A DNA stretch of 63,398 nt, the filler included, from Lenisia limosa (lineage: Eukaryota > Protista > Breviatea): NCBI GenBank assembly GCA_001655205.1. It is 10 parts of 10 records of this genome, joined end to end, with 100 filler letters (N's around TTAATTAATTAA, not from the genome) between each part and the next. Parts side by side here need not be neighbours in the genome. Positions count along the whole stretch, not along the records: positions 50,781 to 60,265 come from LPNZ01009390.1; 9 more parts are not named here. One strand, 5' to 3'. Every line of letters starts with the position of its first letter. The first letter of the stretch is position 1. Positions 1 to 63,398 of the stretch are shown here, one piece after another. The notes beneath the pieces were generated by a model. It worked only from the letters and a program-made list of their open reading frames with translations. It was not told the DNA's origin and searched no databases. Both the position numbers and the translations under genes were made by a program.

Positions 1-3000
1 GAGAACGGGTGGGGGCTGGGGGCTGCTTGAGAGGTCGGATTTGAGTGTCTTAAACGCCTGTGAGAGTAAGGCAGCTATTCTGGTGATGAGTGCTGGCGTA
101 CAAACGAACCAAACAGGGAGGTATAGTATTTTGATGAAAAAGCAAAATTGAGAGATATATGACCAAATATGCAAGTGAGATTAATTGTCCATAGTTTGGT
201 GACAAAATTAATTGACCATGAATACTACGGTGGAGTGCTGGAATACTTAAAAGCAAAACAAACCTGAAGTATTGAAGCCAGTTTTGAGACTTGCAAGCCG
301 CCTGAAGCAGTGAAATGTACAAAGAAATAGAAAATAGTATTCATTTCATCATTGGTACATCTGCAATCTAAAGAGAGCACTTCAGTATATCCTGGCAGAA
401 CTCTCCTTGCATCCCTCTTCCACAATCAACCAGCTCACTCTTGACAACACCCGAAGCAGGTGCCATACCCGGCATGATGGAATACAGCGAGGCCGCCTGC
501 AGAAATAAAAGTGTTCGTTTGCCAGTACCAATGGGTAAGTATCTATAATTGTCTGCAGGTTTATGGATATGTCTAAATATTATATTCCCACCTGGGGCCA
601 CGGGATGAGACGATTCAGTTTAATGGGGTACAGACTCGACCCAAGAACAGCAGCAATAGCGGACGCGGGTTGTGACACGAGGATACTGCATGTACGGTTG
701 TCCGCCATAGCGGGGGTGAACAGGAGGGCTGCAGGGTAGTCCAGGGCCTGGGGTGGTGAGTATCAACCGACCACAGAGTGGAATGGAACAACAAAGGGTA
801 GAGTATTAGTAAGTTAGAGAGTTCAATAGAAACCCAAAACAAATTAAAGCGTTCCTAATACCAGTCATTAATAAAACCGTATCCACCTTGCGCTAAGTCA
901 AAACAAAGCCAAATAAATACAACAATAACCCACCTCCGTGACAGCAGGGAAAAGGCTCGAGTCTTTTTTGTCGCGAATGTTGAGGATAAGAGCCTCCAGA
1001 GAATCCCTAACTTTGCTCTGCGAAAGTGAAGGAAGGTAAACGAGGCTTGTTATGGTATTATGGTAGTGAAGGAAGGTAAACGAGGCTTGTTATGGTAATG
1101 TGGTAACGATCAATAGATCACCTACCATGTCGCCTGGGGTGTAGATGTTCTTTTCTGAAATTGTGAAATCAAACGAGGCTGTAAAGGAAGGCACAATTTA
1201 AATGAAAAGGATATGGATATGACTCCCCCCCCCCCCNNNNNNNNNNNNNNNNNNNNNNNNNNNNNNNNNNNNNNNNNNNNNNNNNNNNNNNNNNNNNNNN
1301 NNNCAGGCGCGTTTTGGTCTCCCTCTGGTGCGGCCTGACTGTTGACTGACATCCTCATTGTTGTGGGCTGTCTCAAGAGGGACGTGCCTACAGGTCAGAA
1401 GATGGGGCCAGAGGAGGAGGGAAATTGTCATGGAAGTGGTATTAATAACAGCGGCTTTGCTTATACTGGTGCTTTACCAAATTCCAATACATGAGCTGAT
1501 ATCTTACACTACATACCAGATTTGTTGTTCTTGAAAGCGAAGGAAAAGAGTTCGACAGCACGCATGACTGCAACCAAAAGGTCCCTGGGGAGTAATACGA
1601 AGGAAATTTCGATGAAGAATATTGGCGTAAAGGTACTGATCACGAACTGAATAATCTGAAACTCCAAACAAACAAAAAACAAAAAACAAAAAACAAAAAA
1701 AACAAAAAACAAACAATAGCAAACACAATTGTCAAAAGGAGCTTTCGAGAATTAGGCACTGAGAGTAGCGAATGGGCAGCATACCTTCTCGCCTGGTTGA
1801 GGAGGGAATAGGACATTTCAGGCACACTGTTGGCCTCCAACATCGGTGCCAGGTGTGGGAACGAGACTTGGCTTGTTTTGTCCACTTCTTCATCCTGGAC
1901 AATATCAAGATGTGCATTGTGGGATTTGAGAAACACGACCATCAGAGTCTGTAAGCCACATCCCGAAATGGACAGATGATTTACTCATTCTATACTGTAC
2001 CATATATGATCTCGTAAGATATGCAAACCCATTTGCTCCTGAAAATGTTCAAAAGGACAACGTGTTGTGCGGAGAGAGTGGAGAGAAGCCCATGGGGGTA
2101 GGGTGCTACAAAGTCAGTCGACAACATGCCAATTAGTTCGGCTTTTGTGGTATGAAATGATATGGTATGTATTTGATGACTATTGTTGATACACTGTACC
2201 CACCACTAATCCACGCTACACCTGCGCTGATATTTGTAATTTTTGCAGCAGCATATCCAGGGGGAGGGTCGTTGACAATGTCCTGAAGCTTCTCACACTG
2301 AGTGATTAGATTGTAATTTCTGACCGGGGAGATGTAAGACAAATATATGACATAATATTGCTCTTGATGTGGACGTCAATAAATCGATAATCTCACGATC
2401 TTTTGGTACAGAAAGGCGGGTCAAATTCTCACCAAAAAGCTTACACTATCATTAATGAAGAAAGCCACTTCGCGGTACTTCGCCATGAGTATCAGAAGTT
2501 CTCTATGGCAAATCGAGTCTAAATTGATGATCATTAACTTCTCTTCATCAGAGTCCGACAGTCCCAAATCCCAAGACGTCCCCACCATGCGGGCTAGGAA
2601 CGTGGAGAACTTCCCCGGACCGCGGTACACTGAACACTCTCAAAGGCTCAACCTCAACTCGGACAGCCTACNNNNNNNNNNNNNNNNNNNNNNNNNNNNN
2701 NNNNNNNNNNNNNNNNNNNNNNNNNNNNNNNNNNNNNNNNNNNNNNNNNNNNNNNNNNNNNNNNNNNNNNNNNNNNNNNNNNNNNNNNNNNNNNNNNNNG
2801 GTAGTAGATAAATTACATTTTCGAAAAACTATGCTTTAACTCACTGCATTAGACCACCCACCACATCTCCAAGGGCAAACATCCTGGGGTGTCGTATAGC
2901 GCTGACTCGACACTTTTCATGCAGCGGTCCACTAGAGCAGTGTTATTGGGTTATGGGCACCTCATATATCTGGGCATATCTATTCTGGCTTGATTAACCG

Positions 3001-6000
3001 CGACTGCAGGATACCTAGTGAAATGTCCGATAATCACACCCGGAAACTGAATAGGTCACATCCCCCCACTCGAAGCTTCCGTACATGAGGGTGTGGAAGA
3101 ACTTCGTCAGAGAGTACTGAGCAAGAGCTAAATAATCAATCAAAGAACACCTGGAGTGTTGCAGAAGTTTCAAAAGCAGACAAGAACATTTAACTCACAT
3201 CAAACATGCGTCAAACCACCTCTTTTACTAGCGACAAGGGATTGTTTACTAATACAGACGATATGTTGCTTAACTTGGCCGACATTTATGGAAAATTCAG
3301 TCTTTTTTGAACCGAAGCCTCCTTCATCAATGCTCCTCCCCCGTCCCACGTTTCGGCAAGGTGCACGCATGGGAAGGGCCGCAGGTTGAACAAACTGTCC
3401 ACGTCAGAATCTCGGGGTCTGCGGTGGCAATCACTCTGGGGGGTTATATTCTCTGTATGTTAGCAGTTTGATGATGTGTCATTTATGTATATTCTAGTTT
3501 TGCCTCCTTTACGCTTTATACCCCCCCCCCNNNNNNNNNNNNNNNNNNNNNNNNNNNNNNNNNNNNNNNNNNNNNNNNNNNNNNNNNNNNNNNNNNTCAG
3601 CAAATGCGAACTTGTGCACATGGGCGGTGAGGGGCTGGAGGCAAGAAGAGCACTGTGTTCGTTAGAAATAATGGTCATATCCAAGGAACTACCAAGCTTA
3701 GAATCTAATATTTCAGCATAGTTAGTACGGCCGGATTATCACCCCCTCCACCCCCTCCTCACGGCCAAAGCGGTGTTTCCACAGAAATTGAAGATGAAGT
3801 CAGAAAGAGTCATGTCCGAGTGGCGGTAGAACAAGCTTTCTGGGGAGGTGGGTTACGAATTTTTTGTTCACCCTCTCCCCCATCAACTCTGTTGGCAGAA
3901 TAGTTGGTTTGGAATTAACAAAACAAAGCCCAGAACAGTCCCTTCAGTCACATTCCCCAGAACAATCCCTTCAGTAACACTGTCCAAACAGGGGTGCAAG
4001 TTGAAGGATCATTAACGTAATGAAACCGATCAAACACATTGTAAACTGTTTCACTGAATGAGTCTCAATTGCCCCATAATATACTGCACGTATTTGCCAT
4101 TCTCAACGTACGAAAGACAGTAGGAGGGGCACATACATCGCCAGCCTTATTGAGTAGACTGTACATGAAGGACAGAGAAAGAGCCTGACAAGTGACAATA
4201 TATGGGAAATCCTCTGATCTTCAAATGCAACAACAAATGCTAGTCTTTTCTTTGGCACCTACCTGATAGGCCAGGGCGAGGGGACCTAAGTCAGGACTCT
4301 GCATTTTGAGGCACTGATGCTCTCCACACGACGCGTTAACCCAGTCCTTGAGGGGGGTCAGGAGGAAGCTACTTTCAGTCATGCAAAACCGAAACAAAAG
4401 TGTGACCAACACCTCCCCCCCGAAACTTCCCCAACTTATCCCCCACCCTACCGATGGAGAATAGGTAGTCCAGGGGCTTGACATAGGCTCTGAGGGGCTA
4501 TAGAACCCGGATGGTTGTGGCTGATTCTGGTGAACGGCTGAAAAGGCCTGGGGGGGGGGGNNNNNNNNNNNNNNNNNNNNNNNNNNNNNNNNNNNNNNNN
4601 NNNNNNNNNNNNNNNNNNNNNNNNNNNNNNNNNNNNNNNNNNNNNNNNNNNNNNNTGATGGGTAGTTCTTAGAATTTCAAAACCAAACACATGTCAACAG
4701 AAAGTAGTTCAAGGTACACGCCCCCACGGATTTTGAAAGGATTGGACCGGGGTGCGGCAGGAGTCGTGACGGGTAGTTCAACATCGGGTCCGGCGTGGGC
4801 ATGAGACAGGCTGAAGGGTAACGTATGCCATAGGCTATTATTAAAGCTTCCCTGTTTATGTGTTTCTTATAGTTCTCAATGACACCATAAAAAAGGTGAT
4901 AGCCTTTTCTTTGCGGAAAAAAGGGAAATCTTATCTGGAATGCTCTTCTTTCATTAAAATGAACTTGCTGATCAATCCCGACTACCAGGGCTGAGTTGAA
5001 TTGCGTTAATGTCAACGGCGGCGTACGCGTCAGGAATGATAGGCTTCATTTTCTGGACAGGTCAGAGGGTAAACCAGCGGATCAATTAGACTACCATTGT
5101 TCTTTTCATTTAACGTATTTTCTTGATTCCAAAAATTTCTAAATTGACACAAAAAAGAAGGTAATATCCCAATAAACCGACTTCGCTTGTTATCGTATAT
5201 GGGATGGATTTGTCCACACTATTTGGTTGCATCTCCCCATAGTATTCCTATTCACCCCCCCCCCCCNNNNNNNNNNNNNNNNNNNNNNNNNNNNNNNNNN
5301 NNACAAAAGCCCAAGTTGCGCAAATCCTTTCCTGAAATATCAAGTAATCCAAAGAATCAACAAGTGATCAAAAGAATCACGAACAAACCCAACCTCTCCA
5401 ATCTGATGTTGTAGGCTGTCAAAATGGTCAGGCCCAATATGGCCTTCACCGGAGCTAATCCTTGAATCGTGTCGCCCCTGAAGTGTTACCACTTTCTATA
5501 GTTACAATGGGATTAAAATAGGAAAATGGAAACTCTAAGAGCATTTAAACAGGAGTCAATAAATATCATTATAGAAAAATGCACCAGCATGTCTTTAATC
5601 TGCTTGGTCTCACCTTATACAAATGGTGGCAAATCTTCTTGAAGGGCAATCCTCAAGGTAGATCATAGATCGTGAAGGGGTTCCGGTGGTAACCGATCTA
5701 AATACCCCACAGGTGCCAACTATATCCTCGGATGTGGGGAGATCTGAGTTGTGAGAGAAGCATTGATGATGTTGGGAGATTCATCCATTTTGATCCTCAA
5801 TAACATTTCAAAAAGAGAAGGAAAATGATATTATAGTACTAACACACAATAACAAGGATCCCCTCCCCCAACTGTGCGAGGGATAAATTCGTGTGGCTGT
5901 GGCTCGAGAGATTCGATCCATAACTCGCTGAATGATCATGCCAAATGTAATAGCAATTGGTTGTTAGCAAAAATCAAGATAAATCATTTGAGAAGCGTAA

Positions 6001-9000
6001 TACAATTTGAACGACTCAGCTTTCAGTTTATGACACTATGATTGCGCAGTAAATAGTCCCCACAGCTTTCAAGCCAGAAATGACGGTAATACTCCTTGCT
6101 TCAAGCTTGTTGACCAATGTTAACGATACCTCTTTCTCGGTAACTACAGGGTGAGTGGAGGGGGTGACATGCATGGACATAGAACGTACTCCTCTTACTG
6201 ATAAGATTAGGATTGTGTTTGATGAGCTTCTCGAGGAGGATAGAGTTGTACACTGCTGCTTGATCTATACAGGCCTCAAACGAGGCGGGTGTCGTATCAG
6301 CTGCCTCGTACCTGCAGTTAGTCAAGCCGAAGGTCGAATACAAAATCTTTTCCATGACATTTTTTACACAATACTTTGAGTCATGAAATATATAAATTTG
6401 TGAAACTTAAAGGTTTAATATGTTCAGCACCAACTGGAGGGGACATGAGAACAGCAGTATTCTGGGCTTTTCGATGTAACATCTCATAGCAATTGTGGCG
6501 GGCCGGCCGCGGAAGACAAGTCCTCGGATGTAGCTGCTGTCTTTGGGGGATCCTCCGGGTATCTAATTGGACCGTTAAAACTGAAGATCCAATTCTTAGC
6601 AATAACTATTCCTTGGAAATACGGGGAGGGTGCAATGTATACGGGGAGGGGTGGGCCAATGTATTTCAAATAAATATTATATTATTACTGTAGAATACTA
6701 TGATGGAAAGACTGCCAAGTAGCTACCCAAAGCAGACCTTGGCAATCCTAATCGCACTTAGGGGGTTGGTGCTATCTTTCACTCCTGGATTGAGGGAGAG
6801 ATTCCGTACGGACGCCCGGGATAGGTGCGACAATGGGTCTGTGAGGTGATAAAGAATTGCTAATCTTGAGCTAGAATCTGTACTTGAAATTATCCCACCT
6901 TCCCAGTCAGCAGACAAGCCACCAAGTTGTCTCATAATCGAAATATATTCTGAAAGATAGGAATTCGCAATCTGGAAGGTTTCATTAGTTAAGATTTGTC
7001 ACTTGCTGGAAGAGTGACAAAAACAAAGCGTATGAAAATGAAGAAGTATGGTGGAGAATGAATAAAACAGCTGATATGTACAACTTGAAAGAGATACCCA
7101 GAATGCTGAATTTTATCATGTGCTTTACTTCCCTAGCACCCACAGTTAGAACAGATGGCACGTCTTCAGCCTTGGATACGGGGGAAGTGTCGGGCAAAGT
7201 ACCTGGGGTGGTCACCAAAAAACTACTTATCTCCAATGATCAACATATTCGTTCTTAATGCAAAAGAAGTAGATACGTACTAGAGATGGTGTGCAACCAA
7301 AAGAAACTATGTATTATCTATTAATCTGTTGTGTACTAATGATTGCAGAAAGTAGCCCACCCATGTCCCAAGTTGATGAGAAAAGTGGCTCAATTGGAAC
7401 TGTTTCCTCATCACTCGATTCATCCGAACTTGGCCTATATGTGTCAAAGTCTGAAAAGGGTATTTAGTAAATAAAAGAATCAGGACAATAAGCTTGAACC
7501 CAAAAAAACTCCGAATCACATTGCCCAAGCCCTGCTGTGCAAACAAAAAAAAATATATACAATATGTATGTATGCGCAAAAATACCCAATAAATATAGAT
7601 TCAAGGTGAAGGGCAATCTACAACCCCCATGCCCCCAGGCTAACTCAAAGTCAAGGTGAAGTTGAGAGGAGCACCCATGGGCAACCCGTGTGTCCTAAAT
7701 CGTGACTTTCTGCAATCTGATATACAATATTGTTTAAAAAACATATCATATTTAAAGTAAATAATTGCATTTGCTTATGACGTTTGCATCAATTCAATTC
7801 AATTCAATTCAATCCCCCCATAATCACGCACCAAGGTTCGTTGTGAACTTGGCCCATGGCTGGTGAGGACTGTTCTCAGATATGTGACCAAAGATTGCTC
7901 GGTAAGTCTAGTACTGCACACTGAACCGTCAGCATATGACTGGCTTATATGCAGTATATATAGAACAATTTGACGGAATGTAAAATGTGTTAATTACACT
8001 ACTCTGACAAAGTAAAAAGAGTGAAGGAAGTGAGTAAGAAACAAACGTTTTGGAGGTGCAATAGGTGCGGCAGCACAAGAGATACTAAAATGTGAAAGAA
8101 GAAGATGTTTGACAGTTGCTATTACAGGATTTACCCTCCCCCCTACTCGGCATCAAAGGGATTCAATGGCTGCCGATGGGATGGGAAGTTCTTCTTGTTA
8201 AGGTGCAGAGTATAACATACTTCACAGACCCTCAGTGCGGTCTGAATGGTGACTCTTTTTGTTGTTTTCAAGAAGTTATCTTAAAAAAACAAACACTTTT
8301 GTTTTTGAAAATATAAAACTCATTTATTATTATTGTGAGACATACTGATGCCCTTCATAAGATGTGACCAACCACCCATGTGACCATACCCACTGGTTTT
8401 TCTTCAGACAGAACGTTGAACGAAAGGCTCTTTTGTGTACATCTGGATTGTTACACTCTTCAAATGCAAAAGCAAAAGTCTGTTTGAACCTTGAAGTTTG
8501 CTTATCAAGGATATCGACAACATTTTCTGAAGTCACAGGCTCTGAAAATGGAAAACATAAACCAATTGATCATATCAAATTACAGAATAATCCCATTCAG
8601 AGATATCATATGAAATATGTATATTACACTAAGTCTTGACCTATTTTTCTCATCTGATTCTATCAGCAAAGACTTACCAAGTGTGTTTATTAAAGTTTAT
8701 TGTGTGTATTTGTAAGTTATTCAGTTTTATTATCCTATGAGCAACTAATTCCTCATCTAGTTAACCCCCTCCCAACTTTGAACAGAAGACATGGCCACAT
8801 AATCGGCAGTGATGCTTCCGTCGGAACGCTGTGAACTCTGACGTGCAGCTGTAGCAAAGGTGCGCTACCGCATCCGGAATCCAATTGGTCTGAGGGGGGG
8901 GGGGGGNNNNNNNNNNNNNNNNNNNNNNNNNNNNNNNNNNNNNNNNNNNNNNNNNNNNNNNNNNNNNNNNNNNNNNNNNNNNNNNNNNNNNNNNNNNNNN

Positions 9001-9229
9001 NNNNNNNNNNNNNNNNNNNNNNNNNNNNNNNNNNNNNNNNNNNNNNNNNNNNNNNNNNNAAAGACAGAGAGAGTCTTCTAGAATACTGAACAACCGTAAT
9101 TGACCCTACCCGGTTAAAGATATCTGCAGCAGCTTGTTCATTCTCTGTTGTCCTAAAAAGTGGGATATTTGTTACATTAACAGTGCAAAAGGATAGAAAG
9201 AAAGATGGCATGGGATTCATGCGGGGCAA
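1..9229 (-). CDS. FAB1: Fab1/PIKfyve-like PI3P 5-kinase, multi-exon; kinase domain lies beyond the left edge
   Basis: FYVE exon 8777-8889 ([38 protein letters not shown]) and ~8170-8250 (TALRVCEVC). Chaperonin-like segments GIVIAKNW (~6600), [27 protein letters not shown] (~6200-6290) and [10 protein letters not shown] (~5900). Pre-kinase motif [19 protein letters not shown] in exon 592-747. Start codon at 9229 is tentative. Confidence 0.85.
1025..1097 (+). repeat. Direct duplication, period 40 bp
   Basis: AGTGAAGGAAGGTAAACGAGGCTTGTTATGGTA at 1025 and 1065. Confidence 0.9.
1585..1727 (-). mobile_element. Repeat family A copy ending at a Fab1 3' splice site
   Basis: GTGTTTGCTATTG..GGAGTTTCAGATTATTC..ACCTTTACGCCAATATTCTTCATCGAAATTTCCTTCGTATTACTCCCCAG; it forms the 3' ~143 nt of the 200-nt intron 1585-1784. 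Confidence 0.75.
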
Positions 9230-9550
9230 TAACGACTAACTAACATTATATATTGTCAACAGATTAAAAGGAATACTCTGCTAACCTTGCCCATGTGCCT
9301 GTTTTGTGGCCCAACAACTGGTTGAAGTCTGTAAGGTCCATGGTAGGCAGTTAGCAGAGTTGTGTTCTAACTCATACAGAACTTTGAGAGCGTAATTATC
9401 CCAATAGCAGCCTCATGGCATAGGCATCAAAATATTGTCTTAAATACACGGGGTGGAAGGCCGAATTGCGTAGGAATCAGAAGAGAAAAGACAAAGAGAA
9501 GGTAAATAAGTCAATAAGATGGAAAATTGTCTTAGAAATCAATGAAAAAT

Positions 9551-11703
9551 ATGAAAGTATTGCTTGGAATTTCGTCAAAAGTAGAGAAAGAGCGACAACA
9601 AAAAACTGGAATCATAAACCAAGTTACGCTTCCGCATTTCCATTTTATCGCCCTTCTTCACTCCTCTTGCTCTTGTCCATAAACAGAACAATTCGTTTGA
9701 AACTTACACATTCTCATTGGCTCAGAAACCCTACCTCCCTACCCCACATTTACCATCAGCAGATCACTTATTTGAATGGATTTCCAACACTGTTTTGATA
9801 TTTGAATTCTACCTCCACTCTGACTTCACAATAAGGAGAGGGGAACGCTTTAGTCAATCCAATTGACATTCACATGCTTCCCCCTCCCTACGAATCGTCA
9901 ACCAAGGCAGTCATCCCGCCAAAAGACCAGTTTGAGAGGGCATGGCTGACTGATGACGATCCCAACCCCTCCGTGTTCGTTCGTGCTCCCAGGGTTGGCT
10001 TTTTGTAACATTAATATTAGCGATGTATGCGTGACTACATATGAGTGTAATGTTAGCTTCTACCTTACAACCTATTATATTGTGATATTGAATACATCTG
10101 AATTGCCATTTGCCAATTCTTAACATTGTCAATTTTGATCATAACAACACAGGCAAATGAGCTCCACTTGGTCAGAGAGGCTGTGGCTGATGCATTTGCT
10201 ATCAGGTTTGGGTGGACACTTCAGCCTGATACCTTGAAGTTTCCAATTATGCATGTCATATACTATAGCCAGTATCGGGCCACTCTACATAAATCTAATT
10301 GTTTAGTTATACCCCAAACTTTTGGAGGGAATATCCGTCGCATTTCCACATTCTCATTAGCTACGTTGAAGATGACCATCCAATGTTGAAGGTACAGAGG
10401 CCCTTTTTTGTGCTCACATCTTTTATGATATTTTGATCTATTGCCGCTGACCAATAAAGGATATTCAGCCGCGACTTGTTGTTCGTCACGATGATGTAAG
10501 CGGGTAATGGAAAGAAATAATTGAAGATTCTTTTTCCGTGTTTTCCCATGAATTGTCTCTCATCACTGTCGCAGCCAAGAGCAGTGCTAAAAAGCGCTTT
10601 TTCATCGGAGACATTCACAGCCAAATGGGACGAGCCTTTTTCCCGAGCATTCACCCCGTTGTTCCTTCCTGATGGCTCTGTAATGGTTTGTGATAACTCT
10701 ATTATGGGAGAATACTTAATCATCTTGATATTTACTGCTCTTATGATCGAAGGAATTGACTGAGTTAGATTGGGTTCACGATGTACGGTATTTACGAGGA
10801 AGGCACGTTGACACAGCAAACCGTACCGAATCTTCGCGACAAGATTACAGCATATATCATCGGAATTGCTGTCGCTCGGGGATGCAAATCCTTGGGAATT
10901 GGTAGGGGAGTGGGGATGGAGTATGCTCTCACATCTCTTTCACTAGACTGGGTGGAACATGGTTGGCTTTTGTCTTTTCAGCCCTCACTTAAGTGCCACA
11001 CTAAGTCGATTTTCTTGGTAGTTTGAGATCCCTATATTTCCGAAATAAAGTTGAATGTAATACTGAAGCTTTTAGTCAGGCTGATAAACAAGTTTTATAT
11101 CATATACTATCCGGTGTTTCTCTTACATCCTGCTTGACACCTTAGGGCGCAAGATGCTACAACAAACAGTGTACCGTGCATGGCATGGTGAAAACCCCAT
11201 TGCAACCATCAGCCTTCATGTTGACGTGGGTGTGGCTACTACAGATCTTGTTTCTTGTCTTATACAAACAAGGATATGTAAATGTTGCAGTTTACACTAA
11301 TTGGCAATAAGACATTTTCTCACAATGTAGGTTCTCAACGAGAAGGGACTCGGCTTTTACACCTCTTTGGGATTTACGACACTAAAGTGAGTACAATTCT
11401 CTCATTGGTCTTCTTATCTTGGCTTAATTTCTACTTTTTGGGGTAGATTGGTAACATCTCGCTTTCAAATTCCGTTTTTTTTTAATGTTTCAGGTCTTTC
11501 AGCTCCTACTACAGAATTAACCATCTTTCAAGAGACGCATTTTTCCTTATTCTTTCTTTGAAGTATGTTGGGTGCAAAGATTGGGGTTTTATTTGTTGGA
11601 GGTATGGATTCAACAATTCTTCATCACCATTTACCTCATGCTGCCCCCCCCCTTTATCCCTGTTTGCCTCATCTCATACCCCAGTCCAACACTCACGCCA
11701 TAG
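9551..11703 (+). CDS. GNAT acetyltransferase, NAA50/NAA60-like, multi-exon
   Basis: Stitched exons give YIIGIAVARGCKSLGI (~10850-10910), GRKMLQQTVYRAW..ISLHVD (11147-11230), VLNEKGLGFYTSLGFTTLK (11331-~11386) and SFSSYYRI..DAF, which match the GNAT motif A/B of N-terminal acetyltransferases. Start and stop positions are tentative. Confidence 0.75.
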
Positions 11704-12019
11704 ACCTAGTGGTTCTTGTACAGTACTTTAGCTCTCACCTAAGTTGTTGGTAGTATATTATGGTAAATGGACACATAATATAAGTATCCGCAAGTCATTC
11801 TGTTTTTGTTGTGTGGAATGTAATTTTGTGTAATATTCACAGGATGTAATTGGGGGTATATGGTGTATGAACCAGCAGGAACAAAAATGACTCCCATTAG
11901 CCACAAATAAATAAGTAATTCCATTTACCAGTTCACCTTCACTAACACCATCATCACCCTAAACAACTAAAAAACACTATAATTAGATAGAAAAAAAAAA
12001 CGAAACCGGAGTGCACCAA

Positions 12020-17136
<5,117 letters not shown>

Positions 17137-17547
17137 GGAGCGAGGCGAAGGCGAACAGATTGGCGAGGCCACACGGCGAGGTGTGGGCACTACACAGGCG
17201 GCCATTTCAACACTGAAATCGGTCAGTGCATTGCACAATATCAGTAAAAAGAAGGGATCTTTCCTTCCGGTTGGCACAAAAGGAAAAGAGGCTTGGGAAG
17301 AATCTTGTGTGGCTTACATAAATGTGAATAGCAGGCACAGTTACAGCGTGGTTTGGCTGAAAAGTTAACAGCTTGCTTACAGCTTGAACTTGAAAAGTGT
17401 GTTAAAACCCGGCAAGGGTCATAAAGAGTTCACAAGCAATCCTGAAAAGGAAATAAAAGCTGACGTTGTTTAGCCTGGCCTCAGATTGGAGGGGGATGAG
17501 CAAAAGACAAAGCCTAAGTAACCTACCATAAGAGGAAAGTTAGGCTC

Positions 17548-18237
17548 TTATTTCGGGAAGAGAACCGAACTGAACTGAACCTCAATTCCTGAAAGGTTTG
17601 TTACATGGATTGGAGCGTGTGACATATGACACACCAAGCTCAATGAGCCAGCCCAATCTTCATTACATGCTGCTGCCTTCTCCATCCATTTCTCCATTTC
17701 CAGTATTTCTTCAGTGTCATCATCATGTATGGGATATCTAGTGCTGACAAAGTGCAAGTGGGGAAGGCTTGTTAACGTGCATATGTCACATGCATTATGT
17801 CGTCGAGGGAAGGGACTGATTGAGACACATGGGGGCATGGAGAGCATGGAGAAGAGCAGGTGTAGCCTGCATGATTGTCATAAAAATTTAATGAATAGAG
17901 GGGAGAAAAAAAAAGGCTGAAAAAGGGCCCGGAAAAAATATTCTATCCCAATCTTCAAATCGCAGNNNNNNNNNNNNNNNNNNNNNNNNNNNNNNNNNNN
18001 NNNNNNNNNNNNNNNNNNNNNNNNNNNNNNNNNNNNNNNNNNNNNNNNNNNNNNNNNNNNNNNNNNNNNNNNNNNNNNNNNNNNNNNNNNNNNNNNNNNN
18101 NNNNNNNNNNNNNNNNNNNNNNNNNNNNNNNNNNNNNNNNTGTAGTATATTCTTACCCTGGTGGTCAGGCAGGACAGGGTTTGGCCAGTGGAAAACAATG
18201 CGTTCATAAAACAAGGCTGTTGCAGTTTAGCACCCAT
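17548..18237 (-). CDS. Hypothetical protein, possibly N-myristoylated (MG start)
   Basis: ATG at 18237 gives MGAKLQQPCFMNALF..TTR followed by a GTAAG donor. A ~100-codon open frame at 17548-17868 includes YPIHDDDTEEILEMEKWMEK. An N gap lies between the two; no family recognised. Confidence 0.35.
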
Positions 18238-18342
18238 AGTGGAAGGTGGTAAAATGGTTCTGACGTTTTAATAATCAACCTCAACGAATGGGGTGTAGGT
18301 AGATCTATTTCAGACAGCTAATATTACTTAATTGCGTGGTGA

Positions 18343-20377
18343 TTATGAAGAATGCGACAGGAGAAAGTGCGAAGTAAAGAGCTTCATCATTCCAATGACT
18401 TTCTCTGGCTGCTCCAAGTGGCAAAGCCCTCCAGAATAGTTCATCTAATATGTGAGTAGTGCTCTTTCAAAGCGGTTTAAAACTGCCAAAGTAAAGTTTA
18501 TCAGAATGAGTTCATATCCCACTAACTTCATCATAGACGGAATTCTCCTTGGGGATTTCACCAAACACCCACCTAATCAGTAAGTACGGAACAGAATACA
18601 AAAACAGCATCCCCTCTTACATGGAGTCCATGGCTCGGGGCGAATCTCTTCCTGCAAGGAGGAGGCCTACAACATCATGGAAGGAATGATTAAAAAGGCT
18701 CTTGATAATCCGCATAGAACATATAAAAAAAATGAAACAACGGTTCAGAATCCGGGCAAACATTCGCACTTGGTGGCCTTCAAGTCTGACACATGAACGG
18801 TTTGGCTATACACCATTACAAGCAGATAATATGTCATTGTACTACCAATACAACTGTAATCCTAAAAGCACCATACCCACTTGATATATGAGGAAAACAT
18901 CATTTTGAAAGATTGATACTTCAGCTTTTTGCTCTCTTCTGACAGATAGTTTACAACGTCATAGTTGGCCTCAAGGGTGGCCTGTCAAGCTTAAAAGAGT
19001 ATACGACTTCGTTTTTTTGTATTGAGCACTGAGTAAATAGGGTCAGAAAACAAGCAATTTTTCAATATTTACATGATACACGATACGCTGTTCAAGTAAA
19101 AAAATATGGACAACAGAGCTGAATAGAACCAAGGTACCAGTGAAAGGTGGCGACCCAAAAGGAAGTTAGTTACGCCTTGGTTGATACCCGTTACAAGGAG
19201 TTTGGCTTGCTCAACCTGGTGGGTGGGGGATTAGAAAGCCAGGATAAGGAATAACCCTAATAAATGCGAATAATCAAAGCCCTAATCAATGTTTCATATT
19301 TCATTTAATAGTATCCATATGTTCTACGGGGTTATCGATTGTTGGTGATATCAGCAGAACCTCACAACAACCGTCTAGACCCCCCACCTTGAGAGAAGCC
19401 CAATAGAGCCAGTCGTGCTTTTCATACGTCGTAGTAAACAAGATCAATGAGATCACATCATCCGGGTGCAGCGTCTACGGTGTTATAACACAAGCATTTT
19501 TAGTTCTAATAAATAACTTCCCAAAAATATCTAAATAGTACCGCTACCCTATCTGCACTTTTGAAGACCGTGGTTGCCTATTCTACCCCATACCTACTCA
19601 TGAAAACCCGAGACATACCGAGAGTTTGAGGAGAATAGTTCCGCCATACCCGGCACCCATTCCAACATAGCGCTTCACACTGCTAGTCAGAAGAGAGTAG
19701 GATGTATAAATGTCAAGCAATCCTTGGCATTTCCTCAAACAAAGAAACAGGATGCCCCTCACCCACCCCAGAGACACCATAGCCAGAGACACCTGCTCTG
19801 CCAGCTCGGTGGTAGAGAGGTAGGGAACTGGGAATTTGGGGTCAGCATTGGCATGGTTTCCTAAGGGGTCACTTTGTTTATGCTATTGGTGGTGTTTGAA
19901 AGGAAATATCTTGAAAATCAAATCAATTTGAACCCAATCAAAGGTCAAGTCAGAGGTCAATCCAAAGCCAATCCCTCACCTGGGGCATCAACCTGATAGA
20001 GGCAGAACTTATCAAAATACTCGCGGTCAGCATCTATCAGTCTGTCGAAGCAGGAGCTATCTGAGAGTGACAGTAATTCACAATGACGTTCTTTATTATC
20101 ATTGGGTTTTTCGTATTGCTTATTTGATCACAAAATTAAATATAATTTATTTCTCTTCAACGACAAGAAATCATTGTTTAGCAGTAAATACACGTTTTAA
20201 AGGAAGGAAAAGACTATTTCCCAATTGGAAATCCAGCATACGAGTTGTTCCGATATCGTGGTAAGTCACCATTGCGGGTTTCGAAGTGTCACCATAGACT
20301 GTCACACCAAGGGTTCCATAATTGGTACCGATTACATGAAGCTATATATTATACCAAAAAAGTGTGACAAACATTTC
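18343..20377 (-). CDS. NDRG: NDRG/Ndr-family alpha/beta-hydrolase-fold protein
   Basis: Exons give HVIGTNYGTLGVTVYGDTSKPAMVTYHDIGTT, SSCFDRL..FCLYQVDAPG, YLSTTELAEQ, VGMGAGYGGTILLKLS, LHPDDVISLIL..DWLYWASLK, LLLAGRDSP and SGGLCHLEQPEKV. These are colinear with NDRG motifs. Stop TAA at 18343-18345. Confidence 0.9.
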
Positions 20378-20982
20378 CTTCGAGCATGCTGAGGTAAGAA
20401 TAACAATGCAGGCAAGTGAACGCAAAAGGCAGTTTCCAAACTAACAAACTATCTCACAATATAAACATAAAAATAAGTTCATACGTTTTATTCAATCTCA
20501 ACAAGGAAAAGGCTTGCGGGCTTGTGAGGTGGCAAAAAACAATGTTTTTATGGACGGTGGGTTTGGGGATAGGAATGTATATGCACCCCATGTTCTCTTA
20601 CTTTTTATCATTTTTTCTTCCCGGTACGCACCGGGCATAATTCCTCCGCTAAGCTCTTGGTCTTATAATGTAAACTGACCGATACAGTGGCGTGGAGTTT
20701 GCGCGAGGTGGCGTACCGAGAACATTATTCTGATTTCCCTTTTTTTTTATGGGGGATAGGAATGTATACGCACCCCATGTTCTCTAAATTTTTTATCATT
20801 TTTTTGTTGATGCGAAAACGCGAAAACTCTACAAACTAGCAAGGCTGATGGACAAGAGAGAATAATTAAAAATATTTTCCCAAATTGAGCCAGATCCATA
20901 AACACGTCGACATTTTCCCAAAATGTGATAAGCTCCTAGGCCTCAACTCGACCACTCCTTTTACCATCCGGTTATTATTAAG

Positions 20983-23900
20983 ATGTTAGCTTTGGAAGAA
21001 GTAAAGCAGCGCATTCAAGCATGCCACGGTGGGTTAACAGTCTGTTTTCTCGTCTGATCCCCAGATGGAAGCGATGTTTGGCTTGAGTTCCAAGCTATCA
21101 TTGACTGTACCCAATATCTCACAAAGGTTTTAGGGTGAAAAGGGGGTGAATATGATCATTCAATTTTTAAATTCACAGTTTTGTTCTTTGTTTCTTCTTC
21201 TTTACTGCTAGGCTGAAGCTAACGAGTGCATTGACGGGCTGCTTCACGTCATATCCGTGGTTCTCCTGAAGGCTTCAGCACATTCCCCACAGTCACCACA
21301 GTCGCCGGCAGTAACGGCCAAGGTCTGAACCTTTATTAACCCAAACCAAAGACCAGGGGGTGTCTGCACTAATTTTAACAAGAAGGGTTTTTATTTATTT
21401 GTTCAGAATTGTTCATATGATATCTATATTGAAGCATGCTCACCTTCACAGGCCGGTGCCGGATTATTGGTGCGCACTTATGCCATTCAAAGCTTTGTTA
21501 CCCTGTGCCAAAAAGCTGGTGTGTGTGAAAACTGTTCTGGAAGTATTAATAAGGCACATCTTATAATTTTTGAATCAGAGTTGTTAATAACTATTAATTT
21601 TTCAAATATTAAATAAATCTGACAGTCACGTTCTACAATTTACAAAATGCAGGTACCACAGCCAAAGCCGTACATTTATTCAACGACCTCATGGCCCTTG
21701 CTGGCACTAAGGACTGTCAGGGAATCACTATCAGGTGGCTCACGGGTTTTATATATCCACTTCTTCAAAATATCGGTATTTAAGATATACAATATAATAT
21801 GATATGATATATTATATGATATATAATAAGATAGATATCTAGATATACTATATAGATAATAAATAGATGTAATGCTCTCTCCTGGAGTTTCAGATTATTC
21901 GGTTCTTGGTTAGTATCTTTACGCCAATATTCTTCATCGAAATTTCCNNNNNNNNNNNNNNNNNNNNNNNNNNNNNNNNNNNNNNNNNNNNNNNNNNNNN
22001 NNNNNNNNNNNNNNNNNNNNNNNNNNNNNNNNNNNNNNNNNNNCCCACCAATCGCAATCAAGTCTATGAGCCAAAAGGGCGAGGTTCGTCCGGAAGAGGG
22101 GTTGCCGCTTTTCCTTTGTTTCGGTCTTGTTCACTCTGTTCAGACCGGTACGCGTTTGGCGTGTGTCAAGTCTTGTTCCTTGGCTATCTCGTCTGTCCTC
22201 CCTTACTCCTGTCCCCCCATGGCTACTCTCATGAAGATCATCAAAATTGCTCTTGCGGTTGGTGTTCATGAATATGACTAATGATTTATTAACTCTCAGC
22301 TTCCGTTGGCCTGGGAAGGTGGTCATTTTTTCATTCATCGCGATGCGACATCATACCAAATAACCTTACAATCATAGAACCTCAAATTACAATCATTGAA
22401 CCTCAAATAAACCCTATAATCATAGAACCTCAAATAACCTTACAATCACAGGACCGTTCCGAGCGCGTGAGAGAGGCTGGATTTATGGGCTTGGCGTCTT
22501 TGGTTCCTTGTGCATGGACCTGTGGCCAGGGTGCGAGGGTGTTGCTGTATCCAGTTTTCACGATTGAGTTGTTTTGTTTATTTGTTGCGAAAGATATGTG
22601 ATATCTCATCTTGACCCCCCCCCCCCCNNNNNNNNNNNNNNNNNNNNNNNNNNNNNNNNNNNNNNNNNNNNNNNNNNNNNNNNNNNNNNNNNNACTCCTC
22701 TCAAAAAGTTGTCAATGCTGCCGGGTTTTGTCATGGTATGAGAACGGAATACAATCAGAGATTTAGCATGGTGGCGTAAACAGTTTAATGCTATTATTCC
22801 CCTCAGCTTAATATTATTTAAAGTAACCTTTGACTTGTGCCCCTTTGTTTTGTTTTTTTGTGCTGTTGTTTTGATTTTAATGTTTGCTGTGTGTGTTTGT
22901 TTTGTTTTGTTTTGTGCTTTGTGTTTGTCCAGCCACTTTTTGTTGATATCATGACTACTTTTTTGTTTAGCATCAGTATGGTTGAGAATAGTCACAGTTT
23001 GCTTGACACCATATTGTTCGTACCTGTANNNNNNNNNNCTCCAGATTTGATCCCCTCGGGGGTCGAATGCTTGGGACGGCTCTAAGCGTTATGATTGGGT
23101 TGTGACCGTTAATAAGTCGTATTTTTTTAACATTTCCCTTACTTTCTTAACGCCTTCCAGGTACGTTTGGGTGATCGAGCGGTGGTGGGACTCTTCAAAG
23201 GCTGGCTCGGACTTGTTTTTGTTTTTGTGTTTTTGTCATCTGGCTTTTATCTAGTAATAGCGTGGTTGCTCGTGTTTGTAATTGCTTGTTTTTTGGTATT
23301 TGTTTGTTTGGAGTTTCAGATTATTCGGCTCGTGATTATTACCTTTACGCCAATAGTCTTCATCGAAATTTCCTTCGTTTTACTCCCCCCCCCCCCCNNN
23401 NNNNNNNNNNNNNNNNNNNNNNNNNNNNNNNNNNNNNNNNNNNNNNNNNNNNNNNNNNNNNNNNNNNNNNNNNNNNNNNCTGTGAAAGAGCCGAAGGATA
23501 AGAAGAAAACCGTCCCGGTCACACTTTCCGAGGTGCATGTTGGACTATAACGCTGCTACATTCATTCACTTTTCATAGTATTGCTCTCCTTCTTTCTCCC
23601 AATGTTCATGCTCTCAAATTCCAACCACTTAGGCCCTCAAAGGCATAATAACCCCCATGGCCCGCACCAATCTCCTTGATGCCCGAGTGTCTCACTCAAA
23701 GGCGCTGAAAACGCTGCTCAAAGGTGGGTTCTGTGCAAATGGATTAAGGTTATACCTGTCTTGAGTATCATTATTTGTTATCACCCCATTAGACCTTCCA
23801 CACTCGTATCGTCTTGAGGCCCTTCCTGCAATCCTGACCGACATCTTTGCCCTCTGCACATCCTCCAAACCCCTCTCAGCCGCGTCCTCATCGGTGAGTC

Positions 23901-26900
23901 ATCATATTCTGCTGTCAGTTTTACCATAATAAGAAACAACCCTGTTTTTATTTCTCATTTCTATATCATAGAATAATCTATGACTGTAATGTTCAGTCTT
24001 TCTTCCTCCCTAAAACTGTTGACCCTTGTAGCTGCGACACTTTGTATTGGTGGCATTTGTGGAGAGTTGTCTAGGTCCTGCTATGGTGAGCTACTGGCGA
24101 TATTTTGTCCAGTCTTTCATGGAGGACTGGTGTTGCCAATTTTGAGTTGTGAATATAACTGCAAGACATATCGATATAATATCATATATATACTTTTCAA
24201 ATTTCGTGAATTACAAGGTGGGAAGAAATGGTATGGTTTATTCACCATACAATTCCTGACTCTTTAGCATGCGGAGGCCTTGGCTGTTCTGAACTTTGTT
24301 GAGCACCAACTAGGCGCGGATGCCGGTCTAGTAGGGGGGGGGGGGTAGTNNNNNNNNNNNNNNNNNNNNNNNNNNNNNNNNNNNNNNNNNNNNNNNNNNN
24401 NNNNNNNNNNNNNNNNNNNNNNNTCCTTATACGGGTTACTGTTTCAGAATCGGGAGTTCTTTTTTTATCCCCTCTCCCTCCCAAGGCCGAGCTTCCCTTC
24501 CAACTCATCGCGGCCGCCTGCAGCTCTTTGGCGACTTCTGAACCAAAAACCGAGCTCTATGAGGTGTGTGATGTTGGACTGCTGGGCTCTTTCTTTGGAT
24601 GTGTCTCTCAGAAAACACTGTGATGGGACAGAAGTTAAGTCCATTTCTCAAGACTGCGTTTTGGAGCCTTTTGATTAATTCCACTATAGAAGATCCAGAC
24701 AGCACACAAGTCAGCAAAACCCGCTTTGTCTGTTTTCAGCGCACTTGCCCTTCAAGTGAGGCTAGCTACTGTTCATGGATATTGAAGATATTAGGATCCA
24801 TTCACAGTTATTAAGCCACCCAAGTGTTGTTTGAAGCCTTGGCTGCTATCTATGATCTTAATGTGACTTCCACAGAGCATACTTCGACTTCACCCTTCAA
24901 TGCCCTCTTCAGCCCTCACCCACATCCTGGCGCAGCAGCAAGGCAAAAAGCCAGGAGATAGTAGGCGGCTGGCTTGGTAGAGAAAACAGAGTTGGGTGTG
25001 CCGGACCGAAGTGAAGCTCTAATGTCAATAATAAAGTCTATACAGCTCTGAAACAATAGGATGAGGCACATTTTCCATGCTTCCTTTCATTAACCATTTT
25101 CACGCCACAGTTGAACCCAATGACGTTGTTGAGATGATGGCCATTGTCACAAGTGGCGACTTGCTTACCGAGGTTGGTGTTAGGAGGTACAAGTTGAGAG
25201 GTTGGTGTTAGGAGGTACAAGTTGAGAGGTTGGTGTTAGGAGGTACAAGTTGAGAGGTTGGTGTTAGGAGGTACAAGTTGAGAGAGATGGCGTCACTTCA
25301 GACCTGAGAGCGATAACTGCCATTTTCAACTTGTCTGAGGGGAGGGCTTTTGACGATTCAGGTGGAGCTTGATGAGCTGTTTTCGTTCCTCTTCTCTACT
25401 GTCCACGGTGTGTTGCGGACTTATCTGCTCAAAAAGCGAGGCATCCTTTTTGAAATTCCTTTCATATGTTGCTATTTAAGCACAAGACACGTTTTTTTTG
25501 ACTCCCCCCCCCCCCNNNNNNNNNNNNNNNNNNNNNNNNNNNNNNNNNNNNNNNNNNNNNNNNNNNNNNNNNNNNNNNNNNNNNNNNNNNNNNNNNNNNN
25601 NNNNNNNNNNNNNNNNNNNNNNCCTCCGAACTGAAAGCCAGGGAAAAAGAGCAAAGAAGAACTCTCGAGGTTGCTGTGAGCGGGAGAGGGGGTCCAAAAG
25701 AGCAATAATTATTGAAGCCATTCATTGTGACGTTTTCAAGGATAATTACAAGTATTACACAAAATATCGTATATAAATACTATATATGATAATTATTACA
25801 CCCTGACCGATATAGTGTTGGCAGTTCCTCAGCGCCCTTGTGACTCAGCAGGCGTCATGGGTTCACCCGAACATGTCCGCTTTTCTTGGCTTTATTGCAT
25901 CGGTGAGGGGTACTTGGGATGGTTGGGGGGAGTTATTGAAGGGGTTACTTGGTACTTGGCGGGATTTTTTTGGTTACTTGAAGATATTAGTTGTCTAATC
26001 TGGTCCAGCCAACAGTATTCCAAAAGGAGAGCAAATTGCCTAAAGCGGAAAGCAATATTTTGGAGCTTTTCATGCGTCACTCCAACGCCTGTCTCCTTGC
26101 CGCCACCCTCATCTCAAGCCACCCTAGAGAGCTTCTTGATGATGATGTATGGGGCGTGTTGTGATGCCTATTTCTTTGTTATCTCAGGCACTTTCGTCTT
26201 GAAGCCTTACCTTGACTTACTTACTTTCCCCTACTGCCTCTCTCAACTTACGCACATACCAGGCCACAGCACATCAGTCTCTCTCTTCAGCCATCCAAAC
26301 CACGGCCCTCTCGGCCCTCCGCCTCTGTCACGCCTCCATCACCCACCATTCCAATAGCGCCGTCAAGGAGGCTTCATGCGTTCTCAGGACAAATGTACGA
26401 TGTGTTGACTTGGAAGGTTCATTTTTCAATTATCACCTCTTAATAATAGTACTATTGAAAACAAATCCCAGGTTTTATCTCATGACAGGCATATCTGCTG
26501 TTCACTCTCCTCCCCCAAAGCCTCCTGACAACTAGCCTTACAAACGCCGCGCTACGGGCATGTAGCTTTGGTATGTAATGTTAGGATAAAATCATCTCTA
26601 TCATTGACTTGGGATTCTTGTGAAAAGTTGGAATTCTCAGATTTTACATGGGCATCCTGTGTAATTTTATGGAAATTTGAAGAAATATGGGATTCCCATA
26701 GTACAGTGGAATTGCAACTCAATGTGCCGCAGTGCATTTCCGTTCATAATATAAAATGATGTGGTGACGGATTCTGGCACACACCAAGTCTAACCCTGCT
26801 GATACCTCAGACGTTACACAGCCGGACCCTGCCGCCAACCTTCATTGCACTCTCCACGACGCTGACCTTGGTGGGTGGGCTGCTATACCATGAGCAATAT

Positions 26901-29900
26901 CGTGGACGGGGCCTGAATATTTTATTATCAACGTGTGTACTGCCATTATTGAAGTTTACTCTTCTACAAAGAGCCAATTATGACTGTGATAGTATGTGTA
27001 CTTTTGCCTCGTTTTGTTTTTGTGTGTATATTTCGCAATTCAGCACCCCCCCCCCCNNNNNNNNNNNNNNNNNNNNNNNNNNNNNNNNNNNNNNNNNNNN
27101 NNNNNNNNNNNNNNNNNNNNNNNNNNNNNNNNNNNNNNNNNNNNNNNNNNNNNNNNNNNNNNNNNNNNNNNNNNNNNNNNNNNNNNNNNNNNNNNNNNNN
27201 NNNNNNNNNNNNNNNNNNNNNNNNNNNNNNNNNNNNNNNNNNNNNNNNNNNNNNNNNNNNNNNNNNNNNNNNNNNNNNCGCCGCCGGACCAGTCGGAAGC
27301 GTCGTCGGAAGCCCCGAGGCTGGAGGTTGGAGAGTATCATGGGTATATGTCCAGTGCCTCAACCGAGAATTGTGGTGACTTCGTAACAGATTATTTACGG
27401 CATCACGACGGTCCTGACATGCACGAAGCAAGCGCCTGCGAGACAGCTCTTGTCCGCCGCCGCCGCCCGGGCTCTCGGCAGAAGCATCGCCAATACCACT
27501 CAGGCAAACGCGTGGGGGGGGGGGGGGNNNNNNNNNNNNNNNNNNNNNNNNNNNNNNNNNNNNNNNNNNNNNNNNNNNNNNNNNNNNNNNNNNNNNNNNN
27601 NNNNNNNNNNNNNNNNNNNNNNNNNNNNNNNNNNNNNNNNNNNNNNNNNNNNNNNNNNNNNNNNNNNNNNNNNNNNNNNNCGTTTCTTTTAACTTAGAAT
27701 TTCTGTATAGGGGTCAGATGCTGTCTCATTTGGAAGCGGCAATGGCTGAAGCCAAGAAAAAGACGGCCAAACTTCAAGCCCTTCTTCCCAACGTCGTGAC
27801 AACGTGGGTGGCTTGACCTTCGCTAAAGCCTTTTGCCACCTATGCACTGCTTTTGTATTTTCTTTCGTCCTGACCTCGTAGCCTCCTTGTTGCTCTGTCA
27901 AATAAGGCCACAGACGCGCTCTCAGTTCATGGCCGACATTGCTGGATGATTCTACAGGTGCGTTGGTCTATTTTTGGCGAGGTTGTTTTGGGATGATATA
28001 ACTCCCCCCCCCCCCCNNNNNNNNNNNNNNNNNNNNNNNNNNNNNNNNNNNNNNNNNNNNNNNNNNNNNNNNNNNNNNNNNNNNNNNNNNNNNNNNNNNN
28101 NNNNNNNNNNNNNNNNNNNNNNNNNNNNNNNNNNNNNNNNNNNNNNNNNNNNNNNNNNNNNNNNNNATTTGCCGAGAGTTGCCGGAGACTCTTTCTTCAA
28201 GTTTGCCGTGGAACGATTCCCTACGCTCTCATTTTGTCTCGGTTGTTGCTAACTTGGTGTGCAGTATGATTTTGGCGGTGGTGGAGTCGCACTCACAGGG
28301 CCTAAAGTCGGCCCACGGCACTGCCACTCTTGGTAGGACAAGGGTGACAGTTTTGGTTCAACTCTGTCTGATAGTCAACCAACACAATGACTCACAACTT
28401 TATTTATTTCTGCGCGTATAGATATGTATATGTACAGTATATCATAATATACTAAATATATTATACTATATATGATATATCGATAAATATATATATGCAT
28501 ATACTAGTTATATATATATATATTATATTTGTTTTTTACTAAAAAATAAATATCATATACTACTATATCATATGAATCATGTAATAAGAAACCTAGCTGA
28601 ATAACCACGATTAGTCAACAAGTGTCACCTAACTCTCCACCAGGGCTTGCGGTTGGACGAATGATCAAAGAGGCCGGGCCTATCGCCGCCGTGAAGTACC
28701 TTGAGAGGGCTGCTGGTGAGAGGGGGGGAAATATCACATGATTATTGGCTTCCTTGAGCACGGTTTCATAGCCCCCAGTGCTCTGTTCATCATGGTCACG
28801 TGCGCTGATGCCGGAGGCGGCGGCATGGAGTCTTCAGGGCCTCGCGACCGCTCTCGCCCACTCCGGGCCAAATGCGATGTCCGTCACTACTAAGGTCGGG
28901 GGGGGGGGGNNNNNNNNNNNNNNNNNNNNNNNNNNNNNNNNNNNNNNNNNNNNNNNNNNNNNNNNNNNNNNNNNNNNNNNNNNNNNNNNNNNNNCAGACA
29001 ATGGGATTGTTTACCAAATAAATAATTCTGGCTTTCTTGATGGTGTATATGTAGATATTATTTCGACACTCTGGCGTTCTCAATGTTCAGGTTACGCTAT
29101 CTGTCCGAGGCTGTCTCTCACGAGATGTTCACAGCACTGACTTTGTTGGGGGGGATGGGGGCTTATGTAGCACTACTGAGACTATTTTGTGACTATTGCT
29201 CTGGATTTCCGTTCTCACAATGCTCTAAAGATCATGGCACTATGTGGCAAAGTCATCACAAGCCTCTGTCAGCTGGCTGGGCCTGAGCTTTTGGCTTCAA
29301 CGTCCTTGAGGACTTTGGAAAGTGGGAGGCTAGGTCTGGGAACCGATTCATCCTTATATCACATAGTGATTCATACACTCTTCACCGTTTTGATTCTGTT
29401 TTCTTTTGACGATTGGCAGAAATGCATCTTATGTTATTGTACTCTTAATACCCTTGATAACTTGTTTACGTTCAAGTAGTAATAAAGCATGATTTCTCCC
29501 TTCAAGGCTGTACATACTAGTTTGACGGTTCAGGTGAGGCCATTTATCTTGGCACCGCGTCTTGCTCGCCGTGTCGTGTAGCATTCCTATCCGGTGAGTG
29601 GCTATCTAGCCTTTTTCAGCATCTATACATTCACATCAGAATAATATGAAATTCAAAAGTTAAAGCCTATACTTAGCATCATACGATAGTAATACTTTAT
29701 GCTTTGTTCTCTTTAGTTGCAATCAGCATAATACAACAAGCTGGTACCTTACCATGCTGGCATTCATGACTTCAGCGGCTGAGTCATTGGGCATAATTGA
29801 CAGCAAATGCCGACTTGTTACTGCAGCAATGCGAAAGTTGTCTGAGTATCTGAAGGACCCAGTGCACGATGTTGTTGAGGTGGGGAGGAGGGCGTTTGAT

Positions 29901-30419
29901 TGTTTTGCAGTATAGTCTCTATTGAAACTTGGATCATAGAGATCCGTTTGAGGCTCTCAAGTACCAAACTCAAACATTTTGCTGTGGGATTAGTATTTGA
30001 TAACAGATGGGGCTCAGAGATGTTTAATTTCCTGATATGATTAATAGAACCAAGTTGTTCCATGTCTCTTTGATCATAGGATATATTTAGGAATTTGTAT
30101 TATTGTTGTGATTCAAAGAAAAGTTTCAAATGAGAGACGAAAACACCATTTCAAGCACTGTCATTCGCAATTATCTCTTCATTTCTTGAAAAAGCACAGT
30201 TCCGATCAATGGGGGTCTTATTTGCTCCAATTTCTTTCAACTCATCACAATACTAGCCACCCATCACCCCCTTGTCAGTCAACAGATTTTCATAATTTTT
30301 CCAATTTTACTCACCCCCCCTCCCCCAGGCAAGTCTTTCCCTACTCCGGGTACTCTGTGCGAAGACCCCCGACATCATCTTCACAGCCTTTACTGAGCCT
30401 TTCGCAGGGCTTGCAAGGG
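20983..30419 (+). CDS. HEATR5: HEATR5/Laa1/SWEETIE-like HEAT-repeat protein, 3' truncated at scaffold end
   Basis: DRSERVREAGFMGLASL (~22450) resembles HEATR5 DRSMAVRCAVAKCLLEL. LAVGRMIKEAG (~28645) and EAAAWSLQGLATALAHSGP (~28815-28870) resemble HEATR5 SLALGCLHRYVG..EVQTWSLHSLALIVDSSGP. Many small helical exons in between. Confidence 0.8.
21884..21947 (+). mobile_element. Repeat family A copy in a HEATR5 intron, cut by an N gap
   Basis: GGAGTTTCAGATTATTCGGTTC..CTTTACGCCAATATTCTTCATCGAAATTTCC. Confidence 0.7.
23271..23397 (+). mobile_element. Repeat family A copy in a HEATR5 intron, ending in a C-run
   Basis: GTGTTTGTAATTG..GGAGTTTCAGATTATTCGG..CCTTTACGCCAATAGTCTTCATCGAAATTTCCTTCGTTTTACTC(n). 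Confidence 0.75.
25173..25284 (+). repeat. Perfect tandem repeat, 4 x 28 bp
   Basis: GTTGGTGTTAGGAGGTACAAGTTGAGAG x4, starting at a putative donor. Confidence 0.95.
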
Positions 30420-30725
30420 TATGTACATACATATCTATGGTGTGGAATTCTCAATAATAGTTTTTACCCGAAATAACATCTTTTCATTTTCATTTAAATG
30501 ATCCCCTTGTTTCATAGCACTGTGGGTTTTNNNNNNNNNNNNNNNNNNNNNNNNNNNNNNNNNNNNNNNNNNNNTTAATTAATTAANNNNNNNNNNNNNN
30601 NNNNNNNNNNNNNNNNNNNNNNNNNNNNNNGGGGGGGGGGGGAGTAAATTTGGAATTTTTTTTTAAAAAAAAGCCCATAATCAACTCTGTTTGCGATAGT
30701 ATCTGATCAAGTAGTACTAATTATA

Positions 30726-30829
30726 ATTAGGGCTTCACATCGGTTTGAAATTGACCAGTAAAATCTCGATAGTTTTCGAAGATTTATCTTGAAATACAGT
30801 CTTTTTTCGAATCGAAGTGAAGCTCTAAT
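30726..30829. mobile_element. MITE-like hairpin element (family C), best copy
   Basis: 104 bp with 25-nt terminal inverted repeats matching 21/25 (ATTAGGGCTTCACATCGGTTTGAAA versus the reverse complement of the right end, ATTAGAGCTTCACTTCGATTCGAAA). Related copies at ~33800-33858, 33907-34000, 34227-34295, 34721-34804, 51342-51438, 59220-59312, 59348-59445, 61400-61530 and 62101-62198. Confidence 0.7.
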
Positions 30830-30844
30830 TTTAATACTATACCC

Positions 30845-33015
30845 CTACATTGAGAAGTCTCGCGGCCGGACCGGCATGAATCGCGTCATCCAGCATCACA
30901 TAGTTCAGCATTATTGCAGCTAGATGACACACTGGGCGTTGCCATCCGAAGTGTTCCATTTGGATGTAGGGTGTGGGATTGGTATTGACTAAAAAAAGGT
31001 AATTNNNNNNNNNNNNNNNNNNNNNNNNNNNNNNNNNNNNNNNNNNNNNNNNNNNNNNNNNNNNNNNNNNNNNNNNNNNNNNNNNNNNNNNNNNNNNNNN
31101 NNNNNNNNNNNNNNNNNNNNNNNNNNNNNNNNNNNNNNNNNNNNNNNNNGGGGTGAGAAAAATTGGTTATTATATTGACAAAACTTGGATATTTTATATC
31201 TGGGGGTAGGGAGGAGGAAATCCTCTATGGCCTGCAAACAGAGCTGTAAATTGAAGTTGTCGGCGTGGTTGAAAGTGGTTTGGTACTGCTGCATCTGAAA
31301 CCGGACAGCGGGGGACGGGACGACCTGAAATAAAAATTATTCTACATATACATGTATGATATATAGATAAGAAAAAAACAACTTATTATAGGTATACTAT
31401 GCTCAAGGTCCAAATTTTACCTTGTGTATGTTCAAATATAGCACATCTAGCTATATCAATATGTACAAATAGTATATGTAATACATTTTTTTCAAAATAT
31501 GTATCTCCTCATATTCACATTACATCCACCCACCATGTTCTCAGTTCTGGAATTAACGCGCTGGTCAAATGGCAGCGATGCAAGGTCTAAGGCGGCTTCA
31601 CAACGCATAGTACTACCGTGAGCTACTATGTCGAGATACTCGTTTGCCGGTTGAACCTGAGGGGTAAAAATGGATAAAATTGGACAATATGTGACAGAAA
31701 ATAGTTAATTTTAAGTGGAACAAAAAAATAATTGTGGAGTTGGAGACCCCCCCCCCCCNNNNNNNNNNNNNNNNNNNNNNNNNNNNNNNNNNNNNNNNNN
31801 NNNNNNNNNNNNNNNNNNNNNNNNNNNNNNNNNNNNNNNNNNNNNNNNNNNNNNNNNNAACACATACACATATGTAAAATTCGCAAATAAAAAAAACAAC
31901 AATCAAACAACAAAAAACACACTCACACACACAAACAACCCTCCTCCACCCACTCTGATCTGGTTGATTTCCTCCAGGTCACAACTGGACAGGGCAGCAA
32001 CGAGCAAAAGCACCAGGCCGTGTTGACTCACAAACTCCTTCAGCGGGCTATTTGGATCATTCAAATGAAGGACCAGGGATTGGTGAAGGGAGAAAGCTGT
32101 CGGGGACTCGATGTCTTGGGGCTCAAGAAGGGCTGCTCGAAGGACCGCCACGAGGAACTGAAATGTAAAACGAGGGAAATTTATGATATAATATTAATAT
32201 TCATAATAATAATAATAAATAACCCAATTTAGTGAAATTTAATAGGAAGGGGGAGCAAGAGGGAAATTTCGACGATGGGGGGGTCAAATGAATGAAAATC
32301 ACACACACTAAAAAACAATATTTGTACCCCCCCCCCCCNNNNNNNNNNNNNNNNNNNNNNNNNNNNNNNNNNNNNNNNNNNNNNNNNNNNNNNNNNNNNN
32401 NNNNNNNNNNNNNNNNNNNNNNNNNNNNNNNNNNNNNNNNNNNNNNNNNNNNNNNNNNNNNNNNNNNNNNNNNNNNNNNNNNNNNNNNNNNNNNNNNNNN
32501 NNNAAACCGAATTGAAGTCAAGTGGGTTTTGATTTAACATGTTTCGTGAGTTAAGTGGCAAAATTTAGTCTTTGGGTCACAACGCTATTGTATGTATGTA
32601 ATGTGATATTTTGATGGAAGTATCTGTGATATTTCGATGAGGAATTGTGACCATGGAGGCAAAGCATCTCAAATCTTGGAGGGTGTCCAAAGTAATGGGA
32701 AGAGGAAATAGAAAAGAATACTTATAACGTGACGGTTACCAATGGCGGAAAAAGAACAGGCTCATATTTGGACAACAGAAAATAGTTACGGTATTAGTCC
32801 TCAAAGCCTATCACCTCGATTCTTGATGAAATGTGCTGGTACAATTTAGAAAATTGAATTCCTATTCCTTCTTCAACCCCCACGTTTTCGATCAGCCTGT
32901 CTGTCTCGGACCGGGCAACGCGGAAGAGCGTCAAACCAAATTCGGGGGTCTGAAGAGGGGTGATTTCGCTAACAAAAAACAAAGCTTGAATTAACTCTGG
33001 AGTGGGGTGAGAGGG
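30845..33015 (-). CDS. Fragment of an unidentified helical protein (at least 5 exons)
   Basis: AG/GT-bounded open exons: ELIQALFFVSEITPLQTPEFGLTLFRVARS (32820-33015), FLVAVLRAALLEPQ..EEINQIR (~31950-32157), VQPANEYLDIV..(~31535-31657), MEHFGWQRPVCHLAAIMLNYV (~30850-30960). Confidence 0.5.
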
Positions 33016-33659
33016 NNNNNNNNNNNNNNNNNNNNNNNNNNNNNNNNNNNNNNNNNNNNNNNNNNNNNNNNNNNNNNNNNNNNNNNNNNNNNNNNNNNNN
33101 NNNNNNNNNNNNNNNNNNNNNNNNNNNNNNNNNNNNNNNNNNNTTAAGCTCTCGTTTTGGGGGCGGGGGTAGGTGTAAAATAGGAGTAAGTTAAATGGAA
33201 AAATTATGTCCAAAAAGAATGTAAACAACCAATATTATCCCCCCATCCCCCCAATATCATCGATATATCATTGTCATCATTATACCCATCCCACGTCAAT
33301 ACTAAATTCGAAACTCAAAACGGCGTTCAAACTGCGGAGGGACTAAAGTGTCAGAGAAAACTGATCATATTATATAGATAGAGGGATATAGATAAATGGG
33401 GGGGGNNNNNNNNNNNNNNNNNNNNNNNNNNNNNNNNNNNNNNNNNNNNTTAATTAATTAANNNNNNNNNNNNNNNNNNNNNNNNNNNNNNNNNNNNNNN
33501 NNNNNTCTTGGACGTTGTGCAATTAATTGAAAAATTAATTGCAAAATTTGAACTGCGACATATTGTACTCAATTTTAGACACTTTAGTTACAAATTTTGT
33601 CAATTAATTTCCTCAAAAATTTAATTGCAGGGAGTCGTGGTAACATCCATAACGCTTAC

Positions 33660-34551
33660 CAGGAAGAGGGAAGCCCTTCTTGAGATAGGCGTTAGCAATG
33701 GGGATAAGACCCTTATCAACCAAAACCTCAGCAAGGTCCTAAAGTGTCACAGTATGCACAGGGCTTTACTACTCTGGCTCAAAAAGGATTAATAAAGTGT
33801 CGAAATATAAAGATTGTCGAGAAATTCCGTTTTTTTCGAACCGAAGTGAAGCACCACTTTGACATCATCTCAGATAGTATAAATGAGAAATCAAAATTGT
33901 CATTGATAGAGCTTCCTTACAGTCCCAAAAAAGACTGAATTTCTTGATAGATCGTCGATAAATACATATTTTACAGGTCTTTTTTCGGATCCCTAGTCAT
34001 GTTCATCACAGTGTGAATTTTACTTTCCAGAACATGACAGCGGGGAAATGAATAAAGAGAATCAGGGTATGTATGAATATGTATGTGTATACATGTGGAC
34101 ACAACACCCCCTCACATCAAAGAGCTGAGCGGAGATATCGCCAATGATACTACGAACAACCTGGAAAGTCAGGATATTATAAAAAGGCTAACAAACAAAA
34201 AAAAAAAAAATGCCGATATTATAACCAGGGCTTCCTTGAGGCCCGAAAAAGCGATAAAATATCGATATTTATGGAGAATTTATCGATAAATTCGCTCTGA
34301 GCAGAGGAAGCGTGCTTCTACTCAGAGCTAATTTCCATACAAACAATAGATATAACAATCAAAATAAAAACACCAGAATCAAATCTGCCAATAGCCCTTG
34401 TACTAAGGTCGGGCCCTAGCTACCTAGCTACGACTAGATTCGTGACACTGGTCCAAGAACCTATATGCCCCCCGACCTTCAAGTTGAGATGCAAGCGGCT
34501 GACGGAGCCAATCAAGTGGGGAATACCGTTCTCCATAGTCTCAAGCTCAGC
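33660..34551 (-). CDS. BPI/LBP-family lipid-binding protein, C-terminal fragment
   Basis: Three exons: AELETMENGIPHLIGSVSRLHLNLK, VVRSIIGDISAQLFD and DLAEVLVDKGLIPIANAYLKKGFPLP. The last matches the BPI/LBP hallmark 'LP..N..L.KGFPLP'. Confidence 0.7.
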
Positions 34552-35041
34552 CTGGGGGGAGGTANNNNNNNNNNNNNNNNNNNNNNNNNNNNNNNNNNNN
34601 NNNNNNNNTTAATTAATTAANNNNNNNNNNNNNNNNNNNNNNNNNNNNNNNNNNNNNNNNNNNNGCATTCTTTCGTTGATCTGTTTATAGGCAGGGTATA
34701 TTATATACATATGTAGTATATAGGTCTTCACTTCGGTTCGAAAAATGACTGAATTTCTCGATAAATCCTCGAAAACTCTCGATATTTTGAACCGAAAAGC
34801 CTGAGTTGTATATAGCAAACCCCCCTGCCATCTTCTTGGAAATACCTCACCTTAGATATCTTAGGTAACTCAGATAGTCCCCTTTTGAAATATTATGTAC
34901 AACCCTCCCCCCCCCCCNNNNNNNNNNNNNNNNNNNNNNNNNNNNNNNNNNNNNNNNNNNNNNNNNNNNNNNNNNNNNNNNNNNNNNNNNNNNNNNNNNN
35001 NNNNNNNNNNNNNNNNNNNNNNNNNNNNNNNNNNNNNNNNN

Positions 35042-36071
35042 GAGGATGCCATGGCCTCGGTTGTGGGTGTGGGCTGAGGGTGGGGGATTAAAAGAAAGAA
35101 ATTTCGATGAAGAATATTGCCGTAAAGGTACTAATCGCGAACCAGGGGTTATATATGTACATATAATGGGGGGTATATCCTATGATATACTAACACAAAC
35201 AATAAACGTTGAAGCAAGGTTTCAATTATGAAAACTGCCTCGGACAGCAGATTAATTATCGAAGAATAGTTGGAGCGAGTTACTACTATTCCATTTTGTA
35301 TTAGCGACTCTTTTTTGAGAAACGAGTAGATTCACGTTCGATATGACGTGCAATTAAGAATACAGTGCTTCGAATATCTGAAACAACTTTCCCGTTTGAA
35401 ACCCTGCTTTAATGGTGGAGGTGCATATGTATTTGTTTCCCTAGATTTCTAATGTATTATATCATATTATTTCTCTTGTTCAAAAAAAGGAGCTCCATCA
35501 ATATTGTCAAAAGCCCCTCTCCAACCTTCAGAGCAAAGCCCCTCTCCCAACCTTCTGCGCAAGGAAGCGCTGTTCGTCAAAGAGNNNNNNNNNNNNNNNN
35601 NNNNNNNNNNNNNNNNNNNNNNNNNNNNNNNNNNNNNNNNNNNNNNNNNNNNNNNNNNCCTTAGCAGTTTCGCCTGGAATTGGGTAAACTTGGGTATTTT
35701 GTTGCAATTGAGGGTATTTTGGGTAAAAATGGGAATTAGGAGTGAAAGATGGATGTTTTGTGTGATATTGGGCAAAGTTTGCGGGTAATTTGGGCGTGAT
35801 TGGGGTATGGGTTATATTATAAGGGGGAGACGGATATTGGGTATTTAATGTACATTGACCACAACTGGTTCAGACATGGGTATTGAGCTTTATCTCTAGG
35901 CAATCGTGTCAGGACTTATCACGGTCACTGTACAACCTACGGATAAGTCCTGACATATCTTTAGTCCATAATCTCAGGGTTTTCCTCTGTGTTATTTCCC
36001 ATTTTTACTGTATCATTTCTTGCTCAACAACCCCCACCTGAGAGCATCACACAATCGGCACCATCGAGTAC
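35042..36071 (-). CDS. PYK: Pyruvate kinase, internal fragment
   Basis: 34-nt exon 36038-36071 (VLDGADCVMLSG) splices in phase to the exon starting ~35673 (GETAKG). It is followed by LFDEQRFLAQK (~35555-35584) and PTPTTEAMAS (from 35073). This is the pyruvate kinase signature LDG.D..MLSGETAKG. Confidence 0.9.
35074..35145 (-). mobile_element. Repeat family A copy at a pyruvate kinase 3' splice site
   Basis: The minus strand reads GTTCGCGATTAGTACCTTTACGGCAATATTCTTCATCGAAATTTCTTTCTTTTAATCCCCCACCCTCAG, then the exon begins at 35073. Confidence 0.7.
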
Positions 36072-36468
36072 CTAAAATGTATGTAAATAATAATAATAAT
36101 AATAATAATTAATAATTTATAATAATGCATACATACAACATCTGCGTGACTCCCCACCGTACATAATATATAGCAATGGGATATAAAAAATAGGATGTAT
36201 CTGGTTGACCGAAGCCATCCATACTTGATAATAAAACAATAATGATAATTTTATAATAAAATAATAATTTGTCTAAAAATAATAAAAAAAAAACTCAAAA
36301 CTTGGGCTTTTTATTGAGATGAATAGAGCCACACACCCCTCATGTATGATTACGACATATACCTCCCTNNNNNNNNNNNNNNNNNNNNNNNNNNNNNNNN
36401 NNNNNNNNNNNNTTAATTAATTAANNNNNNNNNNNNNNNNNNNNNNNNNNNNNNNNNNNNNNNNNNNN

Positions 36469-37110
36469 TGGGGAGAATGGGAAGGCCCAACACAGTGAGA
36501 TCAAACAGATCCTCCTCTCTTTGAAGGGATGTTTTGCAAAAATGCTTCCCTCTTCGGATGCAACCTTCCAATGCAATGCAGTGTTCATCGATAATACGTT
36601 TCAAGGTACAGAGCCAGCATCGGTTTGTACCTCCATGGATCTGCTCTTCAAGATGCCTCCGAATAGCACGAGTTATGAAGCATATCTCTGAGTCGCTAGA
36701 CGTTTGATTTATTATTTTTTAACAACAGAATTCAAATCCCGAAGAGAACCTGATTGCAATGTTGCTGTTCTTCGAATCAGCATCCATGTTCTTCATCTAT
36801 TCTCAATTGCATTATGTTGACTCAGGCTTTCTCAGAAACTCCATCACACTCCTCAATAAGGTTCTTCACATGTGCAAAAAAGAACTTCTTTCACAACTTT
36901 TGTATTTTCTTTTTCTAATCTCCCCCCCCCCCCNNNNNNNNNNNNNNNNNNNNNNNNNNNNNNNNNNNNNNNNNNNNNNNNNNNNNNNNNNNNNNNNNNN
37001 NNNNNNNNNNNNNNNNNNNNNNNNNNNNNNNTCTTGCATGCACTCTTGACGACAATATGCTGGTTTACGCACCCTTGGTTGACAAGACAACGCTTATCCA
37101 TTCCGTGTTA
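36469..37110 (-). CDS. Fragment of an unidentified protein
   Basis: Open frame 36469-36700 (SDSEICFITRAIRRHLEEQ..LGLPILP) joins in phase to an upstream exon (MKNMDADSKNSNIAI); no family recognised. Confidence 0.35.
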
Positions 37111-37928
37111 AATATAGCATTTCATCAATAATCTCTGGGTTGTGAAAACAGACGATTGTTCAATTATGCTAATTCCAAACCGAAAGTAGGTGATTGGGGG
37201 AGGGGGGGATGATTGATGACGAATTCGTTGTGTGTTGATATTAGAGCTCTCTTTTTAGATCTAGTGGGGGATGCCTTGTTTTGATTTTGCTACTCTCTTA
37301 TTGTTTATTAATAATTGTGTCTCCTTTTGGCGTAGTCAAGGAGTTTATCTAATTGTCTTACCCAAGATTTAAAAAATGAGAATGTGTTTTAGGTTTCAAA
37401 TTGTCTTTTACTTTTGCAACCCCCCCCCCCCTNNNNNNNNNNNNNNNNNNNNNNNNNNNNNNNNNNNNNNNNNNNNNNNNNNNNNNNNNNNNNNNNNNNN
37501 NNNNNNNNNNNNNNNNNNNNNNNNNNNNNNNNNNNNNNNNNNNNNNNNNNNNNNNCGCCCTACTTTTCACTCAAGCGGTATGAAAGGAGGAGGTATCCAT
37601 TCTTCGTCTACCCCATCCAAACTGCTGGCAAATATATTATTAACATCAAATAGTGATAGATTTTTGGACTTGACCATCACCAATGATCAAGGGGCTTTTT
37701 CATGTGTTTTCTTTTGTTGTGGGGGGGGGGGGGNNNNNNNNNNNNNNNNNNNNNNNNNNNNNNNNNNNNNNNNNNNNTTAATTAATTAANNNNNNNNNNN
37801 NNNNNNNNNNNNNNNNNNNNNNNNNNNNNNNNNAGCCATGGCAACAACGGCTCTTTAATATCCGTGTTTTAAGATCAATCTCTGCTATTTTTGTTGTTCG
37901 CTGTTGGGGTTCGTTATCACCTGTCTAG

Positions 37929-39547
37929 CCCGGTGTCGCTTGAGGAGACAATAATCCAAGAAGATGCAAAGCTTAGGGACGCCCGGAAAGCCATTAAACA
38001 GTACAAAAAGGTAGGCTGTTGTTGAGCTTTTGTTTTTTGCTTCACATCTGATCCTTTCACAATGTTGGGTCTCTCAAAGAACGTCATGTCTCACAACAAT
38101 AGGATATTAAGCAAAGGCATGAAGCTCTTGAGGCGGACCGAAGGAAGTGGAAAAGTGACATGCGGCAACTGGGGGAGGTGGGCGGCGGAGTGGGCATATC
38201 CTAGATCACTCAGTAGTATCGTATGGTGATGTGTTATCGGGGTGAATGAAACGTCTCGCCCAAACCCTGCAAAACTCAGCATTCAGGTCCAAGGCCACGA
38301 AGCAAACAGGCTCAAGGGTCTCATGGGAGAGGTCAAGGATTCGTTGGAGACCCAGGCTCAGAGACTCAACAAGGATATTAGAATGGTACGGCTTTTTTGG
38401 GCTGTGTTTGTTGTTAAATTTTCGGCTCGCTTCATCGATTTGAACCTGATTTTCTTCCATGGTTCTCATCCTCAGGTGAATCAATCGCAAAAGTGGCTCA
38501 GTTTAACTGAAAGAAGACTGAAGCTGCTCCAAACTAGCAGCTCAGAAGATATCGATAATGTGGGTGGACTTTCTGGTTCATTTTATGGGCAAATGAATGG
38601 GGCATGGGAAGGGCTATCTATCATTTAGTTACGTCTGGTAACCTATCTTTCAGGTGTTTGATGAGCGTATTCCAACACGATTAATGGCCTCATTGGAGAC
38701 GGTGGAAGAGGAGTTGCGCAATGTAGTGGACGCACTGCGCCACAACAACGAAGAGGTGCGTTTTTGATAGTAGATTCTCTGGGTATTCCAAGAGGGCATC
38801 AACTCAAGCAGAAACAGAATATTGACATGTTCGGAGTGCAAAACACATAATATAAGTAATATACATACTAAGATTGCCAACACCACTCTCGCGAACATCT
38901 TGTCTTCAACTCTGACATGGCAGAAACCCCGACACCTTGTCACAGACGATGTACAGCGGCGATGGAACGCCACTCTCCAAGATGGCGGTAACGCAAGACG
39001 GAGCCTTCATGAGTGGCATGATGAGCTGTGTCGATGGTCCGACAACAGGTGAGAATGCTGTTTGGAGGGGACATCTTACAAACGCGCGCGCGCACGTGCA
39101 CACACACTCTTGTTTTTGAAAATGACAAAGCTAACCCCTCCATAGGCAGCATGCAAGTGCGCTGATCACCAGGCACAAGAAGTGGCTTAACTCCTTTAAA
39201 TCGTCTCTGGAAAGCCAAAGACGGTGGGGGGGGGGGTCTTCNNNNNNNNNNNNNNNNNNNNNNNNNNNNNNNNNNNNNNNNNNNNNNNNNNNNNNNNNNN
39301 NNNNNNNNNNNNNNNNNNNNNNNNNNNNNNNNNNNNNNNNNNNNNNNNNNNNGTGATAGAAGGAGGGAGTGTTTGGTATAACCGGGACGGGAGGTATGCA
39401 GATGCGAGGCAATGTATGTCTTGTGAAAACGCAATAATATATCTTATCAGCGTGTGGGTTGCTACTTTACATCACATTTCGCCTACTTACTCTACCCTAC
39501 CTACTAGGTATGGCACTGGAGAGCATCACTCTCGAAAGTTCTATTGA
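37929..39547 (+). CDS. Coiled-coil protein of unknown function, 5' incomplete
   Basis: Consecutive phase-compatible exons: PVSLEETIIQEDAKLRDARKAIKQYKK / DIKQRHEALEADRRKW / VQGHEANRLKG / VNQSQKWLSLTERRL / VFDERIPTRLMASLETVEEEL / ..RYGTGEHHSRKFY*. Confidence 0.65.
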
Positions 39548-39636
39548 GATGCAAGGTTTAATAATTGGTTCGTTGTGTAGTGTTTTCCTATTGTGCAGTA
39601 TTTGTGGTTGTAATATATTTGACTTTGAAGCGGATT

Positions 39637-41685
39637 TCAAAAAAAGGGTCTCCATCTGCCACACTTGTAATTATTCGGAAGGCCTGACAGGTACAGAAAT
39701 ACCCGAAAAACGCCAACAGTCCGAAGCTATCCAAAAAAAGTACCAATTGAATCGAGGGCAAAATAACATCAAGGAAAACAAGAAAGGAGGGGAAAAAAAT
39801 AAAACATAATCACTACAGCAAAAAACTAAGAAAAAACAGACAAAAAGAAAATAATTAGAGAGCTTGAGAAGGGAAGGCTTGGGGGGAAGGCAAGATACCA
39901 TCAACGGAGTACTGGGCAAAGACGTCGTTCGAGAAATCGCCAGCTGAGGGTCCATTTTCAACAATGCGTCTCCATCTGTGGGGTTAGCACAAAGATCTTA
40001 GTTTTCAGCAAGCATGGAAAGGAGACAAAGTTGAGTTAGTACACAATTTCAGTGAAGAGAGCATACCTGAGAATGATGGCAACGTCATCCACTCCGGCGG
40101 CGCCAGCTAATAAGTTGTAGCGGTCTGGCTTGAATTGCCGCTTGGCTGTAAAAAATGAGCGGTAAAAATGTGAAACAGTCGCAACAGCAAACAGCGCTGC
40201 TTAGTACAAAGTTGGACAGAGGTGTCAAGGAAAGCTCTCCTTACTTTGATGGCAATAAGGAGACACTTGTAAACAATATGAGTAATAGAGGACAATATGA
40301 GAAAAGGGAGGACAAATTTCCTTTGAAACTGGAGATTATTGCTAATAATCCTCAGCACCCTTTGCTTACGTGAAGCACTGGTCTTGAGCAAGCGTGCTAC
40401 TGCAGCCTCACCCTGGTTCATCGTACTGGCTGGAATAGCGCGAATGTTCAGTTCATCCCCAGGTTTGATGTGCTACACTGTGAAAAATGGATGTACTCAA
40501 ATTCAAAAGTAATACGGATGAGACAGCCGCTAGACCCACGTTTTGCATGATGAAAGAGTTGAGGTCGTCCTTGGTGAGCATGCGAACCATGTTAATGTGT
40601 GTGATCACGTCTCCAATGTGTCCTCCAGCCTTGTCATAGGGCTTGCCTGATCGGTCACTTTCGTGGGGTTTCGTTTATTTCAGAAGGTTATTCCAAAACA
40701 GAAAATATCAATATCACAGCACTGAAGTCCTTATGTCGGAAGAGATATCAATCTTACATACCACCAAAAAAAAAATAACAAAAAAAAAAAAAAAAANNNN
40801 NNNNNNNNNNNNNNNNNNNNNNNNNNNNNNNNNNNNNNNNNNNNNNNNNNNNNNNNNNNNNNNNNNNNNNNNNNNNNNNNNNNNNNNNTTAATCAGAGTA
40901 GTCATACCTGGTCCGGAATGGAGAACCTTGAGGCCTTCTGGTTTGGTGTTGTTGGCGCAAACAGACAGTCCAAAAACAGGCGGTCTAGATTGTGACAAAA
41001 ATGCTGGCAAAAGGATGTCAATCGTGTACGGAAATATTTCATAACGACAATATACATGCATAGCTATATATGTAAATAGCTATACATATACAATATACTA
41101 AATGTATTTGTTCTAGTGTATACAAAATATTATAGTATACAGTATAAATAATAGAATATGATATACTACATATAGGTTGGTGTTTAAAACCGCGAACATG
41201 ATTAAAACCGCGAACATGATTAAAACCGCGAACAAAAAAGGAGGCTTTTCTTTCATTTTTCGACCCAATACGCTCCTTATTTACCCCTCTTTCGCTTTGT
41301 TTAAAAATTATCGCCTGAAACACTCATTTTATACAGGGTTTTATTCAAAAGCATAGAAGGGGTACCTGTACATGCAAGATACCATCGTCATGACACTTCA
41401 ATATTATGCAAAATACATCAAAAACATGGATTATGGGCCTAAAATCGTCCCTGTGATAAAGCAAAGACGTTCTTGCATCAACACTTTTGACTTTCACCAC
41501 TCTCGAGCAACCTAGTAGCATATAAGAAGAGAAAACGAGACAAATTGGGCAAAAATGAGCGTAAATTTAACAAAAAATAGGCGAAAATATGATAGAAGAT
41601 GTTAATAAAACAAGCTAATTTGACTCTCACCTTCTGTGCCGTTCCAGAACGTTAAATGGGATACTGATCCAGCATATACTTTCAT
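39637..41685 (-). CDS. PDZ-domain protein (HtrA/DegP-like PDZ)
   Basis: Exons join as FGLSV..GLKVLHSGPG-KPYDKAGGHIGDVITHINMVRMLTKDDLNSFIMQN-HIKPGDELNIRAIP (~40380-40985). Last exon GLPNNYKCGRWRPFF* stops at 39637-39639. The start near 41685 is tentative. Confidence 0.55.
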
Positions 41686-42142
41686 CAGGAGTTTATTTCG
41701 TCCATTGACTCCATTATATAGGTTGAACAAGGAAAATTCTTGAAAAAACCGTTACAAAAGTTTATTCAAATATCTCAAAACCCCTACATTTTCTCCAAAA
41801 ATGGACTTCAGATTCGAATTCTCCTTAAAAATCTGCGTTTCTATGGTGGGGGCACTTTATTATGCTCAAAATGCTACTATTCTGAAAGAGGGGGTTTCAA
41901 AAAAAAAAATTTGGCGTAAAGGAAACTGGGTCACCCCGGCCGGGTTCGATTCTGATCAAAAGATCATTTTTTTCGATTTTTTTATCTTCTCTTTTTCTTC
42001 TTTTTGGTCAAAATTGCTTTGTTTTGATGTTATTGAGAGTCTAGTGCTCAAAACTGCCGAATTTCACACTAAAAAGGGTGTTATTGAAGCGATTTATGTC
42101 GATTTTTGGCTTGTTCGCGGTTTTAATCATGTTCGCGGTTTT
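41185..42142. repeat. 18-bp tandem repeat present in inverted orientation ~0.9 kb apart
   Basis: TAAAACCGCGAACATGAT x2.7 at 41185-41233; its reverse complement x1.7 at 42113-42142. Confidence 0.85.
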
Positions 42143-42213
42143 GACCATATATATATAGTAGTATATCGACATATACAAATGTACTATGTAAATGTATAAA
42201 TAGCCAAGATGAT

Positions 42214-45200
42214 TTAGTACAGGCTGTTCTGTTACCATTTACCAATGTACAGGAAAATACCCCACACCCCACACCCCCCAACCTGCTCAGCCCAGCCTCA
42301 GCTTCAGCGGTGATTTTGGCCACTTCCGCCTCGAAAGCCGCCTTGAACCGACGGACGCGTTGGACCTCATGAATGTCCGGCACGGCCTCGTTGCGAGACC
42401 TTGCCTCCTGCATGAGGCCGGATGGGACCTCAACCGAGCCAGGCGACCGAGCCATCAGACGACGATCGGCCACTGACGTGTCGCTTTCGGTGTCACTTAC
42501 GGGACTCTCGGAACTCGGGGTGCAGGGTGACTGGTTCGATCTCGGCGACTCTGGAACAAGGAGTTGCGGCGGAGTAATGGCACGCGGCGAGTTCGGAGCC
42601 TGGTCCTTGATCAGCTCCACAGATGGTGGCGATGATCGCGGAGTGACCGGGGATGAAATCGGCATCTGCAGTTCAGCAGTCATGGACGGTGGAGACCTTG
42701 GACTTGGATTGATCTTCTGCTCTTGTGGGCTGGCGTTGAAGGGTTTGGGAGGAGGGCCGATTCTCTGAAGGTCAGCCTGACTATTTCTGGGAAGCGTGGG
42801 GAGAACCGCAGTTTTACCCGATCGCTGAGGCTTGCTTGCAATGGGAATATTGTGGGCCATCTGGAGGGTGAGACGAAGGTGAATCATTAAAATAGTACGA
42901 GGGTATGGCTGGATCATTATAAAAGTCTATTCAAAGAAAATGAGATTTGTTTTATGCTAAACGTTAGAGGAAAGCAATGATAGCTCTTTAAATATTAAAA
43001 AAAAATGAACACAGTGGAGACCTGGATAAGGTGGTACCCAGCTTACCCCAGGCTTATTGGGTGACACGACTGGTTTCATGATAGGGGGTCTCATGGGGCT
43101 GCGGGGACCCGGGCCGAGGAATGGGAGTGTCTTGTTCGGTGACGTGGCCGGTGAAGGGGACTTGACAAGGGGTGGCAGAGCCTTGAGAGGAGTGCCAAGA
43201 GTCTGGGTCGCGCTGAGCGTGGAGGTATTGCGTACCATCGGGGACTCTTCCTCGCCTGGCCGCGTGAGAGGCGGAAGGGTTGTCACGGTTCGGCCTTCAG
43301 AGAGATTCGAGTGTCCACGTGACATATCTGACGTGGTACTTGTGTTCCTCTCGAGAATGCCAGCGCCGCGAACAGCCCACTGCTCCTCAGAGGGCGTGTC
43401 GTAGGCCGAAATTTCACTGAAGCCGTCGTCATCCTCATCGATCTTGGCGTCAAGATCCACACGCGGCCCGGGGACTGGAAGCCCCTTGAAGATGGGTGGA
43501 AGAAACGTGGGGTGCAAGACACGGGTTTTGTCACGTTTGTAAAGGAGAAGGAAGAAGAGGAGGGTAGCCGCTGAAATGGACACGCTGCCGCCACCAGCAA
43601 TGACAATGGGGTTGGTGTAGAATGGCGAGGCTATGGCAGCATCAACCACAACAATTCCCCAGTTTCCGGAGAGATCCACACACGGGCCGGACCAAGGAGC
43701 GGAGGTCTGTGAAGCGGCCCGGAGTAGATGATAGGAGTCAGCCCAGATGGGAAGATGTGCCGTATCCGTGGCGCGAAGTTCGTCAGACGGGACGAGAATG
43801 TTTGGGCAGAGGGAGACCTTGCCGATGTTGGGGACGACGTCACCTGAGTAGTTGGCAACGATTGTGATGGTCAGCGAAGTTCCGTCGTCAGACCATTCGG
43901 CAAACGCCTCGTCAGCAATAGGCACGGTGAAGTTCATCGCCGTGTTGATGGCGATGATGTCATCAAGTTTGATCTTGTCCATGGGCTGGTTGAATTGGAT
44001 GACCACAACATCGTCGTTTCCATACACATCATCTTCGTTATCTGGGTCGCTGGCCTCAGCAATAAGGATGAGAGGGGCTGGAAGCTCACCCCAGCTGCCT
44101 GATAACGCGACAGGCTCTGCTGTCGTCTCGGAGAAGTCTCCGGTTTGGGCTGAGTTATCGATTAAAGAGCCAATAGTTGTGATGTTGACGAGGCTCGGGT
44201 GGTAGGGGTCGGGGATGGCTTCTGGTCCGTCAAATGTCGTGGTGTTGGTGTGCATTGTGACGACGGCCACCGTGGAGTTGACCCAGTTGAGAGTGTACAG
44301 GACAGGAAGAGGGGGGCTGAACACCAGTCCGACAGAGTCGCTTGGTTCAGTGATGTTGGCTTGGAAGCAAGGCTGGGCAAACGCAACCAACACAGTGTCT
44401 TGGTTGCCGTAGACGACATCTGATTCGTCACCACCGGCAACAGCAGAAGCAACAACAGGCCGCTTGGTTCCAAAGTCACCCGAAAGCTGTACGGACGGCG
44501 GCGACACACTAAGACGACTTGAGGTATGGTTGGACTCTACGAAGACATGCTGCGAACTGACCAGATGTGGGGCCTTGAGATGGACTGAAATCTCGTGTGG
44601 ATGGAGCACGTCGACACCTTCCACGTCAACAATGTGTACGGTGATCTCACCAGGGGCAGTCCATTCGGCCCGGAGCTCGGATAGTGTCGGCTCAAAAGCG
44701 AGGATTTCATACACCTCAGATGAGAGGGTCATGACCGGCATGAGGTCAGCCGAAGGGCCCAAGGTGACAGTGATGGTGTCGTTTTGTCCAATTAAAGCGT
44801 CGTCGTTGGTCGGGTCATCAGCAACAGCAGACACCACCACTGGCGGCTGAGGGACGACCACAGTCACAGCAATTGTTATGCACTGGTTGTCACAGACCTG
44901 GTACGCCACCGTTGAATTGAAGCCGAGCCATCCGAAGTTGGCCGGGTCGGATCGGAAGACCAGACTACCGTCGGCACGGGTTGAGAACAACGCAGCCTCG
45001 GGGCCTGCAATTGTTACGGTTGCAGTGGTAGGGTCAAGATCGCCGTCAAGATCTAAAACACCCAGGGTAACCCAGGAATACACCATTTCCAATCCGGTGG
45101 CGGCCGGCAGTGTGATGTTGGCGTTGGCGTGGAGAAGGTCGGGTGTGGGGGCGATGGAAACAACGGATCGCCCCGTGACCGCTGGTGAGAGGAGGTCCGT

Positions 45201-46983
45201 CAGCGAAGCCAACAGCTCCAGCGCCGGGTTGACTTGTGTATTGTAGTTTGGTGGTGGAAGCGCTTGGAGGCTTTGTAGACAGTCCTGAATGTCAGTGTAG
45301 TTTCCTTCAAGGGTAAGAGTGTTGGAACTGTTTCCAGTGATTGATGCCGCGCAGTTGGCAACAATCAGCATCGAGGATGTCACGCCAACTTCACGGGTTT
45401 GTGAGGGCTGTTCAACCCCGCTCATGTGGAGGGTTAGCTGCAAGGCGTCGTTATCAGCATCGAAGACGAGCCAGCCAGTCGTGATATTGCACCATTGGTC
45501 TTCAACCAGACTGACCGCGTCGGGAGTATCCATGGCCGGGATATCGTTAATATTGGACACCCTCACAACACTGACAACCTCGATAGTATTCCCATTTGAG
45601 TCTGTGACGTTGAATCTGGCGGTGGTTTCTCCGAACCAGTCCAGAGTTGCTGTCACCACGGCTTCGTCATTTACTATTGCAATGGAGACTTCAAGGGTGT
45701 CACTCCAGACGTCTGTCACCACAATAGGGTTGCTTTCAGGGTCCGCTGCAAGGTCGTTGGCAGAAATGGTTCTGACTTCCTCCTCCTGAAGGGACACGAC
45801 AAGTCCATTGGCAATTGGCGGCTGGTTGAAGGCGACAGTTGCCGTACGGACAGTGTAAGTTACTCCAGGGCCTACCTGCCCATTGTCGGTCACATTGAAA
45901 GTGATCAAATCTCCTGTGTAGGTGGTTAGTAATGTCGAGGGGCGACGGTGACGATACTTGACAAAGCCGGAACCAAGCAAATTGTTGAGTTGTATGGCCG
46001 TTCCGGCTGCAAGGACCACGCCGCTATCGTCGGAAGCACTGACAAGAGAGAAGTCAGAAGCTACCACCGGACCAAGGGTGACATCGCCGGTCGCGGCCTC
46101 AAGCGTGATAGACAAAACAAGGTCGGCTCCGTCGGCATCAAAGACGGTCATTCCGGTTAAGGCAACCTCCGAGGAAAGAACCACGTCATTCAAGATATCG
46201 GGTCCAGTGACAACAGGAGGGTCGTTGATTGGGGTGATGGTGATGAAGAAAGTTACGGAAGATTGTGTACTTGCGGGAGTGCTATGCCCTGGAATGGCAC
46301 CGTCTTGGGAGTCAGCAGTCACAGTCACTTCATAGACTCCAAATACATCCGCGGTTGGAGTATAGACAAGGGAGCCGAGGTCAGCTAAATTGACGGACCA
46401 ATCTGAAGAGAGTCCCGAGCCAGAAGAAAAGAGGCCCGGTGCACCCGTGATTCGGATGGGATCAACAATCGCCTCACTGCCGTCAAGATCGTTAAGGACT
46501 ACTGATATATTAACTGCAGTGAAGGAGTCTTCTTCAACGGTCACGTTTGCTGCCATTGTAACAAGTGGGTCAGATACTGAAAGCACATTGATAGTTGATG
46601 TCTTCACGCTGACAGCTTGATCAGCATTACTTGTTTCGTTGTTATAAGACTTCACACTGAGGTCAGCCACACCAGACCAGTAAGGAACAAACGTGATTTC
46701 TGTTGAACTCAAATCTTGTCCTGCAGGTATCACCCAGTCAGACCCGCTGCTCGCTCCGATATTTATGGTGGCCCCAATAGGTAGCCCTATGATCACAACC
46801 TTTTCCAGAACCTCTGAACCATCTACATCAACTAATGACGTGGAAATGGGGAGAGGTAAGGTGTCATCTTGACTCACTGTTGTGATATTGGCGACAACAA
46901 GAACGGGTAGGTTAGCCACAGCTTCAATCACAGCGGTAAGAGTCTGGATACGGATTGGCAGAAGAGGAGCTCGATCCAGGAAG
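42214..46983 (-). CDS. Large type I membrane adhesin-like protein with cadherin/bacterial Ig-like repeats, 5' truncated
   Basis: A single open exon runs from 43047 to at least 46983 (frame stays open to the gap). It carries repeats such as LVDVDGSEVLEKVVIIGLP, NDPPVV, NQPPIANGL..EE and VSLVED, one TM helix (IVIAGGGSVSISAATLLFFLLLYKR, ~43530-43610) and a Pro/Ser-rich tail. Donor GTAAG at 43046 joins exon 42283-42860 in frame; probable last exon SLY* at 42214-42223. Confidence 0.75.
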
Positions 46984-47178
46984 NNNNNNNNNNNNNNNNN
47001 NNNNNNNNNNNNNNNNNNNNNNNNNNNTTAATTAATTAANNNNNNNNNNNNNNNNNNNNNNNNNNNNNNNNNNNNNNNNNNNNAGAAACGACTGGCCTGT
47101 TTGTTTTGTTGTTCTCAACTCCTTTTGGTCTTTTTTTTTTTTGTTTGAAAATTTTTTTCCAATTTTACTCTCCTTCAG

Positions 47179-48359
47179 GCCCTTCTGCTGGGTCGCTCCT
47201 AGCCAAACTTGAAGATCTGCAGAATAATATTACACTCGCCTTGCAAGCACCCCCATGTATGCTGGAGTGACAGTTTTTTGAAGCGATATGGTGACTCAGA
47301 ACATACGTGACTGTGCAATCATATATCCCTGAGAATTAATCAATTTCTGTCAACAGACCTTTTAGAACATCAGCAGATTTGATGTTAGTGTATTGCATAC
47401 AGAGTCAGGCAGGAAAGAAATATTGTTTATCATTGAATGGTTTACCTTTTATCTTTTAGTTGTAGAGTCATGTCAGGGGTTGGGAGTATCGGTAGGATTG
47501 GGGACTAGGATCTATCTTTTAAATAATAAGCGGTGTGTGATCTCCAAGCCTATTTGATCTCTACATGTCGAACATAGTAGTCATTCTCATGGTATTGTGA
47601 CACAGTTAGGTGACACTGGTCACCACAGAAGGCCTTGTTCCCGCCTACTGCCTGCACTTCATGCATGAGGACTACCTGGTCATTGCAAAAGCCACATCCA
47701 AGTACCCAACGAGTTCTTGGCTTGTGACCACTTTTGGTGATGTGTGAGGGGGGGGGGGGNNNNNNNNNNNNNNNNNNNNNNNNNNNNNNNNNNNNNNNNN
47801 NNNNNNNNNNNNNNNNNNNNNNNNNNNNNNNNNNNNNNTATCAACGTTTTTTACCGAGTGAAGTTATTCATCACAAGTGGGTAGGGTAGTAGTGCTGATT
47901 TGAAGATGTACTATTCAGGTTTAATAATTGCTTTTAGATTCACCCCAGTCGAAATGATTGGAGGTAGTGATGATGATCTTCTTGAGGTTTACGGCTTGAA
48001 GGTGGGCTTGGAATGAAGGCAGAGGTGTTGAACGTAAATGTGAAAGGTTAAAATATAGCATTTAGTTGACTCAAAATATACAGCATTTGCAATCTCCGAT
48101 GCTCACAGAACTATTTTTTAGTTTCTAATATTCCAGATTCCCACTACTTTTGTTCAAGCAAATGCTATCCAGCAGCGGTAGGTCACGTTGTAAATTTCTT
48201 TCAGAAATTTGTTAATGAGACCAGGTCCAGTCTTCGTTATTCAATATGATAATTATCACAACATCCAACTTCTCATCAATCCCCTCTATTTTCACTTTTT
48301 TTTACAATTCAGCTAATGATGGAAGATGCAGGGTCACTGATTGCTTCTTTGCTCCAAAT
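47179..48359 (+). CDS. Fragment of an unidentified protein
   Basis: AG/GT-bounded exons: PSAGSLLAKLEDLQNNITLALQAPP, VTLVTTEGLVPAYCLHFMHEDYLVIAKATSKY, FTPVEMIGGSDDDLLEVYGLK and IPTTFVQANAIQQR. Confidence 0.45.
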
Positions 48360-48666
48360 GTGAGTTACTCCCCGCCCCCCTCTACTCTTGTTTTGTAGCT
48401 ACAATATTTTGTTACTGTAGGTTTTCACGAAACATATCTACTTACATACTAAGTAAACAGACTGAAACATGATATTTTATATGATAATATAATATCATGT
48501 TATGTATATCAGTCTGTTTACTCGCAGATTTGTTCGAAAAGGCATGATATGGCTGGCCCCAGTGTTNNNNNNNNNNNNNNNNNNNNNNNNNNNNNNNNNN
48601 NNNNNNNNNNTTAATTAATTAANNNNNNNNNNNNNNNNNNNNNNNNNNNNNNNNNNNNNNNNNNNN

Positions 48667-50287
48667 TCGACACTGTGTAGTGTCACCAGAGAAGATGTTA
48701 CAAATGATCCATAAACACTCGTGAATCCGATCCTAAAGAGTCAATCAACCATACAACCAACTTTGTCAATGTCACTGTCACACAATTCAACAATTGTCGG
48801 CAAAATGTTGCTCTCAATGATATCGTTTATTGGAGGGGTCTCAACTACACTGATGTAAAATTTTTAAAAAAGTTGAGTCAGATAACTCCAAGAACTGACC
48901 TGAAAGAAGCTTTCTCAGAGCAACCAAGTTATCCAGGTTTGCATCCTGGCCCACAGCCATTGCCGCTTTTTTGACAGCGCTGTATTCGGGTCACATCAAA
49001 GGTGACAAACTTTTGGGACTCCTCTGAGGATGCAGCGCCACTTTGACCACCTTCCACCCAGCCGTTACCGCATTGCGGAGCTATGGCATAAGGAAGCAAA
49101 GGAGGGAGTATTAAAAAGAGTTAATTCACACTTTTTATTACCACACAAACTTTTTGTTTCAGAACCAGTGTTTTCCTTCACTTCTCCACTATTTTCATCA
49201 TCAACATCTTCCCAATCGTTTTCTTCTTCATTCCCACTTTCGGAAGAACACTGAAGAGTGAATCGCTGCCTATGGCCATAATATGTAGAAATGTGAGGTA
49301 AAACAAGGCATCAATAATACACAACAGAGCACAACTCAGCCTACCTCTTCCACAGTCTTGTACTCATTATCGGGGTCCAAAATGTGCAACAACTTCGGGT
49401 CTGTGGTGAGTTCAATTGGGGTTTTCCCCTATTATGTTAGAAGGCATTACAACGTTGTGCGTGCCTACTTCCTTGTTGGTGACAGTGACACTGCAGAAGG
49501 CGTCAATCAGTGTTTGGACCATGTCAGTGTGGCCTTCTTGCACGGCTATATGCAAGGCCGAATTACCCTACAGCATCATCCAAGGAACGAGCTCCTTACA
49601 TTGTCGTTTCTTTCGGTGAGAGTACCGCCATTCTGTCGGAGAAGGTCGAACATGGGCGTGTTATCTCTTTCAGCAGCGAGCATAAGGGGCGTGTTTCCCT
49701 GAATGATATGTACAAATAAGAGAAATACAGTGAGTTACATAAGTAATGGTAAAATGTTTTCCCTTATAACTTGTAGTAAAATAGGTCTTATTCTCTGAAA
49801 AGTTTGTCATTTTATTGAGATTTGAACTAATATATTTTTACACAGAATGTTTTTTAAAACAAGATTTGTAATGTGTTTTTTACGAAATCAAAAAAAAAAG
49901 ACTTCAAAACAAGTAGATTGCTGCTTTTCCATCATATCTGATATAGAGGTGGATTTAACAAGAATCACGGTGTTTGTCATCAAGTAGGAGGGCATGTTTA
50001 GCTTACATTGCCATCCTGAACATTGACATCGGCCACCGCATTGATGAGGGTATTGACGGCATCCAGATTGTCATTGAGAACCGCATGGTGCAGGAGGGTG
50101 CGCTAGGAGGGGATCAAAATAGGAAATGACAAATTCTGTCACCAAGAGTCAAGAGTTTGCAGCAAACCTGTGAAGATTGAAACTTCTTATTTATTGGGTG
50201 ATCGAATTCCTCCATAAGATTAGTGAGCTTCCGTCCAGACACACCACTCTGGAGAGATTCAAGGAAGATGGTTTCATGGTCCTCCAT
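48667..50287 (-). CDS. Ankyrin-repeat protein continuing into importin-alpha-like ARM repeats, 3' truncated
   Basis: ANK exons: RTLLHHAVLNDNLDAVNTLINAVADVNVQD, GNTPLMLAAE, GNSALHIAVQEGHTDMVQTLI and GKTPIEL. Acidic linker at 49142-49250. Then LVALRKLLS-VETPPINDIIESNILPTIVEL-..ECLWIICNISSGDTTQC, resembling importin-alpha RKLLS..PPID.II..G..P..V..L..ESAWALTNIASG. Confidence 0.7.
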
Positions 50288-50848
50288 TTTTGTTCCTTCC
50301 CTCGTTTCTTCCTATGTCTCCACTCGATCTCCACTCCGAACACTCCGAAGGCACCCACTCGCACAACCTGCCGTTATCCCAGAATAATAATAATCAATCA
50401 GNNNNNNNNNNNNNNNNNNNNNNNNNNNNNNNNNNNNNNNNNNNNNNNNNNNNNNNNNNNNNNNNNNNNNNNNNNNNNNNNNNNNNNNNNNNNNNNNNNN
50501 NNNNNNNNNNNNNNNNNNNNNNNNNNNNNNNNNTGGTTAATCCGGCCCGCTGGCGCTGCTACTTGCCGCCCAATTTCCAATTTTTTTTTTTTTTGAATTT
50601 GACATCACTAAACTTTCAATAATGGCATGGTGCTATGCAAATGTCTTATTAACTGCTCCTTTTTTTGCACCAAGTATTGCNNNNNNNNNNNNNNNNNNNN
50701 NNNNNNNNNNNNNNNNNNNNNNNNTTAATTAATTAANNNNNNNNNNNNNNNNNNNNNNNNNNNNNNNNNNNNNNNNNNNNGGGGGGGGGGATGGAGAAGG
50801 GCAAAAATGGTCGGTTTATTTCGTTTTTTGACTGAATAGGATCGATCT

Positions 50849-53800
50849 ATGTCTCTGAACATGTCGCCGTCACCACCACCCGCCTCTGTAGATCCCGCGA
50901 TATCCGAAGATTACCAGCAAGTTAGGGGGAATTTTCACGTACCGTTCACTCTCGAGGTTATTTTACATATGTTTGATGAGCCTATATCTTTATTACCATA
51001 TTATCAGCAAATGCATGCGTTCTATTGTCGATTCTGGGGTTTTTTTTTGTTCTATTTTTACCCCCCCCCCCCAGAAAACCGACCTGGAAGCCAGCATCCT
51101 AATTGATGAGGTGTCACGTGCAAAGGACGAACTGGACCGCGCCAAAATGGACGCCACGATGGCGCGCAAGGAGGCGGAGAACGCCCTCGTTATCGCACGC
51201 AACGCGCAAAATGAGCGTGACGAGCTGGCGCAAGCTTGGGCTATGTGAGGGGGGAGGGGGGGCATGCAACTTTGTGCACAGTTGTGTGGTAATTGATGAG
51301 TCATAAATGAAAATTGTAAAAGCATATCAAGCCGTATATCCAGGGCGTCCCTACGGTCCCAAAAATATACTGCACTCGATAAGTCCTCGATTAATGTCGA
51401 TATTTTGAGGATCTTTTTTGCACCGAAAGGAAGCCCCATATTCGGTTGCCTATGACCATGACATTTGCAGCCAAATTGGAACGTCGGCTGAAATGGCGTC
51501 ACTTCCTGATGAACAAAGAACCCAGGTTGTGATGGACGTAATTCAGGTGGAGGGGGGGGGGGGTNNNNNNNNNNNNNNNNNNNNNNNNNNNNNNNNNNNN
51601 NNNNNNNNNNNNNNNNNNNNNNNNNNNNNNNNNNNNNNNNNNNNNNNNNGCCCTCTCGTACCCCCGTGTATAATAATACTTCTTTCATAATGAGTATCTC
51701 TTCTCCATTTCCGTACTTTCCCCTTGTGTAACTGTGAGTCTTTATCAATATTCATCTTACTACTGAAGACCGCTGTGAGTGCCCACTCAGTTGGAATGCA
51801 GGCCGAAGCAAGCATTGAGGTTGGTTGGTTTTTTCTTGGTTTTTTCTTCCAAACTCTCGTGTCTTCTTTCTTCTCAAAATGTTGAGCTAATATTGCCTCT
51901 CTGTTTTTCTCATTTTCACCATAAATTTTCCAATTTTATTGTTTGAAGTAATTCGGTTCGTGATTAATATCTTTACGCCAAAATTCATTATCGAAATGTC
52001 CTTCATTTTCATCCCCTCTAGTCCGCCCCTAGTACATATTCCGCTGCCATCCAAGCTGTTGAAATTGTTCAGGTGATGGGGTTAGTTGAAAGGAGAATGC
52101 TATTTCATTTATCAACAATATTTTATAATAAGAGATAAGAGTGAATTGAACTTTTATGATATTATTTGCAACTTATTAGCTGGGTATTTTTTGATTGCAA
52201 TTTTGTTTTCTGAACACGCGTGTTTATTCGTACCCTCAGATTTCACTGATTATGTTGCCTTCTTGAACTAATTATTTTTCCTCAATAAAACGGATCTCTA
52301 ATACATGCCTTTATTAGTTTGATGTTTTATTATTGTTATTTTTATTATTGCTATTATTACTTTATTGTTTACATTTTAGCCTGCCCCAAGCACATACTCA
52401 ATCGGAATGCAAGCTGCCCAATCCCTTGAGGTTTGCGTTGGTCAAAGCTGAATGAGGATTATTGTGGGGTTAATGTTGGGCTTTACTTTGGCCAAAAACG
52501 GTAGTTCTCGATTAATCCTTAAATTTTATCGGTCGTTTCCGTAGGAGTGAAGCCTCTGTGTTACCATGCGATGTTGTCACTCTGTTTCACCCACCCCATC
52601 GGATGCGGTGCTGCAGAAGCGATTGGCCTGGGCTTTGTTTNNNNNNNNNNNNNNNNNNNNNNNNNNNNNNNNNNNNNNNNNNNNNNNNNNNNNNNNNNNN
52701 NNNNNNNNNNNNNNNNNNNNNNNNNNNNNNNNNNNNNNNNNNNNNNNNNNNTTCCTATTTTACTCACTAATCCCTTAGCCTGCTCCAAGCACGCACTCCT
52801 TTGGCATGCAAGCTGCTGAATCCCTGCAGGTATTCTAAATGTTCTGCCATTTCATGACGTGTGCATTCTATCATCCCTTTTTTAATATCTCTTAGCCTGC
52901 TGCAAGTACGTATTCTGTTGGAATGCAAGTTGCCCAATCCCTCCAGGTAATGACATGTTCACACAATCTTTATTTATTTTCGCATTAAAAAAAAACTCTA
53001 TTTTCTCTGACACTTTTATATGTTATTACATATTTTTCTGACAGTATAGCCTGCCCCGAGCACCCACTCTATTGGAATGCAAGCTGCTGAATCCATTCAG
53101 GTCTGCTAACATCTTGGATTGGAATGGTGATAGTTGATCCAGATCTCGAAAACAACTTTGATGATTTGATCTCTAGAGTATTGTCAATGAGAAGGATTAC
53201 TCATAGCATCCTGAGATAATAATGGGGTTTTGATTATTTTAAATTATATTACTTCAGAAAATGGGATTTGTCACAGTTTTCTTATCTATCGTTTATGACT
53301 TCTCTTCTCTACAAATTATGTCTCACAACAAAGCCTGCGGCAAGCACGCACTCCTTCGGAATGCAAGCCGCTGAATCCCTTGAGGTATGATGTACAATAA
53401 GAGTGATAGGAGTCATAGGACCGATAAGAGTGATAGGTGTGATTGTGGACATAGGAGTGATAGGAATCTATCATATGATATTGGTACAGTTTTGTATTTC
53501 TTTTTTTTATGAGTCTGTCACCCAGTGAAATATAACCTGACAACATCTTTGTTTCAGTTTCTGACCCCATAGCCTGCTGCAAGCACCTATTCTGTTGGAA
53601 TGCAAGTTGCCCAATCCCTCCAGGTATAATGACATGTTCACACAATCTTTTTTTTTCGCACATTTGTGATGAAGGCAGTTGTTCAAAGCTCTATTTTTTT
53701 CTGACACTTTTATATATATATTTACATTTTTTTCTGACATCATAGCCTGCCGTTAGCACCTATTCTGTTGGAATGCAAGCTGCTGAATCCCTTCAGGTAT

Positions 53801-56800
53801 GATGGAATGGCTTGGTATGAAACTTTTTGTCTCCCAAAATGACCCCTGGTGAACTACCAAATGATATATTCTACGCTATTTACTATACTATAAGTATAGC
53901 AGATCATAAAAATTTGATAATTTCTTTATAAACTCACAATATAGCCTTTCCCAAGTACCCACTCCATTGGCATGCAAGCTGCTGAATCCCTGCAAGTATG
54001 CCAATTAAGATTTTTTTTAAAATAGATTTCTGACAAATGCTACTTTTTTCAGATTGATTTTTTTTTGCTCTCAGGTACTTTTTGTTTCAGTAATAGAGTA
54101 AAAAGTACCTCTTTCTATTTCAAACAACATGGTGATGGTATTACTTTTATTTCCCTGTTTATAACCTCACAAATATAGCCTGTTCCTAGCACCCACTCGA
54201 TTGGAATGCAAGCATCGCAGTCCTTCCAGGTATGCTTAGATAATTAAGTCGAAATTTCGGATTTTTCGGAATTCTTGAGGTCTAGTCGGAATCTGGTCTG
54301 GTCCTACTTACACCCTTTTATAAAATGGACAGTATTTTATAGATTTGAGTGAAAGATTATTGGGTAATTTCGGCCTGATCTTGTTTTATATCTCATTTCT
54401 TCAAACATTAGCATTAAAAAACTCATGATGAGTGATGGATCTCTTTTCTGAATATCATCTTCTACTTATAATCTATCACAGTTCTTGTGGAAAGTAGTGC
54501 TTCATTCTAAGAGTAGTTCTAACATTATAGCCTGCCCCAAGCACTTACTCTGTTGGCATGCAAGCGGCTCAATCCTTACAGGTAATCAGCCTAGGGTCGG
54601 GTCTTTATGATCTTAGTTTCAAGAGACTTTACACAAATATATTCTATTTTGCTGTTTTGTTTTTGTTTTGCTTCCTAATTGTTCCATTTTCATGTACGCT
54701 GAAGTGATGGGATTTGGGTCAGAAGCTACTGGCCTGGGCTTTGTTTNNNNNNNNNNNNNNNNNNNNNNNNNNNNNNNNNNTAATAAATTTTCCAACTTTA
54801 CCCCCCCCCCCCAGACTACCCGGAGCCTACAAGGAGCGATTTCCAGGATCTCATGGGCTGAAAGCGGACAAACTTCCACCCCTCGGTCCGGGCAAACCTC
54901 CGTGCTGGACTCATCTGTTGACTCTGTTGGGGGGGGGGGGNNNNNNNNNNNNNNNNNNNNNNNNNNNNNNNNNNNNNNNNNNNNNNNNNNNNNNNNNNNN
55001 NNNNNNNNNATGAAGAATGTTGGCGTAAAAGTCCTTATCACGAACCAAAAAATCTGAAACTTCAAACAAACAAAAAACGAGCAATAGCAAACACTGGCAA
55101 CCAAAGCTAAACCTTGGCAAGAACCAGGATACAGGTGTGGTGTGGGGGTAAAAGGCCAGTGTGTATGCGTTGGAGTGTAATAGAGGTGTCAGGTGTATGC
55201 GTATATGCGGTTGTGGGTATTATGAGGAAAGGGTTTGATAATGATTATTAAAGAGGTCATATAGTTTGTAGCAATTTTACTCCCTCTTAACGCTTTCTTT
55301 AGGCTCTGTTTCACCCCCCCCTCCTTTAACGCTTTCTTTAGGCTCTTTGTGCGGCCGCTTCTGATGCACAAAATGACGTTTTAGCTGAGGTGAGGTTCTA
55401 TAGAGTTGATTTTGAGTCTTTATCTTTCCGCTGCTCCGTCCCCTCTTCTTTTTTATCAGCCTTCCATTTATACCCCAGTGATTTTCCTCCCCCCCCCCNN
55501 NNNNNNNNNNNNNNNNNNNNNNNNNNNNNNNNNNNNNNNNNNNNNNNNNNNNNNNNNNNNNNNNNNNNNNNNNNNNNNNNNNNNNNNNNNNNNNNNNTTA
55601 TCATTTTTCTATCTCCAGGCCACCACAGCTTTCGACTTACTAGACTCATTCACCCCCTACTTGATTCCCTCTAAATCTCCTCCTGGAGTTTAAGCACAGC
55701 AAGGTCGTACTAACCTCAAAATTGTCACCTCACGGTGCTGGACTTCCCCGAGGAGTTTTGTTTTGTTTGACGGCCATTCTAACAGACCTGACTCAAGCTA
55801 AGATTTTCGTAACGTGTACATATCATGTCTTCGACCCTCAATTGGGCCAAACCAGGGAAAGCAAAGACCGTCTGGAGCAGATATACACTGTACTTTTAGC
55901 GTATGATACCTTTTATGACCGTCATAAAACACTTGCTGGTGTGAATCACCCATATAAATGCCAGACCGTTATAGAACATTTGTTGGTATGCATCACCCAA
56001 AAAAGCCAGGGAGGCTGGAGGTTTTGATGGTCTGCAAATTTGGAAGACTTTCCCGTCAATAAAACCAACAATAGTATCAAATACAGCACCCTTTGTTTTA
56101 ATTGCTGTGTTTGAGCTGCCTGTTGAAAGAGGTGTCAAGGCCTTATAACATACCAGAGCGATCGCGTGAACAAACAAGGGAAAGGTGAGAATAGAGGAAA
56201 TAAGACCGGCACGGAAAAGGGATTCCGCCACGATCGAATCTTGGAACCCGAAGATTCTTATCCACAATCTCTTTGTGTCGCCGTTCGTCATCCTTGGACT
56301 TTTCGAGAAATTGCTTATACCAGCTGTGAAGCAGCCAGGTCCACAGCTGACGTGTAATCCTGCAAGTCGAGAGGCTTTTTGAGCTCTCCAACCGACATGG
56401 GATCAGAACTAGCCGTTTCTTTGTCTTCAGCCGAAGCGTCTAACTCAGCTTCCATGTGGGAAGGGCATAAGAGATGACCTGAAGTCTGAACTTTTCCAGG
56501 GTCCACGGAAGGAGGTGTTGTTTTCACCGTCTGATCCTTGTGCGTCTTTATCTCATCGAGGATGAACACCCTCGCCTCGCCCACCGCCAACAGCTTCATT
56601 GAGGGAATCATCATGATTTTTTTTATTTTGTATTAAAGAAGAAGGGGAAACGAACAATACAAAAGACTTCTCAGTACTAAGAAGATGATTACGAAGGTTG
56701 ATATAAGGTTTATCAATGTTGTAGGGGAAGACATGAACTCCATATTGAACATAGTAAGAGCACGTATGAGACATTTTTTGAAAACATTTTCATTGCATTT

Positions 56801-59800
56801 TGTAATAACATACAAGGATTAGAGCTGGATTTGAAAGACGGATGCGTCCAACAAGGGTACCTGCTTGCAGATATTTCCTGCATGTCCGCATCTAACTTGG
56901 ATAAAATGCAGGGACCTAATGTTTGTCATCTGTTAGACAATAAAATGTTCCTTTTTTTTCAATAGATAATATATAAAATCATAGTCAAATATTGAGGACT
57001 TGGGAGTTACCTCTATGTATCCGCTGTACCTGTCTAAACCTGGTGGTCTATCTAAATATCCATATTATCCCATTAACTCTCTCTTTTTTGTTTCAAAATT
57101 TCTGTTGGGAGTTTCAAATTATTCGGTTTGTTATTTTTACATTTACGCAATATTCTTCATCGAAATGTCTTTCGTTTTACTTTGATTTGGCTTCTTTTTT
57201 TTGTTTCATAAATTTCCAATTTTAACCCCCCAGCTGCAGTCTGTATTGGAGTCAGCAGAGCGACAAAGGGACGCTGTCCAGGCTGAAATTGCCGTTATTA
57301 ACGCTCAAAAAGACGAGGTCGGTGTTGTAGATTTTGTCTATCATTTCGGTATTATTTATTTCGTCAATCTCATTGTAATACTTCAGTTTTTTATCTAACA
57401 TATCGTTATATTGGAAAACAGCTTTCTAACAATTTTTCTTCACAGCTAACCGTTTGTTTTGTGTTTTTTTCGTTTCCATTTTCTTTCACCCCCCTCTCTC
57501 CCACAGATACTAGTCTCGTTAGAGTCTCTGAACGAACAGCTTGAGAAGGAAACTGCCAGGGTTAACAGCAAAAGTTTGCATGTCTAGTCTTGACTTCGTG
57601 CCGCTCTGTACCATCATCACTGGTTTTTGTCTAGTTTTAGCGTTGGTTGCTCCTGTCTGTTATTGTTTTGTTTTGTTTTCAAAAACATAATTTAACCCGT
57701 GACGGGATGCGGTGCCGCGGCCTGGGCTTTGTTTGTTGGAGTGACGGGATGCAGTGCCGCGGCCTGGACTTTGTTTGTTTTGTTGTGTATCCCTGGTGTA
57801 TTGTCAGCCAACAGAGTTGATTTTTTTTGTTTTTTTTTTGTTTCATAAATTTTACACCCCCCCCCCCCNNNNNNNNNNNNNNNNNNNNNNNNNNNNNNNN
57901 NNNNNNNNNNNNNNNNNNNNNNNNNNNNNNNNNNNNNNNNNNNNAGGCCCAGGCGGACGAGGAGTGTCACAAACTAGACGAAGAATTGGATAACCTTCGG
58001 AAGCGAAATGAACTGAACTGCAGCGAGGCTGAAGAAAGGTTCCGACAGCTTGTTGAGGAGGAGGAGAAGAAATTGGAAGAGAAGACTCGTGAAGTCTCTG
58101 ATGTGAGTTTGGAAATAAGGCATATTTCTTGGTAAATCCACAATAATGGGCAAAAAAATCTGAAGTGGTGGCATAATACAATTTTTGATATAATATACTA
58201 TATGATATGCTATAATACATTTTATTTCTGAAACAGATTAAATGTAAATCGTAATAATGTGCCCTTATTCAACCCAACAGATCTTTTAAAGTAATGCTAT
58301 AGGTTGGCGCTGACTTGACGAATATGCGAATTGAGCAAGCTGCTACACAAGCACGATTGGAGGAGGTGAGGGGGGGGATAGTTGGAGGAGTTATTCTCTT
58401 CCTTAATAATACGCAGTTCTACTTCTTGTCATTTTCTCAAAACTGCATTTATCAAAAAAGATAAACATGCCAAAATAATCGATTTTGCAGTCCAAGCAAA
58501 CACTCGCCAATCTGCGAAACGAACACCAAGCAACCCAACAAGTCCTTAATGACCTTCGTGAGAGCATCAAATCGGTGGGGGGGGGGGGNNNNNNNNNNNN
58601 NNNNNNNNNNNNNNNNNNNNNNNNNNNNNNNNNNNNNNNNNNNNNNNNNNNNNNNNNNNNNNNNNNNNNNNNNNNNNNNNNNNNNNNNNNNNNNNNNNNN
58701 NNNNNNNNNNNNNNNNNTTTAAAAAAAGCTATTGGTTAATTATGACAATGTTAAACGTGTTGCAGTCCTTCGTTTAATCCCTCGTGTGTTTCTTACCAAC
58801 AGATTGACTTTGGGCTTTCTTTTTGTTTCATAAATTTTCCAATTTTACTCCCCAGGCGGGTCACACTCTTGAAGACATTTCCGACTCTGTTTTGGAGTCC
58901 CAGTCCGCAGAACGGGATTCTAGAACATTCGTTGCCGACGCCGAAAGGCTGCTTTCCGACCTTTTGGCGCGAAAAGACGCCATTATCGAATCCGTGCGCG
59001 CGGAGGATGAGAAGAGACAAATCGTGGGGGGGGGGGGGNNNNNNNNNNNNNNNNNNNNNNNNNNNNNNNNNNNNNNNNNNNNNNNNNNNNNNNNNNNNNN
59101 NNNNNNNNNNNNNNNNNNNNNNNNNNNNNATACTCATCTTTGAACAACAAGAATAATTCGAAGGTATAGAAATACAGTTTAATAAGAAAGAGAGCCTGTA
59201 ATATGCAAAATACCTCTACATTAGGCTTCACTTCGGTCTCCAAAGATCAGTAGATTATCGATATTTTCTAGGAGATCTGGAGGCATTCGTTCGTTTTTTT
59301 TTTGCACCGAAGTGAATCACAAAAGTTTTTGCATCATATTATATCATTGAGGCTTCCCTACGGTCCCAAAAAAGACTGAATTTCTCGATAAATCTTCAAT
59401 AAATATTGATATTTTATGTCTTTTTCGGAGTGTAGGTAAGCCCTACATATCAGATAGTATATATTCTTTGAAGATAGAACATTTCTTGGTTCTTACAGTC
59501 AAGGCTGCTGCTGAGACTGTCTCTATCCAAAAGTCCAATGAAGCCCTTTTGGCAACTGGCCGCGAAACAGACCTCAGAAATGCCGCGCTTTTAAGGGATG
59601 AAGAGGCTCTGCGAGCGCAAGAGACGATGCTCAGACGGNNNNNNNNNNNNNNNNNNNNNNNNNNNNNNNNNNNNNNNNNNNNNNNNNNNNNNNNNNNNNN
59701 NNNNNNNNNNNNNNNNNNNNNNNNNNNNNNNNNNNNNNNNNNNNNNNNNNNNNNNNNNNNNNNNNNNNNNNNNNNNNNNNNNNNNNNNNNNNNNNNNNNN

Positions 59801-60229
59801 NNNNNNNNNNNNNNNNNGAAGAATTAACATGCATGACCCATTTCAAATTTCAAACTATCCACAAAGGTGCCACTTTATTAATGCCAATAAATAGTTCATA
59901 ACCAATGTTACAAAGCTCTTTTGAATTTCTACTTACTAAGAGCATATATGTGTGATATATCATATTATAATATCTCTCATAAGATGGTGTGAACATGTAT
60001 TTCTCATCTCTGCCTATAACCAATTTTTAATGCTAAAGTTGTAATGAATATCTCCAACCCATAGCCATCCAAGCACATAACCCCAGTTGAAGCTCTAATG
60101 ATACATCCTACAACGCATAACCATCTTAACTAAAGCTCAAATGGATAAACCCATAACCATCCCAGCTGAAACTTGCGAAGGAGGAGGCTAAGCTCGACAT
60201 TTCCTCTCTGGAAGATGCTGTGGTCAAGG
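50849..60229 (+). CDS. Large coiled-coil protein with a central array of 17-aa SxGMQ repeats; continuity across 55-57 kb unproven
   Basis: MSLNMSPSPPP.., coiled-coil exon 51075-51244, twelve 51-nt repeat exons at 51769-54581, then heptad-rich exons at 57234, 57507, 57946, 58303, 58491, 58856, ~59500 and ~60167-60229. Confidence 0.65.
51769..54581 (+). repeat. Array of 12 identical-length (51 nt) phase-0 exons
   Basis: Exons start at 51769, 52022, 52380, 52779, 52896, 53050, 53334, 53573, 53746, 53945, 54179 and 54531. Each is preceded by AG, followed by GT, and encodes approximately PAPST(Y/H)S(V/I)GMQAA(E/Q)SLQ. Confidence 0.92.
51941..52021 (+). mobile_element. Degenerate family A copy at the acceptor of the second 51-nt exon
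   Basis: TAATTCGGTTCGTGATTAATATCTTTACGCCAAAATTCATTATCGAAATGTCCTTCATTTTCATCCCCTCTAG, then the exon. Confidence 0.65.
55010..55095 (-). mobile_element. Family A copy antisense to its host gene
   Basis: The minus strand reads GTGTTTGCTATTGCTCG..GAAGTTTCAGA..GTTCGTGATAAGGACTTTTACGCCAACATTCTTCA, then an N gap and a C-run. Confidence 0.7.
55700..56291 (-). pseudogene. Decayed PIF/Harbinger transposase (DDE_Tnp_4/HARBI1-like nuclease)
   Basis: AIKTKGAVFDTIVGFIDGKVFQICRPSK, then after a frameshift QQVFYDGHKRYHTLKVQCISAPDGLCFPWFGPIEGRRHDMYTLRKS*. This matches the Harbinger consensus GFIDG..ICRP..YNGHKR.HALK.Q....PDG....GP.EGRRHD. In-frame TAG present. Confidence 0.85.
57105..57233 (+). mobile_element. 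Composite of family A core plus family B 3' end, at an acceptor
   Basis: GGGAGTTTCAAATTATTCGG..ATATTCTTCATCGAAATGTCTTTCGTTTTAC followed by TTTGTTTCATAAATTTCCAATTTTAACCCCCCAG, then the exon at 57234. Confidence 0.7.
57699..57868 (+). mobile_element. Repeat family B, longest visible copy, ending in a C-run
   Basis: GTGACGGGATGCGGTGCCGCGGCCTGGGCTTTGTTT (tandem x2), then GTCAGCCAACAGAGTTGATTTT..GTTTCATAAATTTTACACCCC. Related pieces at 52600-52640, 54709-54814, 58795-58855, 47140-47178, 30631-30695(-) and 60367-60420(-). Confidence 0.7.
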
Positions 60230-60455
60230 TTGGGGGGAGAAAAAAGAGGGGGGGGGCTTCACTTCNNNNNNNNNNNNNNNNNNNNNNNNNNNNNNNNNNN
60301 NNNNNNNNNTTAATTAATTAANNNNNNNNNNNNNNNNNNNNNNNNNNNNNNNNNNNNNNNNNNNNACAAAAAAAAGCCCAAAATCAACTCTGTTGGCTGA
60401 CAACACACAAGGGTTGAGAACAACAAAACTGTTGACAATTACCCCTTAGTCTCAC

Positions 60456-63242
60456 CTCAGTCCCCAGTCGTAATGATCCTGGTGGCTCAAAAGCTCCTTA
60501 TTGAGTCGATAGAGGGTCGTGAACTTCTTTGCAAGAAGACTGGAGGTTTAGTTGGACCTGACACGAGAAAAGGTGGTTTAACATAATAGACATAAAAGGG
60601 GTTTTTTTTGATATATTCTACATTGTAATTTTTAATGTAATTGACAACAGAATCAAAAAATATATATTAATGGGAATCTTCCTCTCAATAACGTAATATT
60701 TACCCACAGATATATTGACAAAGTACATCATGTCACCCCCCCCCCCNNNNNNNNNNNNNNNNNNNNNNNNNNNNNNNNNNNNNNNNNNNNNNNNNNNNNN
60801 NNNNNNNNNNNNNNNNNNNNNNNNNNNNNNNNNNNNNNNNNNNNNNNNNNNNNNNNNNNGCTCCAGGTCGGGTACCACCATGGATACACCTCGGAAAAGG
60901 GCCTTGATATTTTCAGGCAGTTCTGTACGGCCGGCATAGCTGAAGAATGAAACGGCAGGAAAACATGATGTACATGTATGTATAAGCTCTGACAATGGGA
61001 AGGTGAGTGTGGCTGAAGAATGAAAAGACGGGGAATGAGCTGTGTACGCAGGTGGTAGTTTTCAGCGAAGTTAGAGAATGAAGCAGATTAATAGCATTGT
61101 TTTAATAGTGTTACTTGTAGTATAAAGTTTAAGCTTAAACCCCCTCCTCCTCCCATACTCAGGATTCAAAGTGATGGACTATCTCCCCCGTACCCCCTTT
61201 TTTTTTTCTTTTTTCTTTTTTTCAAGTTTCAACTCTCTCCCCCATACCCAGGGTTCATGGTGATGAAGAAGCCGCATGTGGGGGACAGGCCAATTTCGGT
61301 GCCCATAAATAGGAACCTCTCCTTCCGGGCTTTAATGCTGTCTAAGACCGACTTGACCTGGGGGATTGTAAGGTAAGGTAACGGTGGTACACGACCGGAA
61401 AGATATCGATATTTGGTACCCGATTGAACCCCTAATTACCACAAAGGTAGGACTTTACTCTGATTTGGGTTCACTTCGGTTCGGAAATATATCGATATTT
61501 ATCAACGATTTATCGAGAAATTCAGAATTGTTATCGGGTAAACAAGTATCATACCCATCAATAGTAGCATAATCTATGACAGTCTACTGTACATTAAGTC
61601 CGTATAGATAGAGTGACTGGGAAACGCCTTGACTGATTTGCTATAGTATATGATATAACATGCGACTGATTACCCCCCCCCCCCACCTGGGTGGCCACGA
61701 CGGAGAGCACGTCAACTGTGATCCGATTGAACTCGTCGAAACAGCCCCAGGTTCCGCTTTGGGCAAGTCCCTTGAAGATGTTGCCTAATAAGGTAAGCCA
61801 CCCCTATCAAATAGGAAAGCAGTGATATTTTCACATTATACACGCAACATGTTGTACAATTCCATTCCCTTCCCACCCATGGATCTATAGTCCATTTGCT
61901 CGGAACAGTTGAAGACGTAGCACATTAATCCGAGGGCAGCACCAAGGTCCTTGGTGGTCTCGGTCTTACCCGTTCCGGCAGGTCCTGCAGGAGCTCCTCC
62001 CATGATCAAACGGAGGGCCTGAGGTTATTATACTTGCAATGTGGGGAGGTAGTATGAGGTAGTATTGCTAATATATTGCTGAGTGATTACACCATGTGCA
62101 AGGCTTCCCTATGGTCATAGAAAAAACACTATCTCGAGAAATATCGAGAACTATCGATATTTTAGCAGTCTTTTTCGGACCGACTGGGATAGGTCTTAAC
62201 CTATTTTCCATAAGAAATTCTAGAGCAAATCGGACATGGTCAAATCAAATTATTGTAATTCGTAGGACCTCCTCCCATGATCAAATGGAGTTCCTACTAT
62301 CAAGTATTGGCAAATAACTGACCTCCTCTTTATACTGTCGCACTTTTATTGATTTTTATGTTTTTGATTCAAAAATAATAATAAAAGAAAATTCTATCAA
62401 TAATTAATAAAATCATAAAATGACCTCCCTCGCACCTGGGTGAGAGTGATATAGCACCTGTCAGTGAGCGGGGTGATGACGAGTCGAGGACCGTTACCCA
62501 AATACTCGTGACTGTACACAAAGGACGCGTCACAGATGTCGACGTGACAGTCCTGGGGGGGGGGGGGNNNNNNNNNNNNNNNNNNNNNNNNNNNNNNNNN
62601 NNNNNNNNNNNNNNNNNNNNNNNNNNNNNNNNNNNNNNNNNNNNNNNNNNNNNNNNNNNNNNNNNNNNNNNNNNNNNNNNNNNNNNTTATGAAACAAAAA
62701 GGACATTTCAATGAAGAATAGTTATTTCACTAATATAGAAATACGCTGCCTAGGTGGCGGGCTTTGGTTTTATTATGTGCAACTGAAGCGCCTTCTGCCT
62801 ACCTTAGTTGCCTCGTCCCACGAGAATCGGAGCTGCGATTGCCACTCGAAAGCCAAGGCGTTTTCAGCTCTGGCCTTGACTAGTCTGGGGTGGGGTGAGT
62901 GGGAGGAAGAATGAGAAAAAATAAGGGATAGTTTAAATGACAAAACTATGACAAAAACCAGATTTATGACAAAACTATGACAAAAACCAGATTTATGACA
63001 AAACAAAAAGTCCAAGAGAAAGGGAACCCCCACACACACGTCATTATGTAACGGCGCGGAGGCCTGTTAATTTTGTTTCTGGTATCTATGTATTTATCTG
63101 TTTCCCTTGATTTCTAATGTCGATTATTTCTCTTAAAAAAAAAAGTAAGCTTCCTAGCCCACTTTGCGATAACATCGCGGGAATGAACGTCAATGGTTAA
63201 AGTGGTCATAATCTTCTGGCGATCGGAGGGATTGAGCGGACC
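60456..63242 (-). CDS. Axonemal dynein heavy chain (outer-arm beta/DNAH9-11-17-like), AAA1 region, both ends incomplete
   Basis: [16 protein letters not shown]; [11 protein letters not shown]; [27 protein letters not shown]; Walker [16 protein letters not shown]; [12 protein letters not shown]; [23 protein letters not shown]; [25 protein letters not shown]. Confidence 0.95.
62937..63004 (+). repeat. Tandem repeat, ~2.3 x 29 bp, in a dynein intron
   Basis: ATGACAAAACTATGACAAAAACCAGATTT repeated. Confidence 0.9.
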
Positions 63243-63398
63243 CTAAAAAGGTGGAACAAAGGAGAGGGTGTAGACCTTAAAGGGATAACAAAGAGGTATA
63301 AGGGGTAAATGCCAAATAGTTGACCCCATGCACAATCAAATGAAAACAGCAGGCCATTTAGAAAAGAAAAAAAAACTCACTCCACACTCGAAAAAAAA

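Follow-up and report, generated by a model that had tools for sequence, protein, structure and literature searches.

A tandem array of twelve 51-nt exons encoding a conserved 17-residue motif between predicted helical segments in Lenisia limosa

Fibrillar collagen genes contain 54-bp exons of uniform length. These exons consist of whole codons, each encodes a whole number of peptide repeats, and all go back to one ancestral exon that was duplicated. Multivalent LC8 clients carry regularly spaced motifs adjoining coiled coils, as does the array of 17-residue units described here, a likeness that we count toward an LC8 reading of it. We know of no LC8 client in which the motifs are laid out one per exon. 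Exon skipping determines how long titin isoforms are (PMC6469411; PMC3575840). GKAP/DLGAP1 contains the LC8 sites QSVGVQVE and LSIGIQVD (PMC6607443).

The window is the whole stretch of DNA that was analyzed, 63,398 nt with filler, made of 10 joined parts of the Lenisia limosa assembly GCA_001655205.1. The gene described here lies in the part at 50781-60265, from LPNZ01009390.1. We searched the literature for arrays of 51-bp exons and for repeats of 17 residues, without a match.

Array exons and host gene

The array occupies 51769-54581. It consists of 12 exons, all 51 nt long and in phase 0-0, as the earlier note had claimed, and AG precedes and GT follows every one of them (12/12). The units begin at the first coordinate of each line below. 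All 12 are free of stops in frame 0, and our retranslation agrees with the peptides first reported.

51769-51819, plus strand: array exon R1, TAVSAHSVGMQAEASIE; divergent
52022-52072, plus strand: array exon R2, SAPSTYSAAIQAVEIVQ; diverges more than any other unit
52380-52430, plus strand: array exon R3, from unit comparison and pattern match
52779-52829, plus strand: array exon R4, from unit comparison and pattern match; no DNA-run contig over it
52896-52946, plus strand: array exon R5, peptide identical to that of R8
53050-53100, plus strand: array exon R6, from unit comparison and pattern match
53334-53384, plus strand: array exon R7, with an AAG acceptor
53573-53623, plus strand: array exon R8, 96% identical to R5
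53746-53796, plus strand: array exon R9, from unit comparison and pattern match
53945-53995, plus strand: array exon R10, with A as the final base ahead of the donor
54179-54229, plus strand: array exon R11, from unit comparison and pattern match
54531-54581, plus strand: array exon R12, from unit comparison and pattern match

Each exon encodes one 17-residue unit with the consensus P-A-P-S-T-[Y/H]-S-[V/I/F]-G-M-Q-A-A-[E/Q]-S-L-Q. The Q reported as invariant (Q11) is present in 12/12 units, and S4 and S7 are as well. T5, G9, M10, and S15 are each kept in 11/12. Conservation of seven positions in at least 11 of the 12 units argues for a specific motif and not a mere spacer. A degenerate pattern covering the last 14 codons matched 10 times within the window, versus 0.00 expected from shuffles. 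When the whole piece was scanned on both strands with a weight matrix, only the 12 units came up, with scores of 24 to 75 and a next best score of -8.

The array encodes 204 residues. It contains 18% S, 18% A, 13% Q, and 8% P and lacks K and R. Its modules are uncharged or slightly acidic, and P-x-P is present at each module boundary. The exon GC content is 0.54 versus 0.32 for the introns, and in this the array exons resemble the flanking exons.

Read together with its flanking exons, the array gives a single open reading frame, 466 aa or longer.

50849-50920, plus strand: exon E1, with an ATG four codons past an in-frame stop, from sequence reading and gene model
51075-51244, plus strand: exon E2, helical, heptad-patterned segment upstream of the array
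51471-51546, plus strand: exon E3, 25-aa linker ahead of the array that connects E2 with R1 in frame
54815-54925, plus strand: exon P1, 37-aa S/T-rich linker past the array; the frame continues
55342-55389, plus strand: exon P2, from the gene model
57234-57317, plus strand: exon P3, from the gene model
57507-57573, plus strand: exon P4, from the gene model
57945-58102, plus strand: exon P5, downstream helical segment; its acceptor lies within the preceding gap
58303-58365, plus strand: exon P6, from the gene model
58491-58574, plus strand: exon P7, from the gene model
58856-59023, plus strand: exon P8, in a frame that agrees with P5 to P7; the polyA RNA run shows this exon and nothing else of the gene
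59499-59638, plus strand: probable exon P9, which extends into a gap; its frame is not directly continuous with P8
60166-60228, plus strand: probable exon P10, from the gene model

An acceptor-like site is present at 50839/50840, so the gene may start further upstream. AlphaFold2 predicts a single helix for E2 (residues 2 to 55, pLDDT 95.6) and another for P5 (residues 2 to 51, pLDDT 97.5). The heptad a/d contrast of E2 is 0.71 versus 0.29 +/- 0.07 in shuffles, and the heptad contrast of P2 to P5 is 0.43 versus 0.28 +/- 0.04. The heptad-patterned flank segments contain no P or G. Long predicted helices and heptad patterning on both sides thus agree with the placement of the array between coiled-coil regions. 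Pfam returned no domain above cut-off for the flanking exons; Alanine_zipper matched E2 with an E value of 1.6e-4, slightly below the cut-off for that family.

Gaps and read coverage

We compared reads from one DNA run and one RNA run with 50781-56500. The DNA run agrees with the sequence and with two gap sizes. Its depth is 26 to 42 over the array and 22 to 26 over the unique flanks. The array thus has single-copy depth and has been neither collapsed nor inflated as a repeat.

52641-52751: assembly gap within the R3-R4 intron, most likely the interior of a dispersed intron repeat, with no exon

The left flank of this gap is the GGCCTGGGCTTTGTTT end of the repeat, with a word depth of ~65,500 versus ~25 to 35 for unique sequence. 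The right flank opens with TTCCTATTTTAC, which matches the opposite end of the same repeat. A complete copy of the repeat is present at 57741-57868, with ~72 nt between the points that match the gap flanks. A second gap, at 54747-54780, is flanked by the same two sequences. More exons had been thought possibly hidden in two gaps; hidden exons are unlikely, since at 52641-52751 and 54747-54780 alike the flanks correspond to opposite ends of a single dispersed intron repeat. R3 and R4 are both self-contained in phase 0-0, so the reading frame is independent of the gap at 52641-52751. No contig bridges that gap, and the DNA run has no depth at 52691-52881. A third gap was closed by a DNA contig and is 47 nt long.

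No RNA contig was found over the array in the single RNA run, which comprises 46 Mb of contigs; its short-word contigs break in repeats. Within 50781-56500, the RNA run matches the dispersed repeat only. In P8, 0.64 of the sampled words were found in the polyA RNA run.

Duplication, selection, and searches for relatives

Units R3 to R12 share 69 to 96% nucleotide identity. R1 and R2 are far more divergent, at 51 to 69%. Among R3 to R12, pS is 0.53 per site and pN is 0.12, a ratio of 0.22. The minority letters at codon positions 1, 2, and 3 number 27, 5, and 43. The exon identity is 0.78, and intron sequence more than ~40 nt from an exon is equivalent to the shuffled control. The low pN/pS, with introns at the level of shuffles, indicates that these are old duplicates, each kept by selection as coding sequence. 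R3 to R12 are under purifying selection unit by unit and have undergone no recent homogenization.

The introns had been called unrelated. This holds beyond ~40 nt from the exons and fails for the nearest ~40 nt, which are slightly alike. All array introns share a CTNAC-like branch site 8 to 20 nt upstream of the acceptor. R5-R6 and R8-R9 are 96% identical in their exons, 84% at the start of the downstream intron, and 81% in the upstream intron. They are a recent two-unit duplication. The duplication unit takes in the intron, as seen in these flanks of 81 to 84% identity; elsewhere, what is left is the weak likeness within ~40 nt and the common branch-site motif. The array contains equal-length, related exons that each encode a whole repeat, with symmetric phases and an intron in the duplicated unit, and it is a product of tandem exon duplication by these features.

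The introns here are homopolymer-ridden, pyrimidine-rich, and filled with repeats. They are similar in these traits to introns in the published description of the Physarum genome (PMC4758236), and this is a resemblance only.

Relatives were sought with several parts of the gene. An exhaustive HMMER search with P8 against 1.84 billion representative proteins retrieved two weak chance matches to coiled coils of unrelated repeat proteins (E values of 2.4e-5 and 7.7e-4). The ESM Atlas search with P8 retrieved only bacterial hypothetical and TIR clusters, with scores of at most 0.90, and was uninformative. A word-indexed search with three consecutive units (R4 to R6) for spliced fragments or paralogues of 28 to 89 aa gave no match. 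A degenerate DNA pattern for T-[Y/H]-S-x-G-M-Q-[A/V]-A-[E/Q]-S matched JGI metagenome contigs once, in a bacterial intergenic, nonrepeat sequence, and we judged this match to be chance. Rfam returned nothing significant on the piece.

Candidate functions and comparison with known systems

On balance, the array is probably a genuine protein-coding one, produced by tandem duplication, that displays a single conserved peptide module multivalently between coiled-coil rods. A cassette of one 51-nt phase-0 exon plus intron would have been duplicated in tandem repeatedly inside the gene for a long coiled-coil protein. The rods may pair two or more chains through their helices. With the chains paired, the 12 repeats of a single short linear motif on each chain would lie next to one another. 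As a multivalent platform, the array would then bind a partner many times over, or it may self-associate. Copy number can change by genomic duplication, as is seen in R5-R6/R8-R9. It could in principle also change by frame-neutral exon skipping. All exons are 51 nt long and in phase 0-0, so any subset can be removed with the frame kept, and reading continues in frame into the exons on either side. Skipping, if it occurs, would thus cause no frameshift, as had been suggested.

The earlier note proposed a multivalent LC8-type docking array with a valence set by exon skipping. Each unit (e.g., STYSVGMQVAQS) would then be an LC8/DYNLL site belonging to the G-[I/V]-Q-V class, and as many as 12 LC8 dimers would zip two chains together. 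We consider this very improbable. The units, which read [Y/H]-S-[V/I/F]-G-M-Q-A-A in the LC8 register, were compared with 79 validated LC8-binding 8-mers and 32 anchor-containing nonbinders (Jespersen et al. 2019, PMC6607443, Table S4). Position 0 agrees, with Q in 12/12 units and 74/79 binders. The residues that the units carry at -4, -3, and -2 (S, V/I/F, and G) occur there in 20/79, 18/79, and 19/79 binders, and they are favorable under the published rules of a polar residue at -4, one at least the size of Val at -3, and no bulky aromatic at -2 (PMC6607443). R5 and R8 (YSVGMQVA) share 5/8 residues with the GKAP site QSVGVQVE, and all array exons are in phase 0-0, as a tunable valence would have it. 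The anchor itself leaves the LC8 identity weak, since M at -1 and A at +1 each occur in 0/79 validated binders. Position -1 is M in 11/12 units and I in 1/12, and the binders have T (62), I (7), V (6), and S (4) there. Position +1 is A in 10/12 units and V in 2/12, against T (70), V (5), C (2), and I (2). A is at +2 in 9/12 units and in 2/79 binders. Under the same rules, a deviation in the anchor means nonbinding, -1 takes a midsized H-bonding or beta-branched residue (T, V, I, S), and +2 prefers P, D, or E and accepts hydrophobic residues poorly (PMC6607443). Among the listed peptides, only PLK1 IQKMLQTD, with L at -1, has a hydrophobic residue there that is long and unbranched, and it is a nonbinder (PMC6607443). 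MQA, MQV, and MQT anchors are absent from the supplementary lists of that paper. The MQAAESLQ half consists of helix-favoring residues, and LC8 sites bind as beta-strands. There is a slim chance that a dimeric hub protein docks multivalently on the array, in a splice-tunable way, through [V/I/F]-G-M-Q-A as a new anchor. The sites would then be LC8 sites of a new, divergent class in this lineage or would serve a hub that has yet to be described. If so, the number of exons included, of the 12, would set the number of bound hubs and hence how stiff or how paired the coiled-coil protein is.

The array may instead be mainly physical: a low-complexity stretch between the rods, disordered and without charge, that extends or self-associates in the manner of a PEVK-type spring or of cohesive regions of the S/Y/G/Q type. 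Length and composition would then matter, and recognition of single motifs by a partner would not. This is unlikely, yet it is the strongest of the other readings. It fits the S/A/Q/P-rich composition, the lack of K/R, and P-x-P at the boundaries, and one-motif-per-exon arrays do set spring length in titin (PMC6469411). The strict positional conservation (3 positions in 12/12, 4 in 11/12), kept despite near-saturated synonymous divergence, exceeds what composition alone would need. Joint folding of the units into a solenoid of 17-residue strand-turn-strand or short-helix-turn repeats, which would lengthen the rod and offer no docking site, is improbable. The exact period, the possible turn markers G9, P1, and P3, and the polar/hydrophobic alternation in T-Y-S-V-G-M-Q-A would suit it. 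Neither Pfam nor the protein collections gave a repeat-family match, however, and the strong divergence of R1 and R2 would be unusual within a packed solenoid. Least probable of all is that the units lie outside the mature mRNA, as unexpressed or decaying pseudo-exons or through a misjoined scaffold. The array has no contig in the one RNA run, 52752-52881 has no DNA-run cover, and one junction is an unbridged gap. However, that RNA run amounts to only 46 Mb of contigs, and contigs built from short words break within repeats. The pN/pS of 0.22, the 24/24 intact splice dinucleotides, the conserved branch-site-like motifs, and a frame unbroken into the exons on both sides of the array also argue against pseudo-exons.

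This locus is an unusually clean natural case of one motif per exon, in which the peptide is kept and the synonymous sites and introns are near random. The retained peptide marks the 17-residue module as functional without any database resemblance. If a partner is found, the locus would be well suited to studies of how a coiled-coil scaffold is assembled under the control of motif number, which duplication or splicing would set.

Multivalent LC8 clients (ASCIZ/ATMIN, GKAP/DLGAP1, and Nup159) likewise contain several Q-centered short motifs adjoining dimerizing segments, and the GKAP sites are similar to the N-terminal half of the array motif, S-[V/I]-G-x-Q. They differ in that the array anchor, M-Q-A, is found in 0 of 79 validated sites and in that +2 in the array is A and not D, E, or P. 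The titin PEVK region, where each short exon encodes a single PPAK or poly-E motif, is likewise a long run of short one-repeat exons from tandem exon duplication. It too lies within a large structural protein, and its exons can be omitted with the frame kept. Its motifs are ~28 residues long, variable in length, and highly charged (P, E, V, K), whereas those of the array are exactly 17 residues long, uncharged or slightly acidic, far more strictly conserved, and part of a coiled-coil host protein. Fibrillar collagen has uniform whole-codon exons that arose by duplication, as in the array. Collagen exons encode Gly-X-Y triplets of a triple helix, whereas the array has no Gly-X-Y periodicity and its 51 nt encode one complex 17-residue motif. 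The architecture is thus already known from duplicated-exon arrays, and this array is an orphan example of it, a placement that carries no LC8 claim.

Gene structure and the 51-nt exons

We found one plus-strand gene, split into many short exons, on the piece at 50781-60265. It contains an array of twelve units, each exactly 51 nt and encoding 17 residues. Every unit has AG before it and GT after it, and frame 0 is open in all twelve, in agreement with the 12 exons of phase 0-0 described in the earlier note. Together with the exons upstream (E1 to E3) and downstream (P1 to P5), the units form an uninterrupted ORF of 466 codons, which extends through P6-P8.

Features of the gene used in the text
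50849-50920, plus strand, exon E1
51075-51244, plus strand, exon E2
51471-51546, plus strand, exon E3
51769-54581, plus strand, array of units R1 to R12
54815-54925, plus strand, exon P1
57945-58102, plus strand, exon P5
58856-59023, plus strand, exon P8

A degenerate pattern of the last 14 codons matched 10 units in the window (0.00 expected from shuffles). Scanning the entire piece on both strands with a weight matrix returned the 12 units and no others. The array had a word depth of 26-42 in the DNA run, against 22-26 for unique flanks, which makes the assembled copy number credible. The array is 204 aa long. It contains no K or R, ten E, 18% S, 18% A, 13% Q, and 8% P.

E2 and P5 are each predicted as a single long helix (pLDDT 95.6 and 97.5). 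The heptad a/d hydrophobic contrast of E2 and P2-P5 was well above shuffles, and P and G were absent. These predictions support the proposed position of the array between coiled-coil regions. P8 ends in phase 0, and the coiled-coil-like frame of the probable exon P9 needs one carried-over base (59024-59498). Either a small exon within the gap at 59039-59129 or a mis-sized G-run may account for this offset.

Searches for relatives found none. P8 gave only two weak chance matches among 1.84 billion representative proteins, and three consecutive units had no match in a 5.8-billion-cluster collection. The degenerate DNA pattern matched one bacterial sequence in JGI metagenome contigs, judged to be chance. 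Pfam, Rfam, and ESM Atlas added nothing informative on relatives.

Conservation and age of the units

The units follow the consensus P-A-P-S-T-[Y/H]-S-[V/I/F]-G-M-Q-A-A-[E/Q]-S-L-Q. The Q reported as invariant (Q11) is so in all units, as are S4 and S7; T5, G9, M10, and S15 are kept in 11 of the 12. In R3-R12, codon positions 1/2/3 carry 27/5/43 minority letters. The average difference per site between pairs of these units was 0.53 (synonymous) and 0.12 (non-synonymous), a ratio of 0.22. Exon-exon likeness averaged 78%. The GC content was 0.54 in the exons versus 0.32 in the introns, in line with the flanking exons.

Intron likeness is weak and confined to the roughly 40 nt next to the exons; farther out it equals the shuffled control. 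All units have a CTNAC-like motif 8-20 nt upstream of the acceptor. Because the ratio is low, the exons are alike, and the introns have diverged to the shuffled level, the units are old duplicates, each under purifying selection, rather than a repeat that was homogenised recently. The exception is R5-R6 versus R8-R9, with exons 96% identical and intron flanks 81-84% identical. The duplication unit therefore includes the intron, and the array grew recently. Thus, the introns called unrelated in the earlier note are so beyond about 40 nt but not near the exons or in these flanks. The R7-R8 intron also contains a 9-nt tandem repeat, ATAGGAGTG, at 53397-53465 (7.7 copies, 66% matches).

Intron elements and assembly gaps

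Of the 13 non-array introns inspected, 12 open with GT and a G-run (5-13 G) or have a C-run or C-rich tract directly before the closing AG. Neither kind of end is seen in any of the 11 introns within the array. The two sets are different in kind. Several non-array introns have a common 3' end, in which TTTGTTTCATAAATTTTCCAATTTTA precedes a C-run and AG.

Intron elements in the window
50921-51074, 51245-51262, 51547-51564, 54781-54814, 54926-54940, 57203-57233, G-run/C-run sites of non-array introns
57840-57868, 58366-58378, 58575-58588, 58825-58855, 59024-59038, 60229-60255, further G-run/C-run sites of non-array introns
57113-57178 and 51941-52009, forward, second module (..AATTCGGTT..TACGCC/AAT..TTCATCGAAATGTC..)
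55010-55077, reverse, second module
52601-52640, 54706-54746, 57699-57779, high-copy module of roughly 40 nt (GGATGCGGTGC..GGCCTGGGCTTTGTTTG), doubled in tandem at 57699-57779

The second module is a neighbouring part of the element that carries this common 3' end, and its forward copies lie some 60 nt before the C-run. The reverse copy lies inside an intron, just after the gap that follows its GT and G-run donor. Because the module is reversed there, the sequence suggests that one element gives rise to splice sites of both kinds, 3' sites in forward copies and 5' sites in reversed ones. It would then be bidirectional and introner-like, resembling such elements of dinoflagellates and Aureococcus (bioRxiv 10.1101/2020.10.14.339549).

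Word depth of the high-copy module in the DNA run was about 65,500 versus about 25-35 for unique sequence, which suggests that the genome has roughly 2,000 copies or more. The module also occurs in polyA RNA contigs. Of the nine assembly gaps in the piece, seven adjoin these homopolymers or the high-copy module. The P2-P3 intron (1.8 kb) contains a decayed Harbinger/PIF-type transposase remnant (55798-56291, minus strand). It is broken by stops, one segment is partly duplicated, and it matches DDE_Tnp_4 at E 2.9e-5, just below the Pfam cut-off.

The gap at 52641-52751 falls in the intron between R3 and R4. Since the exon on each side is a self-contained unit of phase 0-0, the gap has no bearing on the frame. 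The left flank closes with GGCCTGGGCTTTGTTT, which belongs to a dispersed repeat of word depth about 65,500, and the right flank opens with TTCCTATTTTAC, a match to the opposite end of that repeat. In the complete copy at 57741-57868, the two matching points are about 72 nt apart. The gap at 54747-54780 has the same two flanks. The gap at 51565-51649 is closed by a DNA-run contig with 47 letters versus 85 estimated. Since the flanks are the ends of one repeat and this last gap closes so, the further exons once suspected in the gaps are unlikely. No contig bridging 52641-52751 was found. The DNA run holds 92% of the array region and has no contig depth at 52691-52881, including R4; the scaffold there must therefore stem from other data, and the physical join of R3 to R4 is provisional. 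The gap at 55499-55597 is closed with 73 letters versus 99 estimated.

Possible roles of the array

Our best reading, held with moderate confidence, is that the array would present many copies of one short motif between coiled-coil rods to a putative partner. As had been proposed, any array exon could be skipped without a frameshift, all units being of phase 0-0. Particular to this array are the exact unit length and the seven positions strictly kept across old copies. Such conservation speaks for a specific module, whether recognised or structured, over a spacer defined by composition only. A spring or cohesive low-complexity segment is accordingly unlikely, and a folded 17-residue repeat is decidedly improbable. 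Unexpressed pseudo-exons seem the least credible reading of all. In the RNA run (polyA, one run, 46 Mb of contigs), 0.64 of the words of P8 were found, and 50781-56500 matched through the dispersed repeat only. Contigs built from short words break off within repeats of this kind, and the array's absence from them therefore carries little weight.

The earlier note took the units for LC8/DYNLL docking motifs. We compared them, with Q11 as position 0, with the binding rules and 79 validated binders in Jespersen et al. 2019 (PMC6607443). In this register they read [Y/H]-S-[V/I/F]-G-M-Q-A-A. In favour of LC8, S at -4 is common in binders (20 of 79), as are a large aliphatic or aromatic side chain at -3 (18 of 79) and G at -2 (19 of 79), and the GKAP site QSVGVQVE has 5/8 residues in common with R5 and R8. 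Against this, no binder has M at -1 or A at +1, and two have A at +2. A listed non-binder carries L at -1, and the anchors MQA, MQV, and MQT appear in none of the supplementary lists. Deviation at the anchor gives non-binders, and a hydrophobic +2 is poorly accepted (PMC6607443). The units therefore lack the defining feature of the LC8 anchor, and docking of LC8 by them is very doubtful.

The exons of the array are equal in length and related in sequence, carry a whole repeat each, and have phases 0-0. This is a known type of architecture, a one-repeat-per-exon array formed by tandem duplication with symmetric phases. Collagen genes likewise contain exon-per-repeat arrays that arose by tandem duplication with symmetric phases. 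The PEVK region of titin is also an exon-per-repeat array formed by tandem duplication (PMC6469411).
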